Under the pieces are notes generated by a model. It had not been told where the DNA came from. It saw only the letters and a program-made list of their open reading frames with translations, and searched no databases. The position numbers were made by a program, and so were the translations under genes. This document shows, piece after piece, positions 1 to 64,000 of a DNA stretch of 64,000 nucleotides. Numbering within the stretch: the first letter of the stretch is position 1; each line of letters opens with the position of its first letter. The stretch covers positions 206,384 to 270,383 of the IMG/VR virus record IMGVR_UViG_3300022744_000020. One strand, written 5' to 3'.

Positions 1-1448
1 AACTTTACATCAAAGAATCGAACACCCGGACAACCACGTGCTTCAACATATCCTCCAGCAAACGTGAGGTTTCGAATGACCGTGTCTTTAGAAAGAGACT
101 GAAAGATAGCCAGCGCCATTGTTGCTCCGACATCCAAGGAGCGATCGAATGCGTAGCAAATAGTCGTCAGATCTTCAAGCGCTTTCACGTTTGGCAAATA
201 CTCAATCTGGAGTCTGGTACTTCCAGGGTTCTTACCGCAATTGAAAAGTCTCTTCAGTGAAACGTTCCCGTAGCAGCTCGACACGTACAAAAGCATTTGG
301 TCGTTGACACGGTTTGTGAAGACTACTCCGTCGATATCAACATCGCCAGTCGTGCCGACGATGTAGGCACACGTCAGCCCGACCTGCCAAAGCTTCAGAT
401 ACGTGAAAGCCACAGCACGAAGATAAATTCTCGAGGTAAAACAGACCCACTCGGCGTCCATCGTTCCGGCAGGCTCCAACCAGATACAACTCATTCGGTC
501 GCGATTTCGCTCCAGCGGATAGAGTCTCGGATTGGATTTTCCCTGGAGTTGAGTATTATCAATGGTCATTCTCATGGCTTTGGTATATTTTCCCCCGTTG
601 GTGATGATGCCAAAGTTCGTCACACCTCCGTTGTAGCTGACGGCAAATGAGCTCGGACCCATACTCGGCAGTGCCGACAAAGCATCGGCCACCGCCTGTG
701 GTGTCGTATTCCAAGCCAAAGCCGGAGTCGTTCCTAATGGTCCTGATTCATCTTCCAGAGAGATCGTGTAGGTTCCTCCGTTGATGATATTTTGGCCATT
801 GTAGATTAACCACTCGTACGTGTAATCAATCGGGAAGCGATTGGTGATGTAGATGTTGGGGATTCTAACTTTGCACCCGGTTGGAACCACGCAGCCGTTG
901 ATGCCATTTCCAGTGCTGAACACTCTGTCCGTGTGGTGCCAGAAGAAGAACTTCCCAGCCTCCCACGTACCCCCAACAAATCTATTTTTCTTTGTAGCGC
1001 CGTAGCAAATACCCGGACCGACATCGTCGTTGTATTTGGGATCGATCGGTGCAATACCCCAAGGCTTGTATTTTCCGCTACCTGGAGCCGTCTCCACCTC
1101 CACGTAAGTGATCTCCGGAATTACGCCTCCGAAGAGCTGCTTGAAATCCCAAGTCTTTTCGGTTCCGTCACCAATACCGATCTCCATCGGAGTTCCACGG
1201 ATGACCAATTTTCCTTGACCCGTGGCCTTGATGTGCTGACCCATGTCATCCAGCACAATCACGATTGGTGTCGTGGCGCTTTCATTTTTTATCAGAATGG
1301 TTCCTCGACTCACGCATTGAATCGATCCGGTATTCACCGTCGTACTCTGATCTATCGTGAGTACGGCGTTATTGATGATGTTGAATCCCTCGCCTTTGGC
1401 GTAGGTAACATCTTTCAAATTGGTGTTGGTTGCAACGACGATGGTCAT
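1..1448 (-). CDS. Partial (runs off window) tail-associated / receptor-binding protein, beta-rich
   Basis: Not in ORF track. ATG at 1448 (MTIVVATNTNLKDVTYAKGEGFNIINNAVLTIDQ...); the stretches I translated stay open to position 1; lies directly downstream of 1452-2546. Confidence 0.6.
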   Translation of the reverse strand, partial: MTIVVATNTNLKDVTYAKGEGFNIINNAVLTIDQSTTVNTGSIQCVSRGTILIKNESATTPIVIVLDDMGQHIKATGQGKLVIRGTPMEIGIGDGTEKTWDFKQLFGGVIPEITYVEVETAPGSGKYKPWGIAPIDPKYNDDVGPGICYGATKKNRFVGGTWEAGKFFFWHHTDRVFSTGNGINGCVVPTGCKVRIPNIYITNRFPIDYTYEWLIYNGQNIINGGTYTISLEDESGPLGTTPALAWNTTPQAVADALSALPSMGPSSFAVSYNGGVTNFGIITNGGKYTKAMRMTIDNTQLQGKSNPRLYPLERNRDRMSCIWLEPAGTMDAEWVCFTSRIYLRAVAFTYLKLWQVGLTCAYIVGTTGDVDIDGVVFTNRVNDQMLLYVSSCYGNVSLKRLFNCGKNPGSTRLQIEYLPNVKALEDLTTICYAFDRSLDVGATMALAIFQSLSKDTVIRNLTFAGGYVEARGCPGVRFFDVK

Positions 1449-1451
1449 TTC

Positions 1452-2546
1452 TTAAGCCTGCTGGGCAGTTCCGTATTGGAGGGTGGCTCTGGTATTCCAC
1501 GCCATAGACGCGTTGGTCATGGTCGGGTTGTTGATGGGTCCGGCGTAGTCGAACAAAACCCCTTCTCCGACGCTAGAAGCTCTGGCAACGCACCACGGAA
1601 TGCGTGTGGTGGGACCCCCGATCTTCAGAGCGTACGTGATACCTGGGGTTTCGTCATTACTGATCGTAGTAACCAACCCATCTAACGGAGAATGGTAATG
1701 TGTCTTAAGTCCGGTATCTAAGGCCACCAACTTCTGATTAATTAGCTCTATATCTGCCAAATCAAAACCCAACTCTACTTTGGAGATGGGTCGAAACTTC
1801 TTTGTGATTGGTTTGGAGTGATCTGCTGTCGGAGGAAGTTCACCGTTCTTTACGGCCCAACCAGTAAAGAAATTCTTGTTTGAAGCAGCCGAGTTGCAAT
1901 GGGCATTGATCACATACCGATTGAAATAGATGGCCGAGCCCCAATCAATCGCAAGCACCAACTTTCCGTTTACAAACCCACCAGACAACCCTGCGGGCTC
2001 CAGAGTTCCCCGACTAATATAGCTGGGATTATAGAGTAGGTTTATCCCGAGTGGATCGGCGTAGGTGTAGAAAGAAATGGACAGGTCAGTGAACCCCCCG
2101 GGACCGTACGGGTAGCCAATCAAATCCAGACGAACCATAACGGCACTATTGACCGGAATGTTGGTTTCAATGTACTGGTATCTTTGAACTTCGGCACCAG
2201 CAAATTGAACAACTCCTGGAAATAATCCAGTGTCTCCAGGCTTTACTACGCTCGACAACAAATTGGCTAAACTGATGGTAACGACACTTCCATCTGATTT
2301 TGTCAGGGTTAGAGTTTGGTCAGTTGGAACATATGCTCCGGAAGCGATGGTCGGACCAGTCCCAGCCGGCGCTGTCGTCCCTGAGCCTGCTGCGGGTGCA
2401 GAAGTTGCTGTTCCAAACAAGTGGACAACATCACTGTATTTAATCTTGGCTAGATTGCCATTAACCAACACAACGGCATAATCGTCAGCCGTTATGTCGG
2501 TAAGGGTAGATGTTCTTTCGAACATCGATTTGAAAGCGTCGCTCAT
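1452..2546 (-). CDS. Putative tail fibre / virion protein
   Basis: Thr/Gly/Ala linker, LTLTKSDGSVVTISL fibre-like segment, beta-rich C-terminus; minus-strand structural cluster. Confidence 0.55.
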   Translation of the reverse strand: MSDAFKSMFERTSTLTDITADDYAVVLVNGNLAKIKYSDVVHLFGTATSAPAAGSGTTAPAGTGPTIASGAYVPTDQTLTLTKSDGSVVTISLANLLSSVVKPGDTGLFPGVVQFAGAEVQRYQYIETNIPVNSAVMVRLDLIGYPYGPGGFTDLSISFYTYADPLGINLLYNPSYISRGTLEPAGLSGGFVNGKLVLAIDWGSAIYFNRYVINAHCNSAASNKNFFTGWAVKNGELPPTADHSKPITKKFRPISKVELGFDLADIELINQKLVALDTGLKTHYHSPLDGLVTTISNDETPGITYALKIGGPTTRIPWCVARASSVGEGVLFDYAGPINNPTMTNASMAWNTRATLQYGTAQQA

Positions 2547-2630
2547 TCGAGTGATCCTCTTCTAAAGTAGAATAAAAAGTCTGAATCATACCGTTGGTAT
2601 TTTTATTTAGCTTGAAATTTTTTAAAGCGA

Positions 2631-2638
2631 TACATCAT
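2631..2638 (+). promoter_or_regulatory. phiKZ-type early promoter core (TACATCAT)
   Basis: AT-rich upstream; the same 8-mer family recurs ahead of plus-strand operons. Confidence 0.65.
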
Positions 2639-2674
2639 AACAAAGACCTCCACCACCAAAAGGAATTCATTCTC

Positions 2675-3187
2675 ATGGAAACTCCCAACCTTGTCCAGCG
2701 CGCCACGATCAAAGTGCCTTTGGCTCCTGTCGGTTCTCGACTCAATGAGAGCGTCAATCTGGATTACATGGGTAATGCATACTTCGAGTTTGGTGCTTTG
2801 CCCAAATCGTTGCGCCGGATCGAACAGAAAGCCCATCTCTTTCGCATGAGGCGGCTTGAAGACATCAAGAGCGACACTGGGTTCACCCTGCGCGTGTACA
2901 GTTATCTCAACGACCGGGAGTTCGAACAATACCACAAATGCCTGCGCATGATGCGTGGGTTAGAAAAAGCGAACTTCAACTTAGAGGAGTCTACCCACTT
3001 TGAAGTCATGAAGAATGGAGGATTCTCTTTTGTCTCCGGTACCAACTTCTGGTGGGACATCAGAAACGATGTGATGTGGAGCTTCAACAAGACCTTCATG
3101 TCGCGCTTACCTAAGCAACTCCAAGCGTCGTTCGATTACATGAACGAGAACTCCCCAGAAAACAAACTGCCGAAACTGATCGATTGA
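2675..3187 (+). CDS. Hypothetical protein
   Basis: AAGGA RBS before ATG 2675. Confidence 0.75.
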   Translation: METPNLVQRATIKVPLAPVGSRLNESVNLDYMGNAYFEFGALPKSLRRIEQKAHLFRMRRLEDIKSDTGFTLRVYSYLNDREFEQYHKCLRMMRGLEKANFNLEESTHFEVMKNGGFSFVSGTNFWWDIRNDVMWSFNKTFMSRLPKQLQASFDYMNENSPENKLPKLID

Positions 3188-3459
3188 AATTAAGGAAGAT
3201 GGTTATGTTTGTCTATCACGTCTTTGCTGAAACCCGCGATGGGGAGTTGGATTTCAGTGGATTGATTCATTCCCCAGTGAAGATACTGACTCTTCCAGAT
3301 TTTGAAAACCTGAAGGTAACCCTGGCAGATCGTTTTTGTGAGCACCCTACAGCCATTCGACAAGGAAGGGATCACATTGTCCGCAGCATGCAAATCAAGA
3401 GCCTGAGCTACTTAGGCGAAAAGTCCAACGAACTCACTGAGGAAAAACCAAATGAGTAA
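3184..3459 (+). CDS. Hypothetical protein
   Basis: Overlaps both neighbours in operon fashion. Confidence 0.65.
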   Translation: MKLRKMVMFVYHVFAETRDGELDFSGLIHSPVKILTLPDFENLKVTLADRFCEHPTAIRQGRDHIVRSMQIKSLSYLGEKSNELTEEKPNE

Positions 3460-3895
3460 CGATAAACAAGCAGCACTTCTTCTTGTGCAGGTAGATGATG
3501 GACGCGAGTCCTGCTCGATGTACGAAGAAGCCTACTGGTCCGTCAGTCGGCGACACGGCGACATCAAGCAGGTCGGGTTGGTCTGTGGTAAAGTCGACCC
3601 CGGGGAAACGGCACTGGAGGCAGCCATTCGAGAAGGGAAAGAGGAAATCGGCCTGGAGGTTTCCGAAGAAGACAAGCAAAAGATCGTCGCCATCCACGCC
3701 GGGTGGGATAGCGGTCATTGGGTCACAACCTTCCTCTATCCCGGAAAGATGAAGCTTGCCAATCTCGTCATGGAACCGGGTCTCTTACCCCGAGCAGTCA
3801 CCCTGGACGAAATGTGTCGACCCGAAGTGAGTCCTTTCTGGAATTACAACTTGGGTATTCGTTTGGCCTTGTGGCGATATCGCGGCAGAAAATAA
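3452..3895 (+). CDS. Nudix hydrolase
   Basis: Nudix box GKVDPGETALEAAIREGKEEIGL. Confidence 0.9.
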   Translation: MSNDKQAALLLVQVDDGRESCSMYEEAYWSVSRRHGDIKQVGLVCGKVDPGETALEAAIREGKEEIGLEVSEEDKQKIVAIHAGWDSGHWVTTFLYPGKMKLANLVMEPGLLPRAVTLDEMCRPEVSPFWNYNLGIRLALWRYRGRK

Positions 3896-3912
3896 AGCGT
3901 CTCTGGAAGTAC

Positions 3913-3953
3913 AGCACACACCTATTGGAAGTCAGGTGTGTGCTCGTATTTTT
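3913..3953 (+). terminator. Intrinsic terminator
   Basis: AGCACACACCT/AGGTGTGTGCT stem plus T tract. Confidence 0.7.
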
Positions 3954-4039
3954 ATGTCATTACTTAATTTTTTGGCCCTAACCAACCAGATTGGGAAAGA
4001 GGAATGTAAATCGAGACGCATTCCAGGTTTTTACAACCG

Positions 4040-4047
4040 TATATAAC
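4040..4047 (+). promoter_or_regulatory. Early promoter core (TATATAAC)
   Basis: Variant of the recurring motif. Confidence 0.55.
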
Positions 4048-4105
4048 TCTCATGAATCAAGTACGACTGTCGTGTTTGAACAACTCCCGAGAAAGGGAAT
4101 TAAAC

Positions 4106-4420
4106 ATGGAAAAGAAAGAAATTACCTATTTGGTCTACGCCCAAATAGGTGGAGGTTGGTCGCGACAGCCGCGATACATCCCCACCTCCACACGAAGCGA
4201 TATGGTCGCTTCTTGGTGCCTGGTCTTTGGACCGGACACCGCCCGGTTGAATCCGGAGGGGGATGTAGAGGTGGAGACCAACAAGGTCTTCCAAGTTGCC
4301 GACTATGTCGGCTTGACCAATCTGCTCGGTGAAGCAGATTGGCACCCCAGGACCAAAGTAGGTCTGGGGAACTTCATCGAAAGCTTGATCAGCTTATCGG
4401 TGCGCGGCATCTCGCCATAA
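4106..4420 (+). CDS. Hypothetical protein
   Basis: AAAGGGA RBS before ATG 4106. Confidence 0.7.
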   Translation: MEKKEITYLVYAQIGGGWSRQPRYIPTSTRSDMVASWCLVFGPDTARLNPEGDVEVETNKVFQVADYVGLTNLLGEADWHPRTKVGLGNFIESLISLSVRGISP

Positions 4421-4462
4421 ACGAGAGCCAAAGGTTTTGTCGGGCTACCTTAAAGCCCGACA

Positions 4463-4843
4463 ATGAATTCTGAGGAGTTGGCAATGAAGAAGAATGGTGT
4501 TGTATTCAATCGAAAGATGTTGAAGTGGGGCCGACAGATCGCCCAATGGGCCGTTCGCGGTCTCAATTTCCAGGACAAAGAGACTTATCGGTCCCTGGGG
4601 CAGGAGATCCTCAATGACCCCAAGCTTGCCGAACGTCTGGGACGTGTGCTGAAAGGCATCACGACTGTGACCCAGACAGAAGCTGCAATGCTTCTTCAGG
4701 CTACCGTGGGTCGAATGGATCCCGAGTGGTTCAACGATTACGTTACGGAGACCGAGGAGAAGAACTTCTCTCGCTGGGAATTCAACCACCGCAACATGGT
4801 GGCCGACGCCGTGTGGGTTCTTCAACCCAGCGTCGTGCACTGA
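4463..4843 (+). CDS. Hypothetical protein
   Basis: ORF followed by hairpin and T tract. Confidence 0.7.
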   Translation: MNSEELAMKKNGVVFNRKMLKWGRQIAQWAVRGLNFQDKETYRSLGQEILNDPKLAERLGRVLKGITTVTQTEAAMLLQATVGRMDPEWFNDYVTETEEKNFSRWEFNHRNMVADAVWVLQPSVVH

Positions 4844-4917
4844 CACTCGCGCGCAGAAGCGGACCTCGAGGGAAACCCCCTCTTGGTCCACAACTCTTTT
4901 TTTTTTGAAGGTTTTCC

Positions 4918-5292
4918 ATGAAGTTACTGATTGATCAAGACCTTTGGTATCGATTTGTCGCTAGTAAGCACGAAGATGAGAAAATCGACGAAGAGGCGAT
5001 TACGGCCAATTTGGATCTCGTAGAGAAGCTAAAAAAGTACAGTTGTTACGTTCATCGTAAAATAACCCCGGAGGTCGTTGAGTTCAGAGTTCTCGCGCAA
5101 AAATGCACCCTGGAGGAATTTGAAATGAATGCACTCCTTACCTATTTAGGGGAGCTTTTTGATCTTCGAGTAGAATACTATCCCCTTGGTGGATTGGGTT
5201 GTGGTATATGCTTGAAGATTACCCATGCCGTTGCTTATTGTTTAGATGATCCAATTCCTGAGGAGAAAACAGATGGAACTATACCACGGTAG
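4918..5292 (+). CDS. Hypothetical protein
   Basis: ORF with RBS. Confidence 0.7.
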   Translation: MKLLIDQDLWYRFVASKHEDEKIDEEAITANLDLVEKLKKYSCYVHRKITPEVVEFRVLAQKCTLEEFEMNALLTYLGELFDLRVEYYPLGGLGCGICLKITHAVAYCLDDPIPEEKTDGTIPR

Positions 5293-5698
5293 CCGCTTTA
5301 TCACCAATCTACTCAAGCCGGGTTTCGAACATACCGGCAAGTTGATCAAGTGGGATCAAACCGAAGACAACACGTGGCTCTATGCCTCTACGTCTCAAGC
5401 TGAAGCCTATCTGAATGCTCTGGCTTCAGCACTGGAAGCCAACCATGGTGCAAATAGAGTCTCGTTTGACTCAGAAGAGATTCGAATCTATTCGAGTGGA
5501 AAAATCACAGAAGAAGAGGTTCGAGGGATTCAGGTTTACGTCTATACTTTGTTGTTGACGCCAGATTGGAGAAAGGTCAACAACAAACACAATGGCTCAG
5601 ACACCGAGTACAAGACAAGGTCTCACGTCAAGCCCATTTCAAATGAAATGATAACAGACCCCGTTGGTAATCGCGTGTTGCGGTTCTTCAACACCTGA
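5273..5698 (+). CDS. Putative virion protein with ADP-ribosyltransferase (Arr-like) fold
   Basis: LYHGS...LKPGF...LYAS...VYVY...TEYKT pattern; GAGGAG RBS; precedes SNF2 helicase. Confidence 0.5.
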   Translation: MELYHGSRFITNLLKPGFEHTGKLIKWDQTEDNTWLYASTSQAEAYLNALASALEANHGANRVSFDSEEIRIYSSGKITEEEVRGIQVYVYTLLLTPDWRKVNNKHNGSDTEYKTRSHVKPISNEMITDPVGNRVLRFFNT

Positions 5699-5742
5699 AA
5701 CCCACCCCCTTAACCGGGGGTTTTTCTTTTTAGGCCAGACCC

Positions 5743-8511
5743 ATGTTTGAAATTTTGAGATCACTTGCTGGTATTCTCGATGTTCGAATCAACCGAAATG
5801 TCGTCACTGTCTCCGGAGTGAAGAAAGCCACAATCGAAGGCGGTATGAAGAAAGTGTTTGGCTCCGATAAGATCGCGGCCCACATTTTCAAAATCAAAAG
5901 CAACTCCTTCTCTTTTCAGGAGTGGTTCCTGCCAGATGTGGCTTTCGCTCTGCAGGAGATTGTCAACTCTCCCAAGTCTTACGCCGATCACAAAAGGACT
6001 TGTAAGCAAATTCTCAATCAGCTTTACGAGAAGACATGGCTCGGTCGGATCAATACTGAAGCACCAAAGCGGCTTGACCGCTCCAAGCTTCGAGACATGG
6101 TCTTCACCCCTTTGGATTTCCAGGAAGAGTTCTTCGACTATTTTGAGAAGAACGTCTACGCGTACAACCTGAAGGGTTTTCTTTTTGCTGGTGCGGCTGG
6201 TTCGGGCAAAGCCCAACCAGACTCGGCACTCGTGAAAATCCCCAACGGATGGAAACCCATAGGGGAGATCAGAACCGGAGATTTAGTGGTCACGCCCGAC
6301 GGAGCGCATGCTGTTGTTTCAGGTGTGTTTCCACAGGGAATGAAAAAAATCTACGAGATTTCCACGGTCGATGGTCGTCGCACTCAAGCGTGCCGTGAAC
6401 ACCTGTGGGAGATCATCATTCCGGATCAGTCGATTTTCCGTGAACCGAAGGTGGTTAACACTCAGGCAGTTCTATCGCTGATCAGTTCCGGGATTCCGGT
6501 CTTTATTCCCACCACCATTTGCTGCTCACCGACCGACATACCTCTCAGTGCAGATCCTGAGAAGTGCTCCCCAAGGGAGTTGATCGAAGCTTCATACGCC
6601 CAGAAAGAAGCCTTCTTTGTCGCTCAAGTGGGTCGAAAATATCGATACCTCAACAATTGGGCTCGAGTAACTGGCCAAGACCGAGAAGATTTCATCGCCC
6701 TCGTCAGGTCTTTTGGCGGGGTGATTGGACCAATCACGGAAGAAATGAGCCCGGACATTCTTCCGTACTACTTCGACTCTCTTGTTGAAATTGAGAACGT
6801 GCTTCTTGCCGAGGATCAATACGCTCGCTGCATCATGGTCGAAGATCCTCGTCATTTGTACGTGACCGATCAATACATCGCCACGCACAATACGTTTACC
6901 TCTTGCGCCCTGGCTCATTGCTCTGGATCCGACAAGATCATCGTTGTTTGCCCGAACAACGCTTTGGATCGGGTTTGGAAAGATTCGGCTCTGACGGTGT
7001 TCAAGCAACCACAATCGGTCTGGATTAGTGACGGGAAAACCCCCTTTACTGGTAAAGAAAGATTCCTGGTATGTCACTATGAATGGCTGAGTAAGCTTCG
7101 AGCCAATCTGGACAAGATTAGCTATCAGCGACTTACCGTCATTCTCGATGAATCGCACAACCTGAATGAGGCAGATAGCGGAAGAACCCAGAAATTCATT
7201 TCCCTGTGCGAGGAAGTGGACGCGGCTGAGGTCATCTGGCTTTCCGGCACTCCCATCAAAGCGCTTTCGACGGAAGCGATTCCCCTGATAAGATGTATCG
7301 ACCCCTTGTTCACCCCGGAGGTGGAAGACATTTTCAAGGCCATCTTCCGAGGAGAAAACAACAAAGCGATTTCGATTCTCAAAAATCGAATCGGTCTGGT
7401 GTCGTTCAAGGTCGCCAAAGATCGTCTGGGTCTGAAAGAGCCACTCTTCACCAATTACAAGGTTGCGTTCCCGGGCGCTGAAGAGTTTACCCTCACCAAG
7501 ATCCGGGAGAAGATGACGGCCTTCATCCAACAGCGAGATGTCTACTATAAGTCTCGAGAAAAGGCCGATCTGGCTTACTACCAGAAAATCTTGGATCAGC
7601 ACGCTGCAAAGCTGACGACTCGTGAAGAAAAGGCGGAATTCGATCAATACGTTCGCAACGCGAACATGATACGCAAAACCCAAGGCATGGGCTGTTCAGA
7701 CGAAATGAAGGCAGCCAACCTCTATGAGCTGCGCAACATCATGCCTGGACTTAGCGCCGAGGATCGCATCAAGTTCAAGGAATCGAAGACGATCTACAAG
7801 TACCTCACCCTGAAGATTCAAGGAGAATGCTTGGGTCAAATTGTTGGGCGTACCCGGATCGCTTGTCATGTTGAGTTGGCCAAACAGATCAAGTATGCTC
7901 CGATCCTTGAGTCGACTGAGAAGAAGACGGTTGTTTTCTCGTCATTCGTGGACGTGCTAAAAGCGGCTGAAGTGGAGCTGCAAGCTCAGCAGTATTCTCC
8001 AATGCTTGTTTACGGAGAAACCACCAGTAAACTGGCCCAGATAGTACAGCAGTTTGGAGAAGACGAATCAGTGAACCCGTTGGTGGCGACCTATGCTTCG
8101 TTGTCTACTGCGGTTCCTTTGATCATGGCCGACACCATGATTCTGATCGATGTGCCTTTCCGAGACTACATCCTTCAGCAAGCCGTGTCTCGAATCCATC
8201 GACTCGGACAGGTCAACGACACACACATCTTCACGATCGTGCTGGATACTGGCAACGAGCCGAACATCTCTACCCGAACGGTGGACATTCTGCGCTGGTC
8301 ACAACAGCAAATCGAATCTATCTTGGGCATCAAGTCTCCTTTTGAAATCAAGGACGGGGAAGAGATCGCACTCGAAGCCATGGAAAGTCTGGATGATATC
8401 GACCTGACGCAAGTGGTCGATCCGTTCTTTGCTGGACTCAAGCAGATGGATCAATTCATCGATCCGGACGTGGTTGAAGTCTCTGTTGAAAACACCTATC
8501 TCTCTTGGTAA
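5743..8511 (+). CDS. SNF2-family (SF2) helicase, intein-containing, phiKZ gp203-like
   Basis: Walker A GAAGSGK|T split by intein, DESH, LSGTP, QAVSRIHRLGQ. Confidence 0.9.
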   Translation: MFEILRSLAGILDVRINRNVVTVSGVKKATIEGGMKKVFGSDKIAAHIFKIKSNSFSFQEWFLPDVAFALQEIVNSPKSYADHKRTCKQILNQLYEKTWLGRINTEAPKRLDRSKLRDMVFTPLDFQEEFFDYFEKNVYAYNLKGFLFAGAAGSGKAQPDSALVKIPNGWKPIGEIRTGDLVVTPDGAHAVVSGVFPQGMKKIYEISTVDGRRTQACREHLWEIIIPDQSIFREPKVVNTQAVLSLISSGIPVFIPTTICCSPTDIPLSADPEKCSPRELIEASYAQKEAFFVAQVGRKYRYLNNWARVTGQDREDFIALVRSFGGVIGPITEEMSPDILPYYFDSLVEIENVLLAEDQYARCIMVEDPRHLYVTDQYIATHNTFTSCALAHCSGSDKIIVVCPNNALDRVWKDSALTVFKQPQSVWISDGKTPFTGKERFLVCHYEWLSKLRANLDKISYQRLTVILDESHNLNEADSGRTQKFISLCEEVDAAEVIWLSGTPIKALSTEAIPLIRCIDPLFTPEVEDIFKAIFRGENNKAISILKNRIGLVSFKVAKDRLGLKEPLFTNYKVAFPGAEEFTLTKIREKMTAFIQQRDVYYKSREKADLAYYQKILDQHAAKLTTREEKAEFDQYVRNANMIRKTQGMGCSDEMKAANLYELRNIMPGLSAEDRIKFKESKTIYKYLTLKIQGECLGQIVGRTRIACHVELAKQIKYAPILESTEKKTVVFSSFVDVLKAAEVELQAQQYSPMLVYGETTSKLAQIVQQFGEDESVNPLVATYASLSTAVPLIMADTMILIDVPFRDYILQQAVSRIHRLGQVNDTHIFTIVLDTGNEPNISTRTVDILRWSQQQIESILGIKSPFEIKDGEEIALEAMESLDDIDLTQVVDPFFAGLKQMDQFIDPDVVEVSVENTYLSW
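6211..6891 (+). mobile_element. Class 3 intein (227 aa), endonuclease region degenerate
   Basis: Starts AQP, block B CREHLW, block F RCIMV, block G YVTDQYIATHN followed by T. Confidence 0.85.
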
Positions 8512-8518
8512 TAAGATC

Positions 8519-9598
8519 ATGATCTACGACATGCAAGCTTGGGCTCCGAAGCAAAACGTTCGGCACATTCCTGAGTTGGTTGAAAAAGCCAATCGCTATC
8601 GAAACAAAACCCAGAAAACGAACCAGGGCGGAAACGTTACCCACCTGGGAATGGAGGGGTTCTTCGATTGGTTCACCAAGAAAGAAGAGAAGAAAACCGA
8701 AGGCCAAAAGCCGGACCACATTGTCGTCTCCGCTGGGGAAGTCGAGAGAGTCCTGGCGGAGGCATCTAAGAAGGTCTCGGAGGGGAAAGAATACCTCATT
8801 CGTTCCAGCTATCTTCGGGGATGTGGAACTCCGGAAAATGCGCTTAAATCTCTGGCAAACCTGGAGAAGGTGGCTCATGGGCTGCCCAAGAGAAGCGCGG
8901 AGCTTTACGCGCAGTTAGAAGAGCTTCACTCTCTTTTGGATTCCGCACTTGGTGGTGGGGAAGGCATCCCGGAAAAAGCTGAAGCCTTGGCCAAGAAGAT
9001 CAAGGATCTCAAAGCCTACTTCCCTTTCTTGGAGTCAAAGAAGCTCGGGGATCACGAAAGAGAAGACAAGCATCGGCTGAGTTTCGAGTATCTTGATCCA
9101 GAGGGTGGTTTCAAGGTCGGTGTTGAGATGCCCGTTACTACCGATCTGGATGAGTTCAAGACGAACTGGGTGATCATCCTGATGTCTTCCTTTGATTCGG
9201 CATGCCTGAATCTGATTCTGGAAGTTCAAAAGCAAGACGCCGAACAAGGATTTAAGATTGGAGCGCAAGAACTTCAGTCTCTGATCTCGACTCTGAGCAA
9301 GATGCACAAAGGCGTGGTGGAAATCACCGCTCGTGAGACATCTGGGCTTCAAGTGAATCTTCAGAAGAAAGCCGATCAGCTCTATGAACGCTACAGCGAC
9401 ATGGATGCCAATGAAGATGAGCGGTACACACGGTTCGGTAAATCGGGATCGGAACACAGCGGAGTTGACCTGGACGAAATTGGCCAGATCCTTTACTGCT
9501 TCAACGAGTATTATTGCTGGTCGATGGACTCGTTTGCAGAGAACCTGCTGGACGTGTATTTGGACGTGGTTGCCCACGTTGCTAATGCGGTGAAGTAA
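8519..9598 (+). CDS. Putative internal head (ejection) protein
   Basis: Short N-terminal propeptide ending LGME|GFFDWF, matching the phiKZ S/A/G-X-E head-protease site; helical body. Confidence 0.6.
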   Translation: MIYDMQAWAPKQNVRHIPELVEKANRYRNKTQKTNQGGNVTHLGMEGFFDWFTKKEEKKTEGQKPDHIVVSAGEVERVLAEASKKVSEGKEYLIRSSYLRGCGTPENALKSLANLEKVAHGLPKRSAELYAQLEELHSLLDSALGGGEGIPEKAEALAKKIKDLKAYFPFLESKKLGDHEREDKHRLSFEYLDPEGGFKVGVEMPVTTDLDEFKTNWVIILMSSFDSACLNLILEVQKQDAEQGFKIGAQELQSLISTLSKMHKGVVEITARETSGLQVNLQKKADQLYERYSDMDANEDERYTRFGKSGSEHSGVDLDEIGQILYCFNEYYCWSMDSFAENLLDVYLDVVAHVANAVK

Positions 9599-9609
9599 TC
9601 ACTTAAAGC

Positions 9610-9650
9610 TACAGCTACCTTCCTTGGGTTATCCAAGGAAGGTAGCTGTA
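9610..9650 (+). terminator. 18-bp perfect hairpin
   Basis: TACAGCTACCTTCCTTGG/CCAAGGAAGGTAGCTGTA. Confidence 0.7.
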
Positions 9651-9704
9651 TGTAGTTTATTTGGAACATAGATTATCTAGCACAAGCAACTTAAGAGGTG
9701 TAAG

Positions 9705-10115
9705 ATGTCTCTCCGCACTAACGGCTTTAAGATCGATGCCAAAGTATTTGAAACCGATTCTTTCTACCCCAGTCCGGTGGAGGTGGAGTTGTTGAAGTTT
9801 ATGGACGGAAACAACCCTGATCGTGAGTACGTCATTCCCGCGGAAGATCTCGGCCTTTTCATCAAGCTGATGTTCAACCGGTATCGAGGGTTGCGTGAGC
9901 TTACGGCTCAATTACGTCAAGAGTGTGACATCGACCACGACAATTCAAACGACTGGAAAAGTAGGGCAATGCAGGCAGAAGAAAAAATACAGGCATTGAA
10001 TCGACAAGTGGCTGAACTCACGCAGGAGCGAGATCGACTCAAGGGCAAATGCGATGACTTTCGGCTGGAGAAACTCAAGCTCGCTAGAGAGATCTCTAAA
10101 TTCATCAACGAATGA
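9705..10115 (+). CDS. Hypothetical coiled-coil protein
   Basis: GAGGT RBS; heptad-rich C-terminus. Confidence 0.75.
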   Translation: MSLRTNGFKIDAKVFETDSFYPSPVEVELLKFMDGNNPDREYVIPAEDLGLFIKLMFNRYRGLRELTAQLRQECDIDHDNSNDWKSRAMQAEEKIQALNRQVAELTQERDRLKGKCDDFRLEKLKLAREISKFINE

Positions 10116-10146
10116 TGTTTCTTCTTTGATAGAAAGGGGTTTGTAA

Positions 10147-10743
10147 ATGGAAAAACTACGGCTCGACCAACTTTGGTCGCTCATTGCGGAGGTTCGTTGG
10201 ATCTTTGCCAATCATTACGAACTGTATGGATCGGCAGGATCCCCAGGGATCCATGGTCGTCCCCCATTGTTCTCCTCGATTGACGTGATTCAAGTATATA
10301 CGAAATGGACCAAAGAGCGTGCTGAAAACTACCTGGAGACTTTGAAAGAAAACGGGTTCGCCTTCACGTATCACTTTCTGGAAGATGTGTATTATTGCCC
10401 TATCCACGATCTGGTTCCTCAGTCTCCAAGCTTGGTTGATTTCACGGACAAATACCAGCAGTATAGAAAAGAAAAGCTGGAATTGGAAATGCCATTCGAA
10501 GAAGGAGTCTTGGAATGTCTTCGAGTAAGTTGCTACTTGAAGAGTCTTCTGCGCGAAATCAACCAAATGGGGGACTTCCGGAACATTGTCGAGAACCCAT
10601 ATCGGCGATCGGCTTTCCTGGTGCAGTATAATCCGATCTTGGGAATTCTGCAAGTTCGTGTTCGAGCCAACGACGAAGCAACTGCCCGGACGGCCCTGAA
10701 CGTCGTCCAGGAAAAATTCCCCAAACTTTTCGTAACGGAGTAA
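10147..10743 (+). CDS. Hypothetical protein
   Basis: ORF with RBS. Confidence 0.7.
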   Translation: MEKLRLDQLWSLIAEVRWIFANHYELYGSAGSPGIHGRPPLFSSIDVIQVYTKWTKERAENYLETLKENGFAFTYHFLEDVYYCPIHDLVPQSPSLVDFTDKYQQYRKEKLELEMPFEEGVLECLRVSCYLKSLLREINQMGDFRNIVENPYRRSAFLVQYNPILGILQVRVRANDEATARTALNVVQEKFPKLFVTE

Positions 10744-10746
10744 AAA

Positions 10747-11334
10747 ATGCAAGCAATAAAATTGAATCTAGCATCCAACCTGCAAGAAGGTCACCACTTG
10801 ATCGTCCATGGGGTCAATACCCTCGGCTTCATGGGCGCTGGTGTGGCCAAGGCTCTGGCCAGGGAACATCCGAAACTCAGGGGTCATTACCGGAAGTACA
10901 TATCGGATCGTCTGTCGGGTCAAGATTGTTTCGCCTCGTTCGATAAACCCCCAGCAAAAAGACATTCGGATCTGTTGGGTGAGATTTTTTACTTCGATGT
11001 GAATAACGGGAGAAAGTCTGGACCTGTCATCGCCAATCTTTTCTGTCAGGCGCAACTGAGGAAATATAAGGGAGAGGTGGTCGCAAGCCGGAACGCCATA
11101 CTGAAAGGCATGGCGAACATCATCCGTTCGGAGGCCGTCAATAACAGCCACGCCTTCATGTTCGATGATCCGAACTACGACAAGAAGGTCTCATCCATTC
11201 CGGCGACCAACATCTATTTTCCTCGAATTGGATGCGATCTTGGGGGATTGGATTGGAATGAGTTGGGGCCAAAAATCTTTGAGTTGTTCAAGGACCAGAC
11301 GCACGTTCGTCCGGTTCTGGTGGAGTGGCCTTGA
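10747..11334 (+). CDS. Macro-domain protein (ADP-ribose binding/hydrolase, Poa1/TARG1/DarG-like)
   Basis: LIVHGVNTLGFMGAGVAKAL, IANLFCQ, FPRIGCDLGGLDW. Confidence 0.85.
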   Translation: MQAIKLNLASNLQEGHHLIVHGVNTLGFMGAGVAKALAREHPKLRGHYRKYISDRLSGQDCFASFDKPPAKRHSDLLGEIFYFDVNNGRKSGPVIANLFCQAQLRKYKGEVVASRNAILKGMANIIRSEAVNNSHAFMFDDPNYDKKVSSIPATNIYFPRIGCDLGGLDWNELGPKIFELFKDQTHVRPVLVEWP

Positions 11335-11368
11335 GTTCTGTTTTCGCTTTTAATAGCAGGAGTAAGTG

Positions 11369-11569
11369 ATGAGCACTGACTACAAACTCCTCTGCCGCGA
11401 ACACAACGTGGCTATCGATGCCTGCAGCCGACAAGCGTTCGGGGTCTGTATCGCTTCGGATGGTCACAACCTCGCGAACTTCATCATCGACCATCAAAGC
11501 TGCAAGTTGGAAGTAGCTCGTGAAGGCTCCGATGAATTTCAAGACACTCCTGACTACCAAGGAAGCTGA
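11369..11569 (+). CDS. Small hypothetical protein
   Basis: AGGAG RBS; CxxH and HxxC motifs. Confidence 0.65.
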   Translation: MSTDYKLLCREHNVAIDACSRQAFGVCIASDGHNLANFIIDHQSCKLEVAREGSDEFQDTPDYQGS

Positions 11570-11570
11570 A

Positions 11571-11822
11571 ATGAAAGCTCGAACTAAAAAGAAACTTCTC
11601 GTGGCAAAGTCATTCCACGCTCTGAAAGAAAAGTCCGGCAACGCTCGTGCGTTGAGGTTCTCAGAAGGGTACTTCCCTCAGAACGACCTACATTTGGCCA
11701 ATCTCGATACGTCCATGTTTCCGCTGACTTGCGATTGCGAGAATACGGTAGTGGAAACGCCGCACGAGATTGGGACAACGTGTCATCTCTGTGGTTGTGT
11801 GATTAACTTCCCCAAGGATTAA
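11571..11822 (+). CDS. Small Cys-rich hypothetical protein
   Basis: CxC...CxxC C-terminus. Confidence 0.6.
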   Translation: MKARTKKKLLVAKSFHALKEKSGNARALRFSEGYFPQNDLHLANLDTSMFPLTCDCENTVVETPHEIGTTCHLCGCVINFPKD

Positions 11823-11825
11823 AAA

Positions 11826-12206
11826 ATGCCCTGTGCTGATACTCAAAGTAAAAGCATTGATGAATTCGTCCTCGACCATTACCGGCAAGGAGTAAGGATT
11901 CTTTGTGACCAAATCGGCAAAGAATTCAAAAGTGGAAAAGTGAGGAACCTCACAGTTCTGAAATGGTACCGAGATCACCGGTATCTGGACGCGTTTGGTT
12001 CCTTCGGATACAAAACCGATGCCACAATCGAGAGAATCCGTAGGAATTGCCAGGTTCGAGGTACTTTTGGAGATCCTCAAAAGACCCTCATCGTCCTCGA
12101 GCTTTTGGATGTCATCGAGACCCTTGCAAAGCTCGAGGGTATCACCGAAGAGCAGGTTCAAGTAAACGAGTTGAGGCTCGAAATTAAGAATCGGACCACG
12201 CTATGA
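11826..12206 (+). CDS. Hypothetical protein
   Basis: Operon ORF. Confidence 0.7.
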   Translation: MPCADTQSKSIDEFVLDHYRQGVRILCDQIGKEFKSGKVRNLTVLKWYRDHRYLDAFGSFGYKTDATIERIRRNCQVRGTFGDPQKTLIVLELLDVIETLAKLEGITEEQVQVNELRLEIKNRTTL

Positions 12207-12730
12207 AAATGAAACAACGGCGCCGAATGGCCTCCATTCAGATCGAGCGCTTACCACGACAAGCAAAGATCTTCAAAGCCTCCGCAGCAACTCAAAAGGC
12301 CGCAGTCAAATGGTTCCGACTGCTGCGCTCCGGCTTTAAGATTGACGATGGCGGATTCTGCAATCCCGATCTGAAGGAATTCAACATCGCGCGACAGTAT
12401 ACACCTGGAGGCCATCAGCGACTCGAGGAGTATCTGGGGGCATTGATGTACGTGCAGCGCCTCGGGGTTGATTATCGTGGAAAGCCCGTCGGGAAGATTC
12501 TGCGCAAATCTTTCTGGAATACGATAAATTGGGTGGTTCGTGAGGTCAGCACTCGACGCTACGAGCACAGCCAACATACAGCGGAATACGAAGCCCGCTG
12601 GCTGAAAGAAGACGGCTACGGCATCCCCGAGGGAAAGAAGGCCAAACACCAACCAGCCTGGAATGATCGAATTCGCTTCAAGGTGAAATCAGCCAACAGC
12701 AATTCCACAATGACCGTTTGGTTCGTCTAA
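12203..12730 (+). CDS. Hypothetical basic protein
   Basis: ATGA overlap with previous gene. Confidence 0.7.
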   Translation: MKMKQRRRMASIQIERLPRQAKIFKASAATQKAAVKWFRLLRSGFKIDDGGFCNPDLKEFNIARQYTPGGHQRLEEYLGALMYVQRLGVDYRGKPVGKILRKSFWNTINWVVREVSTRRYEHSQHTAEYEARWLKEDGYGIPEGKKAKHQPAWNDRIRFKVKSANSNSTMTVWFV

Positions 12731-12746
12731 CGACTGACCGGCGTAT

Positions 12747-12787
12747 ACCCAGCACCCACACCCCTTGAATGGGTGTGGGTGCTGGGT
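12747..12787. terminator. 17-bp hairpin between convergent genes
   Basis: ACCCAGCACCCACACCC/GGGTGTGGGTGCTGGGT. Confidence 0.7.
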
Positions 12788-12792
12788 TAGCC

Positions 12793-13812
12793 TTAAGCTA
12801 TTTTGTTTTCGTCCAGATACTGACGGTACCTGGGCTTGAGCTTCTTCAGAATCGTTTCCGCGTAGCTTCGATTGATCTCGAAGAACGTTTGTCGATACTC
12901 TTTCATTTTCGGCACGTTCTTCAGTCGGCTGGTGAGTTCTACGTTACCGAACCAGACATCTGGATCACAACCAGGGGTCACCTTGCAGATTTTCCGGTCA
13001 CTAGAAACTCGACCCAAACCAGCGTTGTAGCCAATCAGCATCATGGCCTCGTGATCTTCTCGGGTTTTAGTCCCAGTGATCTTTGACCAATTGTACCGAT
13101 TCTTCAAAACGAAAGCTTGAATTTGATACCGACTGTTTTGAAGGTTTCGATCCCAACCCCAGTCTGCCAGATATTCTGGAAATTGAGCTCTAAGCTCGGA
13201 TACCACGTCCATCTTGGCGGTGCGGGTGAACTGCCCCAGTCCAATTCCTTCTTCCCAGGCAGTTTTGGCACGAGCGGTCGGACTGAAGCAAAATCGGTGG
13301 GTTTCCGATGGACACGTCTCCCGGTGAATTTGTGCAGCCAGCGTTGCGAAGTCCGCATCAGGCCAAATTTTAGATCCTTCCCAAACGAGTTCCGGAATGA
13401 CTTTCTTTGCAGCCTCAGGAACGCTTGCCTTAGAAGGCGAGGAGAACATCAGTAGCGATGCGAAGACGATGAAAATCCCCAACACGTACACCGACCTGGC
13501 CAACGGGTCCTTTTTGGAATCAAACCACGCTTCCTTGAGATTCACGTACGGCCAAAGCACTCGGCGCACGACGTGGAACGCAGCCATCATCCAGAACGCT
13601 TCTGCCGCCTTACCTCCAACGTAAGCCATTGCCGGCTCATTGAAAACAGAGGTCAGGAAATAAGAGAAGAAGTTCAGGAACAGCCCCATCGTGAACAGTC
13701 CAATCACGCGAGTCGTGTCGGACCATTTCTTTCGATTGAAAGAGAAGTTCGTGAAATCGGTGACGGCATCAAACAAGCCGTCTTTATCAGGTTTTTCGGT
13801 ACTCATATACAC
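12793..13812 (-). CDS. Lytic transglycosylase (SLT) endolysin with N-terminal multi-TM domain
   Basis: QIHRETC catalytic Glu, GLGQFT, GYNAGLG; about 3 hydrophobic segments in the first 128 aa. Confidence 0.8.
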   Translation of the reverse strand: MYMSTEKPDKDGLFDAVTDFTNFSFNRKKWSDTTRVIGLFTMGLFLNFFSYFLTSVFNEPAMAYVGGKAAEAFWMMAAFHVVRRVLWPYVNLKEAWFDSKKDPLARSVYVLGIFIVFASLLMFSSPSKASVPEAAKKVIPELVWEGSKIWPDADFATLAAQIHRETCPSETHRFCFSPTARAKTAWEEGIGLGQFTRTAKMDVVSELRAQFPEYLADWGWDRNLQNSRYQIQAFVLKNRYNWSKITGTKTREDHEAMMLIGYNAGLGRVSSDRKICKVTPGCDPDVWFGNVELTSRLKNVPKMKEYRQTFFEINRSYAETILKKLKPRYRQYLDENKIA

Positions 13813-13888
13813 CTTTCGGTTAATAAGAGGTAAACTCCTTACCCCTCTACACGATAAGAATAAACCACATTGCAGACTTATTTGAACA

Positions 13889-13896
13889 CATATTAC
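13889..13896 (+). promoter_or_regulatory. Early promoter core (CATATTAC)
   Basis: Recurring motif. Confidence 0.7.
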
Positions 13897-13936
13897 CAGT
13901 CTGATTTATCACCCCCAACTCAGGAGAAAAATCCTA

Positions 13937-14320
13937 ATGGACGACATGCAATTGGAAGCCTACAAGGCCGCTTTGAGGCTTGAAGCGGAATCGGTCGCCG
14001 AGAACGCCGTCGGCGCCTACCTTCATCAGAAGTACGATCTGATCAAGGAGATCCAGGATGAGGTTCTGGGTCAGAACCCGGATTGGTTTGAGATCCTGGA
14101 TGGATTTGAGTTTCCTCGCAAGAAGGAGATCGAAGCAGTACACGAGGCCATCGACCAGGTCCTCAGTGGCTACGGCATCACTTCTGAAGGCCGTCCGAAG
14201 TATTCGTTCTTCCGGACTCTTCCGGAGTTCGAGTTCTTCCCGGCCGAGAAAGATTCCTTCGGCTGGCTCATTGGTGGATGTCGGCGATTGAGTGATGACA
14301 TCGTGGCTTACTACGGCTGA
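13937..14320 (+). CDS. Hypothetical protein
   Basis: AGGAG RBS. Confidence 0.75.
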   Translation: MDDMQLEAYKAALRLEAESVAENAVGAYLHQKYDLIKEIQDEVLGQNPDWFEILDGFEFPRKKEIEAVHEAIDQVLSGYGITSEGRPKYSFFRTLPEFEFFPAEKDSFGWLIGGCRRLSDDIVAYYG

Positions 14321-14356
14321 TCTAAACTGGGGCAGAGATGCCCCTAGGAGAAACAA

Positions 14357-14806
14357 ATGTCTCTGATGATGTATCTGCTGGAGCGAAATATTCGCCTCAG
14401 CGAATGGGAAAATTACGCCGACGAAGGCATCCAAGCCACGCGTGGGGTTAGCGGAACGACCTTTGCCACGATGCCAGCATCCAAGTCGGACAAGATGGCA
14501 AACCATATTGTCAGCCAGCTCAGCCACGATAAGGTCGTCCAGCTCGTTGCGTCGGAGTGGGAGAGGCTCCCCAGCGTGATGCGTCTGCTGATCTCGGACA
14601 AGTGCCACAACGCCAACTGCTCCGGCAATGCGCGAAAAGGCATTCAGCGCCTCGATAAGCTCCTGAAAGGAAAACTCCTCACTCAGGAGAAGTTCGAACT
14701 CAAGTCCAGAGTTCGTGTCGAGACAGTGGATGGCGTTCGATACGTCGATCGGCGCATCTCCGGGAGCGAGGCCGGCGCTCGTCGCAAACACCAACTCCTG
14801 AAGTAA
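14357..14806 (+). CDS. Hypothetical protein
   Basis: AGGAG RBS. Confidence 0.75.
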   Translation: MSLMMYLLERNIRLSEWENYADEGIQATRGVSGTTFATMPASKSDKMANHIVSQLSHDKVVQLVASEWERLPSVMRLLISDKCHNANCSGNARKGIQRLDKLLKGKLLTQEKFELKSRVRVETVDGVRYVDRRISGSEAGARRKHQLLK

Positions 14807-14817
14807 ACGGGAAAACC

Positions 14818-15429
14818 ATGAAAAAGCCAAGGAATATTGTCTGGTGTTCTAGCCGGCCGGATGTCCGAAATAGCTTGACCCCGACGATCTGTTTGGGGTG
14901 TTGGACCGTTCAAAGGTATCCGCTTTTGGAGAAAATCCTTAGCGAGATCACCACTACCTTCAAGGGGACGGAAGTCATCATCGTCGAAGAAGAAGATCCG
15001 ACAAAGTTCCAAGAGATGGTGATCGTAGGGATTGACGATGGTCAGGCGGAGAAAATTCAGGCGTCCCTGAAAGAGATCGTGGCGCTGGAAAAGCTGGAAG
15101 ATCCAATCTTCGACGAATACAAAGGAGTAATGTCTTGGTCCGAAAATCTGACCAAGTCGTGGATCTATTACCGTCGCAATCAGATTGCCGGGCACGTCCC
15201 GATCGTCTGGATTGGTAATGGTTTTGTTAAGATCGACACAGTCCAGGGCTGGGTCGTCGTGCGTGTGAGTGACCTGTCCTCTTACTGCCTGGCGGATTTC
15301 CGTGGAGATTCGCCGTTCCCCGATGCTGTGATTTTGAACCTCGGCCGCTCTGAAATCTTCCTCAGGTACCCCGATGAGAACGAAGCATTGAAAATGTTTC
15401 GGCTTCTTCAAGGCTGTGCTTTCCTGTAA
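14818..15429 (+). CDS. Hypothetical protein
   Basis: Operon ORF. Confidence 0.7.
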   Translation: MKKPRNIVWCSSRPDVRNSLTPTICLGCWTVQRYPLLEKILSEITTTFKGTEVIIVEEEDPTKFQEMVIVGIDDGQAEKIQASLKEIVALEKLEDPIFDEYKGVMSWSENLTKSWIYYRRNQIAGHVPIVWIGNGFVKIDTVQGWVVVRVSDLSSYCLADFRGDSPFPDAVILNLGRSEIFLRYPDENEALKMFRLLQGCAFL

Positions 15430-15460
15430 TTCAATCACCCAGACGAAAAAAGGATTCCCC

Positions 15461-16969
15461 ATGATTTTCTTCCCCAGCACCAAGAACAAGCACTGGTGGC
15501 TCGACGCCGCCACCCTGTCGACGATCGTGGATGATGCTCTCAAGTCTCTCAATGCGTCCGAGTCGTGGACGAAGTATCTGTCCGCCACCCTGATGGACTT
15601 CGACGGCGTCAAGATCTGGATATTCGATTACAAGTGTCCGTGGGATCCGACAAAGAACGTTTCCGAATGGAAGCGTGTCGAAAACTATCTCGATTTGGCT
15701 CAGCTCCGGGCCGTCCTCGAGGAGTCGGAACGCAAGGAGGTTTTCCGCTACGTCGGAGATCGTGATTTGCTCAAGGTGGGCGATGTCGTCACCTACTACG
15801 ACGAAGAAGGCTGGGGGCAGAAGGCTCCGAACGGCATTCTTTTGCGGGTTAAGGAATTCGCTCCCAGGATCGGGCACAATGCCCCTTACTATTGGCCGAT
15901 CAAGAGGAAAGGGATGGATTCGGAAGAACTCGTCTGGTCGGTGTCGCGAGGCGAGGTCACGTACGTCCGCGAGGATACTGGTACTGAAGTCACGGACGCC
16001 AGCGAATACAACATCTCCCTGGCCACTCCGGTCTGTGGTGGGGATCCGGTGGCTGTTCTGGCGGAGCGCAAAGAGCACGCCAAGAAGAACCCCGGAGAGC
16101 ACTCAAGGGTTCTTGGTCCCGTCGTGGATCCGAAATTCTATCCGGGCGATCAGGTCTGGTGGATGGATCCGAATCAAGGTCAGGAAACCTTGAAGATGAT
16201 CGGAGATGCTTTCCCTCTGAACGGGGCAGAAGCTTGCTACAACTTCGATGAGCAAGGCCAGAAGGGCTATGCAAAGATCGAGGAAAAAGACCTCCGCCTC
16301 GACTCGCGCGGCAACCACTACCGCTGGGCAACCGGAGGCGTGACGCACTTTACCACCATCGAAGAAGAGTTCAAGTTCTGGTGCGCCGTTGGCGTGATCA
16401 GTTCGGTTCGCAATCCGGATAACGGCTACTATTCGTGGACACTGGACGAGGTCTATGAACAACAGAACACAGGTCGTTGGCTTATCGCCCAAGGAGCCAT
16501 GATCCAGACCGGTGAGAAACGGGCCAACTTGGACGTCTTGGAGATCCCCAGCAATCTCCCTCACGTCTGGGAATGGTTGAAAGAAAAGCAGCGTGTGGCT
16601 GTGGCGGAGGAAATGTCACGCCCGGTGGAGGGGAAGGCTGTGGTTCGAGGCACCGGCCTGTTCCCGGAAGGCGGCCGCATCCTGATCACGCGCCCGATCC
16701 GAGACGAGCGCACGGGTGAGTGTTTCAGGACCGAGGTGACGGAGGAGATCTACATCTGCACTTCGGTACAGCCCGAGGGTTCTCGTGTGGGTCCTGGTGG
16801 GCGCGTGATCCGCATCCATTGCACTGACAAGGTGATCGAGTACCGCAGCCATCGGGCCAGTATCGAAGTAAGCCGCATCCGAGCGCACTTTGCTGCACTG
16901 GAGAACGCACGGGTGATCGCAAGCATGAAGCGCTTCGGAATCAACAACCCTGAAAAGAAAACCGACTGA
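15461..16969 (+). CDS. Hypothetical multidomain protein (possible SH3-like barrels)
   Basis: AAGGA RBS; LKVGDVV and FYPGDQV motifs. Confidence 0.75.
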   Translation: MIFFPSTKNKHWWLDAATLSTIVDDALKSLNASESWTKYLSATLMDFDGVKIWIFDYKCPWDPTKNVSEWKRVENYLDLAQLRAVLEESERKEVFRYVGDRDLLKVGDVVTYYDEEGWGQKAPNGILLRVKEFAPRIGHNAPYYWPIKRKGMDSEELVWSVSRGEVTYVREDTGTEVTDASEYNISLATPVCGGDPVAVLAERKEHAKKNPGEHSRVLGPVVDPKFYPGDQVWWMDPNQGQETLKMIGDAFPLNGAEACYNFDEQGQKGYAKIEEKDLRLDSRGNHYRWATGGVTHFTTIEEEFKFWCAVGVISSVRNPDNGYYSWTLDEVYEQQNTGRWLIAQGAMIQTGEKRANLDVLEIPSNLPHVWEWLKEKQRVAVAEEMSRPVEGKAVVRGTGLFPEGGRILITRPIRDERTGECFRTEVTEEIYICTSVQPEGSRVGPGGRVIRIHCTDKVIEYRSHRASIEVSRIRAHFAALENARVIASMKRFGINNPEKKTD

Positions 16970-17071
16970 GCGAACATCGGGCGAGAAGCTAGAACTCCGA
17001 CAAGGGTAAAGTCTTCTCGCCTATGTCGTTTCGTTAAAATCCATCGTTAATATCGAGCTAGTGAGAATCAG

Positions 17072-17854
17072 ATGCAAAAGCCTACCATCCCTGTCTTCGT
17101 TAAGCAAGAACCCATGGACCCCAACCATCCGTTGGATGTGGACCAGAAGCTCATGGATGACCTCCGGGTGATCCAGGTCCTGGCGACTGAGCAGCCCAGT
17201 GGGGGTCCGAAGTCAAGCTTCCTGCAGGGGCTGCACAAGCAACTGACCTGGTACGGGATCTGGACCCGGCATCATGACTACAGCAGCCACGTAGCCGCCA
17301 TGCGCGCGGTCTACTGGGCTGCGGGTTATTTGGTCGGCGCCAAGTCGCATGCGAACAACCCCGAAATGACGGCGCTGATCGACCTCCTCTCGGCCTGGGT
17401 GCAGAAGGCTGGCGACCATCTCAGTCGCTGGATGTTCGATGATCGTTCCCGGGTTCCGCATCTGAACTATTGCCCGGAGCAGAAGATCAATACCTTCTCG
17501 GTCTTGCAAAAGACCGACCGGCAGACCGCAGATCCTTCCTGGGATGGATTCACCTGCCCTCGCTGCCGTGGTCATCTGTTCAGCACGATGACTCTTCCGG
17601 CAACCACGGATCTGCCGGAAGGTCAGTCGGTTGGTTACTGCAATAGCTACCTCCCCAATGCCGTCCCTGACCTGACGACTCGCTGTGGCTTCACTTGGGA
17701 TCGCAACGATCAAGCAATGGAGGCGATCTGCATGTACTCCAAGCCGAGGGAGGAGTGGATGGATTCTTTCCCATCCGGATTCCCGACCCAGAAGACAGCG
17801 CCGATCGTCTCCCAGATCCAGACCCTGGGAGACGATCCTCCGAATTACCCGTAA
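17072..17854 (+). CDS. Hypothetical protein with Zn-ribbon
   Basis: CPRC...C...C. Confidence 0.7.
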   Translation: MQKPTIPVFVKQEPMDPNHPLDVDQKLMDDLRVIQVLATEQPSGGPKSSFLQGLHKQLTWYGIWTRHHDYSSHVAAMRAVYWAAGYLVGAKSHANNPEMTALIDLLSAWVQKAGDHLSRWMFDDRSRVPHLNYCPEQKINTFSVLQKTDRQTADPSWDGFTCPRCRGHLFSTMTLPATTDLPEGQSVGYCNSYLPNAVPDLTTRCGFTWDRNDQAMEAICMYSKPREEWMDSFPSGFPTQKTAPIVSQIQTLGDDPPNYP

Positions 17855-17880
17855 CGCAATCCATTCTAGGAGCTTAAGTC

Positions 17881-18288
17881 ATGAATCGTTTCATCTGCCT
17901 CATCGTTCTGTTTCTCTCCCTCGGTGCCCAGGCGCAAGTCGTACCGCCAGCAAATCTGAGCATCGATCCGTATGCGGATCGAATCACGGCGTGGCTGAAG
18001 AAAAATTCGCGCGTCTACCAGTGCGCTGATTCAGCCGTGAACCGACTGGTGGAAGATCGCAACGCGATTGTGACCCCTCAGGAATATGGGCGGATCGTCA
18101 CGATTTGCTCGTCCTTCCCAGCGGCCAATCCAGGGTCGGCGATGCTTGGGGAGGAGCTCGACTACATGTGGTACGTGAAACCGCATGACCAAAAGCAACT
18201 CGCCGAGAAGAAGGCCGGTCGTCGTTGGCAAGACGTCGACGGGTACCTTCACTTTCCAGACGGCACCATCAGCAGTTCTCCCATGTAA
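17881..18288 (+). CDS. Hypothetical secreted protein
   Basis: Signal peptide ending AQA. Confidence 0.7.
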   Translation: MNRFICLIVLFLSLGAQAQVVPPANLSIDPYADRITAWLKKNSRVYQCADSAVNRLVEDRNAIVTPQEYGRIVTICSSFPAANPGSAMLGEELDYMWYVKPHDQKQLAEKKAGRRWQDVDGYLHFPDGTISSSPM

Positions 18289-18385
18289 CCGAGATCGGCT
18301 GAAGTCGGGAACGGCAAAGAAAAGGGGGCTCGTCCCCCTTTTCTTTTTACTAATTTAAAAACCATTTTCCAGATTTTTACAGTCA

Positions 18386-18393
18386 CATATAAC
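18386..18393 (+). promoter_or_regulatory. Early promoter core (CATATAAC)
   Basis: Recurring motif. Confidence 0.55.
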
Positions 18394-18457
18394 CAATGTG
18401 AATCGAGTACAAATCGTGTATTTGGTCACCATCAACCTTGACTCAATGGAGTTCCGA

Positions 18458-18760
18458 ATGCCCTTCCTCGCCCAAATCGCTGGCATCACCCTTCAAATCG
18501 TGCAGGTCTGCACACCGACTCCGGAGTATCTGGCAGCAAAAGCCGCTCAGATGCCGCAAGCCCAGATCATGATGATCCAGCCCGCCAAGTGCGTCAACAC
18601 GGGTCATTCCCTGATTGGCAAAAAGTTCTACTCCCCGGGCATTAGCGACCAATCGATGCGCACCTGCAAGCTTCAGCAAGATTACTGGAAGTGGGTTGCT
18701 TCAAAGCAAGGAGTGACCATCACCAGTTGGTGCCTGATTGGCTCAGTCACGGCGAAATGA
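18458..18760 (+). CDS. Small Cys-containing hypothetical protein
   Basis: GGAG RBS before ATG 18458. Confidence 0.65.
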   Translation: MPFLAQIAGITLQIVQVCTPTPEYLAAKAAQMPQAQIMMIQPAKCVNTGHSLIGKKFYSPGISDQSMRTCKLQQDYWKWVASKQGVTITSWCLIGSVTAK

Positions 18761-18850
18761 TCCGTGACCTGTGTTCGGTTTCATCTCGTCGAGAATAGGG
18801 GTTCGCCCCTATTCTTTTTTTTTTTGCCGTCTTCTATTAAAATTAAACCC

Positions 18851-18858
18851 TATATCAT
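18851..18858 (+). promoter_or_regulatory. Early promoter core (TATATCAT)
   Basis: Recurring motif. Confidence 0.65.
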
Positions 18859-18892
18859 CCATTTGCCAGTAACCCCCATGGGCTTTAGCGTA

Positions 18893-19375
18893 ATGGAAAA
18901 AAATCAAGCCATTCAATTATTCTGGGTAGATGTCTCTCGCGCTGTTTCAAATGCTAAAGCAAATAAACTCCAGGTACATGTGGAGCGCTTTTCTTCGGAT
19001 CAATGTGACGAGTTTAGACTAATTGCAGGCGAATCCATTAAGGAGATAATGTTGAAAGATCAACCACGGAAGAAGTCCCTGATGTTTTACTGGGTCTTCT
19101 TGGCCCTCGTTTATTTGTTGGTGGGCGTGACGATTTACTTCAATGGATCTCAATGGTCCAGACAAAAGGACATCGAAGAAGCCGTGGCTGCTATGTACCT
19201 CGACTGCACCGAGCAAGCCCCACTGCAACGAATCCAAGAAGGTGTTTCACCCTCTCAGCATTTGCTTCTTTGCGGGGAGAGCAGCATGGCTTACCGAGCC
19301 ATGCTGAAGAAATCAATGCCAGATCCGCTGATCCAGGTGTTTGCATGGCCCGCCTTCATTTGGGGTAAAGTGTGA
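18893..19375 (+). CDS. Hypothetical membrane protein
   Basis: TM segment LMFYWVFLALVYLLVGVTIYF. Confidence 0.7.
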   Translation: MEKNQAIQLFWVDVSRAVSNAKANKLQVHVERFSSDQCDEFRLIAGESIKEIMLKDQPRKKSLMFYWVFLALVYLLVGVTIYFNGSQWSRQKDIEEAVAAMYLDCTEQAPLQRIQEGVSPSQHLLLCGESSMAYRAMLKKSMPDPLIQVFAWPAFIWGKV

Positions 19376-19378
19376 GCT

Positions 19379-19903
19379 TTGCGATCTTTGTTTCCACGAA
19401 AGACGATAGGTGATAAATTGATACTGCAAAACGTCTCGTTGAGACTGGCTACTCGCCCGTCCGACAAACGTCGAGATAAAATCGATGGTCCGGTGAACGT
19501 GATCATTCGAATTCTCGACCATCTGACCGAAACTCACCCTACTGACCATGGGGTGGATTATTGGTTCGAAGAAGAAAGGCTTTGGGCCTATCAAGATCCC
19601 AGCATTCAAGTCCATGAATTCCGTTTCAACAATGTGGACTGGATGAAGCCTGGAAGCATCAATCGAGAGCAAGCGCAGTCGATTGCCAAGATCCTGATCG
19701 AAGCAAACAAGAACAATCACAACGTGCTCGTTCACTGCGTGCAAGGAGAGTCGCGCAGTGCCGCCGTTGTCAAAGCAGCGCTCCAGTCGTTCAAAGACGC
19801 CACGTGCCCCACTGAAATTCCGTGGTGCAACAACAGCGTTTGCGATGTGATCAAGTACGAGATTCTCCGGGCTAATCGCCGGGAAGATCGTGCACCTCAG
19901 TAG
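19379..19903 (+). CDS. Cys-dependent protein-tyrosine / dual-specificity phosphatase-like protein
   Basis: VLVHCVQGESRSAAV (HCx5R); start uncertain. Confidence 0.85.
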   Translation: MRSLFPRKTIGDKLILQNVSLRLATRPSDKRRDKIDGPVNVIIRILDHLTETHPTDHGVDYWFEEERLWAYQDPSIQVHEFRFNNVDWMKPGSINREQAQSIAKILIEANKNNHNVLVHCVQGESRSAAVVKAALQSFKDATCPTEIPWCNNSVCDVIKYEILRANRREDRAPQ

Positions 19904-19958
19904 ACCCACGCTCGCCAAGAAGGCGATTTCCAACCCCTCAGCAAGAAAGGCTGAACTC

Positions 19959-20795
19959 GTGACCACCAAACAAAAATCCGTCAAAATCGGGAAGATACTA
20001 GGATGCGCCGTTATCGGCGGCGTCGCCTTGTATTTCGCCGTCAAAATTCTGATTGCCACCATGGCGATCGTGGCCGCTGGAGCGATCGGCTTCACGGCTG
20101 TGATGCTCTACCCGACGTTCCTGGAGCTGTTGGCTTACAACCAGCTCCAAGGAATGATTGCCATCTGGAAAGGCAATCCTGGTTTTGCCTTGCGGCGAAA
20201 TCTCTTCGACATGAACGAGGATCACCAAAACCGATCCAAATCGACACTGCAACTCATCGGGGTTGGGCGCACCCTAGAAGATCGCCACGCCGAATCTTCC
20301 CGTCGATATCCGGACTCAGCAACCACCAGGTCTCTCCTGAGCCGAATCGACATGGTTCGTAAATCGGTTGATCATCAAAAGAAATTACTCGCCAATTCGG
20401 CTCAGGCTCTCGAGGCGTACGAGGCGCGGATTGAAGAGCTGGAATTTGATTGGGAGTCCGATCAGCAGATCAACAAGGCCGCGGGCATCTTGTCGGCGCT
20501 TACCGGACAAAGTCGCCGAGCCGCCATGCGTCAGGTGCGCGAAGACACGGCGCTCAAAGCGATCCGCAGCCAAGCAGCCGAAGCCATGGCGGCACTTGAG
20601 ATGTCTCAACTCGAAGGAAACGCATTCACCCGCGAGGTCGAAGTCTCGGCTCGCGAGAGTCGGATGGCCGAAGATCAGCGACAGAAGGATCGCGACCGCA
20701 CCATCGAAGCAGCGCCCCAACTGGAAAACGAATCCCGCCGTGGGCTGTTCGACAGCTTTCAGCAACAAGATTCTCGTCAAACCCAAAAGAAGTAA
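19959..20795 (+). CDS. Membrane-anchored coiled-coil protein, PspA/IM30-like
   Basis: Two N-terminal TMs followed by long amphipathic helices; GTG start after AAAGG. Confidence 0.5.
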   Translation: MTTKQKSVKIGKILGCAVIGGVALYFAVKILIATMAIVAAGAIGFTAVMLYPTFLELLAYNQLQGMIAIWKGNPGFALRRNLFDMNEDHQNRSKSTLQLIGVGRTLEDRHAESSRRYPDSATTRSLLSRIDMVRKSVDHQKKLLANSAQALEAYEARIEELEFDWESDQQINKAAGILSALTGQSRRAAMRQVREDTALKAIRSQAAEAMAALEMSQLEGNAFTREVEVSARESRMAEDQRQKDRDRTIEAAPQLENESRRGLFDSFQQQDSRQTQKK

Positions 20796-20804
20796 AGGTC
20801 CATC

Positions 20805-20966
20805 ATGCGCCTGCTTTTTGCTACTCTCGTTCTGGCAGCCTGCTTGGCCGTCGCCTACTTCCGTTCGGAAGGTACCCTGGGACTGCCCGAAATGAATATG
20901 CCCTCCAGTGGAGCACCAGCCCCCGCGCCCGCCACTCCGGCCGGCACTTCTTCCTTCAAGCTCTGA
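20805..20966 (+). CDS. 53-aa membrane/secreted peptide
   Basis: Not in ORF track. MRLLFATLVLAACLAVAYFRSEG...; AAAGG RBS; fills the gap exactly. Confidence 0.65.
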   Translation: MRLLFATLVLAACLAVAYFRSEGTLGLPEMNMPSSGAPAPAPATPAGTSSFKL

Positions 20967-20982
20967 ACCAAGGACTTCTCAA

Positions 20983-21900
20983 ATGAAAAAGCTTTTCCTC
21001 GGCCTGATCGTGGCCCTGTTCTCCTTCCAGGTGTTCGCTCAGTCGAAGCCTCTGATCCTCATTGGAGGCTCGAACACCGAGTCTTCGATGTACTCGGCCA
21101 TGGCCAGAGAGATCATCGGAACCTGTCGGGCTGAGGTGGCCGCCGCCTCTGGGTACACCCTCACTCAGGGGTTCAGCACCGGTACGGTGGACACCTTCGG
21201 CAAGATGCGAGCCAAAGCAGGCTGGGTGGCATTTGCCCAAGACGACATCCGCCAACTCTACATGAACAATGAGAAGGCTTCGATGGCCGGTTTCCTTCCG
21301 CTGATGGGGCTGAATCATGAAGCTTATCATTTCATCGGTCCGGCTTCGGTTAAAGACGGATGGTTCGGTAAAAAGGCTCCCCAACTGGTGGAAGATCTGA
21401 GCGGCATGACCATCGCAGTTACCGAAACGGGAATGCTGAGCCTTCGTTGGTACATGCACTTGACGGGTATTGCGTTGAATCCGGTTCAGTTCGCTGATTC
21501 GGATGCGGCGATCGACGCCGTTAAAACCGGCAAAGCGGCTGCTGCATTGATCGTGACTTCTCGCGACAACCCGGCTATTGAACAGATGGGGAAGAAGACT
21601 GGCGGCTCGCTGAAGCTGCTGGGTCTGAGCAAGGCCCATGCTGACAAACTCAAGGCGGCGGGCTATCTGATCGAATCGTTGTCCTACCCGGGCTTGGGAA
21701 TGGCGGTCACGGCGTGGACCCGGGTGGTTCTGATGGCTCAGAACTTCAATGCACCTGATCGTCGGAGTGGTATTTCCGCTCTGCGCAAGTGCATTTCCGA
21801 CAACCTGCCTGAGCTGATCGACGAAGCAACCTTCACGTCGGCAGCATGGCGCGGGGTGGATCTGAAGGCCCCGATCAAGGCCGAAGAACTCTGGAAGTAA
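20983..21900 (+). CDS. TAXI-type (TRAP) periplasmic solute-binding protein-like
   Basis: Signal peptide; STGTVDT, AFAQDD, LNHEAYH, VEDLSGMTIAV match the TAXI pattern. Confidence 0.7.
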   Translation: MKKLFLGLIVALFSFQVFAQSKPLILIGGSNTESSMYSAMAREIIGTCRAEVAAASGYTLTQGFSTGTVDTFGKMRAKAGWVAFAQDDIRQLYMNNEKASMAGFLPLMGLNHEAYHFIGPASVKDGWFGKKAPQLVEDLSGMTIAVTETGMLSLRWYMHLTGIALNPVQFADSDAAIDAVKTGKAAAALIVTSRDNPAIEQMGKKTGGSLKLLGLSKAHADKLKAAGYLIESLSYPGLGMAVTAWTRVVLMAQNFNAPDRRSGISALRKCISDNLPELIDEATFTSAAWRGVDLKAPIKAEELWK

Positions 21901-21964
21901 AACTCTTCTGGTTTGAAGCGGGCGGATGGTTTCGGCCATCCGCTCTTTCTTTTTAGTTTGGAGC

Positions 21965-22462
21965 ATGGAAATGAAACTCGATCAAATTGAACAAAACTTA
22001 AGCTGGTTCACTCAGAACCTGACCGCTGGATTTGTTGTAAATCTCATTGCCTCAAATCCACAAAAGACTTTCCTTTTAGCAAACCAAATAAAAAGGGCTC
22101 TTGATCCAGAAGAAACTAAGTTGGATTTTCTGGATCAAGACGCTTTCAGCCAAGAGGTGTCCGGCTGGGACCAATATCACGAATGGGTTGGAAAGCGTCG
22201 GCAACAACTCGGTCAAGAAGGCAAAGTTTTGGTACTTTGTGGAGTTCCTTCTTGGGTTCGCACCGTAACCCAAGAAGACGTGCTCACTGATTCAGGTGAC
22301 ACTACTGAGAACCTCTGGGTGTTCCAAAAATTCACCCGATGGATACAGGAATTGGATTGCGTTATTTCTGAAAACCGAAATGGAGACTTATTGCTTCACA
22401 AACTCCGAGGGGTTGCAAATGCAACATTTAGTTTGCGTGACCCATTGATCATTTCAAGTTGA
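21965..22462 (+). CDS. Hypothetical protein
   Basis: GGAG RBS. Confidence 0.65.
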   Translation: MEMKLDQIEQNLSWFTQNLTAGFVVNLIASNPQKTFLLANQIKRALDPEETKLDFLDQDAFSQEVSGWDQYHEWVGKRRQQLGQEGKVLVLCGVPSWVRTVTQEDVLTDSGDTTENLWVFQKFTRWIQELDCVISENRNGDLLLHKLRGVANATFSLRDPLIISS

Positions 22463-22480
22463 CGTCACTCGGAGGCTGAA

Positions 22481-22936
22481 ATGAGATGGACACAAGCTCA
22501 AAGAGACCGCGCTTTTAAAGCGCTCAAGAATATTCACGAGCCCAAATACCAATCCAAAGAAGCGATGGTGCTCCTGGAGAGCTTAAGGAGGCATTTGGAA
22601 GAAAAGCAGGCACAAATGCGCTACCTCAGCATCAATCTTGGTGTCGAGGTGTTGCAGCAAGAGACAAATGAGTTTCTCAGAAATTGGTCTGATCATCCAG
22701 ATCGTTGCCTAGACCCGTTTTTCAAAACGGTGGCAGTTACCTGCGATCTCCAAACTGCACCACGTACCCAAGATGGCCCTCTGCTACCAACGGGGGTCGT
22801 ATTGCTCAATTACAACTTAGCTTTGAATGATCTTCTTTTGGGAAGAGCACCGGTCTGTCTTTTCCGTCCATCGACATTCTCAGATCACCCACTTCAGCAA
22901 ATGTGGTTTGATCAATTTGGAACCCAAAACCCCTGA
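22481..22936 (+). CDS. Hypothetical protein
   Basis: GGAGG RBS. Confidence 0.75.
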   Translation: MRWTQAQRDRAFKALKNIHEPKYQSKEAMVLLESLRRHLEEKQAQMRYLSINLGVEVLQQETNEFLRNWSDHPDRCLDPFFKTVAVTCDLQTAPRTQDGPLLPTGVVLLNYNLALNDLLLGRAPVCLFRPSTFSDHPLQQMWFDQFGTQNP

Positions 22937-22945
22937 GGAAAGAAA

Positions 22946-23632
22946 ATGGAACACACTGAAACTCAACCGAATAACACAGCTACCTTTGATCAATTCTTGA
23001 CCGGTTGGCTTAGGCAGATACCAAACATGCCAGGGGATGAATCGAGCGCACTAAGAGTTCTTGAAATCATCAGCAACCAGCAAGATAAGATGGCCTTGAT
23101 GGCTTCCAATCGAGTCAACGAAGCTCTGAATCTGCTTATCAGTACGACACATCACCAAGCTGTTCGACTCAGGAGCGAGGTTAAGTTTGTTCAAGGTCCT
23201 GAGCATTTGTCGAAAGACGTGTCACTGATCCACGAGTTTGTTTCTGACTATCCTCGTGGCGGAATCCCCATCAAAAATAATAAAATCCGTGACACCGTCA
23301 CGGATACGATTTTTTGGGCAATCATTGACAGTGTGGCGAGGCTCGACTACATTGGATCGAAAGAAGGGTTTCGTATTTTGTTCACCCCGGCAATCCTGAC
23401 AAGCGTCTGGGATGAGGAGGATAACTTAGGACCTTGCCAAAAACAGAAGATCACCTTTGAATTGAGGTACACGTTTGATTACCCTGGATTAGTGAACCTT
23501 CACGACACCACACAGCTCAAGGAAAGATGCGATATTCTTTCGGCCAATGGTTTCTTTGAAAGTATCTTGAAGAAGGGGTTTCACGGCATTGTCCTGCAGC
23601 GCTTCGCTTCCAAGTACCGAAACATCATTTAA
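22946..23632 (+). CDS. Hypothetical protein
   Basis: GAGG RBS. Confidence 0.75.
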   Translation: MEHTETQPNNTATFDQFLTGWLRQIPNMPGDESSALRVLEIISNQQDKMALMASNRVNEALNLLISTTHHQAVRLRSEVKFVQGPEHLSKDVSLIHEFVSDYPRGGIPIKNNKIRDTVTDTIFWAIIDSVARLDYIGSKEGFRILFTPAILTSVWDEEDNLGPCQKQKITFELRYTFDYPGLVNLHDTTQLKERCDILSANGFFESILKKGFHGIVLQRFASKYRNII

Positions 23633-23652
23633 TCTACCAATACCCAGCCACC

Positions 23653-24246
23653 ATGAACGACGATTACTGCAACACCTGCCCCACCAATTCCAAGGGCAGC
23701 ATCACGAACTGTTTGGCCACCACCTGCTCTCAACGCGATCTGATGGTTGAGGAGAATTGGCTTCTTGGCCGACTGATCACCGAACATCATCGGATTGTTG
23801 CCACTATTAAAAGGGGCAACCAGATTGTCGAAGAGAATCGTCTTCGCCGTGAGGCTTACACCAAAACCCCCGTGGTCTGGTCTGGCCTGACACTCACTCA
23901 GGAGGTCATTGATGATGCTGAGCGGCTGATCAAATCTCGACTGATGGAGAGTGTTCTGAAGCTTCTGCAAAGCCATGGCGCCACGCCTGCTCAAGCGCAA
24001 CAGATCTACGATGAACGCAAGCTTGCGACGGATCTTCCGATTCCCGACAGCTACACGTTCAGCAACGGGTTCATTCTCGGCAAGATGAAAACCCGTGAGC
24101 TTTTCGCTCGGATCAACGAGCGCCGGATCATGATGGCTGTGAAGTTGGCAATGGACAGCTTCAATGAAAACCATCCCAACATGGACACTGCCGGGTTGCT
24201 CAGGATTTTCCACGACGACATCAAGAAAACCACGGATCAACTCTGA
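23653..24246 (+). CDS. Hypothetical protein
   Basis: Operon ORF. Confidence 0.75.
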   Translation: MNDDYCNTCPTNSKGSITNCLATTCSQRDLMVEENWLLGRLITEHHRIVATIKRGNQIVEENRLRREAYTKTPVVWSGLTLTQEVIDDAERLIKSRLMESVLKLLQSHGATPAQAQQIYDERKLATDLPIPDSYTFSNGFILGKMKTRELFARINERRIMMAVKLAMDSFNENHPNMDTAGLLRIFHDDIKKTTDQL

Positions 24247-24758
24247 TGAAACATCTGATCATCACCTACCTGCCGTACGTGCTCAGCACCATCACCATCT
24301 ACCAGGTGTTTTTGGCAGGAAACAAAAACGTTCACGCGTGGATCATTGGGATGGGTAACCAGGTGCTCTGGTTGACTTGGATTCTTGTCAGCCAGAATTA
24401 TGGTCTTCTCCCGATGAACGTCGCGATGTGGGTCCTGTACACCCGCAACCATTTCAAATGGAGGAAAGAGGCTTCAAACCTCAAGAAGAAATCCCAACCG
24501 ATAATCCACCCCACTCGCGAATTGGCTGTTTATCCTTGCGGTCTGCATTCGATTTCTTTCCTCACTTATCACGCGAGAACCGACCACTCTCCGGTGGTGG
24601 AGTGTCGCTTAGTGAGTGAGGATGATTTTCGCGGATGCGGGAAAGTCAAGTTCTCTACCGAAGAAGTTTCTTTCGACGATATGAGGCAAGCCTACGATTT
24701 GGCTCAGGTTGACCTTCAACAAACCATCTCTAAATATTGCGGACCTCAAAAATGCTGA
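24246..24758 (+). CDS. PnuC-like 3-TM domain fused to a soluble domain
   Basis: AGNKNVHAWIIGMGNQVLW...KWRK resembles one PnuC half. Confidence 0.55.
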   Translation: MKHLIITYLPYVLSTITIYQVFLAGNKNVHAWIIGMGNQVLWLTWILVSQNYGLLPMNVAMWVLYTRNHFKWRKEASNLKKKSQPIIHPTRELAVYPCGLHSISFLTYHARTDHSPVVECRLVSEDDFRGCGKVKFSTEEVSFDDMRQAYDLAQVDLQQTISKYCGPQKC

Positions 24759-24973
24759 CTGCAGAAACAACCGTGATCGTTCTTCGTGACCCGAAACTTA
24801 AGAACGAACTGGTCCCCTTCACGTTTCATAGTGAGCAGGGGTTTGAGCCGAATGCGTCGCTTAATCGGTTAGTCAGTCTGGGACTGCTCTCCCTGACGAC
24901 GAAGAATGGAAGGTACCAGTTTTATAGAATCACTCCGGAAGGTCGTGAACTTTGTTTAGCCATTGGGTATTGA
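24752..24973 (+). CDS. Small winged-helix-like protein
   Basis: LNRLVSLGLL...YRITPEGRE. Confidence 0.6.
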   Translation: MLTAETTVIVLRDPKLKNELVPFTFHSEQGFEPNASLNRLVSLGLLSLTTKNGRYQFYRITPEGRELCLAIGY

Positions 24974-24976
24974 ATT

Positions 24977-25300
24977 ATGAAAATTGCAGATAAACTCCGA
25001 TTGCTTAATGTAAACCCAGAGACCTTAGAGGGGTGGAGTCCGAGCATTTTGTTACGGATTCTGCTCAACTCCGAAGAACTCAATGACCTTGAGGTGGAGG
25101 TTTTGCGGCTTCACGCTCCTAAAAAAGATAATCCGGATATTCTTCCAAAAAGGGTGATGATGAGTACCCAACAATTTCAAACCGCAAAAGGTCTTTACGA
25201 AAAAGGATTGTTATCGAAAACGACTCGAATGACCTATATTCTCAGCATCATGGGAACCTGGGTCTTGTCTATCATTCCTGAAGATTGTGATCGCAGCTAA
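24977..25300 (+). CDS. Small winged-helix-like protein
   Basis: AKGLYEKGLL...YILSIMG. Confidence 0.5.
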   Translation: MKIADKLRLLNVNPETLEGWSPSILLRILLNSEELNDLEVEVLRLHAPKKDNPDILPKRVMMSTQQFQTAKGLYEKGLLSKTTRMTYILSIMGTWVLSIIPEDCDRS

Positions 25301-25309
25301 ACAAAGCGA

Positions 25310-25317
25310 TACATCAT
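25310..25317 (+). promoter_or_regulatory. Early promoter core (TACATCAT)
   Basis: AAAGCGATACATCAT is identical to the context at 2631. Confidence 0.7.
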
Positions 25318-25346
25318 CCAACCGCCACAACCAACAAGGCACTGAC

Positions 25347-28300
25347 ATGAAGCTCTCCACCTACCTCAAGAACTACGCTCCATCCCTGAAGATTGTGTTT
25401 TTCAAAGACTCCCCCTCTTGGGAAGACGAGTCCGCTGAAACAAAACTCACTTTTCAGAATTTGGGCCTTTTAAACCCTCAAGACGGGATCAAAATGGATG
25501 ACTTCCTGAAAAAGAATCAGTGTTGGGGTCTGTTTTTCAGCATGCAAGGGCGTCCGCGAGATACAGACGCCAGCACGATTCTGGGGGCTTTCCAATTCGG
25601 TCAGAATCCGGAGATCCTGCGCCGCTTGCCGAACGAGTGTTTGCTTTTCTGCGATGTTGAAATCACTCAGGAAGATCTCGACATCTTTGATGAGACACTG
25701 AAGCAGTCGGGAACCAACATCGAGAACAACTGGTTTTCCACGAGGATCAAAGATCCGATGTTCGTGGATTGCCCGGAGCCACCAACCACCTGCGTGCTTC
25801 CCTCGGCTCCGGACGAGATGATGTTGGCGGCATACATGCTGCGCTCTGCCGCTCGTCTCGGCGTGAAGCTTCTGAGAAGTGAGTCGGACCCGGACAGTAT
25901 TCTGGTATTCCGTCCCAATAGCTGTCCGGTCGATCCGATACATGTGCTGTTGAAAGCATGCGAGCTGAATTTCGACAAGAAAGAAGACCTCATTTTGTCA
26001 CAGTTCGAGCTCACAACGGGGAAGAGATTGACCCGTAACGAACTGGATCAATCTCCGATCTATTGTTTCACCGACGTCTCAATCACCGACGAGGACCTGA
26101 TCGATGCTCGAAGGAAAATGCCACAACTCTTGGCAGAAGATCGTCCGATCCTGGATTGGTTCATGGAAACTGTGAGCGGTGAGGTTGCCAAACCAGAAAC
26201 CGTGAACAGTACCCCCGCCCCGGCTCCTCTTCTGAAAGATCTCATAATCGAAACCCATAAGAAAATCATAAAAGAGATCCTTCCCGCACCAACCGAAACT
26301 CGGGAAAAGGCTCTTGATGAGGCACTGAAGAAAATGCATGAACGCGTCTTTGAAAAGGCCAGTCTTGCAAATGCATCGGAATGCATCCAAGGCCAAATCC
26401 CGTCGAAACAATCCGCGGAAGAAAACCCCATGAAAACTACGAAGCTCAGCGAATACATGGCCTTTGAAATCGGCCGCCTTGGTGGGATTGTCCTCCCGTC
26501 CGGGATCCACATGTACCCGTTTGTGGTCATGCTGCCGATGAGTATTCCGGTCATCGATGATCCGATCTGGTCCTGGCTCAATATGCCGATGGCTGGGTTT
26601 TGCAATCGGACTGCGTTCGGCAAGATATTTCAGGCGTTCCGAAGCCTCCCAGTAGGTCGATCCATCCTCCCTCCGTTTGGGAATTCTCCGCGATACGTCT
26701 TCGAGGAGGTGCTGATCACCAAGCAAGATCTGGACATCGCTCAGGACGACACTCAGAAAATCGCACAGCGATATGGTCGTTACATGCGGCAATACTTCGT
26801 CCAGAAACCCAACACATATGCAGCAGCCCCAATGACGAATCCGTTCTTGTGCCAGCCCTCTGGCTTCATCCCGAGAAGTCCCTTTTCTCCTGAAAGCATT
26901 GCCCTCCCTCATTCTGAATGGGAAGATTGTCGTCGTAGGATCAACCCCCAACCAGAACCCAGCATGTATCTCTCCGAGTATCTTGGAAAGACCCTCCACA
27001 CCGTGAACGCGCCGTTTAATGTGTTGGGGTTCCCGAGCAATGGGCGCGATGCTGGACTGATTGTGAAATCGACAACAGCCATGCTAACGGCCAGCAGCGG
27101 TGTCGATCAGCAATGGAGGAACATAGTAACCAATGGCGCCTCTTGGGGCGAGAGGAACGTCAAGATCTTCGAAGCATTTCAAGTTCAGGCGTATGAGGGG
27201 CAGTTTGATTCCCTCCATACGCGATACGCTGGGCCTTCCTCCAACATCTTTCTGGCTTTCCGTGATATCAAGATCACTCAGGCGGACATCGAACTCGCTC
27301 GTCAAGCGATGCGGCAGTTCACGGGGGTTCAAGCTACTCACCCGTGGCTTGGACTGGATCTTCCACTCAGTCCGACTTCTCAATTTACTGGAGTCTCCGA
27401 ACCCATGAAAACCAACCCTTTCCCGCGCATGGGGATGTATGAAACAAAAATCCACACCCTGGGCTCGTACCTTCGTCGGTCGCTGGAGCGCTCGACGTCC
27501 CAATTGTCCGTCATCCAGCTTCGTCAACTGGGTACCGCGGCAATTGTCCAGCATGGTGCCCTGAGTGGAGAAAACGCGTATCTGTGGCCAGCCTGGATGG
27601 GGGTAATTACTCTTTCAGACGCATCGTCACTGTACTGTAATCCTATTTTCCGGGCTTTCTTACACGTTATCCCTGATACCAGCCGCAACTGGATGCGCAT
27701 GAGTGGTAATCATGATCTGGTCTTGGGGTATTTTCACGATTACGTGATCACTCAGAAAGACCTCGAGCATGCGCGACAATACATGACCCTGGATGGGAAG
27801 CCTCATCCGTGGTTAAAAATGGACCTCGAAGAACTCGAACCCGCGAAGCTCGGACTCTACCAGTATCTCCGTCGCGAGGTGGAAAACTGCAACAATCGGT
27901 TCCGTGTTGTCCTGCGCACCAATCAGGATCAGTCAGTTGGAGTGATCTGCTACGACTATGACAAGGAAGACGATGGGGATGGATCGGCTTACAACTGGGC
28001 CATCGCTGTTTACAACTACCGGCAGCAAAATCGCCATGATTCCGTCATCTTCAACATGTTCCTGAACGGACTGAGAACGAAAGACTTCTACAACGAACGC
28101 CCGAAGAGTCGCGCTGATTTCATCTTCCTCAACGCCGACATCAGCCAGTTGGACATTGACAAAGCACGTCAGGTTTATCAAGAGGTGACCAAAATGACTC
28201 AGGTACATCCCTGGCTTATTTCGGACCTCGTCAAGGGCGTGGTTTTCACCGGACAGCCGATTGCGCCGTCACAAGCTGGTTATGTTCCCATCCCGCCAAC

Positions 28301-28685
28301 GCAGCCGGGACCGCAGTTCGTGACGGAAAGTGGCTGGAAGCCGATCCCAATCCCGGAATGGGCGCGGACCATCCGAGAAGAAGCCATGGATCAAGCATTT
28401 CCTCATCGTCGGGATCAGTCCAATTTGGCAGAGGCGGCAAAGGTCCAAGCTATCTTTGGTCTGGTTGAAAACCTGAGTCATGGCGCACGATGCGTGCTGA
28501 GGACCCTGAAAGAAGTCGGGGCCACTGCTGCTAGTTCGATCATTGAGACCCATGGACTGAAGGCTTTGGAGGAAGCCAGGTTTGTTCTGCGATTCCGCAG
28601 CCAAGGAGAAAGTCACGTGTCGATCAATAAAGACGGTGTGATAGCACTGAAGATGCTGAAGGTCCTCTTTCCGAATGAGGGATAA
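25347..28685 (+). CDS. Large protein with six diverged tandem domains and a C-terminal wHTH
   Basis: Repeated LxxY(L/M)...FxDxxITxxDL/I motif. Confidence 0.8.
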   Translation: MKLSTYLKNYAPSLKIVFFKDSPSWEDESAETKLTFQNLGLLNPQDGIKMDDFLKKNQCWGLFFSMQGRPRDTDASTILGAFQFGQNPEILRRLPNECLLFCDVEITQEDLDIFDETLKQSGTNIENNWFSTRIKDPMFVDCPEPPTTCVLPSAPDEMMLAAYMLRSAARLGVKLLRSESDPDSILVFRPNSCPVDPIHVLLKACELNFDKKEDLILSQFELTTGKRLTRNELDQSPIYCFTDVSITDEDLIDARRKMPQLLAEDRPILDWFMETVSGEVAKPETVNSTPAPAPLLKDLIIETHKKIIKEILPAPTETREKALDEALKKMHERVFEKASLANASECIQGQIPSKQSAEENPMKTTKLSEYMAFEIGRLGGIVLPSGIHMYPFVVMLPMSIPVIDDPIWSWLNMPMAGFCNRTAFGKIFQAFRSLPVGRSILPPFGNSPRYVFEEVLITKQDLDIAQDDTQKIAQRYGRYMRQYFVQKPNTYAAAPMTNPFLCQPSGFIPRSPFSPESIALPHSEWEDCRRRINPQPEPSMYLSEYLGKTLHTVNAPFNVLGFPSNGRDAGLIVKSTTAMLTASSGVDQQWRNIVTNGASWGERNVKIFEAFQVQAYEGQFDSLHTRYAGPSSNIFLAFRDIKITQADIELARQAMRQFTGVQATHPWLGLDLPLSPTSQFTGVSEPMKTNPFPRMGMYETKIHTLGSYLRRSLERSTSQLSVIQLRQLGTAAIVQHGALSGENAYLWPAWMGVITLSDASSLYCNPIFRAFLHVIPDTSRNWMRMSGNHDLVLGYFHDYVITQKDLEHARQYMTLDGKPHPWLKMDLEELEPAKLGLYQYLRREVENCNNRFRVVLRTNQDQSVGVICYDYDKEDDGDGSAYNWAIAVYNYRQQNRHDSVIFNMFLNGLRTKDFYNERPKSRADFIFLNADISQLDIDKARQVYQEVTKMTQVHPWLISDLVKGVVFTGQPIAPSQAGYVPIPPTQPGPQFVTESGWKPIPIPEWARTIREEAMDQAFPHRRDQSNLAEAAKVQAIFGLVENLSHGARCVLRTLKEVGATAASSIIETHGLKALEEARFVLRFRSQGESHVSINKDGVIALKMLKVLFPNEG

Positions 28686-28701
28686 AATCCCCTGATGGAA
28701 T

Positions 28702-28752
28702 GCTACTACCCTGGACGCCAAAAGCGTCCAGGGTAGTAGCTCCTTCTTTTTT
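28702..28752 (+). terminator. 17-bp hairpin terminator with CAAAA loop
   Basis: Perfect stem plus T tract. Confidence 0.8.
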
Positions 28753-28806
28753 ATATCGTTCCGGCATTTTGTACAAATCCACCACACCGATCGCTGGAGC
28801 TTACCC

Positions 28807-29592
28807 ATGATTTCCTTGCAACTCGCTTCAAAGAAAGAAGCTTTTGATTTCTTCCCTGGCTTTGAAGACATCTGGCCCTCCAAATGGAGCGAGCAAGCCA
28901 TGGTCGCTACAACCGACTGGACTCTTGATGAAGCCGATGGAGAGATTTTCTACATTCTTAACGACGGCAAGAAGATTGGAATTACTGGCTGGTGGCCGTT
29001 ATCCGAATCAATGGCCGGGCTTCGCTGGCATGGCGTCATCCCTGAATGCCGAGGTCATGGATTTGGAAAGCAAGCGCTTATTTACCTTACCAATCGTCTT
29101 GCTTCAAACTACAAAAAATTGATCGAAGTCACCATGAGTGATGCACCGATCAAGTTCTTTCGTTCTTTCGGATTCGAAGAAATTACGGACCCGATCTTGA
29201 TTGAATTTACCAAGAAATTGGTAGGGGATTACGGACATCGTTTTTTGGAATTTCGATTGGAGGAGAAGCGGATCTCGTACAAAGACTACGACTATCCGTG
29301 GGATTGTGTCAGCGTGTTTAAGCTGACCACAGAACATTGGGGCCCCTCTTATCGGCTGGATCAATACTGGCGTGGGTTGGGTCCTGGCCAGAATCTTTTT
29401 GTGGAAGTTTCATATTTCAAACTAGGAACTGAGAATAACGACCACAAGGTTTTGGTTCGTGGTGGGGACGCCGGTGGAATGGAGCGTACGTTCCCAGGAC
29501 GGGCGGCAGCAAAAGAGTTCTTTGATAAAATTGTGGAGTTGCCAAGGGTTAACGGAGCAGAACTCAAAGCCCTAGGCTTCACCTACATTTAA
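28807..29592 (+). CDS. GNAT acetyltransferase fused to an unknown domain
   Basis: GVIPECRGHGFGKQAL acetyl-CoA motif; FFRSFGF. Confidence 0.75.
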   Translation: MISLQLASKKEAFDFFPGFEDIWPSKWSEQAMVATTDWTLDEADGEIFYILNDGKKIGITGWWPLSESMAGLRWHGVIPECRGHGFGKQALIYLTNRLASNYKKLIEVTMSDAPIKFFRSFGFEEITDPILIEFTKKLVGDYGHRFLEFRLEEKRISYKDYDYPWDCVSVFKLTTEHWGPSYRLDQYWRGLGPGQNLFVEVSYFKLGTENNDHKVLVRGGDAGGMERTFPGRAAAKEFFDKIVELPRVNGAELKALGFTYI

Positions 29593-29695
29593 GATGGTGT
29601 AGTCACATTCCAAAAATTCATGGTCATATATACTCTCATTGAATCGCAAAGCAATTTCGCATAACGATTCACCCTCCTGAGAAAAAGGAACTTTT

Positions 29696-29977
29696 ATGAC
29701 CATCGTCGTTACCACCTCCGCACACGCTCTTCAGTTCATGACCGACCTCCGGGTCGGTGTGATTGGGTATGCCAAGGCGACCATCTCGGAGGCAATGGAG
29801 GAGCTGGCAGAAGCTGCTCAAATGGGTAATCGAGTTGTTCTCTTCAACGTCGGGGAGGACTCCCTGGTGGAAGGAATCCCCTTCGTCATTGAAACGGATG
29901 CTGAGAAGATCAGCGGCGTCCGACAGGTGTTCATTCGTCCCCAGTCTCTGGCAGATGTTTGGATGATCCTGGAGTAA
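29696..29977 (+). CDS. Hypothetical protein
   Basis: Own promoter (29627), RBS and UUCG terminator. Confidence 0.75.
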   Translation: MTIVVTTSAHALQFMTDLRVGVIGYAKATISEAMEELAEAAQMGNRVVLFNVGEDSLVEGIPFVIETDAEKISGVRQVFIRPQSLADVWMILE

Positions 29978-30034
29978 TCTCTGGGTGGATGGGGCTTCGG
30001 CCCCTCCTTAATTTTTTCTTGGAAGGAAGATCAA

Positions 30035-30460
30035 ATGCACGACGGAAGTATTCCTAGCTGGAAAAATTTCGGCACAGATAGCGTTCAGCGCCGTCCCTCA
30101 AAACCAACCCAGCCCGATCCACTTTACCCCTTTTGCGAGCCGGTGGAAATGGTCATGACTGAGAACGGACCAAGACAGGCTGAAACGGATTTAATGAAAT
30201 TCAAGCGCACCGGTAACGCCCTCTGCGCGGCAAAGCTTTTGTCCGATCAAATACTTCAGGACCTGAAAAAGCCGGAGATCAAAATTCGTCGAGATTATCT
30301 CGAATGGCTTCTGGCCTATTTAGAGGTTGATTGGGACTCGATCATGGAAAGTAACAACCGAGCTACTCGGAATGTGAATGATTTAATGGAGCGAGCCCAA
30401 GAAAACAAAGAAAACCAAAAGCTCGTGGTGGCCAGACTCGCAACCATTAGAAAAGATTAA
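30035..30460 (+). CDS. Hypothetical protein
   Basis: AAGGA RBS. Confidence 0.7.
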   Translation: MHDGSIPSWKNFGTDSVQRRPSKPTQPDPLYPFCEPVEMVMTENGPRQAETDLMKFKRTGNALCAAKLLSDQILQDLKKPEIKIRRDYLEWLLAYLEVDWDSIMESNNRATRNVNDLMERAQENKENQKLVVARLATIRKD

Positions 30461-30465
30461 GATCC

Positions 30466-30473
30466 TATATCAT
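30466..30473 (+). promoter_or_regulatory. Early promoter core (TATATCAT)
   Basis: Recurring motif. Confidence 0.65.
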
Positions 30474-30518
30474 CGATCTGGATAATCCAAATCCAGATCA
30501 ACCAAACCAACCGCCATC

Positions 30519-31391
30519 ATGACCATTCCTACCGTCTACTCCCAAGCCCGCCCGCAGATCTTTACCGAGGAGGAAATCGCACAGATGACTCCCGTCAATC
30601 AACTCGCTTACGCGCGACTGAAAAGACTCAATCCGGAGGAGGAAGCAGGCTTCTTCCGCTGGAGCGCCGGCTCGTTGGCCTTTGATTCCGATGTGGAGAA
30701 CCATCCCTGCTGGGGCCACATCTACGCCAATCGGATCCGTGAATTATTGGTGGGGCTCAAAGATGAGAATCTCTACGTTGAGGTGTTTGACATGGGGGAG
30801 TTCTGGGTCTACAACCTTCAGCTCAACAACCCTCAGCAATGGAAGATTCTCAATCAGGGGGTCTACCACTTTCAGACGGAATACCAGCAAAGTTTTGGCC
30901 ATGTGTCGTCGGACGCAGATACCATGACGGTGATGTACAAATCCCGACCCATGGGCCCGGTTCCGGATCACAGCATCGATGCCTGGTGGATCTCGGACAG
31001 CTTGTTGACCCGCATGGTCGACTACTGGTCGGCCAAGAAGTATTTCCAGCGGCTGGAAACTCAGCAGCACCGATACGAAGTAGCCCCCATTACCCGGCTC
31101 ATTTTGGAGTCGAGCAACGGAGAAAAGAAACTGGTGGACATTTCCGGGCTTGTCGGCATGTTCCATTACGGGGACGAGGGTTCTGTGAGGCTGGCCTTTC
31201 GGTATTTGGACAACCAGAGAGACACTGGCTTGGAGGTGGGTACCAAGGAAGCCGCTGATCGTTACCAGAAGTTCATTTTGGACGAGTTGGCTGCTCAGGG
31301 GGTTCCCGTTCTGAACAACAAGGCACCGGATCTGAAGGCGTTCTATCCCGCTCAAAACTACCGTCGATCTGCCCCGCTAATCCTCAGATAA
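30519..31391 (+). CDS. Hypothetical protein
   Basis: Long ORF between promoter and terminator. Confidence 0.8.
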   Translation: MTIPTVYSQARPQIFTEEEIAQMTPVNQLAYARLKRLNPEEEAGFFRWSAGSLAFDSDVENHPCWGHIYANRIRELLVGLKDENLYVEVFDMGEFWVYNLQLNNPQQWKILNQGVYHFQTEYQQSFGHVSSDADTMTVMYKSRPMGPVPDHSIDAWWISDSLLTRMVDYWSAKKYFQRLETQQHRYEVAPITRLILESSNGEKKLVDISGLVGMFHYGDEGSVRLAFRYLDNQRDTGLEVGTKEAADRYQKFILDELAAQGVPVLNNKAPDLKAFYPAQNYRRSAPLILR

Positions 31392-31422
31392 GCCTCAAAA
31401 ACTGAAGCTTTAAGACAGCTCA

Positions 31423-31474
31423 ATACTGCCCCTTCCTCAAAAAGGAAGGGGCAGTATGCTTTTCTTTTTCTTTT
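31423..31474 (+). terminator. 15-bp hairpin terminator with CAAAA loop
   Basis: Perfect stem plus T tract. Confidence 0.8.
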
Positions 31475-31521
31475 ATTCTCTGCCGGCAAGTAAATTCTCA
31501 AACTTAACCAGGAGTGCATCC

Positions 31522-32112
31522 ATGCAACCCCTTAAGCAATTGATTTTATTGCTGTGTTTTCTGTTCAGCACCAATGCGTTCAGTCACACACCGCAGTGGA
31601 TAACTCACCAAACTAAAGGCCGAGTAAGTCAATCTCTGGCTGTAAAAATTGTCTCTTTTGTGCATGCCTACTCACTCAAGCGGGATCTAGATCCTGACTT
31701 GGTGTTTCGGTTCATCACGGTGGAGTCAGGGTTTCGATACAATGCATTATCCAAAGCCAACGCTCGTGGATATATGCAAGTAGTACCACAGTACCACCCT
31801 GAAAAAATAAGAGGTCGCAACCTCTTTGATCTCGAAACCAACATTGAAGTTGGGACGGCAGTGTTTCAAGAATATCTACTCAAGTATGGTGACGTTGATA
31901 AAGCCATTCGCGCTTATCAAGGAAATCATCGCAGTGATGTCTACTTGAACAAAATTCGAGCAGTCAAGTTTATTGACTATCCGAATTACTACCCCAACAC
32001 ATCCCTCATTCCTGTCGAGTCGAATGCTGTAGATTTTAATGAACCTACATCATCAATTTGCGACGAGTTAGATCACTACGCTTGCATGCCTGACGAATTG
32101 CGTCGGCCATAA
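31522..32112 (+). CDS. Secreted lytic transglycosylase (SLT)
   Basis: Signal peptide; ITVESGF, GYMQV, NIEVGT, AYQG. Confidence 0.85.
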   Translation: MQPLKQLILLLCFLFSTNAFSHTPQWITHQTKGRVSQSLAVKIVSFVHAYSLKRDLDPDLVFRFITVESGFRYNALSKANARGYMQVVPQYHPEKIRGRNLFDLETNIEVGTAVFQEYLLKYGDVDKAIRAYQGNHRSDVYLNKIRAVKFIDYPNYYPNTSLIPVESNAVDFNEPTSSICDELDHYACMPDELRRP

Positions 32113-32180
32113 GCTTTTGATCTCTGCTCTGACGCAAATGTAAAACTCTTCATGCGCTAAGCGCAGAAAGAAATAGCCCC

Positions 32181-32720
32181 GTGATCAAATCACTCAAATG
32201 GGTCTTGATGACCCTGATTTTAAGTCTTTCGATTCCCTGCTTCCCGATGTCGGTGCAGTGGATTCAGTATGCGTCGTCAAACCGCATCGATCCCATCCGG
32301 GCAGTTTACCTCAAAGACATGATTGCCAGGATCGCCAAAGAGAAAGGCGTGCCGGTAAAGCTGGCGCATCAACTGATCTCTACCGAATCTGCATACATTG
32401 CCCGAGCCAAGCACGGCCCAGCAGTAGGAATGACCCAGGTCATTCCTAGGTTCCATCAAGATCGATTCTTGACTGGAAACTATTACAACGAGGAAAACAA
32501 CGTCCGAGCCGGGTTGGATTATTTGGCAGAGTGTTTGGAAGATGCTCACGGTAATCAGGCGGTCGCTCTGGCTCTGTACAACCGAGGACCGCATCGATAC
32601 GCATACGCCAGCAAAGTCCTTCGGGTGAACTTCAAGATACCAGCTTCATTCCATCGCTCTCAAGCAAAGAAACAATTGTATGCGAGCCGCGACGTGAGTC
32701 GACCACGGAGCAAGGGATAA
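32181..32720 (+). CDS. Secreted lytic transglycosylase (SLT), paralogue of upstream gene
   Basis: Signal peptide; ISTESAY, GMTQV, NVRAGLDYL, LYNRG. Confidence 0.85.
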   Translation: MIKSLKWVLMTLILSLSIPCFPMSVQWIQYASSNRIDPIRAVYLKDMIARIAKEKGVPVKLAHQLISTESAYIARAKHGPAVGMTQVIPRFHQDRFLTGNYYNEENNVRAGLDYLAECLEDAHGNQAVALALYNRGPHRYAYASKVLRVNFKIPASFHRSQAKKQLYASRDVSRPRSKG

Positions 32721-32769
32721 CTCCGATCATCTTGCTCTGACCGCTTGGTATCTCAACCTTGCTAAATCA

Positions 32770-33005
32770 GTGTACTCTTCTGTTATCGAGAGTAATCGTG
32801 ACGGGTGAAGACTGGGCTCGCCGGCCCCTCAAGTCGTGTCCTGTAACCCATGATCTGCTTTGAAATGAGTAGCACGGCAATTGTTCGGGATAGCCCCACC
32901 CAAGCCCAAACGCCATCGAGGTGAATGGACTAAGATAAGTAAACTCAGTGGGGCTCTTACGGTTGTATGCACGCACGCGACAACTCGTGAATTTACAGAG
33001 TGCGC
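32770..33005 (+). ncRNA. Candidate ~235-nt structured ncRNA
   Basis: Closing helix GTGTACTCT/AGAGTGCGC with nested helices, followed by a GAAA hairpin and T run. Confidence 0.55.
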
Positions 33006-33090
33006 AAATAAGAAATTATTTGTTTTGCACATCTGTTGCGTGAAGACGTCGAGTGATGTTCTTCTAGGGTGCACGTTTTGGAGGCGGATC

Positions 33091-33315
33091 ATGGAAAGAT
33101 TCGAGGTATGGATTTCAACATTCTGGGGAATGGGGCAGATCCAGCGTTCTCGACGGGTGTACGTCTGTCAGGCTAAGACTTTTGACGAGGCGTGCTCAAA
33201 ATTTGTCGAAAGATACCCCGAGTACCGAGAAGGTTGGAAGCCAGAGTCGCGACAAATTGGCTGGGATCAAAAGCTTTTCCCTTCCAAGAAAGAAGCAGAC
33301 GCGTACTTGAGATAA
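33091..33315 (+). CDS. Small hypothetical protein
   Basis: GGAGG RBS before ATG 33091. Confidence 0.7.
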   Translation: MERFEVWISTFWGMGQIQRSRRVYVCQAKTFDEACSKFVERYPEYREGWKPESRQIGWDQKLFPSKKEADAYLR

Positions 33316-33325
33316 GGGATTTTCA

Positions 33326-33413
33326 GGGTCCTGTCCCAACACCGGCCTTCTAAGCCGGCGACATAAAACGGTTGGACGGAAGTCAAGAAGTTCGATTCTT
33401 CCAGGACCCCCCA
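33326..33413 (+). tRNA. Atypical tRNA-Arg(UCU)-like RNA, 8/4 fold, no canonical D-arm
   Basis: GGGTCCTG/CAGGACCC acceptor, CCGGC-CTTCTAA-GCCGG anticodon arm, GAAG-TTCGATT-CTTC T arm, encoded CCA. Confidence 0.75.
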
Positions 33414-33422
33414 AGTCACCTG

Positions 33423-33479
33423 TCATACATTCACTCCAGAGTCCAAAAGACTCTGGAGTGAATGTATGATGCTTTTTTT
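33423..33479 (+). terminator. 21-bp hairpin terminator with CAAAA loop
   Basis: Perfect stem plus T tract. Confidence 0.8.
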
Positions 33480-33524
33480 ATGCCGATCTAAAATAGGGTA
33501 CAACCTCCTTGGAGAAATAGAAGC

Positions 33525-33992
33525 ATGCCTGATAACCACACTCAGCTCTGGACCAGTATTCGCCCCGGTCAAAAATGGCATTTCACTTTGCTGGCGATCG
33601 TTCCGAACCATTGGCTATCGAAATCGGGCCCGAGCATAAAGGAGAGAATTCAGCAGAATCCAGAATGCCTGAAAGAGATCCAGCGATTCACTGAAGACGG
33701 AAAAACTCTCTTTCATGGCGGTACCATGTTTGAGCTTAAAGCCACACATGGAGTTCCGCTCGATTTTCTGTTGGATAAAATTGTCAACGAGTTTGGCTTT
33801 GCTGTCAGTTGGATCGATTTCATTGAACAGTCGCGCAAGAATGGGAGATGGGATTTCCAGACCATCAAAGAGATTGATTACGGCCTCAAGGACGCAATGA
33901 TCGATCGACAGTACGCCGAAGGAATTCTGATCCGATGTAAGATCTACATGACACAAGTCGCTCACCCGCTTTTGAAGGAACAAACCAAATGA
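33525..33992 (+). CDS. Alanyl-tRNA synthetase helical-domain-like small protein
   Basis: GGTMFELKATHGVPLDF resembles AlaRS GxxAFxLYDTYGFPxD. Confidence 0.55.
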   Translation: MPDNHTQLWTSIRPGQKWHFTLLAIVPNHWLSKSGPSIKERIQQNPECLKEIQRFTEDGKTLFHGGTMFELKATHGVPLDFLLDKIVNEFGFAVSWIDFIEQSRKNGRWDFQTIKEIDYGLKDAMIDRQYAEGILIRCKIYMTQVAHPLLKEQTK

Positions 33993-34210
33993 AATACAAC
34001 CAACTCAACATTGGTCCAGCTTTTTACTATCCAGACGAATTGGAGCGGTTAGAGGTATCTGTGGAAGTATCCCAACCGAACAAGGGAAAAGTTTGGGTCA
34101 AGGCTCGCCCTTTAAGTTGTTCCAATAACGCTTCCTTCCTGCATCGCCTCAAGATGGCTTGGGAAGTTTTTCGTGGTAAATCCGACGTTCTTCGCTGGAG
34201 AGGTCAATGA
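33989..34210 (+). CDS. Small hypothetical protein
   Basis: WVKARP...RLKMAWEVFRGKSDVLRW; ATGA overlap. Confidence 0.75.
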   Translation: MKYNQLNIGPAFYYPDELERLEVSVEVSQPNKGKVWVKARPLSCSNNASFLHRLKMAWEVFRGKSDVLRWRGQ

Positions 34211-34761
34211 CTCAACCGATTCTTTTCGAGCAAATCCCTACGACTTCAATTAAGGACCTAATAAAGTTCTTTGATGAAAATGAACGGGAGTCTCTTAAGT
34301 CGATAAGTGCTTTTGATTTTGAATCCCAGTTACTTCAGATCTACTGCTTCAAACCTGATGATCCGGTTAATACCTATAGACTTTTCTTTGTTTTAGCTTA
34401 CTACCGCGAGTTTTGTGTGAATCCGGCAGAGTGCCGACCATTCGCAAAACTTCCGAACGGGGAAGTTTGTGAGATCGATGTCTCACTACTGGGGATAAGG
34501 ATTAGGCCAATCACCACCACCCTGAAGTACATGGTCGTGGATCGGGACCAACTTAACGTCCCGAGTAGGTATGGATTGCCCGCTATCGCCTTTGATGAAG
34601 TCGCCTGGTATCTCGGAAGTGGTCCTTTTGATGCAGAAGCAAACCCCACGATAGTTGAGCAGGTTCACACAGCTACAAAAGCTCGACTTCAAAAGTTCCC
34701 AGAAGAAGATTTCTTCGGTAAGGCACCTCACCCAAAAGTAAAGAATCGCAAAAAGTCCTGA
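34207..34761 (+). CDS. Hypothetical protein
   Basis: ATGA overlap. Confidence 0.7.
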   Translation: MTQPILFEQIPTTSIKDLIKFFDENERESLKSISAFDFESQLLQIYCFKPDDPVNTYRLFFVLAYYREFCVNPAECRPFAKLPNGEVCEIDVSLLGIRIRPITTTLKYMVVDRDQLNVPSRYGLPAIAFDEVAWYLGSGPFDAEANPTIVEQVHTATKARLQKFPEEDFFGKAPHPKVKNRKKS

Positions 34762-34764
34762 GCA

Positions 34765-34772
34765 TATATTAC
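34765..34772 (+). promoter_or_regulatory. Early promoter core (TATATTAC)
   Basis: Exact phiKZ early-promoter consensus. Confidence 0.75.
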
Positions 34773-34829
34773 CAAGGACTAAAGTAATCTTTGCTTAGTA
34801 ACGAAACCACAACGATTGGAAAATCGATA

Positions 34830-35291
34830 ATGTCCGATACTGAAAAGCTCGCACTCATTTCCCCGGCACCTTGGCCGTATTTCGGTCTCGTTGACGGTGT
34901 GACTAAATATCAAGAAGACCGAGAGCATAATCCGGAAGCCTTGCTCACAATGAAGATGAACGAGGAAACTCTTTCTGGTATGTTGGGCTATCTGCTCTCC
35001 GTCAAACAGTCTAATCGGGAACTCACGGCCCAGCGACAAGCGGTTGCCAACGAACTCGATTTCGCAAAAGGAGGGGATTTAACCCAACTAGCTTTAGCTG
35101 TTAGAAAACTAAACGGCGACCTCTTTGATAAGCACGGAGAATGGGCGCTCGAAAGAAGGCGAGCTGAAGAACTTCAAGGACAACTGAGTAAAGAGACTGC
35201 CAGAACTAAAGAGCTAGAAGAAAAATGTGCACGACTCGAGAAAATCAACGAGCGGCAACAAATCGCATTGCTTAATTTCTTAGGGGCTTAA
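34830..35291 (+). CDS. Hypothetical coiled-coil protein
   Basis: Heptad-rich. Confidence 0.7.
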   Translation: MSDTEKLALISPAPWPYFGLVDGVTKYQEDREHNPEALLTMKMNEETLSGMLGYLLSVKQSNRELTAQRQAVANELDFAKGGDLTQLALAVRKLNGDLFDKHGEWALERRRAEELQGQLSKETARTKELEEKCARLEKINERQQIALLNFLGA

Positions 35292-35338
35292 GACGACCTA
35301 AACCGTCCAGCTCAACAACCAACGTAGGAGTAACTCCC

Positions 35339-36052
35339 ATGGCATTAGATCTTCAAAATCCCGTCAGCGAAACCCAATTCATCGAGAGTCAGCAAGAAAA
35401 ATACGTCTTGGTCGACGAGGCGGCTCGCACTCAACTCAGCGAGACCATCAAGGCTATCGTCCTGCAAAATAGCAGCGAGTTCAACGCCGTTGTGGCGTGG
35501 TACTGCAAGTGCGTGGAGCAGTTCATGGGGCCGTTTGCCGAATGGCAAAAGCCAACAGTTCACGCCAGTGCCATTGCCTACGGAAACGAAAGCGATACCC
35601 ACTTTCGTTTCGACATCTACCTGGGTTGTCTTTGGAAGAACGTCCGTCAGTTCGAGAACAACCCTGCAGCAACACGCAATCCGATTGCTCCTTTTGGGCT
35701 GGATACGGATCGCAGTTTGCCCATTGTGGATGAGGTGACTCGTCAGTTACTCGCCGCTCTGGCTTCAGAGTTCCTCCTGGTACCGACTTCTCGTGCCAGG
35801 CTCGGTAAATTCGGCTCTTTCAGCGAAGGGTCTCCGGAATGCGTCTATAAGCCAAATGGAAACATGATGGTTGGATTTTCCGTGATCTACAGTGTCACCG
35901 ATTTGGTATGCGTCAATACCCGGATGCGCGGAATGGAAGGTAAGACTCCGTCGGCACTGTACGTGTTTTCTCGCATCTCCCCAAGGGTCATCGATGGGAC
36001 ACTCAAGCTGGCAGTGCAGCGAGTGATGAATATCGACGGCTCGATGATCTGA
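35339..36052 (+). CDS. Hypothetical protein
   Basis: AGGAG RBS. Confidence 0.8.
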   Translation: MALDLQNPVSETQFIESQQEKYVLVDEAARTQLSETIKAIVLQNSSEFNAVVAWYCKCVEQFMGPFAEWQKPTVHASAIAYGNESDTHFRFDIYLGCLWKNVRQFENNPAATRNPIAPFGLDTDRSLPIVDEVTRQLLAALASEFLLVPTSRARLGKFGSFSEGSPECVYKPNGNMMVGFSVIYSVTDLVCVNTRMRGMEGKTPSALYVFSRISPRVIDGTLKLAVQRVMNIDGSMI

Positions 36053-36073
36053 ATCAGGTCAAAAGGAAAAGAA

Positions 36074-36661
36074 ATGGCAATCGACACCATTCCGGAGATG
36101 AAGGACCAATCTCTCGACGTGACAATCGAGGCGAATCGGTTTGCGCGGTACATGGTCTATCTCCAGGACTTATTTGCTTCTCCAAAGGCAGGTAATAAAG
36201 AGCCCGCTGAAGTTACGGTTGTGCTCAATGAAGATCGACCCCGCTACCTGGTAAAGTTTTACTGTCGGTATGCCATATCGAGCTACTTCGGTCTGGATTA
36301 CACAGAGTTCATCGATCGCATCCTGAAGAAGAGAACCTACGTCGAGGCAATGGTGATTCCGGCAGGAGTTACGTCGCGCTGGACGCATTGCGCGGAGATC
36401 ATCGTCGGGATACCCTGTAAGGAATATTACCGTGGCTATTTGACCGGGGTTCTTTTCGGGGAGGACAACCCTCTGGCATTCGTTACCGACGAATTCGAAA
36501 TCAAGAATTATTTCTGGCGATATACTCGGGAAACTTTACTGGAGTGGTCGCTTGAAAACGACCAGAAGTCAAGAGGAGTTCAAGAACAATACCAGCTACA
36601 GTGTGCTTTGGATAATAAATTCCGAGCATTTAAAGATCAACTGATTTCCATCGCCAACTGA
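36074..36661 (+). CDS. Hypothetical protein
   Basis: AAGGA RBS. Confidence 0.75.
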   Translation: MAIDTIPEMKDQSLDVTIEANRFARYMVYLQDLFASPKAGNKEPAEVTVVLNEDRPRYLVKFYCRYAISSYFGLDYTEFIDRILKKRTYVEAMVIPAGVTSRWTHCAEIIVGIPCKEYYRGYLTGVLFGEDNPLAFVTDEFEIKNYFWRYTRETLLEWSLENDQKSRGVQEQYQLQCALDNKFRAFKDQLISIAN

Positions 36662-36668
36662 GAACACC

Positions 36669-36878
36669 ATGGCCAAACTGAGTAAAGAAGCAAAAGAAGC
36701 GTTTCTGGAAGAACTGAACCAACTGACCCGCAAACACGGAATTCACATCTGGGGTTGCGGCTGCTGTGGCGGGCCGGCACTGGTAGGTCTGACCGAAAAG
36801 GAAACCAGCCCCGACCACCGGTATCGTTTTGATGACGCTGAAGAAAGCGACGGACATATCGAGTGGGCGGACAAATGA
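36669..36878 (+). CDS. Small hypothetical protein (GCGCCG motif)
   Basis: Operon ORF. Confidence 0.7.
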   Translation: MAKLSKEAKEAFLEELNQLTRKHGIHIWGCGCCGGPALVGLTEKETSPDHRYRFDDAEESDGHIEWADK

Positions 36879-37156
36879 GTCAGGAGCCTGAAAACCAATT
36901 CAGGCTCTCATTTCACTACTTTGGGGTCAAGCTAGTTTTCACGATAGTTAGATCCCTTACTGGTGAGGTGAGCTGCACTATACGTGCTACTTACAGTGGA
37001 GTAAAAGAGCCTGAAGAGTTCGGGCTCAAATTTACCGATAAAGCGCAAAAAGCAGCGCGTGAAAACTGGCCGCTTTACTTGGAGAAGGCAAAGGCCAATG
37101 AGCTAACCTTCTTCTCCTCTCTTTTCGAAAACTCTCAAGAGGTGACACATGGCTGA
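36875..37156 (+). CDS. Hypothetical protein
   Basis: ATGA overlap. Confidence 0.65.
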   Translation: MSQEPENQFRLSFHYFGVKLVFTIVRSLTGEVSCTIRATYSGVKEPEEFGLKFTDKAQKAARENWPLYLEKAKANELTFFSSLFENSQEVTHG

Positions 37157-37760
37157 TGCTGAAAACAACCAAGAATCAAGCGATCACCCCGCTACGCAAA
37201 CCGGACAATTGGGGGAGTTCTTTATCTACCTCCAACAAGTTCTTGCTCCATCGACTTACCCGGTGATTTTCAGATCTGAGGAAATAGAGGCTGAGCCGGA
37301 ACATACTCAACTCATCTTTACCACGGACTTTCCAGCAAAGTTCGAGGATGTGAGCGAGGACTGGAATTACAACGCAGTTATTCAAAAAATCCTAGGCCGA
37401 AATGCCACCCACCAAAACATCCGGCATGCGCACTATTTCGCCCGAGATTATCCAACTCGGATTTTCTACTGGTGGACCTACGAACGAGAACTCAATATCC
37501 TGGCTCCGAAGATCGTACTCCGGGAACAAACACTCGCCTCTACCCTGTTCCCGGAAATGGAAAATGATGAGCGTGCAAACATCAATCAGGGATACCGAAA
37601 GCAAGTGTTCTTGAAAGCAATCTATTCGATTGCTCAAGCAGTGCGAGAAGAACAGCAAGCGAAAATTTCGGATCTGATTCAAGAACTCTCCGAGCGCCAA
37701 AAGACCAGTCGTGCTTTAGATAAGGATCTGGTGCGTTGGTCAAAAATGGTTGCGATCTAA
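37149..37760 (+). CDS. Hypothetical protein
   Basis: GAGGT RBS. Confidence 0.75.
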   Translation: MADAENNQESSDHPATQTGQLGEFFIYLQQVLAPSTYPVIFRSEEIEAEPEHTQLIFTTDFPAKFEDVSEDWNYNAVIQKILGRNATHQNIRHAHYFARDYPTRIFYWWTYERELNILAPKIVLREQTLASTLFPEMENDERANINQGYRKQVFLKAIYSIAQAVREEQQAKISDLIQELSERQKTSRALDKDLVRWSKMVAI

Positions 37761-37793
37761 ATCCCTTCATTCCAAAATAGAAAGGCCAGCATC

Positions 37794-38036
37794 GTGGGAA
37801 TTGACCATTTTATCCTTTGCAGTAAATGCCAAGAATCGGCACCAACCGTAGGGACTTCAGCGGGATGCTCTGAGCCTCGTTGGATGCCTGACTCTTTGGA
37901 GGTGCTACCCGCGTTCATAATGGCTCATCTTGGCCATCCGATTGAGTTGGTTCATGAATCTGATCCGCGCGCTTACCTGTTTGAGCAATGGGATGATGAA
38001 ACCTTTGAAGCGATGAAAAATAAAATCCGCCCCTAA
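37794..38036 (+). CDS. Small hypothetical protein (CxxC...HxxH)
   Basis: GTG start after AAAGG. Confidence 0.65.
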   Translation: MGIDHFILCSKCQESAPTVGTSAGCSEPRWMPDSLEVLPAFIMAHLGHPIELVHESDPRAYLFEQWDDETFEAMKNKIRP

Positions 38037-38054
38037 ATTACCAGCGACAACGAC

Positions 38055-38480
38055 ATGAAAACACTTGCCACTCCGCTCCCCCTAGATCCTTTCCTGGCTC
38101 AACATGCTTGGTTCCAATCCGTCCAAAGCAAGAAACACTATTTGTTCTGGTGGTGTCCTGCCAACGAATGCTGGTCTTCTGGTCCCGATCTTCCGGCTGC
38201 GAGCGAGATCGGAGATTTCAGCTTTTTCTCCTGCTGTCCCAATCCGGGGTATCTTCCCGCCAAAGACACCCTCGTGATCGAGTACCTGCAATCCATTCGA
38301 TCGATAGTGCCTCCGACTGAACTCCGATATGCACATCGTGCCGAACTCATCAAACTCTTTCGATCTAAACTTGGATTTAGCTTGAGGCAAGCCAAGGATG
38401 AAAGCGAAGCGATCCTGGACCGGCTCTGGATGAGCGATTCGGACACTTACGCCGGTGCCCTACTGAACGCCGTTGGTTAA
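38055..38480 (+). CDS. Hypothetical protein with L7/L12-CTD-like segment
   Basis: RAELIKLFRSKLGFSLRQAKD. Confidence 0.55.
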   Translation: MKTLATPLPLDPFLAQHAWFQSVQSKKHYLFWWCPANECWSSGPDLPAASEIGDFSFFSCCPNPGYLPAKDTLVIEYLQSIRSIVPPTELRYAHRAELIKLFRSKLGFSLRQAKDESEAILDRLWMSDSDTYAGALLNAVG

Positions 38481-38505
38481 ATCACTCACTCCGCAAGGAA
38501 ATTCA

Positions 38506-39555
38506 ATGACTACACGCACTAATTCTGGAATCGTTACCTTTGGTTGGAACGGCAGCATTCACGACCAATATTTCACCTCGAACCCTATGGAGCTTTTGGA
38601 ACCAGGGCAATACGAATTCATGCAAGACAGTGGCATGTTGTCGGCAATTGAGTCTCGTACTCAGCCGGTTGAGTTGTCTCTCTGGGCTATTGAAAGTTCC
38701 AATCACTGTCTTCGTCACGGCTTTGATACGCTGAATATTTCAATGTACGCTGCTCCAAAAAAGGCCCTACAGACCAACAAGTTCTTGCTTTCGGAAATTG
38801 TCATCGACCCAAAAACAGACAAGGCTCGGTTCAGTCATCAAAAATTAGAACTAAAGAAGCCCCTCTACGTTTGGTTGGAGCCTAAAGACGGTTGGAAACT
38901 TCGCGATGGTCGGGCAACTCATCCAAATGCGGAGCGTATTGGAAAGACATCTTCAATCAGTATCAACCTGCAACGCATGAGCGTGACTGAGGTCGGGGAC
39001 GCCCTTCCCAATTATTCGCTGCCAGAAGCGATGAAGGCGGTGCAGTCTAATTCAAAAGAACATTGGTTTAAATTCATTGCTGGAAATTATGAAGGAAAAC
39101 CCCCACGACCCACTGATTCATTGTTGGAAGCCTTGATGGTGCAGGCCGCAACTATGGAAGGAATTCACGATAAAGAATACCTCAAGCTTTGTACAGCGCT
39201 GAGTGAAACCCATTCTGGTCTTAATTGGCCTCAAGAAGTTCTGACCAAGGCTTTTGAGGCGATGGCTGGGGATCGTTCACTCAATACCGCGGCTGAAAAT
39301 CTGCACTATGAAGGATTGTTTGGTCGCGCCCTGATTCTGTCCGGTGCCGCTCGGGCCACCTTGTTGGCTTTGCATCGTGTCGGACCTCTGAGAGATGGCG
39401 ACGTCCCGAGTAAAGCCGGCAGGGACGAGTTATTGGCGATCGGATTGATCGAAAAGATCATCGTTCGTGGAGAGGACGGGTATCAAGCCTGCAATTATCG
39501 AGGTCGCGATGTGATGAAAGCACTGAACGTTCTTTATCCGGATAAAAAATTATAG
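38506..39555 (+). CDS. Hypothetical protein with C-terminal wHTH-like domain
   Basis: LSGAARATL...GPLRDGDVPSKAGRDELLAIGLI. Confidence 0.7.
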   Translation: MTTRTNSGIVTFGWNGSIHDQYFTSNPMELLEPGQYEFMQDSGMLSAIESRTQPVELSLWAIESSNHCLRHGFDTLNISMYAAPKKALQTNKFLLSEIVIDPKTDKARFSHQKLELKKPLYVWLEPKDGWKLRDGRATHPNAERIGKTSSISINLQRMSVTEVGDALPNYSLPEAMKAVQSNSKEHWFKFIAGNYEGKPPRPTDSLLEALMVQAATMEGIHDKEYLKLCTALSETHSGLNWPQEVLTKAFEAMAGDRSLNTAAENLHYEGLFGRALILSGAARATLLALHRVGPLRDGDVPSKAGRDELLAIGLIEKIIVRGEDGYQACNYRGRDVMKALNVLYPDKKL

Positions 39556-39560
39556 GAAGA

Positions 39561-40086
39561 TCCCTATAATCTGCGAAAGCAGAAATGCCATTTGAGATAG
39601 GGTTGGGACTGGTAACGGGGCCCAATGACTTCAACCTTAACGGGTTGCGCTCCAGTGGAGCAGCGAAGTCGCAGATGCTGTCTCTGGAAGACCGGGAACC
39701 TGAAAAGTAATCCCGCGTCGGCATCACTGTGCCTATGGGTGTAGTCAGTGATGTTTATAAACGAACCATCCGTGACAACTCAGACTTGTCACGGAGTTCA
39801 AGGTAGGGAGGGAAATCGAAATTAACTCCCCTAGAAGTCCTTGGTCATGCCCACCACTCGGAAAGCCCCCTTCCGCTGGGAATGTTTCGACGAAATTCCA
39901 GACTCTGAGGGGTTTGGATGGATGAAAATCCACTCGTGACTTTAAGCCGGGCCTCAGCCCAAAACCTGCCCGTGTAGCCGGGCATAGGCAAGGGTATGCC
40001 GAAGTTAAAATCGGAAGTCGCACCACAGATCTTCCACCCAAAAGAAACGAATCTTCGCCTGCTACCTTGCGTGGAAGACCAGTCTC
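39561..40086 (+). ncRNA. Candidate large (~525 nt) structured ncRNA
   Basis: Intergenic gap without a credible gene; more than 12 helices, GAAA tetraloops, long-range closing helix, own terminator. Confidence 0.7.
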
Positions 40087-40087
40087 T

Positions 40088-40137
40088 CTGCCCCACCCTC
40101 ATGCTCAAAAGGCGTGAGGGTGGGGCAGTTCTTTTTT
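40088..40137 (+). terminator. 18-bp hairpin terminator with CAAAA loop
   Basis: Stem plus T tract. Confidence 0.8.
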
Positions 40138-40161
40138 GGTTATTCTAAAGATTAATAGACA

Positions 40162-40169
40162 CATATCAT
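40162..40169 (+). promoter_or_regulatory. Early promoter core (CATATCAT)
   Basis: Recurring motif. Confidence 0.65.
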
Positions 40170-40200
40170 CAAGGTGTAACCACCGCCAACGAAAGCAGAT

Positions 40201-40581
40201 ATGTCGCAACAAAAGACCCATGCCGAAATCCTGCAAGCCCAGTGCTTGAGCCTTGGTGAGCTTTACCAGGCTGCCAAAGCCACTCTGGACGAAAACACCA
40301 GACTGACAGCCACTTTGGCTTCCTGTACTCGTGAGCGAGATGAAGCTCGGAAGAAGCTTGCCGAACTGCAAACAGCCGGGACAACCGAAGGTGATCAGAT
40401 CACTTTGTCGAAAGAAACTTTCCAGAAGCTGATCGATCTCGGGGAAAGATTTCTCGATAGGGATTTTGATGCGTTCACTGACCGGTCGGTGTTCCGAGGC
40501 ACTTCGGAAGAATACCATCAGAAATACAACCCTCAGGAGTATGAGTTGATCCAAGCTCTTCAGAAACGCATGTACGAATAA
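40201..40581 (+). CDS. Hypothetical protein
   Basis: First ORF after promoter. Confidence 0.75.
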   Translation: MSQQKTHAEILQAQCLSLGELYQAAKATLDENTRLTATLASCTRERDEARKKLAELQTAGTTEGDQITLSKETFQKLIDLGERFLDRDFDAFTDRSVFRGTSEEYHQKYNPQEYELIQALQKRMYE

Positions 40582-40590
40582 GGAGTTGTA

Positions 40591-40872
40591 ATGAAATACC
40601 CATTTATTGGTACCAAGAGATCCCTCGAGCTCAGGTATGCACCCACAGATACAGAAAAACGAAAGCCGTTCCTGTTAATGCCGGCAGGAGAAGCAAACGT
40701 TTACCGGATTCTTTGTGGTGCTCGACTTGAGGGTGGTAAATTGTATCTCAAAGTAAAGACCTGGAATGACGTTCCAGAATACTCGAGTCTTCAACCTGTT
40801 GAGATCGTCACCTCGGAGCAGATCGAGTTTTCTCGGGCCTGTCTTGAAGCGGTAGACAAAAGCACTGCGTGA
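40591..40872 (+). CDS. Hypothetical protein
   Basis: AGGAG RBS. Confidence 0.7.
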   Translation: MKYPFIGTKRSLELRYAPTDTEKRKPFLLMPAGEANVYRILCGARLEGGKLYLKVKTWNDVPEYSSLQPVEIVTSEQIEFSRACLEAVDKSTA

Positions 40873-40878
40873 AAGGAA

Positions 40879-41214
40879 ATGCGCATGATGAAGAAAGTTT
40901 TGGAGCGATGCGTTGCCATGGAGCGGCCTTTTCTTATGGAGCTTGAATGGTGTTTCAAAGAACTCATTCGAGAAATCTTCAAGGAAGGGTTTGTTCGTTT
41001 TGGAGCGATTGAGAAAATCGCAATACTGAAAAAGAAGATGGCGAGGATCCACGAAGAGGACGAGTTGGACCATAATCGACAAATGGTTTATCTGATCTAT
41101 TGTACTCACCAGGAAGAGAACAACCCGGGCTCTTTGGAAATCCGCGCTCGAAGAGTCTCCCTACTGCATGCGTGCGGTCTCGGGGACTTCATCCCCCATC
41201 AGCTTCAGGATTAA
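40879..41214 (+). CDS. Hypothetical protein
   Basis: AAGGA RBS. Confidence 0.7.
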   Translation: MRMMKKVLERCVAMERPFLMELEWCFKELIREIFKEGFVRFGAIEKIAILKKKMARIHEEDELDHNRQMVYLIYCTHQEENNPGSLEIRARRVSLLHACGLGDFIPHQLQD

Positions 41215-41218
41215 AAGC

Positions 41219-41596
41219 ATGGCACACAAAACCAAAGAAGATCGACAGAAGGAAGCAGCGGTTCGTCGTCGAAAAGATCTCCCAACCTTGGAGTCTTTCT
41301 TCAAGGAGGCTTTGCTGCAGGCACTGAAGAAGGATGGGACCAAGGAATATCAATACGAAGCCATCCGCCGCAGTCGCCAAAATCTATCCAGCAAGATGGA
41401 AGATTGCGACTACGCCGAACCCGCCATTGAGCGACGGATCGCCGTACTGATTCGAGAAGTCCTCATCGAAACCAACAAGACACCGAGGGACTTCGCACAC
41501 ATCGACTACCAGCACGTCATCGGCTACTATCTCGAAGTCCCTTTGTTGGACTCCCAAAAGAAAGAACTCAATCTGCATGCTCTCTTACCTACTTAA
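41219..41596 (+). CDS. Hypothetical protein
   Basis: Operon ORF. Confidence 0.7.
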   Translation: MAHKTKEDRQKEAAVRRRKDLPTLESFFKEALLQALKKDGTKEYQYEAIRRSRQNLSSKMEDCDYAEPAIERRIAVLIREVLIETNKTPRDFAHIDYQHVIGYYLEVPLLDSQKKELNLHALLPT

Positions 41597-42020
41597 ACCC
41601 TTCTTCAAACCTCCAGTGAGGTCGGAGTTCCACTTCCATGGCACGATAGCCAATCGCGAGTACCCTTCCCCGGCAGAGGAATTCAAAAGAGGACCAGGTA
41701 TCTTTGTGGTGAAGGCAGTCACCTACGAGCATGCGACTCCGGCGACACCCGTTCGATGGAAGCTCTCCATTCGGACATTGGTACTGGATGAAGTTCGACC
41801 TTCACGCTGGTTCAACAAGCCGGCTGGTGGTTTCGGGTTACTGCGCGGCGTGATCCCTGTCTCGGATGAGAATTTTGCATTCCGAGTGATGCCGAATTCA
41901 GGGTTTCAACTTACCGCTAAACGCAAGTTGCAGTTCCGGAAATCGGACCGGAAAAAGCTGGGCTTTGCCCGTGATCTCACGGTTGTCGTGGATTTTTACG
42001 AGTACCGCTGGCCTTTTTAA
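41577..42020 (+). CDS. Hypothetical protein
   Basis: Operon ORF. Confidence 0.65.
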   Translation: MLSYLLKPFFKPPVRSEFHFHGTIANREYPSPAEEFKRGPGIFVVKAVTYEHATPATPVRWKLSIRTLVLDEVRPSRWFNKPAGGFGLLRGVIPVSDENFAFRVMPNSGFQLTAKRKLQFRKSDRKKLGFARDLTVVVDFYEYRWPF

Positions 42021-42141
42021 GAAAACAGCCCCCATTTATTGACACCAACCTAGCACTATCTGGAAGGGAGTAATGCCCCAAACCCAGGTAAGGCTAGGCT
42101 GTTTATTTTTTGTCAAATCCCCAAATGTCGAGGAAATCATC

Positions 42142-42672
42142 GTGCAAATCACCCACGTATCTGGCGAAGTCGTCTCCCAATCTGAATCTTATCAGGACTG
42201 GGAAGAGGGTCTTCATTTTGATGTGACCACTTTAGAGACCCGAATTCTCAGAGATAATTACGCGCTGGAGGGTGTTGTATTTGTGCGTAACCGATCCTCT
42301 AAAAAACTACTCTTGAGAAAGACTGATCAGCTCCGAGCTTACAGTTGTTTCTTCCCGAAGATTCCTGATCCGTTTCACTCCAGCATTGCTGAGCATCTGT
42401 GCCGTCAAGTCTCCTGGGTCACAGGGGTACGCGTCACCGAAGCCGAGAAGAACGTCTATTTCCAAAAGCTTAGCCTGGGTCGAGCTTTTGGTTTTGTTGA
42501 CCCGAAACAAAGAACAGCTCGAATCATCACCTGTTTGGATGTCACGTGCGATGACCTGATCTCATCTGGTTGGTCCTGGTACGAAGACACTTCATCGGTG
42601 AGGAGAAGCGGTGAGTTCATGCGCGAATGCCTGTCGGATGAATCCGTCCGGGCATTGAACTTCAGCCAGTGA
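42142..42672 (+). CDS. Hypothetical protein, possibly degenerate Nudix fold
   Basis: GAGG RBS and GTG; VVFVRN..KLLLRK...EHLCRQVSWVTGV lacks the catalytic Glu residues. Confidence 0.5.
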   Translation: MQITHVSGEVVSQSESYQDWEEGLHFDVTTLETRILRDNYALEGVVFVRNRSSKKLLLRKTDQLRAYSCFFPKIPDPFHSSIAEHLCRQVSWVTGVRVTEAEKNVYFQKLSLGRAFGFVDPKQRTARIITCLDVTCDDLISSGWSWYEDTSSVRRSGEFMRECLSDESVRALNFSQ

Positions 42673-42690
42673 CCATTGAAGAGAAACAAA

Positions 42691-43260
42691 ATGAAAGCCC
42701 CTGTCCCCTACATGAAGGCCATCTGGGCCGAGTCTGCCAACGGCATCATCGGAAATCAAGGAGCTCTTCCATGGAAGTCCAGTGAGGACATGAAGATTTT
42801 CAAAGAGAAGACGGCCGGCAGTACCGTCATCATGGGTCGAAAGACCTGGGATTCTCTGCCGATCCAGCCGCTCCCTGGTCGTGAAAACATCATCGTCACG
42901 AGGGACTTCTTCAACGTGAACCCCCCAGACGTTCATGGTTTTTCCACTAACCAACTCGATCGGGCTTTCTTTGATGATTACCCCAAGGGAATTCATCAAA
43001 GCCTCATGGCGCGGACGATTGAGAATCGTCGACCGATCTGGGTCATTGGTGGATCTCAGATCTTCAAAGAGTTCTGGCCTTACATCGCCGAGCTTCACAT
43101 CACCATCTTCCCGGATCTGATCGTGAATGGAGACACGTCCTCCCCTCTGCTGGATCGGTCGGACGAACTTCCGATGCATTGGGAAATGAAGGAGAGCGAG
43201 TGCCGGTTCATCAAGACTGATCGAGAGAGCCTGGATCACCTCGTCTTCGTGCGTAAGTGA
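42691..43260 (+). CDS. folA: Dihydrofolate reductase
   Basis: AIWAESANGIIG..GALPW, VIMGRKTWDSL, PLPGRENIIVT, WVIGGSQI. Confidence 0.95.
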   Translation: MKAPVPYMKAIWAESANGIIGNQGALPWKSSEDMKIFKEKTAGSTVIMGRKTWDSLPIQPLPGRENIIVTRDFFNVNPPDVHGFSTNQLDRAFFDDYPKGIHQSLMARTIENRRPIWVIGGSQIFKEFWPYIAELHITIFPDLIVNGDTSSPLLDRSDELPMHWEMKESECRFIKTDRESLDHLVFVRK

Positions 43261-43280
43261 TTTGGTATTTTTTACAAACA

Positions 43281-43288
43281 TACATCAT
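43281..43288 (+). promoter_or_regulatory. Early promoter core (TACATCAT)
   Basis: Recurring motif. Confidence 0.65.
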
Positions 43289-43305
43289 CGGTTAGGTAAA
43301 ACTAA

Positions 43306-45498
<2,193 letters not shown>

Positions 45499-45511
45499 TC
45501 AAGAACAGCAA

Positions 45512-46162
45512 ATGGAAGAGTATGTTCGACGGTCTTGCGAAGATGCCGATCGAAACCTGGCGTACTGTGCATTACTGCTGAACATACTTCGTCGAAAAAA
45601 TAAATTCCTGGTTCTCCAATCCAACGGAGGCGAAGACGGAATCTCGTACATCGGCTACTACTATCCACTGAATCAAAAGCAAACTCAAACGAGATACACG
45701 CTACTGATCGGAGGAGTGGAGGAGCAATCGAAGACGGTGGTCTTCATGGAAATCCACGACTGTATCGAAGAGAAGATGCTCAAGCGGATCGATTGGACAT
45801 ACGACAACCGCCACGATTTCGACGACATCTCCAAGACTGCCTCCTATGGAAAGTTCTTCGGAGATTTCCTCAACATTCAAGAAGAACTGATCGCTCTATC
45901 GGGAGGGCCTTTGGCCCAAAAGGTCGAGAAAAAGAAATCCAAAGGAAAAGAAGAAGACCCTCTTCCCTACCTGCGAGATCCTCCCGACGTGATCAAGGCT
46001 TTTGGACTAACCATCCCAGCCACAGCCACGCTTCTGGGAAGCGGAAAGGTCGAAATCATCCCGGAAGAGTTCCTGAAAGAAAATGGCGCCAAAGTCGGCG
46101 ACTACATCACGCGCAATCCCCACGGGCAGATCATCCTGCTGCCCAAAACCAACGTCCACTGA
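45512..46162 (+). CDS. Hypothetical protein
   Basis: Operon ORF. Confidence 0.7.
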   Translation: MEEYVRRSCEDADRNLAYCALLLNILRRKNKFLVLQSNGGEDGISYIGYYYPLNQKQTQTRYTLLIGGVEEQSKTVVFMEIHDCIEEKMLKRIDWTYDNRHDFDDISKTASYGKFFGDFLNIQEELIALSGGPLAQKVEKKKSKGKEEDPLPYLRDPPDVIKAFGLTIPATATLLGSGKVEIIPEEFLKENGAKVGDYITRNPHGQIILLPKTNVH

Positions 46163-46171
46163 AGGAACAAG

Positions 46172-47239
46172 ATGAGCATTCTCAGCGATCGACAAATTCG
46201 ACATCTGGCTGAAAACCACGGCATGATCGAACCGTTCGAACCCGGTCAGATCCGACACGCAGCCGATGGAAAAAGGCTGATCAGTTACGGAACCTCCAGC
46301 TATGGCTACGATGTTCGAGTGGCCAACGAATTCAAGGTCTTCACCAACGTCCACTCGACTGTGGTGGATCCCAAGAATTTCGATGAGAAGTGTTTTGTGG
46401 ATATGGTCGGCGATGTCTGTATCATTCCACCGAACAGCTTTGCTCTGGCGCGAACGGTGGAAAAGTTCAAGATCCCCAGAGACGTGCTGACCATCTGTCT
46501 TGGTAAGAGCACGTATGCCAGGTGCTTCACCGGAGACACGAAGGTTTTGTGTGCCGACAACGTCGGCAGAACCTTCCTCGAGCTGGTAGATGCGTGGAAG
46601 AGCGGCGTCACTTACCCGATCTATTGCATGAACGAAACCGGGGAAATCGTGGTGTCCTACTACGAGAACCCACGGCTCGTTGGGCGGGAGAAGGTGGTCG
46701 AGGTCTTCACGAACATCGGGCTTCAGACCGACACTCATCGGTCGTCGTTCAGAAGCACGCCGGATCACGAGCATTTCGTCTCGGTGTCGAAAACTGTTCG
46801 ATCCGACCAGCTTAAGCCGGGCGACTCGCTCATGATCCCCTGGGTCTATGAAAAGCGTGCCTCCATCGGGGCCGAATCCGCGTCCAGAGAGTTTCGAGCA
46901 GAATCGATCGAAATGGTCGAATCCGTCGTCGAATGCGAGGGTCTTCACGACGTCTTCTGTCTCACGTCTCCCGTGCACGGCAACTTCATCTTGGCTGATT
47001 CCGGTGTGATCACCAAGAACTGCGGCATCATTGTCAACGTCACCCCCTTCGAGCCGGAGTGGGAGGGTTACGTTACGCTGGAGTTCTCGAACACCACCCC
47101 GCTTCCGGCGAAGATCTACGCGGGGGAGGGATGCGCTCAAGTGCTTTTCCTTCAAGGCTCCGAGCCGTGCGAAACCTCCTACCGCGACCGCGGTGGGAAA
47201 TACCAGGGTCAGACAGGTGTGGTCATCCCGCGACTGTAA
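46172..47239 (+). CDS. dcd: dCTP deaminase, intein-containing
   Basis: SYGYDVR, GKSTYAR|[16 protein letters not shown], YxGKYQGQ. Confidence 0.95.
46523..47020 (+). mobile_element. Mini-intein (166 aa, no endonuclease)
   Basis: Starts CFTGDT, block B STPDH, block F DVFCL, ends VITKN followed by C. Confidence 0.9.
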
Positions 47240-47299
47240 ACCCACCAAAGTTTTCCATCGGGGCTAAAGCCCCATCTTCCACCACGACAGGAGCCCACC

Positions 47300-47701
47300 A
47301 TGGCCACCAAAACAGCCCCCGCAAAGAAGATCGTTTCCACCAAGAAGGCCGACCTTCCCAAAGTCGTCACCCCGGCCAAGAAGTCCGTTGATCCGGAAAA
47401 GAAGAAGTTCGTCATCCGGATCCATCCGTGTGAAGAATGGCCCCTGGCCACGATGACGATCGTGGGTGAATCCAACTGCGCCGAAATGCTGCGCAAGCTG
47501 GCAATCGAAGGAATGACTCCCGATCCCAAGAAGCGTCAAAACCTCCTGTGGGATCAGGCCCTCAAGAAGGACGGGACCATCCACACGAACCACGTCCAGA
47601 TCCTCAGCCGTTGCCGACTGCTGGAACGTCTGGGCTTCACGGTGGACTGGAAGACCTCCAGCCATCTGACGGGCCACTATCCCACTCTGCTGAAGGTGTA
47701 A
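47300..47701 (+). CDS. Hypothetical protein with Lys/Ala/Pro-rich N-terminus
   Basis: AGGAG RBS; PAKK repeats. Confidence 0.75.
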   Translation: MATKTAPAKKIVSTKKADLPKVVTPAKKSVDPEKKKFVIRIHPCEEWPLATMTIVGESNCAEMLRKLAIEGMTPDPKKRQNLLWDQALKKDGTIHTNHVQILSRCRLLERLGFTVDWKTSSHLTGHYPTLLKV

Positions 47702-47763
47702 GAATCACAACAGCCCTCCAGACCCATTTGTGTGGGCTGGAGGGCTTCACCAGGACAATCGAA

Positions 47764-47994
47764 ATGAACGCTATACCCGCTCTTATTTCCTTGATCTACA
47801 TGCTCTTTGCAGTGACTGTAGTTTTGGGCGTTTTGGGAGTTCTCGTAGGTGCTTGTGCCGTGGTTATCGGCACGGTGATCGGTGTGCCGTTGTATTTGAC
47901 CTGGCAACTTCTCCGTGGTTTTTGGTGGCTGTGCTGCTGGCCTTCGAATTACCTCAATCGCCGACAAACCGCAGCTCTGAAAGAATTCAAGTGA
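47764..47994 (+). CDS. Small membrane protein
   Basis: Long hydrophobic stretch. Confidence 0.65.
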   Translation: MNAIPALISLIYMLFAVTVVLGVLGVLVGACAVVIGTVIGVPLYLTWQLLRGFWWLCCWPSNYLNRRQTAALKEFK

Positions 47995-48242
47995 TCAACA
48001 ATCCAGAAGTCAAAGCCCTCTACGATTCGTGGGGGAAGCGGCTGATTCGCATCAACGATCTGATTCGAGAGCATCGGAAAAATCGATCAGCCACCAAAGA
48101 GCAACTGCTGGTTTTGAAGAATCACCGTAAGAAAATCAATGGCTATAGGAGTCAATTGGGGAGTGATCGAAATCTCACCCTGATGGATCCGGGGGTGGTT
48201 AGCGCCCAAAAGCTCGTCTTCCAGTTGTACGAAATGCCATGA
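47991..48242 (+). CDS. Small basic hypothetical protein
   Basis: GTGA overlap. Confidence 0.6.
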   Translation: MINNPEVKALYDSWGKRLIRINDLIREHRKNRSATKEQLLVLKNHRKKINGYRSQLGSDRNLTLMDPGVVSAQKLVFQLYEMP

Positions 48243-48389
48243 TTCAAGCAGGGCCGTAATGGCTCTGCTTGAGATCCTTTTCTTTTTTGTTACCCTGTAA
48301 ATAAATATCTATTGTATGCACGAAGGGTACCCATAAATCGTGGGACTTAACGTGAAAGAGTTTTTCATCATCCTCAACAGGAGCTTTTC

Positions 48390-48842
48390 ATGGCACTGAC
48401 CCCCATCGTCTACATCGACGAAACCGGCCAAACGGTCGACACGCAAGGTCTGATCTCCGGCTGGACCGGCCCGCACAGCGGCCACCGCGTCGCCACCGTG
48501 TGGGACAACTTCGGCGTCTCCGGCACCGTGAAGATCGGCCCGGGCTCGACCGACCTCCAGTCGGCCTTCCCGATCCCCTTCAAGGTCCAGAAGCGTTCGA
48601 CCGACGGCACCATCACCACGATGGCCACCGGTCTGTTCCCCGCGAACACCGCGCAGATCTCGGCCGCTGGCATGGCGCTCGACGTCACGACCTTCCCGAA
48701 CGTCAACCCGGAAGACGCCTACGCCGTCGTGCCGGCTGGCAACGTGGTCGAGTCGACGAACCACGCCGGCTACTTCGTGTGGGCCGAAGCCCCCGCGTCG
48801 GGCCAAGGCTTCAACGTGAAGCTGCTGATCGACATCAACTGA
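48390..48842 (+). CDS. Highly expressed beta-rich protein (possible virion decoration protein)
   Basis: Strong C/G-ending codon bias like the capsid gene; monocistronic. Confidence 0.65.
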   Translation: MALTPIVYIDETGQTVDTQGLISGWTGPHSGHRVATVWDNFGVSGTVKIGPGSTDLQSAFPIPFKVQKRSTDGTITTMATGLFPANTAQISAAGMALDVTTFPNVNPEDAYAVVPAGNVVESTNHAGYFVWAEAPASGQGFNVKLLIDIN

Positions 48843-48994
48843 TCACTACCCCCTCACGGGGGATAGAGATCTAGGGTAGGCGAAGTTCCTTGGTTGGGCC
48901 TTGCGGCCTACCCTTGATGTCAATCACATAAAGCCCGGGGGTTCGCTCCCGGGCTTTATGCTGTATTTTATTCATTCGTAGTTCTTTATGATCA

Positions 48995-49002
48995 CACATT
49001 AC
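48995..49002 (+). promoter_or_regulatory. Early promoter core (CACATTAC)
   Basis: Recurring motif. Confidence 0.6.
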
Positions 49003-49040
49003 CAGTTAGAATGCTTACCCGCTAATCGCGAACCACCATC

Positions 49041-49835
49041 ATGACTATTGAACTCCACGAAGTACAAGCCGCTATTGCTCGCTGCATGCATCGCCCTGAC
49101 CAGCCTCAATATCTGAGAGATCAGTTTGAATTACGCTACAGTAGCGTCGATGAGAAGATCTATCTGTACTTGTTAACACCTTGGAAAATTGTCAACAACA
49201 CATCGCCGAGATATTTCCTTAAGGAATACCCCCTGCAAGGCCCTCAGGAGGTCCATGAAGAGATTTTCTCAGGGATCATTGAAATGGCCTGGGATAAAAA
49301 GATTCCCAGGCTTATACGCCCTTTAAATTGGCACGAGCTAGATCTTGGGATGCGCGTGGCTTACTATAAGTGGCACGGTCGCCTGCCTGCGGGAATGGTT
49401 GGTGTCGTCTCTCGTTTTGTAATTAAAACAAAAAGAATCATTACAGAAAAAGAAATGGAGCGCTGGAGAGTTCCGGCTGGTGACTATCGGATACGCGTAG
49501 GGGTTGAGATCCGTTGGGCTGATGGCTATAACGACACGGAGACCGACTTAGGGGAGTTGGCGATGCTGGAAGAGCCTAGCATCATCAAGCCTCGAGCGAT
49601 CAAGGTTTTCACTGGACACCAGTACGCGGAATCTGATGTCGTCAAGGTCGGTAAATCCAAACACTACGTGGTTAAATCACTGAAGTGGAGTGATCTTCAA
49701 AAGCAATCAAAAAATCCCACGCCATGCTACGTTTGCTATCCGGTGGAGGATCCAAAGCGCGTCGTGGAAATCGCGGAGAGTCAGATCACGGCACGAGTGG
49801 GAGTGAACTACCCCCTCGGATTTCTTCAGTCCTGA
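49041..49835 (+). CDS. Hypothetical protein
   Basis: ORF between promoter and terminator. Confidence 0.75.
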   Translation: MTIELHEVQAAIARCMHRPDQPQYLRDQFELRYSSVDEKIYLYLLTPWKIVNNTSPRYFLKEYPLQGPQEVHEEIFSGIIEMAWDKKIPRLIRPLNWHELDLGMRVAYYKWHGRLPAGMVGVVSRFVIKTKRIITEKEMERWRVPAGDYRIRVGVEIRWADGYNDTETDLGELAMLEEPSIIKPRAIKVFTGHQYAESDVVKVGKSKHYVVKSLKWSDLQKQSKNPTPCYVCYPVEDPKRVVEIAESQITARVGVNYPLGFLQS

Positions 49836-49844
49836 AAATAAGCA

Positions 49845-49887
49845 TATGCACTACCTACTCGCTTTACCGGCGAGTAGGTAGTGCGTG
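49845..49887. terminator. Long hairpin between convergent genes
   Basis: GCACTACCTACTCGC/GCGAGTAGGTAGTGC. Confidence 0.75.
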
Positions 49888-49892
49888 CTTTA

Positions 49893-50573
49893 TTACGTCG
49901 AGGGTGATCCAGCAATTCGGAAGGTGAGCTTATTTTTTTCGCTCAGCCCCAACTTTTCCACGGGTTTCATTCCTTCGATGTAGTAGTAAATGTCAGGACA
50001 TGCACCGGCTTGATTCGTGAGTTCAACAATTCGGGGGAAGATCAACTCTTTGTATCTCGGGTGTTGCCTCATAGCTCTCAAATGGTCGTGAGGGATGAGT
50101 CCTTGAGAAGCAATGAACTCCTCAGCTCTCGTCTTAAGCTCCAGCGCCCATTCTTCTTCCTGAATCTTCTCGCAAACTTCCAGAAAAGGCATCGACTGTG
50201 CGTATTGACAGGACGGGAGAATCTCCTGGATCAAGCGACAAACATATTCGTACTCACTCTTGAGGGCTTCAGAAGCCAAGAGCCACTGCCTCTGATCTCC
50301 CTCATGCTCGACCTTATCCGCTTCAAGAAGCTGTTTCTTGAGCTGGTCACGCTTGCTCTGGTCGAGATCACTGAGATGGTTTTCGATTTCCTGCAGCCGA
50401 GCAATGTGACGCATCCCGGCAGCTTTGTTGTGCGTGAGGCGGTGCTCCAATGCTTCCTTCATCTGCATCAACTCGACGTATTTCCCATCGGGGGTGTGTC
50501 GGGATCCTGCAATGAAGTGTTTGATCTGAAAATTACTGTTGAGTCGGTACGGGTGTGGGATATCGCCAGACAT
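49893..50573 (-). CDS. Coiled-coil tail-fibre-associated protein
   Basis: Last gene of fibre operon; helical. Confidence 0.55.
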   Translation of the reverse strand: MSGDIPHPYRLNSNFQIKHFIAGSRHTPDGKYVELMQMKEALEHRLTHNKAAGMRHIARLQEIENHLSDLDQSKRDQLKKQLLEADKVEHEGDQRQWLLASEALKSEYEYVCRLIQEILPSCQYAQSMPFLEVCEKIQEEEWALELKTRAEEFIASQGLIPHDHLRAMRQHPRYKELIFPRIVELTNQAGACPDIYYYIEGMKPVEKLGLSEKNKLTFRIAGSPST

Positions 50574-50585
50574 TTTCTTTATTCC

Positions 50586-51524
50586 TCAAGCATTGACGCC
50601 AGTGATTGAGCATCCACTGGCAGAACCTAACGAACTGGTGCTGGTAGGGGCATATGCCGCCGTCACCGCTCCAGAAGCGTAAACGTGTCTATTTCTTCGA
50701 CTAACGGTGGTGGATCCGAGATTGAAGATCCCTTGTGTGGCCCCACCGCCAGCACTGCCTTGACTCAGTGCCGAAGTGAGAACCGAAGAAGAAACGCAGG
50801 TATCTGTTGCGTAGGTGTATTTGTTCGTATTGGTCTTAGTTCCACCTGTGGCGATTACGGCCAGTTGCCCATTTCCAGTAGCCGCTCCCAAGTTGAAAGC
50901 CAGCGTCAGCGGCTTAGCAACAGTTTTGGTGTAGGTGGCGTAATTCACTTTCTCAATGGTTGTAACATTGCCGGCAGCCGTAGCACCATACACGAAGTAG
51001 GCATCCGTCATGTTTCCGAAGGCGGCACCACTACACGAATTCACACCCGAGGTTACGCTGGGGACACAAGCCTCATCCGCATAGGTGTACTTGTCTCGAA
51101 GATTCAGATACGTGATCAGGTAACCAATATGAATAAGTGCCTGAACGTCGTTTCCCACGGAGGCCCCGTAGAAGCCTCTGGAAGAAGCTTTGGTCGTGAT
51201 CTGAACGGCGTTCGTGGCGTGTAGGAAACACTCACGAACATCGGTCTCACTTCCTGCGTAGCCACAAGACACCATTTGACGATCGCGCTTACCGACTGCC
51301 GTCTGATACGAACAGCCATTGAGCAATCCTTTCGCTTCAATGGCTGTATTCGACGCTACAAAGTGAACATCTCTCAGGGTGCTCTTGAGCTTGACGTTGG
51401 AGTTGCCGTAGTTAAAGACAGCAAACTCCGCATTCAAATCCGGGATGATGTTCTTTTTCTTTTTTGTTGCGACGTGGCCCATTGCCCTTGCGGTCAATGA
51501 GCCCATCGAGTTAATGATGGGCAT
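50586..51524 (-). CDS. Beta-propeller-like tail-fibre tip / adhesin
   Basis: About 45-aa repeats GAxxGN....xG...KYTYA. Confidence 0.55.
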   Translation of the reverse strand: MPIINSMGSLTARAMGHVATKKKKNIIPDLNAEFAVFNYGNSNVKLKSTLRDVHFVASNTAIEAKGLLNGCSYQTAVGKRDRQMVSCGYAGSETDVRECFLHATNAVQITTKASSRGFYGASVGNDVQALIHIGYLITYLNLRDKYTYADEACVPSVTSGVNSCSGAAFGNMTDAYFVYGATAAGNVTTIEKVNYATYTKTVAKPLTLAFNLGAATGNGQLAVIATGGTKTNTNKYTYATDTCVSSSVLTSALSQGSAGGGATQGIFNLGSTTVSRRNRHVYASGAVTAAYAPTSTSSLGSASGCSITGVNA

Positions 51525-51537
51525 CTCTTACTCCGGT

Positions 51538-53466
51538 TTACTTGTAATAGCTGGTCGAAGCCAGAATTCGGAACGAAGTAACGGTATCCCGAATGATCGT
51601 GAAGGTGTACGTCTCCGTCGAGTTGGTGTTTGCCGTCGTCGGAGTTTCCCCACTGAGCCACTTCGGAGTTACCGCAGTGCCGTCAATTTGGAAGATCGTC
51701 GGGATATAAGCGTATGCCCCGTGTTGAGCCACCAACGTCACCGTCACGGATTTACCCACCTCCAGTGCCTGGACCAAGGGAACCGTGGAGCTGAACCGGA
51801 AATTGATCGTGAAGTTGCTGATGGTGTTGACAGTGAAATACAAGACCGACTGCTCAGAGATTTCATAGTTCACCATCGTCGTCGGTGCCGCTGCGACGAA
51901 CGTGGCAACCTCCGTTGCGTTCTTAACTTCGATGGGGAATTCAGTCGTGCTGGAGTAGACCTGCTTCTTGCTGTAAGTCCGGCCCACTTCCCCGAGGCTA
52001 TTGAGTTGGCCTTGGAGCTTACCCAAAGCCACCACGTAGGTGTCAGCAACCGCGATCTGTGCCTTTGCTGCAATGTCCAAACCTACCAGAGTCGAGACGT
52101 TAGACAGCAAACTTCTCCAAGGACTTCCGACCAGGCTTGCCGGCCATTGAGTTCCAATCGGAACTGCATTGATCGCAAAACACAGACTCCCATCCGGCGC
52201 AAACACCAAATCGTTGATGGCGTATGCCGCACCGACGGTGTGGTTGGCGACGTTGAACGAAATGTTTTTCCAAGATCCGTCACCAAACAGAGCCATGGAG
52301 CGCTGTGCCATGGTGGCGGCAGGAACCGATCCAGCAACCCCGTCAGCAGACGCCGTAGCACCGACATAGACCGGCGTTGAGCCACCACCAGTACCAGTGG
52401 GGGCGGTAATCCAGCCGCTCGTCGAGAGAATCTTCCCAGCGTCTGCGGTTTCAAAGGCAGGCACCAAGCCTTCTTTAGACTTACCGAAGACGGTGTATGT
52501 CGCTCCCGTCGTGGTGTTGATGGTCGTCCAAACCCCCGCACCACTCAGGAATTTTCCTTCATCTCCAGCCTGAGGAGCTGGGACCAAACCAGAAGACCCA
52601 GCCGTCGTCGAACTCGAACCTGCGAAGGCCGAATAGGTTGGAATCGTCGGAAAGGCAGGGAGTTCTTTCCAGCCTGTCAGACTGAGATACCGAGTCAGGG
52701 TACCCGCACTCGCCGACGGAACCAATCCTGCTGTTCCTGCTGCAGTGCTGGTGGGTGGGGTGAAATCAGAATAGCTGGCTTGTGCCGGGAAGTCCGACCA
52801 GCCACCAGTGGTCAGAACCTTTACCGCAATTCCTGCCGCTGGTGCCGGCACCAGACCAACCTCACCTGCTGCCAGCGCCGTTCCAGCTTTGAATACGCTG
52901 TAGGTCGGAATGGAGATTTTCTTCCACAGTCCGGAAGCGGATAAAAACGCATCCAGATCGGCATAGACGGCAGGTGGAACCAATCCAGCAGCCGACGCCG
53001 ACGTACTGGTAGGGGCAACGTAGTTGCCTGCAGACACTCCGGAAATGGACGGGAAGTCCGTCCATCCCTTTGGCGACAGATACCGATTGTCTGCACCAAT
53101 TGCTGGTCCTGGAACGAGTCCGTCAGTACCAGCAGCAGTTGCCGTGTTCGCTCCAAAAACAGAGTAAGTCGTCGGTGCAGGGATGAAGATTTTCTTCCAG
53201 GTCCCGTCGGCACAGAAGAAGCCATCTATGTTGGCAAAACTCGGAGGTACTACGAGACCTGCGGTACCAGTCGAAGTGCTGGTAGGTGCGACGTAATTGG
53301 AGGCGGACGCACCTCCCGTGGCTGGCATCTCTTTCCAGCCAGTGGCGGAAAGATACCGGGTATCACTACCAGCCGATGGTGCTGGCACGAGACCAGCTTT
53401 ACCGGCAAGCAAAGTAGTCGAGCCCACGAAGTTTCTCAACTTCTGAGCAATTTTCAATTTGATCAT
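51538..53466 (-). CDS. Tail fibre protein with nine GLVP repeats
   Basis: AGxxGLVPAP...(Y/F)LS..GW repeats. Confidence 0.8.
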   Translation of the reverse strand: MIKLKIAQKLRNFVGSTTLLAGKAGLVPAPSAGSDTRYLSATGWKEMPATGGASASNYVAPTSTSTGTAGLVVPPSFANIDGFFCADGTWKKIFIPAPTTYSVFGANTATAAGTDGLVPGPAIGADNRYLSPKGWTDFPSISGVSAGNYVAPTSTSASAAGLVPPAVYADLDAFLSASGLWKKISIPTYSVFKAGTALAAGEVGLVPAPAAGIAVKVLTTGGWSDFPAQASYSDFTPPTSTAAGTAGLVPSASAGTLTRYLSLTGWKELPAFPTIPTYSAFAGSSSTTAGSSGLVPAPQAGDEGKFLSGAGVWTTINTTTGATYTVFGKSKEGLVPAFETADAGKILSTSGWITAPTGTGGGSTPVYVGATASADGVAGSVPAATMAQRSMALFGDGSWKNISFNVANHTVGAAYAINDLVFAPDGSLCFAINAVPIGTQWPASLVGSPWRSLLSNVSTLVGLDIAAKAQIAVADTYVVALGKLQGQLNSLGEVGRTYSKKQVYSSTTEFPIEVKNATEVATFVAAAPTTMVNYEISEQSVLYFTVNTISNFTINFRFSSTVPLVQALEVGKSVTVTLVAQHGAYAYIPTIFQIDGTAVTPKWLSGETPTTANTNSTETYTFTIIRDTVTSFRILASTSYYK

Positions 53467-53489
53467 TTCCTAACTCCTGAATTTATTCA

Positions 53490-54659
53490 TTAAACCAGAT
53501 AGCTTCCAGAAGCGTCGGTAGCCACCAGACCCGACGTGGAAACTGCCGCGCTCTTACGCACGCTGGCTGCAAACTCAGTGATGTAATACGTGTACGTTAC
53601 CACGATCTTCCCATTGAGGCAGGTGATCACAAAGTCGGAGCACATCGGGGTAGCGTCTCCGACAATCTCAGCGGAGTCTCCTTCTTCGAGGGCAATCGTG
53701 CTGGAGTCGGTCAGACTAACGGTTCCGCTGCCTTCTTTTTGAAGGAAGCAAACCCCGGTGATCAAAATACCTTCCCGGATCTCTTCTTTACGACCAGAGA
53801 AGAATTGACCGGTGGCAAGAGTCTTGCTTCCAGTTCGAGGAAGACCAATTTTCATTCCACGCCGCTGAATAGAAATCAGCGTTGGGGGATTGGCGAGAAC
53901 CTTGTTTTTGGTTGTGTTTCTCCACAGCTCTGACACCACAGTACCCGTGGTCGTTGTGGTTTTGGACAGGATGTCAAACACGTCTTGTTCAGAAGACGAT
54001 CGGATAGCATCATACTCCTCCACCAAAGTCACCGGTGCCGGAACGACGGGATCCGTTGCGACCTTCACAAGCAGAGGATCCGTGGACCCCGAAGGTGCGA
54101 GCTTTTGCTGTAGGCTGGTCAGGCTGTTGCGCGTGCTGTTCAAATGAACAACCATCGCCTTCAAAGCAGCAATGACCGTAGCATTGCCCGTGCCATCTTC
54201 GGCCATTCGAATATCTGCTGGCGTCCCCAGGGAATAGGCGTGGTCCGCAGCCCAAGCCCCATTGACCGGACTACCTGTGAGTTTTTGTGCCGGCTCCCTG
54301 GATTGGTTGTACCAAACCACCACCGTGACGACCGGGGTTTTGCCCAGATCGGTAACTTCGTAGCGGCGCAGAAGGTCTCCGGCGTTGAAGCCGATCCCGT
54401 CCTGTTTGGCTACGAAGTTCTGCTCGAGCATCAAGACGGAAGAAGCTGTGGTGGTTCCAGAACCGGAGGTCGTTCCAGTCGTGGTGCCGGTGCTGGGAAT
54501 CACTCCGTCGGCTATGGCCTTTTGGATCACATTCGTTGCCGTGTCTACGACAAAGTCAGCCAAGAATTCCTGAATTTCTACGCCGTTGATATAAAGGCGC
54601 TCGATGTTGTAATAACCAACCTTGGGTCGAAGGGTGGTCAGAATGATTTCGCTGGACAT
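53490..54659 (-). CDS. Putative tail-associated structural protein
   Basis: First gene of fibre operon; Thr/Gly linker; internal WxNxT/S repeat. Confidence 0.55.
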   Translation of the reverse strand: MSSEIILTTLRPKVGYYNIERLYINGVEIQEFLADFVVDTATNVIQKAIADGVIPSTGTTTGTTSGSGTTTASSVLMLEQNFVAKQDGIGFNAGDLLRRYEVTDLGKTPVVTVVVWYNQSREPAQKLTGSPVNGAWAADHAYSLGTPADIRMAEDGTGNATVIAALKAMVVHLNSTRNSLTSLQQKLAPSGSTDPLLVKVATDPVVPAPVTLVEEYDAIRSSSEQDVFDILSKTTTTTGTVVSELWRNTTKNKVLANPPTLISIQRRGMKIGLPRTGSKTLATGQFFSGRKEEIREGILITGVCFLQKEGSGTVSLTDSSTIALEEGDSAEIVGDATPMCSDFVITCLNGKIVVTYTYYITEFAASVRKSAAVSTSGLVATDASGSYLV

Positions 54660-54747
54660 GGGAAGGATTCCTCTCAGTGGGTCATTAAAAAGCTTAAAGA
54701 TAAGCGCGCTCAGGTCAAAAGATGCCCACTATAGAGAGCATACAAAG

Positions 54748-54779
54748 GAGGCATGGATCCCGCAAGGGATCCATGCCTC
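54748..54779 (-). terminator. 14-bp hairpin terminator
   Basis: GAGGCATGGATCCC/GGGATCCATGCCTC. Confidence 0.7.
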
Positions 54780-54796
54780 TCAATGTTTGGGGATGT

Positions 54797-55312
54797 TCAG
54801 TCCAGATAGCTGCCAGGAATAACCGGATCAGTGTGTCTCGCGTTCTTCAGGTACGAGTACACACGAGCCAACCAACTCATGAAAGTGGACTTCTTCCGTA
54901 GTCCTCCTTTTTCGCTGTACTCGATATCGTCATCCCTCAGATCCGGATCAAAATCACTGATCAACTGCGGACAAACTGCTTCGATCTTTCTCGGGGCGTA
55001 GGCGATGGCCCATTCCGGATTGTGGAGAACCAACCCATTGAAGTTCATGAGCGCCATGATCTTAGGGTGTTTGAAGCTCGCCCAATCCGGACGCAACTCA
55101 CACACAATCCCCGGGTATTGAGCCAGAACCCACTCCGGGGCAAACCGACAGGCCCATTCGGGGTTGTGAATGATCATCGCGTGCGGATTGAGATTGAACG
55201 CCCAGCGTGGGTGTTTCTGACAGATCTTTTTCAACTCATCGAGAGAAAGATCTGAGAACCGCTTGTTGATGGCTTTATCGCGGGCTTCGGTAAATTCAGA
55301 TTCAGTATGCAT
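54797..55312 (-). CDS. Hypothetical protein with 8-aa PxW repeats
   Basis: HPRW/NPEW/APEW/RPDW periodicity; overlaps helicase stop. Confidence 0.7.
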   Translation of the reverse strand: MHTESEFTEARDKAINKRFSDLSLDELKKICQKHPRWAFNLNPHAMIIHNPEWACRFAPEWVLAQYPGIVCELRPDWASFKHPKIMALMNFNGLVLHNPEWAIAYAPRKIEAVCPQLISDFDPDLRDDDIEYSEKGGLRKKSTFMSWLARVYSYLKNARHTDPVIPGSYLD

Positions 55313-56816
55313 ATTCGTCCTCTTCAGCTTCTTGGAACACCCCAACCTTCTTTTGACTGATTCGGGGTTTGTTTAAGTCATCTGGAATGGGTCCAGTTTC
55401 AGGGAATGGCAACACAAAGTATTTCTTGGACTCAGGAATAGCCGGCACGCCGCGATGCTTACCGCGCATCACGGTTAGGTATGATCTCCCATCCGACACC
55501 TCAATGTGGATGTAGAGTTCCAGATCCATTTCTTGGCCGAGCTGCTTAGATCCTTCGTAGTAATTCTTACCGGGCAGGTGTTTGACAAAGTCACGATAGC
55601 CTTCACGCACAAGCATCGTGGCGTCCACCGACAACTGGTGTGGGGTAATCAGGGTGATTCTCTTGGCACTAAAGAAGTTGCGAGCCTTGCGGAATAGATC
55701 ACGCAAATTAGTTCCGGTGGCTCCGTCGGTATCGCAGCCACTCAGATTCATCTGGCGCAAGTAGTCAATCATGCAGACATGGATCTCGTAGCCTTGAGAT
55801 TCCAGGTCAAGAATAAGGTTCTTCAGATCCGCAAGCGCGAAATCGGAAGGGTTGTACCGATACATCTTGACGTGGTAGCCGTTGACCTTCATGCGATCAA
55901 CGACATACTTCGCCATGTCTCTTTCATGCAGCTTTCCAAACACAGGCATGACGCCATGCTCGTTGATGCTGATGTTTTCGTAAAGGAAACGAACGTTGTT
56001 CGGAAGCTCGTCCTCAAACGAGATTCGAACCATCAAAGGCTTTTTCGTTTTATCAATCAAGTACGGCGTGTTGTACTCGCACATCTGCTTGAACAACGTC
56101 AGACTGAAACCCGTCTTGTAGTTGTGCTGAAGCGCGTTGATGACGATTTCCTCTCCCCGCCGCGCGCCACCCTGGGTTGCTACGTTGAGGTCCTGCCATC
56201 CAAACTGAATCATGCCTTCGTTTGAACTCATCGTGGCGGCTTCTCTGAACACAGTTTCCACCGAGTCCAAATTGTCCACGTCCAAACTCGACACCATGCG
56301 CGTGTCAATCTTGGCATCCATCTGCTGGAAGGGATCCAGCGAGGCAATCAATTCTGCCGTAAATTTTCTCAGGTCCGGGATTTGTGCTCGGTGAAAGCAG
56401 ACTTTTGTCGAGGCGTCTCGAATGACTTTTGTAAGTTTGTCTTCTCGATCACTGGCCCTCAAGAACGACTGAAGGAGCCTCGTATTCTTCAAAATACTGA
56501 CGTGATCGACCTCTTCGTTCACGTAATCCGAAATCGACTCAAATATGAGGGGATTATCCCTGAGGATAATCCGAAGTTTGGATTTGAAATCATTCGCATC
56601 GATCTTCTCGCCCAAAGGCGCATCCAGTAGCCCGATGCAGATTTGCTTGAGTTGATTAAGTTCTTCCCGGTCTCGCATTCCGTTCAGGCTAGACTCCGGA
56701 ACCTTCACTTTTTCGAGCCATCCTCGGACAAGCTCCTCACTTCTTTGGGGTTCTGCAAAATGCGACTCCCAGTAAAGAAGAGCCAAACATTGAGCGAGAA
56801 TGACGTAGTTATCCAT
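55302..56816 (-). CDS. dnaB: DnaB-like replicative helicase (phiKZ gp118-like)
   Basis: GGARRGE..INALQHNYKTG, ISFED, IDYL, TPHQLS, RGKHRG. Confidence 0.88.
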   Translation of the reverse strand: MDNYVILAQCLALLYWESHFAEPQRSEELVRGWLEKVKVPESSLNGMRDREELNQLKQICIGLLDAPLGEKIDANDFKSKLRIILRDNPLIFESISDYVNEEVDHVSILKNTRLLQSFLRASDREDKLTKVIRDASTKVCFHRAQIPDLRKFTAELIASLDPFQQMDAKIDTRMVSSLDVDNLDSVETVFREAATMSSNEGMIQFGWQDLNVATQGGARRGEEIVINALQHNYKTGFSLTLFKQMCEYNTPYLIDKTKKPLMVRISFEDELPNNVRFLYENISINEHGVMPVFGKLHERDMAKYVVDRMKVNGYHVKMYRYNPSDFALADLKNLILDLESQGYEIHVCMIDYLRQMNLSGCDTDGATGTNLRDLFRKARNFFSAKRITLITPHQLSVDATMLVREGYRDFVKHLPGKNYYEGSKQLGQEMDLELYIHIEVSDGRSYLTVMRGKHRGVPAIPESKKYFVLPFPETGPIPDDLNKPRISQKKVGVFQEAEEDEYAY

Positions 56817-56995
56817 GGGGGATATTCGATATGGTTGGTGTAGGGTGACTGCTTTGGTTGGTGGTCCCCGCAGTCTGACACACGATGGTTGTCCTGGTTT
56901 GTTTTTTACCATTCTTATTAGTGTGATTGATATGCTGATCCTATAAATTAACTAATCTTGTAGGTGATCTTCAACCACTTAGAATAGGAGGACCC

Positions 56996-57550
56996 ATGGG
57001 TCCTAGTGCGCACCGAAAATTTATTTTCCTTCCAAGGTGGGTGGAGATCCTCCTCCAAAGGCAAGGTCAAAGCCCCACCGTCCTTCAAGATCTGTCCAAA
57101 GCCAACGAGTACCTGTCCTGGATGGACCTTGCTTGTGTGGACTATCTGAATGAAAATGCCAAACGTTTGCTCGGATTTGACAACTCCGACTGCGGAACCA
57201 ACGACACTGGACTGGGTGTTGCAGGGGAAGGCATAAAAATTTATATCCATCATGTGGCGCCGCTACGCCCCATGGTGGAGCAGGTCCTGATGGACCGACT
57301 CTTTGAAGCAGAGGGCCATTTCGAGGAAGGGAAACGCAAAACGCATCACGCGTACGTGTCCGACCAAGAGATTGTTTTCGTGGTTATTTACCCGTCTTGC
57401 TTCATTGGCGACACCAGGATGCAAGATGCACAGAGTCTGACGAAAGATATTTTCAAGATCATTCACGATTTTGAAGGTTTCGATCGGTTAGTTCAACACG
57501 CTTGCTGGCGCGAGCACTTCTCCAATCAATCGATTCAATCGGCGGCGTGA
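56996..57550 (+). CDS. Conserved gene between helicase and capsid (phiKZ gp119-like position)
   Basis: Synteny. Confidence 0.6.
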   Translation: MGPSAHRKFIFLPRWVEILLQRQGQSPTVLQDLSKANEYLSWMDLACVDYLNENAKRLLGFDNSDCGTNDTGLGVAGEGIKIYIHHVAPLRPMVEQVLMDRLFEAEGHFEEGKRKTHHAYVSDQEIVFVVIYPSCFIGDTRMQDAQSLTKDIFKIIHDFEGFDRLVQHACWREHFSNQSIQSAA

Positions 57551-57581
57551 GCCGTTTCTTTTCTCTACGGAGTCATTTCCC

Positions 57582-59804
57582 ATGATCAAGTTTTCCAACC
57601 GTGACACGCTCGGCATCCGTCCGCAGCAGGCTCAGACGCCGACCGAAGCCCTGATGGGCGCCGTGTCGAACCTGAAGGAACAGAACTCTGGCCATCACGT
57701 GGACGCGGGCACGACCAAGGGCATCCTGGGCATCGAGTCGATGTCGGTGGAAGTCGCTGGCCGTGCGGACGAGTCGGCTGGTCGAATTCAAGAGAATCTG
57801 ACCAAGGCCATCGCCGCCACCAATCTGCAGCTCAAGAATGAGGGCCGCGGCACGATGGAGTTCGGCGCTGCTTCCCTGGAAGCCGCCACCTACGCCATGA
57901 TGGCCGCTTCGAACCCGCGCGCGCTGGCTGCTCGCGGCAACTTCGATCCGACCGGCGTTCGCTCGGCTGCCGAGCAAGAAAAGGCGACCTACGTCGCCAT
58001 GAACTCGACCGGCGTGCGCGGCAAGCGTCCCGTGGTCGGCGCCGAAGCCTTCGACAACCGTGTGAACAACACCATCATCGAACGCGCTGTCACGTACAAC
58101 CTGAAGGGTCCGCGTCAGAACGAATTCGCCGCCACGTTCTTCCCGCCGGTGGCAATCGCTCCGGGTCAAGCCGCCTGGTCGACGTCGATCCAAGTCCAGT
58201 ATGTCTTCGAGCCGGTCAAGCATGCCGTCAACGGCGCCGTCGCTGACTTCCATCGCGTCTCGCTGCTGAAGGCCCTGCGCAAGTCCGACATCCTGCGCAG
58301 CGAAGTCACGAAGGTCATCCCGGTCCTGCGCACCGGTGGTGGCGAATCGGACACCACGCACCTGTTCTCGTCCAAGGTCGCGCCGGTCAACGTGATGTAC
58401 GAAAACCATCCCGTCCCGACCGCACCGCTGGCCTTCGGCGTCGGCGAGTTCAACCTGCTGGGCCTGAGCCAGAACGACGCGCTGATCCAGCAAGGCGTGT
58501 TCACGCACAGTGACTCGCTGGACTCGGCCGCCTACTTCGAAGAAATCTTCATCGAACTGGGCGCCAACGCCGGCGGCAAGGTTCTGCGCTTCCCGGTGAA
58601 GGACCTGCGTGGCACGCACTTCACCTACAGCCTGCAAGGCAACACCCGCACGCTGTCCATCCAAAGCAAGATCTACGATCTGTGGCTGAAGAAGGACATG
58701 CTGGATCACCTGGGCGCCGCCATCCCTGGCCTGAATGGTCTGGGCACGAACCAAGTGCGCGTCAGCATGAGCGTGTACGGCACGATCCTGCAGGACAAGG
58801 GCACCACGGACATCAACGCCGGCAAGCTGGTCGTCGAAGAAATCCGTACGGCCGATGGCGAGAAGCTGGACCTGAAGTCCTCGCAAGGCGCCACGATCGT
58901 GACGCTGCTGGAAGGCACCAAGGGCGACAGCTACCGTGTGAACATCCGTCGCACGAACTCGAACCTGCGTGAAAACGGTCAGCGTATCGACACGCAGACC
59001 GAAGTGAACGTGTACTACGTTCCGACGCTGGCTCCGATCACGGCTCAACGCCCGGTGCTGCAAGACGGCTCGGACGACGGTGCCCTGATGGACACGCTGT
59101 GCCAGACGACCTACGTCAACGCCTCGAACCACGCGGTCGACCGCCTGTTCGAAATCGCCGACACGCTGAAGACCTACACCGCCAATCGCGGCGTGGAATC
59201 GCAAGCGCAGATGCTGGGCGTGGTCAGCTACCTGATCGAGCCGACGTATCTGGAAGACGAATGGAAGATCGACGAGATGGTCGACTCCCTGAACTCTTCG
59301 GATCGTGCGAACAACACGATGGACGCGTTCCTGAACGGCGTGCGTGACTTCGCCTACCGCATGTGGACGGAGTCGGGTCTGCAACTGGCCCTGGAAGCCG
59401 CCTACGGCACCTGCCCGAAGCCCGTGGTCATCATCGGCTGCGACCCGCTGTACAAGCGCTGGCTGACCGAGTTCGGTGACAACCGCATGATGGGCGAGTT
59501 CTTCGGCCACCGCGTGGTCGATTCCTGGAACGAAAAGATGAGCGGTCACCTGTTCATCACCTTCGGTCTGGAAGAAGCGTTCTCGTCCGGCGTGCAGTGC
59601 CCGTGGCACTTCGGCAACTTCGTCTGGCGCGCGGAAGTGCCGGTCGCGATGCCGATCACCCGTGGCAACGCCACCACGCACGAACTGATGGTCACGCCGT
59701 CGTACCTGCACGTGCCGAACCTGCCGGTTCTGGCCAAGATCAAGGTCTCCGGCATCGAGAAGATCATCGCTGCCAAGAACCCGGTCTGGACGAAGGCTGT
59801 GTAA
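57582..59804 (+). CDS. Major capsid protein (phiKZ gp120-like)
   Basis: 740 aa, strongest codon bias in window, propeptide sites GIE/SLE/GAE|AF, RQNEFAATFFP, synteny with DnaB. Confidence 0.9.
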   Translation: MIKFSNRDTLGIRPQQAQTPTEALMGAVSNLKEQNSGHHVDAGTTKGILGIESMSVEVAGRADESAGRIQENLTKAIAATNLQLKNEGRGTMEFGAASLEAATYAMMAASNPRALAARGNFDPTGVRSAAEQEKATYVAMNSTGVRGKRPVVGAEAFDNRVNNTIIERAVTYNLKGPRQNEFAATFFPPVAIAPGQAAWSTSIQVQYVFEPVKHAVNGAVADFHRVSLLKALRKSDILRSEVTKVIPVLRTGGGESDTTHLFSSKVAPVNVMYENHPVPTAPLAFGVGEFNLLGLSQNDALIQQGVFTHSDSLDSAAYFEEIFIELGANAGGKVLRFPVKDLRGTHFTYSLQGNTRTLSIQSKIYDLWLKKDMLDHLGAAIPGLNGLGTNQVRVSMSVYGTILQDKGTTDINAGKLVVEEIRTADGEKLDLKSSQGATIVTLLEGTKGDSYRVNIRRTNSNLRENGQRIDTQTEVNVYYVPTLAPITAQRPVLQDGSDDGALMDTLCQTTYVNASNHAVDRLFEIADTLKTYTANRGVESQAQMLGVVSYLIEPTYLEDEWKIDEMVDSLNSSDRANNTMDAFLNGVRDFAYRMWTESGLQLALEAAYGTCPKPVVIIGCDPLYKRWLTEFGDNRMMGEFFGHRVVDSWNEKMSGHLFITFGLEEAFSSGVQCPWHFGNFVWRAEVPVAMPITRGNATTHELMVTPSYLHVPNLPVLAKIKVSGIEKIIAAKNPVWTKAV

Positions 59805-59837
59805 TTGCCAGGTACCCTATTCGTGGGGTAAACAAAG

Positions 59838-59870
59838 AAATAAGGGGGCCTTCGGGCTCCCTTATTTTTT
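59838..59870 (+). terminator. UUCG intrinsic terminator
   Basis: AAATAAGGGGGCC-TTCG-GGCTCCCTTATTT plus T tract. Confidence 0.85.
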
Positions 59871-59923
59871 ATGACGTGGTTGAATACAGTGTCTCTCACC
59901 CCCTACCCCAGGAGCCTGTCCTT

Positions 59924-62857
59924 ATGTCTGATACCAATTCTACCGCTCGCGGTCTGACTCGTTACTTCACTGCAATTGATGATGCTGCATTCCAATCAAC
60001 CACTCCATCTGCAGAACAACCATCTCTGCAAGATCGACTGAATGCGGTCAGTGAGCCGATACACAGTGTTCGGTTTATCACTCAGGCACCAGACTTCGAG
60101 AAGATAGAACTTCCCACCCTCAATGCTGAGGAAATCTCAACACTCCCTCAGTACACGAATTCTCAGTTGATTCTGACTGGCGTGAAGAGAACAGACCGGG
60201 GTATCGAAGTCGCCTATTCTTCACCTACCGATTTACAAAAGACGGAGATGACTTCTACAGATGGGGAAGGCGGAGTGAAGTGGGACTATGTCACAACACC
60301 CAATGCCGTTAGGGTTAGTCCACTCACGAATTGTCTCCACGATGATGGTCAACCTAGAGCACCATTCCAAGCTGATGAGATCAAAAATTCGGGCCATCTA
60401 CAAGAGAACCTCGAGAGCCCCTACGCAGATGTCGTCGAGACTACTTCCTTGCCGATTCTCAGCGTTCCTGAAGACAAGGTAGAGTTTTTTCGTGGCGTCT
60501 TGAAGAAGATGGCTGAGTCTTCTCCGGTCCCCTTTCCTGAGTTTTACCCAGTTAGCGATCCAAGTCTGATGCCGTCGTCGGGATCTCCTGTGAACATGGA
60601 AGTTAGTTTCGACTATACACCCATCATTGGCCAGGCCGATTACGAAGCGGCAAAGTTGGTGGGACAAACGTTGGAAGCCACGGAAGCAGCCGACTTTCGA
60701 AACATATGGGCGTCGGACTACCGCCCATCTCTTATTGTCCGTAACCCGTTGGACAAAGACGGTAATCCCGTCGGAGGTCTTGTTCTTCACCCTCAGGCTC
60801 AAGGGGTCTCCACAAGCATTCTCACTCCTGAAGAAGCACGACTAGGGTGGTCACACTCAGTTCCAGTACAAGTATCGATAGAGTCCGAAGAGAATACCCC
60901 TCGCGTAGAAACACCTCAAGAGTCAGGGGATCAGTCCATCCAAAGAGCTTATTCGAGCACTACGATAACACGAGGCATTTCCGATCTGGAAAAGACAGGT
61001 CCCGAAGAACCCGCTCTTCCCATATCGGATTCGACAGAAGCCAGTCCTTTTGCACAAAGAGCGATAAAGATCATAGAGGGTTTGGAATCCGAACTGACAA
61101 CGTTCGTTGGACGACTCAAAGAGATCGTACCGAATTCTAGAGATGCGCTGTATGCTGTACAGCGCGATCCTTATCTCCGACCTGCAACTCTGACTCAAGA
61201 AGAGATGGATTCGATCAAAATCCCAGACCTGACGACGCGCTGGACCCTACTACCGGACGGTGAAACAGTAGTAGGGGTAAAGAACACCCAACCCACTCAA
61301 TCTACCGAGGAATCAGCCATGACACAGCAAGACATCCAAAACGAAACCCCGGAAGAAAACCAACCGCTTCATTCGGGAAATTTCGGGTACGTCATCGATC
61401 TGGATCCGTCTGGAAGCCTTACGGCGACCTCTCCCTCGGATCAACTGGTGGTCAAATGCCGCAATGAGCCCACCTCCATCATCAAGTTGGATGTTCCGGA
61501 GAACCAAACCCAACCAGTGGAGGTGGAAAAAGCCTGGAGCGTTGATTGGGGCAATAAGACGGAAGTTACTCAAGGATCGGCTCTCGAGGAAGTCTTTGCC
61601 AAAACAGCCATCTCGGCAAACTATCCGAAATTCGATCCGGTCGCGTCGGCCAAATTTCTCGAGGAAATTTCTCAAGAAGGTCCGTTCATCACGAGGGTCG
61701 AAGACCTTCACTACAATCCCCACGAAAAACCCACCGTCTACGAAATCGATGCCCGAGACCAGGAAGAGCCTGTCGTCATCGAAGTGGGCGCAGTACCCGA
61801 AATACAAGAGCTGACGACCTGGGCGGAAACTGCCCCTCCGAAAGGTCCGGATTGGGAAGCCTATCTGAATGCAACAGAGAAGACGTGGCGTGTCGACGGA
61901 ATCATTCTGGGTCAGATTTACACGAAACATAGCGATCCGGCGGTTTGGGACTATCTGCGTAAATCGATCCACAACACGCATGCCCCAAGTGACATGAAGG
62001 TGGGACATTCCCCGATCACTGAAGAGGCGGCGGAAAAGTTCCTGAAGTCGTACAAGATCACCGCAGGAATGGATCAGCGCAAGCTCAGACAGCTCTACCG
62101 TCCTGTAACTGGTGGTTATTACCCGAACGTGGTTTACACGACCCCGATCGAGTCGGTCACTCACGTTATCCACAACTTCCGCCGTGAGGGAGATTTCCTA
62201 ATCGGAGATCTGGTCTGTTTCAGTCAAGAGTGGTACGACCACTATCTCGAAGATCCTATTCGGGCACTGTGCTCTCGCAGCTTTCTCACGATCGATGCCG
62301 ATCGATCACGTCCCCGAAGCCAGGAACTTCTGACGTGGGATCTCCAATCGGTCAAAGAAGAAAACATCAAGCGCCGGAAAGTCTGGGTGCAATTGGGCAA
62401 GGTCATTCCGGACTCGGTGGTGGCGGACAACGACTCCTGGGAAGCGCTTAGTGAGAACGATCGCGATTGGTCCATGCAAGTGCTGGAAAAGAAACAACCC
62501 ACGCTTCTCCTGCAAAGTTCCGCAATGCATCTCCTGCAGAGAAAAGAGCCTCTCGTCGGAGGAGTTTCTTCAAAGGTTCGGGCCCGCGTGGATGCGGCGC
62601 AAACTCAAGAACAGAAGAACGCTGAATTTCTGTTGACCCCTTTCAATGAAGCCGTTCTTTACATTGAAAAGTTCCAACTGGACGGCGATCAGCTCTGGGG
62701 GAGGGTCCTCTGTGATACACTGGAGATGGCTGAAGATGTCTACAAAAACGGACTCGATACCATGCGATTCCGTGGTTTGATGAAGTACCACTCGGAGACC
62801 AGCCGACCGGAATGGCAGACGGTCATTGCGTGGGATTATCGTCCGCGCATCGGGTAA
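59924..62857 (+). CDS. Large acidic protein with two C-terminal prohead-protease-like domains
   Basis: AGGAG RBS before ATG 59924; low-complexity acidic N-terminus; tandem domains ending LLTWDL and VIAWDY. Confidence 0.7.
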   Translation: MSDTNSTARGLTRYFTAIDDAAFQSTTPSAEQPSLQDRLNAVSEPIHSVRFITQAPDFEKIELPTLNAEEISTLPQYTNSQLILTGVKRTDRGIEVAYSSPTDLQKTEMTSTDGEGGVKWDYVTTPNAVRVSPLTNCLHDDGQPRAPFQADEIKNSGHLQENLESPYADVVETTSLPILSVPEDKVEFFRGVLKKMAESSPVPFPEFYPVSDPSLMPSSGSPVNMEVSFDYTPIIGQADYEAAKLVGQTLEATEAADFRNIWASDYRPSLIVRNPLDKDGNPVGGLVLHPQAQGVSTSILTPEEARLGWSHSVPVQVSIESEENTPRVETPQESGDQSIQRAYSSTTITRGISDLEKTGPEEPALPISDSTEASPFAQRAIKIIEGLESELTTFVGRLKEIVPNSRDALYAVQRDPYLRPATLTQEEMDSIKIPDLTTRWTLLPDGETVVGVKNTQPTQSTEESAMTQQDIQNETPEENQPLHSGNFGYVIDLDPSGSLTATSPSDQLVVKCRNEPTSIIKLDVPENQTQPVEVEKAWSVDWGNKTEVTQGSALEEVFAKTAISANYPKFDPVASAKFLEEISQEGPFITRVEDLHYNPHEKPTVYEIDARDQEEPVVIEVGAVPEIQELTTWAETAPPKGPDWEAYLNATEKTWRVDGIILGQIYTKHSDPAVWDYLRKSIHNTHAPSDMKVGHSPITEEAAEKFLKSYKITAGMDQRKLRQLYRPVTGGYYPNVVYTTPIESVTHVIHNFRREGDFLIGDLVCFSQEWYDHYLEDPIRALCSRSFLTIDADRSRPRSQELLTWDLQSVKEENIKRRKVWVQLGKVIPDSVVADNDSWEALSENDRDWSMQVLEKKQPTLLLQSSAMHLLQRKEPLVGGVSSKVRARVDAAQTQEQKNAEFLLTPFNEAVLYIEKFQLDGDQLWGRVLCDTLEMAEDVYKNGLDTMRFRGLMKYHSETSRPEWQTVIAWDYRPRIG

Positions 62858-62896
62858 GACCTAGACTCGTCGCCTGAATGCAGTTCAGCAGGAGCA

Positions 62897-62904
62897 TACA
62901 TCAT
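62897..62904 (+). promoter_or_regulatory. Early promoter core (TACATCAT) inside an inverted repeat
   Basis: Recurring motif. Confidence 0.55.
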
Positions 62905-62990
62905 CTTCCTGCTGAACCTCCATCTTTCCTTCTCCCATTCAGTATCCGAAAATCGATTGATTTTCAAAGATACGCTACCTGGCTACCATC

Positions 62991-63284
62991 ATGACTACCC
63001 GTACAAACACTGAACTCACTGCTTCCATTGCATCCCGCATCGCAAATGTTTTGAATTTGCTCCATCGTCACGATGATTTTGAAAAAGAAGACGACCTCGT
63101 CGGTGCTGAAAGCTACCTGTGCTTGGTGGTTCTGGTAAAACAAGTATCCGAGGAAAATCGTGAGCCTTTGATTGAGGCTCTGAAAGTACACGGATACTGC
63201 TTGAATTACAAAGCCAAGATCGGTACCCGTGAAGGTATTGACATTGTTCATCTGACTTCTGGACTTTCTGTTTTTCCGGATTAA
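62991..63284 (+). CDS. Hypothetical protein
   Basis: ORF followed by long hairpin at 63301-63338. Confidence 0.7.
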   Translation: MTTRTNTELTASIASRIANVLNLLHRHDDFEKEDDLVGAESYLCLVVLVKQVSEENREPLIEALKVHGYCLNYKAKIGTREGIDIVHLTSGLSVFPD

Positions 63285-63367
63285 ACGCGTCAATCCTCAA
63301 TACTGCACTACAGCCATTCAAATGGCTGTAGTGCAGTAAGTTTTCTTATTCCATTTTTTTATAGTCA

Positions 63368-63375
63368 TATATCCT
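63368..63375 (+). promoter_or_regulatory. Early promoter core (TATATCCT)
   Basis: Variant of the recurring motif. Confidence 0.55.
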
Positions 63376-63443
63376 CTCCATGAATCGAAGACATACCGTC
63401 TTTGATCACTGCCCGCAACCACTCCCGAGAAAGGGAAATCACC

Positions 63444-63755
63444 ATGGCAAAGAACCTGAAAGATTTGACCGAAGCCAAAGAACAAATCGAAGAAGAGCTG
63501 GCAAAGATTGCCAAAGAGATTGCTTTGCAAGAAGATCTCATCACGCGTGAGAGTCGATTCGAGGAACTCCAAGAAGAATTCTTGGAGTATATGGAGTTGG
63601 TGGAAACGCACCGCAAGGCGCATCGAGCCGGGTTATGGGATCATCCCTATGACGTGGCTAATGCCATGATCGGCAAGCTCGGAAACACCCCACTTACGCG
63701 CCAGCTCGATGCGCTCGAACATCTCCTTGCCGAACTTTCGGTTCTGCTGACGTAA
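63444..63755 (+). CDS. Hypothetical coiled-coil protein
   Basis: AAAGGGA RBS; terminator downstream. Confidence 0.75.
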   Translation: MAKNLKDLTEAKEQIEEELAKIAKEIALQEDLITRESRFEELQEEFLEYMELVETHRKAHRAGLWDHPYDVANAMIGKLGNTPLTRQLDALEHLLAELSVLLT

Positions 63756-63886
63756 GTCAGCGCTTCGCGCAACCGGGTAACCCCTGGTTGCGCGAAGCTT
63801 ATTTTTTTGTTTCCGAGAATAATGCAATCATACATTATTCTCAAGACACCCCACACTTTCTGCGCAATACCGAGGATGCAATAAAA

Positions 63887-64000
63887 ATGAACTCTTCACA
63901 AACCGCAGCGTCTCAGATTCACGTCTTCTATCAGCCTGCTCCGTCGTTATATCACATTCAAAGATCAAGCCCTAATGCGAAGGCCCACCGCCCTGCTGCC
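63887..64000 (+). CDS. Partial hypothetical protein
   Basis: Promoter core at 63831, GAGG RBS, open to window end. Confidence 0.5.
   Translation, partial: MNSSQTAASQIHVFYQPAPSLYHIQRSSPNAKAHRPAA

What the first reader, a model, noticed from the sequence alone, without database searches (positions are those of the whole stretch)
32770..33025. Second structured ncRNA candidate (~235 nt) upstream of the tRNA-like gene
Seen: terminal helix GTGTACTCT 32770/AGAGTGCGC 32997; nested ATCGTG/CATGAT, GGGT/ACCC, GACT/AGTC and GGGC/GCCC; CTGCTT-TGAAAT-GAGTAG with a T-loop-like UGAAA; AGCCCCAC 32892/GTGGGGCT 32948; GGTTGT/ACAACT; a possible pseudoknot or alternative pairing TGGGCT 32813/AGCCCA 32903; then CAAATAA-GAAA-TTATTTG and a T run. 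The downstream gene has its own GGAGG RBS at ~33080, so this stretch is probably non-coding. Inference: riboswitch- or ribozyme-like RNA.
Basis: partly seen in the sequence, partly recalled or inferred. Interest (0 to 1): 0.7.

Follow-up and report, generated by a model that had tools for sequence, protein, structure and literature searches.

The report
Abundant new structured RNA in jumbo phage
The flagged stretch is the middle of a roughly 380-base, highly folded, non-coding RNA of a freshwater jumbo phage; it builds up far above its neighbouring genes in lake metatranscriptomes, matches no described RNA family, and its function is unknown.

Summary
The element is a real structured non-coding RNA, but larger than described: about 32694 to about 33074 on the + strand (about 381 nt), not 32770-33025.

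- **Expression:** In five metatranscriptomes, the only contigs across 5.9 kb fall at 32693-33083. Three start at 32693/32694.
- **Not coding:** Substitutions show no codon periodicity, and relatives carry 1- and 4-base indels. The TTG-32881 frame is closed in a relative.
- **Conservation:** The core is 89% identical to a relative whose adjacent gene is 68% identical.
- **Distant homologue:** Another phage shares the 3' domain, where 17 of 42 pairs change on both sides (0 of 500 shuffles reach this).
GGTTGT/ACAACT is strongly supported. ATCGTG/CATGAT, the UGAAAU hairpin and AGCCCCAC/GTGGGGCT are compatible with the variation seen.
The terminal helix is not conserved. The "terminator" is the tip of a longer internal helix and transcripts run past it. 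The pseudoknot has no support.
- **Family:** No Rfam family matches at E<=10, including RNase P, tmRNA, T-box, introns, GOLLD and ROOL.

Best reading: a stand-alone stable phage RNA of a new, narrowly distributed family. It is comparable in setting to ROOL/GOLLD.

The parts
32669..32693 (+). Conserved box just upstream of the RNA 5' end (CAATTGTATGCGAGCCGCGAC). It overlaps the last codons of the SLT-domain gene. It may be a promoter or a processing signal.
   Evidence: About 87-100% conserved in type-A relatives although the gene body is 68% identical. It is partly shared with the distant homologue L015, directly before the same GTGA start. It is not sigma-70-like and is not repeated elsewhere in the genome.
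32694..33074 (+). The RNA itself (about 381 nt). The 5' end is sharp; the 3' end is approximate (33061-33083).
   Evidence: Metatranscriptome contigs exist only here within 5.9 kb. Their 5' ends are at 32693/32694 in three runs, and their 3' ends at 33061, 33068, 33068 and 33083. Fold z is -2.86. There is no codon periodicity. It is single-copy in the genome.
32706..32739 (+). 5' hairpin (CGGAGCAAGG.../...UCUUGCUCUG) whose loop holds the SLT2 stop codon TAA at 32718-32720.
   Evidence: One G-C to A-U double change plus three one-sided wobble changes, and no breaks.
32749..32754 (+). 5' strand (UAUCUC) of a long-range helix that pairs with 32887-32892.
   Evidence: UAUCUC/GGGAUA becomes UGUUUU/AAAACA in L004, with 3 both-side changes in 6 pairs. 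This is the top-scoring covarying helix in an unbiased scan.
32887..32892 (+). 3' strand (GGGAUA) of the long-range helix.
32774..32793 (+). Variable hairpin (ACUCU...AGAGU).
   Evidence: Replaced in L004 by CGCCC-UGAUUC-GGGCG at the same place. The region is only 47% identical.
32795..32854 (+). Nested domain: AUCGUG/CAUGAU, GGU/ACC, GACU/AGUC and an inner GGC/GCC.
   Evidence: G-U to A-U (L004) and A-U to G-U (L020) in the outer helix. G-C to A-U in GGU/ACC. GACU/AGUC is invariant. The outer pair of GGGC/GCCC is broken in L004 and L020.
32855..32872 (+). Hairpin CUGCUU-UGAAAU-GAGUAG with a T-loop-like UGAAA.
   Evidence: Variants at 32860, 32867 and 32870 switch between G-U and Watson-Crick pairs. 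There is one mismatch in L020. UGAAAUGAG recurs in the distant homologue.
32892..32955 (+). AGCCCCAC/GUGGGGCU helix enclosing small hairpins (CCA..CGCC-AUCGA-GGUG..UGG).
   Evidence: Invariant in all type-A copies. The C32894-to-U variant in run X18 keeps a G-U pair.
32958..32989 (+). Hairpin with an invariant 13-nt apical sequence (A/G)UGCACGCACGCG.
   Evidence: 12 pairs, 6 with both sides changed against L015, and 100% of cells paired.
32995..33036 (+). Long hairpin ACAGAGUGCG-CAAAUAA-GAAA-UUAUUUG-UUUU-GCAC-A-UCUGU.
   Evidence: 6 pairs with both-side changes in the outer and inner parts (helices 2 and 3). RNA contigs continue past the T run.
33042..33064 (+). Hairpin GAAGA...UCUUC.
   Evidence: AGAG/CUCU in L004 and GGCG/CGCC in L015, giving 5 pairs with both-side changes.
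33064..33074 (+). Invariant 3' motif CUAGGGUGCA(C/U). CAC can pair with the 5' GUG, with the hairpin loop UGCAC at 32968-32972, or with UGCG at 33038-33041.
   Evidence: Identical in type A and in L015. The choice of partner is not resolved because all candidates are invariant.
33080..33315 (+). Neighbour, not part of the RNA: RBS GGAGG and a small ORF (ATG 33091, 74 aa).
   Evidence: Substitutions by codon position are 5/2/18, a coding signature. The ORF is cut to 34 aa in L004.
33325..33413 (+). Neighbour: tRNA-like gene with an encoded CCA end.
   Evidence: Rfam tRNA-Sec gives 27 bits, below the cut-off. It is 98.9% identical to L004 and has a compensatory acceptor-stem change in L005.
33423..33479 (+). 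Neighbour: 20-bp hairpin plus T run. This is the real terminator of the region.
   Evidence: with many compensatory changes.

Best explanation
This is a stand-alone, stable, highly structured non-coding RNA of a new family, encoded by a 270-kb freshwater jumbo phage.

Shown:
- It is made from the + strand.
- It has a fixed 5' end at G32694, 27 nt before the stop codon of the upstream transglycosylase-domain gene.
- It ends near 33074, just before the ribosome-binding site of the next gene.
- It accumulates far above its neighbouring messages.
- It folds into at least ten helices. The 3' third (three hairpins plus an invariant CUAGGGUGCA tail) is the conserved hallmark of the family. The 5' two-thirds vary between phage lineages.

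Inferred:
- The ends are sealed by pairing of the 5' GUG with the 3' CAC, which, together with the compact fold, would explain its stability.
- It acts in trans during infection as an RNA-only or RNA-protein particle rather than as a cis regulator.
- The invariant 13-nt loop UGCACGCACGCG and the 3' tail are its likely contact surfaces, either with each other or with a partner.

Its molecular target is not known.
For: **Source.** The window is the last 64 kb of a 270,383-bp virus record.

**Expression.**
- In metatranscriptomes X7, X11, X17, X18 and X21, the only contigs over 3.5-5.9 kb lie at 32693-33083.
- One is a 374-nt contig at depth 94.
- The 5' ends are at 32694, 32694 and 32693.
- The flanks are silent, so this is not DNA carry-over.

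**Non-coding.**
- There is no codon periodicity: 27/23/20, against 5/2/18 in the adjacent ORF.
- L004 carries 4-nt and 1-nt indels.
- The TTG-32881 ORF is closed in L004.

**Selection.** The core 32796-33026 is 89% identical between the window and L004, against 68% for the adjacent gene and 75% for the small ORF.

**Structure.**
- Fold z is -2.86.
- A long-range helix has 3 double changes in 6 pairs.
- In the 3' domain, 17 of 42 pairs change on both sides and 97% of cells pair. None of 500 shuffles reaches this, and slid controls give 1-4.
- In the 5'/central part, 6 pairs change on both sides, against 0-3 in slid controls.
- About 13% of paired cells in the 3' domain are G-U (my count). These would be mismatches on the other strand, so the RNA is on the + strand.

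**Homologue with a different context.** The 3'-domain model hits L015:5736-5856 at E 0.002-0.008 over its full length. There the RNA lies in a gene-free gap, starts with the same GUGA after a similar upstream box, and is followed by an unrelated gene.

**No known family.**
Against: - Function is not shown by anything here.
- Logan contigs carry no strand information and have ragged ends, so the 3' end is known only to within about 20 nt. Whether the 5' end is a transcription start or a processing site is open.
- Only two lineages are known, and type A has little variation, so much of the 5'/central structure is unproven. 14 of its predicted pairs are broken in at least one copy.
- The alignment was fitted to the model's structure, which favours that structure.
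- The RNA sits directly in front of an RBS, so a cis role in type A is not excluded.
- Expression of the type-B copy was not tested.
Confidence: 0.8

Rival explanations
1. A cis-acting 5' leader (riboswitch, attenuator or protein-binding leader) controls the small ORF and the tRNA-like gene downstream. The abundant fragment is the terminated or processed leader.
For: - The RNA ends 6-17 nt before the GGAGG/ATG of the small ORF.
- GGGAUA occurs twice (32714 and 32887), and both copies can pair with UAUCUC, so alternative folds are possible.
- The invariant 3' motif abuts a short U run.
Against: - No RNA contig enters the ORF in five metatranscriptomes.
- The ORF is truncated in L004.
- In L015 the homologous RNA precedes an unrelated 67-aa gene and is separated from it by a strong hairpin.
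- The U run is not conserved (GUUCUAAAG in L004).
- No riboswitch, T-box or leader model matches.
Confidence: 0.1
2. An excised intron or other processed by-product, such as a group I intron interrupting the transglycosylase gene.
For: - The 5' end falls exactly on a codon boundary of the upstream gene (32693 ends codon 171; read).
- The RNA is stable, structured and about 380 nt long.
Against: - No intron model matches at E<=10.
- No spliced joints were seen.
- The would-be downstream exon frame is not conserved: in L004 it gives 6 codons and then a stop (my reading of the alignment). It also overlaps a gene that is selected in another frame.
- The L015 copy is intergenic.
Confidence: 0.03
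3. A very divergent copy of a universal RNA, such as RNase P RNA or tmRNA, that serves the neighbouring tRNA-like gene.
For: - The size (about 380 nt) and the paired ends fit.
- It is close to a tRNA-like gene.
- From memory only, short strings resemble conserved regions of bacterial RNase P RNA (GAAGACUGGGCUC, CCCCACCC..AAGCCCAAA, UGAAUGGACU, ACAGAG). This is a lead, not a test.
Against: - RF00010 finds nothing in the whole phage at E<=10, while it rings in 11 of 14 control genomes.
- No RNase P or tmRNA model hits at E<=10.
- ARAGORN finds no tmRNA.
- The L015 copy has no tRNA-like gene within about 1.5 kb, and its central domain is different.
Confidence: 0.03
4. The stretch encodes protein, either the TTG-32881 extension of the small ORF or a micropeptide.
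For: An open frame of 70 codons precedes the ATG in the window.
Against: - The frame is closed in L004.
- Indels of 4, 1, 1 and 1 nt are present.
- Substitutions are 10/11/17 by codon position in that frame, and 27/23/20 over the whole RNA.
- There are no Pfam or PHROG hits.
Confidence: 0.01

Closest known systems
ROOL and GOLLD RNAs (large ornate phage/prophage RNAs, Rfam)
   Same: - Phage-encoded, elaborately folded and very abundant.
- No associated protein is known and no function is known.
- They often lie near tRNA genes (bioRxiv 10.1101/2024.12.08.627333). The type-A copy lies 250 nt upstream of a tRNA-like gene.
   Different: - There is no sequence or structure match to either model.
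- It is smaller: about 381-409 nt, where many GOLLD members exceed 800 nt and ROOL is about 580 nt from my own knowledge.
- The type-B copy has no tRNA nearby.
- Multimer or cage formation was not tested.
- It is known from only two phage lineages.
Phage T4 stable RNAs C and D (my own knowledge, not checked here)
   Same: Stable phage RNAs of unknown function, encoded beside tRNA genes and accumulating as discrete species.
   Different: The T4 RNAs are about 120-140 nt and are processed from the tRNA operon transcript. Here the RNA is three times larger and appears to accumulate separately from the tRNA-like gene.
Riboswitches and T-box leaders
   Same: A structured RNA immediately upstream of a gene. 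It has a T-loop-like UGAAA hairpin and an AGGGUG string near the RBS.
   Different: There is no model match. The downstream gene is not conserved across the family. The transcript is not continuous with the ORF in RNA-seq.

Membership tests
Any Rfam 15 family (including GOLLD, ROOL, riboswitches, T-box, ribozymes, group I/II introns, 6S and tmRNA) | A covariance-model match at or near the family's gathering score | tested here: not met
   - 0 matches at gathering score over the 64-kb window.
- 0 matches at E<=10 on 32640-33100.
- Nothing in this stretch in the scan of 32500-33600.
- Nothing for the L015 homologue.
Bacterial RNase P RNA (type A) | A match to RF00010 (P4 pseudoknot and conserved regions I-V) | tested here: not met
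   No hit at E<=10 in the whole 270-kb record. The same search rings in 11 of 14 control genomes.
tmRNA | A tRNA-like domain plus a tag reading frame | tested here: not met
   ARAGORN finds none in the window or the genome. No Rfam tmRNA hit.
   - RNA contigs continue to 33061-33083.
- The stem extends outward across the T run with compensatory changes.
- The simple scan did not call it.
Riboswitch / cis-regulatory leader | The same regulated gene class lies downstream across homologues, and the leader is continuous with the mRNA | tested here: not met
   - The downstream ORF is truncated in L004.
- The downstream gene is unrelated in L015.
- There is no RNA coverage of the ORF.
Riboswitch / cis-regulatory leader | Ligand-dependent structural switching | not testable with these tools
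   This needs in-line probing or reporter assays.
Self-cleaving or self-splicing ribozyme | Catalytic activity, or spliced or cleaved junctions | tested here: inconclusive
   No joints appear in the RNA contigs and no ribozyme model matches. Activity itself cannot be tested here. The sharp 5' end could be either a cleavage product or a transcription start.
Large ornate phage ncRNA as a loose kind (ROOL/GOLLD-like) | Phage-encoded, with extensive covariation-supported structure | tested here: met
   It lies on a virus record. 17 of 42 pairs in the 3' domain change on both sides. A long-range helix has 3 double changes.
Large ornate phage ncRNA as a loose kind (ROOL/GOLLD-like) | High cellular abundance | tested here: met
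   It is the only part of 5.9 kb assembled in five metatranscriptomes, at depth up to 94.
Large ornate phage ncRNA as a loose kind (ROOL/GOLLD-like) | Association with tRNA genes | tested here: inconclusive
   Type A has a tRNA-like gene 250 nt downstream. Type B has none within about 1.5 kb.
Large ornate phage ncRNA as a loose kind (ROOL/GOLLD-like) | Homo-oligomeric RNA-only assembly | not testable with these tools
   Complex prediction refuses RNA-only jobs. This needs SEC-MALS or cryo-EM.

The most novel reading that the evidence does not exclude
This is a previously undescribed class of phage RNA, about 380-410 nt, with a conserved 3' module (three hairpins, an invariant UGCACGCACGCG loop and a CUAGGGUGCA tail) and lineage-specific 5' domains. 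It is produced at very high levels during infection from a dedicated, non-sigma-70 start signal. It works as an RNA machine or scaffold, for instance a self-assembling particle or a ribozyme, possibly tied to the odd tRNA-like gene next to it.
Probability: 0.35. Interest if true: 0.8.

Novelty: new variant of a known kind. Interest (0 to 1): 0.62.

Why it matters
Large, abundant, elaborately folded RNAs of unknown function are rare. The few known ones (OLE, ROOL, GOLLD, raiA) have recently proved to form unexpected architectures. This one comes with three things that make it testable:
- defined ends;
- expression evidence from several independent lakes;
- a covariation-supported 3' module.

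It is short enough (about 380 nt) for chemical probing and cryo-EM. It also shows that jumbo phages in freshwater carry dedicated high-copy RNAs that annotation pipelines and Rfam miss.

Tried and rejected
**Searches that found nothing useful**
- Phage GenBank blastn of 32721-33500: no match.
- Self-blast of the genome and the 3'-domain model on the genome: single copy, no paralogue.
- The search for related loci with the two neighbouring proteins in viral contigs: nothing.
- Exact-pattern scans in viral contigs: 0 hits.
- Exact-pattern scans in genome contigs: 0 hits.
- The metagenome scan with a 20-mer returned only the window's own contig plus chance hits inside coding genes.
- A looser motif scan gave 3 loci that the covariance model rejects.
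- The homologues of the 155-aa protein (L002, L003) are not syntenic for the RNA.
- nhmmer with the type-A profile did not see the L015 homologue. It was found by eye and then confirmed by the covariance model.
- The upstream box is not a repeated phage promoter, and TAGGGTGC is not enriched in the genome.

**Ideas considered and rejected**
- RNase P, tmRNA, T-box, intron and coding readings were rejected, as set out under the rival explanations.

**My own error**
- Queries written as window:33092-33312 were one base out of frame, because the ORF starts at 33091. As a result, protein 4, all, and protein 4 are void.
- The in-frame query 32881-33312 had no family hits.

- Complex prediction cannot take RNA alone.
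- I did not pass a hand-typed full-length structure string to the count of structure pairs. I recomputed the equivalent counts in a script instead.

Full report
**Context.** The window is the last 64 kb of a 270,383-bp virus record that is estimated to be 98% complete. It is a jumbo phage from a freshwater metagenome and carries its own replication genes.

- Genes here are tightly packed on the + strand.
- The finding lies in a 370-nt gap between an SLT-domain gene (32181-32720; Pfam SLT) and a small ORF.
- Downstream come a tRNA-like element (33325-33413) and a 20-bp terminator hairpin.

- The + strand of 32765-33030 folds better than shuffles: z -2.35, with 1 of 200 shuffles as good.
- The - strand does not: z -0.78.
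- No Rfam family matches. This holds at gathering score over the whole window and at E<=10 on the local stretch.
- ARAGORN finds no tRNA or tmRNA anywhere in the genome.

**Expression and boundaries.** The sequence-run index lists many freshwater and wastewater runs that hold parts of this stretch, several of them metatranscriptomes.

- I laid five metatranscriptomes (X7, X11, X17, X18, X21) on 3.5 kb and then 5.9 kb. The only contigs fall at 32693-33083, and the neighbouring genes and the tRNA-like element are empty.
- X11 has a 374-nt contig at depth 94.
- Three independent runs start at 32694, 32694 and 32693. The 3' ends are at 33061, 33068, 33068 and 33083.
- A wastewater cDNA contig ends at 33073/33074 and runs into what I recognise, from my own knowledge, as a Nextera adapter. 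That run also covers the flanks, so I do not lean on it.
- The silent flanks argue against DNA carry-over.
- The RNA is therefore about 32694 to about 33074 (about 381 nt). It starts 27 nt before the stop codon of the upstream gene and ends just before the RBS.
- With these ends the fold z-score is -2.86, with 0 of 100 shuffles as good.

**Relatives.** Protein searches with the adjacent SLT gene recovered several contigs.

| Locus | Source | Relation to the window |
|---|---|---|
| L005 | JGI | about 95% nt identity |
| L004 | Logan | SLT2 protein 73% identical |
| L020 / L021 | JGI | L004-type SLT2 joined to a window-type RNA |
| L022 | Logan | window-like |

Identity between the window and L004, by region:

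| Region | Identity |
|---|---|
| SLT2 gene body | 68% |
| Small ORF | 75% |
| RNA core 32796-33026 | 89% |
| RNA 5' part 32694-32748 | 91% |
| Variable stretch 32749-32795 | 47% |
| tRNA-like element | 98.9% |

L020 combines an L004-type gene with a window-type RNA. The RNA therefore behaves as a separate module, with a recombination joint near 32655-32660.

**Not coding.**

- Substitutions in the small ORF (ATG 33091) fall 5/2/18 by codon position.
- In the RNA they fall 27/23/20 in any frame, and 10/11/17 in the frame of TTG 32881.
- L004 has a 4-nt insertion and three 1-nt deletions within the RNA.
- The 144-aa frame is not open in L004.

**Structure within type A.** An unbiased scan looked for helices that pair in all copies and carry double changes.

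- Top hit: UAUCUC (32749-54) / GGGAUA (32887-92) becomes UGUUUU/AAAACA, with 3 double changes in 6 pairs.
- Second hit: GAAG/CUUC (33042-45 / 33061-64) becomes AGAG/CUCU.

RNAalifold with the mapped ends gives 128 pairs.

- 10 pairs change on both sides, against 1-3 when the partners are slid.
- In the 5'/central part alone, 6 pairs change on both sides, against 0-3 in slid controls. However, 14 pairs there break in at least one copy.

Point variants seen in RNA contigs mostly keep pairing:
- 32709 A>G, 32867 G>A, 32870 T>C, 32894 C>T and 32972 C>T.
- 32886 C>T, in two of the three folds tested.
- 33003 C>A breaks its pair in every fold tested. 32957 T>C breaks its pair in two of the three.

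**A distant homologue.** A phage whose SLT2 is only 38% identical (P0006; loci L015, L016 and L017, identical here) has a 650-nt gene-free gap.

- The gap carries, in the same order, GUGA, UGAAAUGAG, (A/G)UGCACGCACGCG and CUAGGGUGCA.
- The last two motifs are 87 nt apart there, against 85 nt in the window.
- A covariance model of the type-A 3' domain (32958-33074) hits L015:5736-5856 over its full length. E is 0.008 over 84 kb and 0.002 over 25 kb.
- On the resulting alignment, 17 of 42 pairs change on both sides and 97.4% of cells pair. None of 500 shuffles reaches these values, and slid controls give 1-4.
- Caveat: that alignment was fitted to the model, which favours the structure.
- The L015 copy follows a hairpin and an AT-rich spacer. 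It is preceded by a box resembling the one before 32694. A strong hairpin and an unrelated 67-aa gene follow it.
- No tRNA-like element lies within about 1.5 kb of it.
- The 5'/central domains of the two types could not be aligned reliably.

**What it is.** It is a discrete, stable, + strand, non-coding, multi-helix RNA of a family absent from Rfam, known so far from two related jumbo-phage lineages.

- Strand: G-U pairs make up about 13% of paired cells in the 3' domain (my count). They would be mismatches on the other strand.
- Single copy: the model finds one copy in the genome.
- Rarity: pattern scans of viral, metagenome and genome collections found no further members.

**How it probably works (inference).**

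- The conserved upstream box and the identical GUGA start in both types suggest a dedicated start or processing signal. It is not sigma-70-like and is not reused elsewhere in the genome.
- The 5' GUG can pair with the 3' CAC. The same tail can instead pair with the invariant hairpin loop or with UGCG at 33038-33041. All of these are invariant, so the data cannot choose between them.
- The downstream gene differs between the types, and RNA-seq stops before it. A trans-acting role is therefore more likely than cis regulation.
- The nearest analogues in setting are ROOL and GOLLD. Both are phage-encoded, abundant, often lie near tRNA genes, have no known function, and are now known to form RNA-only cages. 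This RNA is not a member of either family.

**Rivals.** A cis leader, an excised intron, a divergent RNase P RNA or tmRNA, and a coding reading are set out in the rival explanations with their evidence. The RNase P resemblance is from memory only, and it failed the model test.

**Errors and limits.**

- Four protein queries were one base out of frame and are void: protein 4, and protein 4.
- Logan contigs carry no strand information and have ragged ends.
- Only two lineages are available.
- Function is untested.

Noticed in passing
window 33325-33413: - Structure: the tRNA-like gene has an 8-bp acceptor stem, a 4-bp T stem with a UUCGAUU loop, an anticodon-like arm (loop CUUCUAA, anticodon UCU), no obvious D arm, and an encoded discriminator plus CCA.
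- Conservation: it is 98.9% identical in L004 and has a U-A to C-G compensatory change in the acceptor stem in L005.
- Detection: ARAGORN misses it, and Rfam tRNA-Sec gives 27 bits against a cut-off of 47.
- Comparison: the 8/4 geometry recalls the 'allo-tRNAs' of PMC5389517.
   Followed up: partly
window 33525-33992: This 155-aa protein has a weak, sub-threshold hit to the alanyl-tRNA synthetase family (PF01411 positions 374-424, E 0.0044), right after the tRNA-like gene. The gene is absent from L004 and L005. Its only homologues are 36-38% identical, in unrelated contexts.
   Followed up: partly
window 33091-33315: The small ORF (74 aa) starts at ATG 33091 and shows a clear coding signature. 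In L004 it is cut to 34 aa by a deletion that brings the tRNA-like gene directly behind it. A loose end in a wastewater contig (X2) suggests the same shortened arrangement there.
   Followed up: yes
window 20267-20345 (- strand): A GAAGA...UCUUC hairpin followed by UAGGGUGC shares 13 identical bases (UCUUCUAGGGUGC) with the 3' end of the RNA. The 3'-domain model scores it 14.4 bits (E 0.4). It lies in what looks like coding sequence and may be chance.
   Followed up: no
L015 6650-7180; L002 2412-3211: These are other long gene-free, G+C-rich stretches ending in hairpins, in related or neighbouring phage contigs. They have no Rfam match and may be further unannotated RNAs.
   Followed up: no
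L020 versus L004 and the window, near window 32655-32660: L020 joins an L004-type transglycosylase gene to a window-type RNA. This puts a recombination joint just upstream of the RNA module.
   Followed up: partly
window 32806, 32922, 32987, 33040: GUGAA occurs four times in the 381-nt RNA, where about 0.4 would be expected. Two copies are invariant in L004, and a third keeps only UGAA. It could be a repeated tertiary or protein-binding motif.
   Followed up: no
window 31456-32720: Two SLT-domain genes lie in tandem. The first is 92% identical to L004 and the second 68%. The same tandem pair recurs in the distant relative L015, and L018 carries three SLT-domain genes in a row.
   Followed up: partly

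What the first reader, a model, noticed from the sequence alone, without database searches (positions are those of the whole stretch)
32770..33992. Possible translation-interference locus: ncRNA + small ORF + odd tRNA + AlaRS-like fragment
Seen: these four elements are adjacent and co-oriented. The 155-aa protein contains GGTMFELKATHGVPLDF, similar to the tRNA-recognition helical region of AlaRS, but has no catalytic motifs. Inference: a tRNA-binding mini-protein that may partner the atypical tRNA or protect host tRNAs from defence nucleases. Caveats: the RNA has no G3-U70 pair and a terminator separates the two genes.
Basis: inference. Interest (0 to 1): 0.6.

Follow-up and report, generated by a model that had tools for sequence, protein, structure and literature searches.

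The report
Odd phage tRNA, unrelated AlaRS fragment
The four neighbouring features in this 270-kb phage genome are real but are not one system: the 'odd tRNA' belongs to a widespread, unannotated class of phage tRNA-like RNAs with a rebuilt core and an arginine (AGA/AGG) anticodon, while the AlaRS-like mini-protein is a strain-specific accessory gene that happens to sit next to it.

Summary
The 155-aa protein is a true homologue of the Mid2 acceptor-stem-reading subdomain of alanyl-tRNA synthetase. It belongs to a family of about 226 clusters of small phage proteins; 66 of 83 sampled members hit the AlaRS Pfam model. It has no catalytic part, and the G3-reading Asp is Ala here.

The partnership idea fails. 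Two sister contigs keep the non-coding region, the small ORF, the odd tRNA, the terminator and a promoter-like sequence, but have no AlaRS-like gene there. Ten other phage loci carrying the mini-protein have no tRNA-like RNA beside it. In the phage database the two elements occur in different host genera.

The odd tRNA is the notable result. The same architecture occurs in unrelated Vibrio, Acinetobacter, Aeromonas and Zobellviridae phages (343 records). It has an 8-bp acceptor stem, no D arm, a helix between the 5' linker and the variable region, a 4-bp T stem and an encoded CCA. In ten members 99.5% of cells pair and 13 of 22 pairs show compensatory changes. Anticodons are UCU or CCU only. 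ARAGORN and Rfam miss all of them. It is most likely a non-canonical tRNA-Arg.

The upstream 310 nt are a strongly conserved, probably structured element of unknown role.

The parts
32721..33034 (+). Strongly conserved non-coding element, a putative structured ncRNA or regulatory leader, ending in hairpin 33000-33030
   Evidence: There are 2 differences in 306 nt against sister contig L019 (99.3%), compared with 94.1% overall and 92% in the adjacent ORF. The core 32892-32999 is nearly invariant even in L020, whose SLT protein is only 73% identical. Substitutions in the predicted stems are G-C/G-U exchanges that preserve pairing only if the + strand is the RNA, or are compensatory changes in the 33000-33030 hairpin. 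One hairpin near 32773-32794 is replaced by a different hairpin in L020. There is no Rfam hit. A covariance model of the core finds nothing in other phage loci.
33091..33315 (+). Small protein gene (74 aa), function unknown
   Evidence: It has an RBS. Differences from L019 and L020 fall mainly on third codon positions (11 of 18 and 18 of 25), so it is coding. It is truncated to 34 codons by a 123-nt deletion in L020. There is no Pfam or PADLOC hit. The only close relative is on the sister contigs.
33326..33413 (+). Non-canonical tRNA-like RNA, anticodon UCU. Acceptor 33326-33333 pairs with 33402-33409; helix P2 33336-33340 pairs with 33371-33375; anticodon arm 33342-33358; helix P4 33360-33362 pairs with 33382-33384; T arm 33387-33401; discriminator plus CCA 33410-33413
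   Evidence: L019 carries a compensatory U-A to C-G change in the acceptor stem. The element is otherwise identical in L020 despite 73% protein identity nearby. The same architecture occurs in 7 further copies from 6 unrelated phage loci, scoring 70-91 bits against the covariance model. Covariation statistics are and P4 variants.
33423..33480 (+). Intrinsic terminator that closes the ORF74/tRNA unit
   Evidence: It is a 20-bp stem followed by a T run. Its sequence is only 78.6% conserved against L019, but the hairpin is kept by compensatory changes in both L019 and L020.
33481..33517 (+). Conserved promoter-like and RBS region that heads the downstream operon; also the left junction of the indel
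   Evidence: It is conserved in all three relatives up to the RBS, after which the three genomes continue into three different first genes. The motif is unique within the window.
33525..33992 (+). Free-standing AlaRS Mid2-like mini-protein (155 aa); conserved core is about residues 60-145
   Evidence: The AF2 model has pLDDT above 96 for residues 60-155. The motif K72-A73-T74-H75-G76 aligns with E. coli Y399-D400-T401-Y402-G403. G76 is invariant in the family. The Asp column is Ala in 44, Asp in 22 and other residues in 17 of 83 members.
33518..35326 (+). Variable accessory cassette absent from L019: the AlaRS-like gene plus 73-aa, 184-aa and 166-aa genes
   Evidence: blastn maps L019 1-4615 to window 28897-33517 and L019 4609-5611 to window 35327-36329. 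The junctions lie in similar RBS sequences. L020 keeps the 73-aa gene but not the AlaRS-like gene.

Best explanation
The region holds three independent things side by side.

(A) One transcription unit is conserved across this phage group. It comprises a roughly 310-nt conserved, probably structured non-coding element, a small protein gene, a non-canonical tRNA and an intrinsic terminator. The tRNA belongs to a widespread phage class in which the D arm is missing. Instead, five bases of the 5' linker pair with five bases inside the long variable region (helix P2). That helix extends the anticodon stem. A short variable-arm stem (P4) crosses P2 as a pseudoknot. A conserved GGA after P2 probably takes the place of the D-loop G18-G19 at the elbow. 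The acceptor/T branch is 8/4 and the CCA is encoded. Because anticodons in the class are only UCU or CCU, I infer that it is cut out of the transcript like other phage tRNAs and decodes AGA/AGG, most likely as tRNA-Arg, for the phage.

(B) Downstream of the terminator a separate operon begins. In this one phage its first gene is a horizontally mobile accessory gene. It encodes a stand-alone copy of the AlaRS Mid2 subdomain, the piece that lies in the minor groove of the tRNA acceptor stem. It has no catalytic domain and has Ala in place of the G3-reading Asp. I infer that it binds an acceptor-stem-like RNA helix non-catalytically and without strict G3:U70 specificity.

(C) The adjacency of A and B is incidental.

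Shown: the anatomy, the homology, the covariation, the conservation and the indels. Inferred: processing, charging and decoding by the tRNA, RNA binding by the mini-protein, and the RNA nature of the upstream element.
For: tRNA class. Ten copies from seven phage lineages give 99.5% paired cells, 13 of 22 pairs with changes on both sides and 51 compensatory cells. None of 500 shuffles reach these values, and slid controls pair at 38-52%. P2 occurs as five different Watson-Crick variants. P4 occurs as GAC/GUC, UACGU/ACGUG, UAGC/GCUG, UACUU/AAGUG and AGC/GCU. The anticodon loop is CUUCUAA in nine copies and CUCCUAA in one of two tandem copies in Aeromonas phage AhSzw-1. Both anticodons belong to the AGR arginine box. 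In Acinetobacter phages Kimel and ME3 the element lies inside the tRNA gene cluster, and Kimel's cluster has no canonical tRNA-Arg. blastn finds the element in 343 phage records, annotated as nothing or as 'hypothetical protein'. Window genes use AGA at 7.1 and AGG at 6.2 per 1000 codons.

Independence from the AlaRS-like gene.

AlaRS homology: with residue mapping.

Upstream element.
Confidence: 0.6

Rival explanations
1. One reading: the ncRNA, small ORF, odd tRNA and AlaRS-like protein form one translation-interference module, and the mini-protein binds or escorts the odd tRNA.
For: They are adjacent and co-oriented in this genome. The protein is homologous to an acceptor-stem-binding subdomain. 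Loss of the G3-reading Asp would suit a G3-C70 acceptor stem such as this RNA has.
Against: A strong terminator and a separate promoter-like region lie between them. Both sister contigs keep the RNA unit but lack the gene at this site. No tRNA-like RNA lies next to the gene in ten other loci, and there are no shared neighbours. Host genera in the phage database are disjoint.
Confidence: 0.07
2. The odd tRNA is not a decoder. It is a tRNA mimic: a decoy or inhibitor for a host anticodon nuclease or modification enzyme aimed at tRNA-Arg(UCU/CCU), or a processing or stability element at the 3' end of the ORF74 transcript.
For: The anticodon loop is almost invariant while every stem varies. The canonical D arm, needed by many tRNA-handling proteins, is absent. 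In the window it sits in the 3' UTR of a protein gene.
Against: The encoded CCA, 12-bp acceptor/T branch, canonical T loop, U33 and A37 are all conserved. Tandem UCU and CCU copies follow the genetic-code box. The element lies among ordinary tRNA genes in several phages. A 3' UTR role does not apply in those other contexts.
Confidence: 0.25
3. The AlaRS-like mini-protein no longer handles RNA. It is a re-used helical domain that binds a protein (for example host AlaRS or another host factor), or it has some other accessory role.
For: Only about 60 residues match AlaRS, and the C-terminal three helices are family-specific. The key Asp is lost in most members. Family-specific conserved motifs (W96, the R104 region, a W-W-D-F segment) have no AlaRS counterpart in the alignments. 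The gene sits among small early-type accessory genes in all phages examined.
Against: The best-conserved block is exactly the AlaRS loop that touches the acceptor stem. Its Gly is invariant, and 22 of 83 members keep the Asp.
Confidence: 0.3
4. The conserved 310 nt upstream of ORF74 act as DNA (a promoter cluster, operator array, origin or packaging signal), not as an RNA.
For: Conservation alone (99.3%) cannot distinguish DNA from RNA function. There is no Rfam family. The fold z-score is only -2.07. The element is not found next to the odd tRNA in other phages.
Against: The few substitutions in predicted stems preserve pairing only on the + strand or are compensatory. One hairpin is replaced by a different hairpin at the same place in L020.
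Confidence: 0.35

Closest known systems
Alanyl-tRNA synthetase, tRNA-recognition domain, Mid2 subdomain (E. coli residues about 385-441; Pfam PF01411 positions about 370-435)
   Different: There is no catalytic domain, Mid1, editing domain or C-Ala. Asp400 is replaced by Ala in this protein and in 53% of the family. Three extra C-terminal helices are present. The proteins are 60-200 aa, stand-alone and phage-encoded.
Small phage proteins annotated 'alanyl-tRNA synthetase' or 'alanine-tRNA ligase' (Serratia phage Moabite gp235, phage Totoro, Xanthomonas phage XaC1 gp496); PHROG 22967
   Same: They belong to the same family, at 32-52% identity over the core. Annotators had already seen the AlaRS-like domain (the Moabite note cites IPR018162 and HHpred 88-89%).
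   Different: None has been characterised. The name is misleading because the enzyme part is absent. The window protein has a longer, poorly predicted N-terminal extension of about 55 residues.
tRNA-Sec and allo-tRNAs with an 8/4 acceptor/T branch (Mukai et al. 2017, PMC5389517)
   Same: They share an 8-bp acceptor stem, a 4-bp T stem and a long variable region, and also occur in phages. tRNA-Sec is the best Rfam hit.
   Different: Those tRNAs keep a D arm (6-bp stem in tRNA-Sec). Here there is none, and the variable region pairs with the 5' linker. The anticodon is UCU/CCU rather than UCA or the allo-tRNA repertoire.
D-arm-lacking mitochondrial tRNAs of metazoa, such as tRNA-Ser(AGN) (stated from my own knowledge)
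   Same: A short replacement linker lies between the acceptor and anticodon stems, and the anticodon reads AGN codons.
   Different: Those are short (55-65 nt), have no long variable region, depend on adapted mitochondrial factors, and have no P2/P4 pseudoknot. This class is 85-88 nt and phage-encoded.
Canonical phage tRNA-Arg(UCU), as carried by T4-type phages (stated from my own knowledge)
   Same: The anticodon loop CUUCUAA, the location in phage tRNA clusters and the presumed role in reading AGA are the same.
   Different: The canonical form is a cloverleaf with a D arm and a short variable loop, and is detected by ARAGORN and Rfam. This class is detected by neither.

Membership tests
Alanyl-tRNA synthetase (class IIc; PF01411 / TIGR00344) | Class II catalytic core (motifs 1-3) in the N-terminal approx. 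250 residues | tested here: not met
   The 155-aa protein aligns only to profile positions 374-424 of 552, and nothing matches the catalytic part.
Alanyl-tRNA synthetase (class IIc; PF01411 / TIGR00344) | Score above the curated family cut-off | tested here: not met
   The score is 16 bits against a cut-off of 30.3. No NCBIfam hit for this protein.
Alanyl-tRNA synthetase (class IIc; PF01411 / TIGR00344) | Mid2 loop Y-D-T-Y-G, with the Asp that reads the 2-amino group of G3 | tested here: inconclusive
   The loop is present as K-A-T-H-G. The Gly is invariant, but the Asp is Ala here; across the family the column is A 44, D 22, other 17 of 83.
Phage AlaRS-Mid2-like mini-protein family (Moabite gp235-like; PHROG 22967) | Full-length similarity of the approx. 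85-residue core to other small phage proteins | tested here: met
   A profile search finds 226 clusters at E<=1e-3 and 120 at E<=1e-10, almost all 60-200 aa. tblastn hits 23 jumbo-phage records at 32-52% identity. PHROG 22967 matches 22 of 83 members.
Canonical tRNA (Rfam RF00005; ARAGORN) | Cloverleaf with a D arm between the acceptor and anticodon stems | tested here: not met
   Only an 8-nt linker is present. ARAGORN finds nothing in standard, relaxed or mitochondrial modes. No tRNA-clan hit reaches gathering score for this or six other copies.
Canonical tRNA (Rfam RF00005; ARAGORN) | Acceptor stem closing the molecule, 7-nt anticodon loop with U33 and purine 37, T loop UUCGAUU/UUCGAAU, 3' CCA | tested here: met
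   All these features are present and conserved in 10 copies, and the stems covary.
Canonical tRNA (Rfam RF00005; ARAGORN) | Aminoacylation and use on the ribosome | not testable with these tools
   This needs acid-gel, periodate or tRNA-seq assays and reporter assays.
tRNA-Sec / 8/4 allo-tRNA | 8-bp acceptor plus 4-bp (or 5-bp) T stem and a long variable arm | tested here: met
   The branch is 8/4 in the window copy. The variable region is 25-29 nt with a 3-5-bp stem.
tRNA-Sec / 8/4 allo-tRNA | Extended D stem; UCA anticodon for Sec | tested here: not met
   There is no D arm, the anticodon is UCU/CCU, and the Rfam tRNA-Sec score is 27.4 against 47.
Phage non-canonical tRNA-Arg(YCU)-like class (defined here) | 8-bp acceptor; linker N-N-C-C-N-N-C-A whose CCNNC pairs with GNNGG in the variable region (P2); anticodon loop CUYCUAA; P4 stem; GGA after P2; 4-bp T stem; encoded CCA | tested here: met
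   The window copy scores 116 bits against the covariance models, and all listed features are present.
tmRNA | tRNA-like domain formed by the 5' and 3' ends, G3:U70, and an internal tag reading frame | tested here: not met
   ARAGORN's tmRNA search is negative. The tRNA-like element is contiguous and has G3-C70.

The most novel reading that the evidence does not exclude
Hundreds of phages of Vibrio, Acinetobacter, Aeromonas and other hosts, including this jumbo phage, use a translationally active tRNA with a previously undescribed core topology. The D arm is replaced by a pseudoknot between the 5' linker and the loop of the variable arm. The tRNA is dedicated to AGA/AGG codons and is invisible to standard tRNA finders. 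Three copies (Vibrio phage D423 and both Aeromonas AhSzw-1 copies) carry a G3-U70 pair, so some members might even be charged by AlaRS rather than ArgRS.
Probability: 0.4. Interest if true: 0.85.

Novelty: new variant of a known kind. Interest (0 to 1): 0.7.

Why it matters
If the odd RNA is a working tRNA, bacterial ribosomes, EF-Tu, RNase P and a synthetase accept a tRNA without a D arm and with a pseudoknotted core. That architecture is thought to be confined to animal mitochondria with co-adapted factors. It would also mean that phage tRNA inventories are systematically undercounted, because ARAGORN and Rfam miss every copy.

If instead it is a mimic, it is a widespread candidate counter-measure against host factors that act on tRNA-Arg.

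Either way it is directly testable in cultured phages: Acinetobacter ME3 and Kimel, Aeromonas AhSzw-1, and the Vibrio crassostreae phages.

Separately, the AlaRS-Mid2 mini-proteins are a sizeable, uncharacterised jumbo-phage family that is currently mislabelled as a synthetase. A stand-alone acceptor-stem reader would be a new kind of phage factor acting on tRNA or tmRNA.

Tried and rejected
- Whole-window Rfam at gathering score gave nothing. A permissive Rfam scan of 32600-33600 gave only the sub-threshold tRNA-Sec hit and hairpin noise on the terminator.
- ARAGORN in tRNA, relaxed, mitochondrial and tmRNA modes gave nothing.
- blastn of 30000-37000 against the phage database gave no match.
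- IMG/VR scans with ORF74 and the SLT gene returned only the source contig.
- An exact 20-mer of the T arm plus acceptor found nothing in genome contigs. In metagenome contigs it found the source contig and one chance match inside a coding gene. In hindsight that was a poor choice of pattern, because the acceptor stem covaries.
- A gapped anticodon-arm pattern found nothing in genome contigs.
- A relaxed anticodon pattern in IMG/VR brought in ordinary cloverleaf tRNAs (Gly-UCC, Ser-GCU) that merely share the anticodon stem. I rejected these as members.
- Foldseek and the wide structural search gave no convincing whole-domain match for the mini-protein beyond generic helical repeats.
- Longer family members (184-313 aa) have no recognisable extra Pfam domain.
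- PADLOC gave nothing for the cassette proteins.
- The 76-aa ORF upstream of the mini-protein in L004 and L005 is unrelated to ORF74.
- The covariance model of the upstream non-coding core finds no counterpart beside the odd tRNA in other phages. My by-eye resemblance to the 640-nt ORF-free stretch upstream of the L021 copy is therefore not supported.
- The promoter-like motif after the terminator is not repeated in the window.
- The E. coli genome collection has no match to the odd tRNA.
- Eight literature searches found no description of either the mini-protein family or a D-arm-less phage tRNA. The library lacks most subscription journals, so prior description cannot be excluded.
- I did not run complex prediction, because I make no protein-protein claim.
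Full report
SOURCE AND LAYOUT. The window is the last 64 kb of a 270,383-bp viral contig, IMGVR_UViG_3300022744_000020. It has no nucleotide relatives in the phage reference collection. Most genes lie on the + strand. The region contains, in order:
- two SLT transglycosylase genes, 31456-32112 and 32181-32720;
- a 370-nt gap without a credible ORF, 32721-33090;
- a 74-codon ORF, 33091-33315;
- a tRNA-like element, 33326-33413;
- a 20-bp terminator hairpin with a T run, 33423-33480;
- the 155-codon ORF, 33525-33992, whose stop overlaps the start of a 73-codon ORF.

THE AlaRS-LIKE PROTEIN. Alone, the protein gives only sub-threshold hits. Pfam tRNA-synt_2c positions 374-424 score 16 bits against a cut-off of 30.3. 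Aquifex AlaRS 361-429 scores E 0.12.

An exhaustive profile search found a family of 226 clusters at E<=1e-3 and 120 at E<=1e-10. Almost all are 60-200 aa and share an approximately 85-residue core corresponding to residues 60-145 here. Taken one by one, 66 of 83 sampled members hit PF01411 in the same region (best E 7e-8), and 44 of 83 hit TIGR00344 alaS. The family profile hits solved AlaRS structures of Aquifex (364-429, E 1.9e-4), E. coli (387-429, E 2.4e-3) and human (422-464, weak) and nothing else of note. Homology to this piece of AlaRS is therefore well supported.

The piece is the Mid2 subdomain of the tRNA-recognition domain. In E. coli its loop Y399-D400-T401-Y402-G403 lies in the minor groove at G3:U70, and Asp400 reads the 2-amino group of G3. 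D400A lowers kcat/Km about 25-fold (PMC6055181). The phage motif K72-A73-T74-H75-G76 aligns with that loop. The Gly is the only invariant residue of the family. The Asp column is Ala in 44, Asp in 22 and other residues in 17 of 83 members.

The family is present in 23 jumbo-phage records of Serratia, Dickeya, Klebsiella, Erwinia and Xanthomonas. A few of these are already labelled 'alanyl-tRNA synthetase' on the strength of the same domain hit. I found no paper that discusses them.

IS IT A PARTNER OF THE ODD tRNA? Three lines of evidence say no.

First, comparison with sister contigs. ORF74 and the second SLT gene led to two sister contigs.
- L019 is 94% identical in nucleotides. It matches window 28897-33517 and then 35327-36329, so 1809 bp are absent: the AlaRS-like gene and the 73-, 184- and 166-codon genes.
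- L020 is more distant; its SLT protein is 73% identical. It keeps the 73-codon gene directly after the same conserved post-terminator sequence, so there only the AlaRS-like gene is absent.
- Both sisters keep the non-coding region, the ORF (truncated in L020), the tRNA-like element and the terminator.

Second, gene neighbourhoods. Ten loci from other phages that carry the mini-protein share no other gene with the window at blastp E 1e-5. They contain no tRNA or tRNA-like RNA within 4-6 kb by ARAGORN, a permissive Rfam scan or my covariance model. The one exception is three ordinary tRNAs 1.6-3.3 kb upstream in XaC1.

Third, distribution. The host genera carrying the two elements in the phage database do not overlap.

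The mini-protein is therefore a mobile accessory gene inserted at the head of an operon, next to the tRNA unit only in this phage.

THE ODD tRNA. Between the window and L019 the acceptor stem carries a compensatory U-A to C-G change. In L020 the 88 nt are identical except for the discriminator, although neighbouring proteins are only about 73% identical.

A pattern search and blastn then found the same architecture in unrelated phages:
- a 65-kb Vibrio-type viral contig (L021);
- T4-like Acinetobacter phage Kimel;
- Acinetobacter jumbo phage ME3;
- a 114-kb Vibrio phage, D423;
- T5-like Aeromonas phage AhSzw-1, with two tandem copies;
- a Zobellviridae phage.

All have the following features:
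- an 8-bp acceptor stem;
- an 8-nt linker of the form N-N-C-C-N-N-C-A;
- a 5-bp anticodon stem with a 7-nt loop;
- a 25-29-nt variable region;
- a 4-bp T stem with loop UUCGAUU or UUCGAAU;
- a discriminator base and an encoded CCA.

On the ten-member alignment 99.5% of cells form standard pairs. Thirteen of 22 pairs have changes on both sides, giving 51 compensatory cells. No shuffle of 500 reaches these values, and sliding the partners by 1-3 columns drops pairing to 38-52%.

The linker bases CCNNC pair with GNNGG inside the variable region. Five Watson-Crick variants of this helix (P2) occur: CCAAC, CCAGC, CCUGC, CCCUC and CCCAC, each with its exact complement. A second short helix (P4) joins the bases just after the anticodon arm to those just before the T arm, again in several covarying versions. 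P2 and P4 cross, so the core is a pseudoknot. P2 continues the anticodon stem as the D stem does in a normal tRNA. A conserved GGA follows P2 and could replace G18-G19 at the elbow; that last point is inference.

The anticodon loop is CUUCUAA in nine copies and CUCCUAA in one of the AhSzw-1 pair. UCU and CCU are the two anticodons of the AGA/AGG arginine box.

In Kimel and ME3 the element sits among ordinary tRNA genes. Kimel's cluster, by annotation and by ARAGORN, has no canonical tRNA-Arg.

blastn with one copy finds 343 phage records: 304 Vibrio, 32 Acinetobacter, 3 Aeromonas, 2 Escherichia, 1 Salmonella and 1 Salicola. In the rows shown, nothing or a spurious 'hypothetical protein' is annotated at the site. 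Rfam at gathering score and ARAGORN find the neighbouring normal tRNAs but none of these elements.

I conclude that this is a real, selected RNA class and most likely a non-canonical tRNA for AGR codons. A mimic or decoy of tRNA-Arg is the main alternative. The window's genes use AGA at 7.1 and AGG at 6.2 per 1000 codons. That is compatible with a supply role but not decisive.

THE SMALL ORF AND THE UPSTREAM NON-CODING ELEMENT. ORF74 differs from its L019 and L020 counterparts mainly at third codon positions (11 of 18 and 18 of 25 differences), so it is translated. L020 retains only 34 codons after a 123-nt deletion, so the C-terminal half is dispensable. It has no recognisable family.

The 306 nt at 32721-33026 differ from L019 at 2 positions. 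The regional divergence of 5.9% would predict about 18. Conservation drops immediately downstream: 33027-33090 is 87.5% identical. The core 32892-32999 is nearly invariant even in L020.

The few substitutions that fall in predicted stems are G-C/G-U exchanges, which preserve pairing only if the + strand is the RNA, or are compensatory changes in hairpin 33000-33030. One 5-bp hairpin near 32773-32794 is replaced by a different 5-bp hairpin in L020. This favours a structured RNA, but three close sequences cannot prove it, and a DNA-level role remains possible. No Rfam family matches. A covariance model of the core finds nothing beside the odd tRNA in other phages. This element is therefore specific to this phage group and is not part of the tRNA class.

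VERDICT. It is wrong about a functional locus. The most interesting object is the odd tRNA, a new structural variant of tRNA that is widespread in phages and missed by standard annotation. The mini-protein family and the conserved non-coding element are each worth a modest follow-up.

LIMITS. There are no experimental data. The literature library is incomplete. The sister contigs are short. Co-occurrence was judged at blastn and tblastn sensitivity rather than with a database-wide covariance-model scan.

Noticed in passing
L029:2491-2577 (Vibrio phage D423); L030:2487-2574 and 2581-2665 (Aeromonas phage AhSzw-1): These three copies of the odd tRNA have a G3-U70 wobble pair in the acceptor stem, the AlaRS identity mark. 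The window copy has G3-C70. Six of ten copies also have G1-U at the first pair. Whether any member is charged with alanine is open.
   Followed up: partly
L030:2487-2665: AhSzw-1 carries two tandem copies of the odd tRNA 6 nt apart, one with anticodon CCU and one with UCU.
   Followed up: partly
window 33481-33517 and 35300-35338: The 1809-bp indel relative to L019 is bounded by two similar ribosome-binding regions (GGAGAAA and GGAGTAA). The three related genomes place three different first genes after the same conserved post-terminator sequence. This looks like a hot spot for swapping accessory genes.
   Followed up: partly
L025:2491-2580 (Acinetobacter phage Kimel, record 75820-75909): GenBank annotates a 29-codon 'hypothetical protein' (orf146) on the opposite strand exactly over the odd tRNA. 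It is probably spurious. ARAGORN also finds a tRNA-Thr(UGU) at L025 2410-2481 that the record does not annotate.
   Followed up: no
L028:3078-3414 (Acinetobacter phage ME3): Rfam finds a group I intron (81 bits) in an unannotated stretch about 300 nt downstream of the tRNA-Met and tRNA-Leu genes that follow the odd tRNA.
   Followed up: no
L021:4906-5089: A 184-nt stretch is 94.6% identical to unannotated sequence in 26 Vibrio anguillarum phage records (Her, Cla, pVa-1 and others), although the rest of the 8.8-kb locus does not match them. This is a conserved non-coding island. A 640-nt ORF-free stretch (5566-6207) also precedes the odd tRNA in L021.
   Followed up: no
L022:9295-9380; L024:104-189: tRNA-rich viral contigs carry 86-nt tRNA-Gly(UCC) genes with a long variable arm, which is unusual for a glycine tRNA. 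L024 and Kimel also carry a CUA-anticodon tRNA that ARAGORN calls Pyl, possibly an amber suppressor.
   Followed up: no
window 30519-31391: A 290-aa protein has a weak ParE-like toxin match (residues 171-244, E 0.006, below cut-off) just upstream of the two tandem SLT genes.
   Followed up: no
window 34791-35291: The 166-aa protein in the same variable cassette has a weak match to an Hdf-like anti-restriction PHROG (E 0.011). The 73-aa protein at 33989-34210 matches PHROG 21988 of unknown function (E 5e-7).
   Followed up: no
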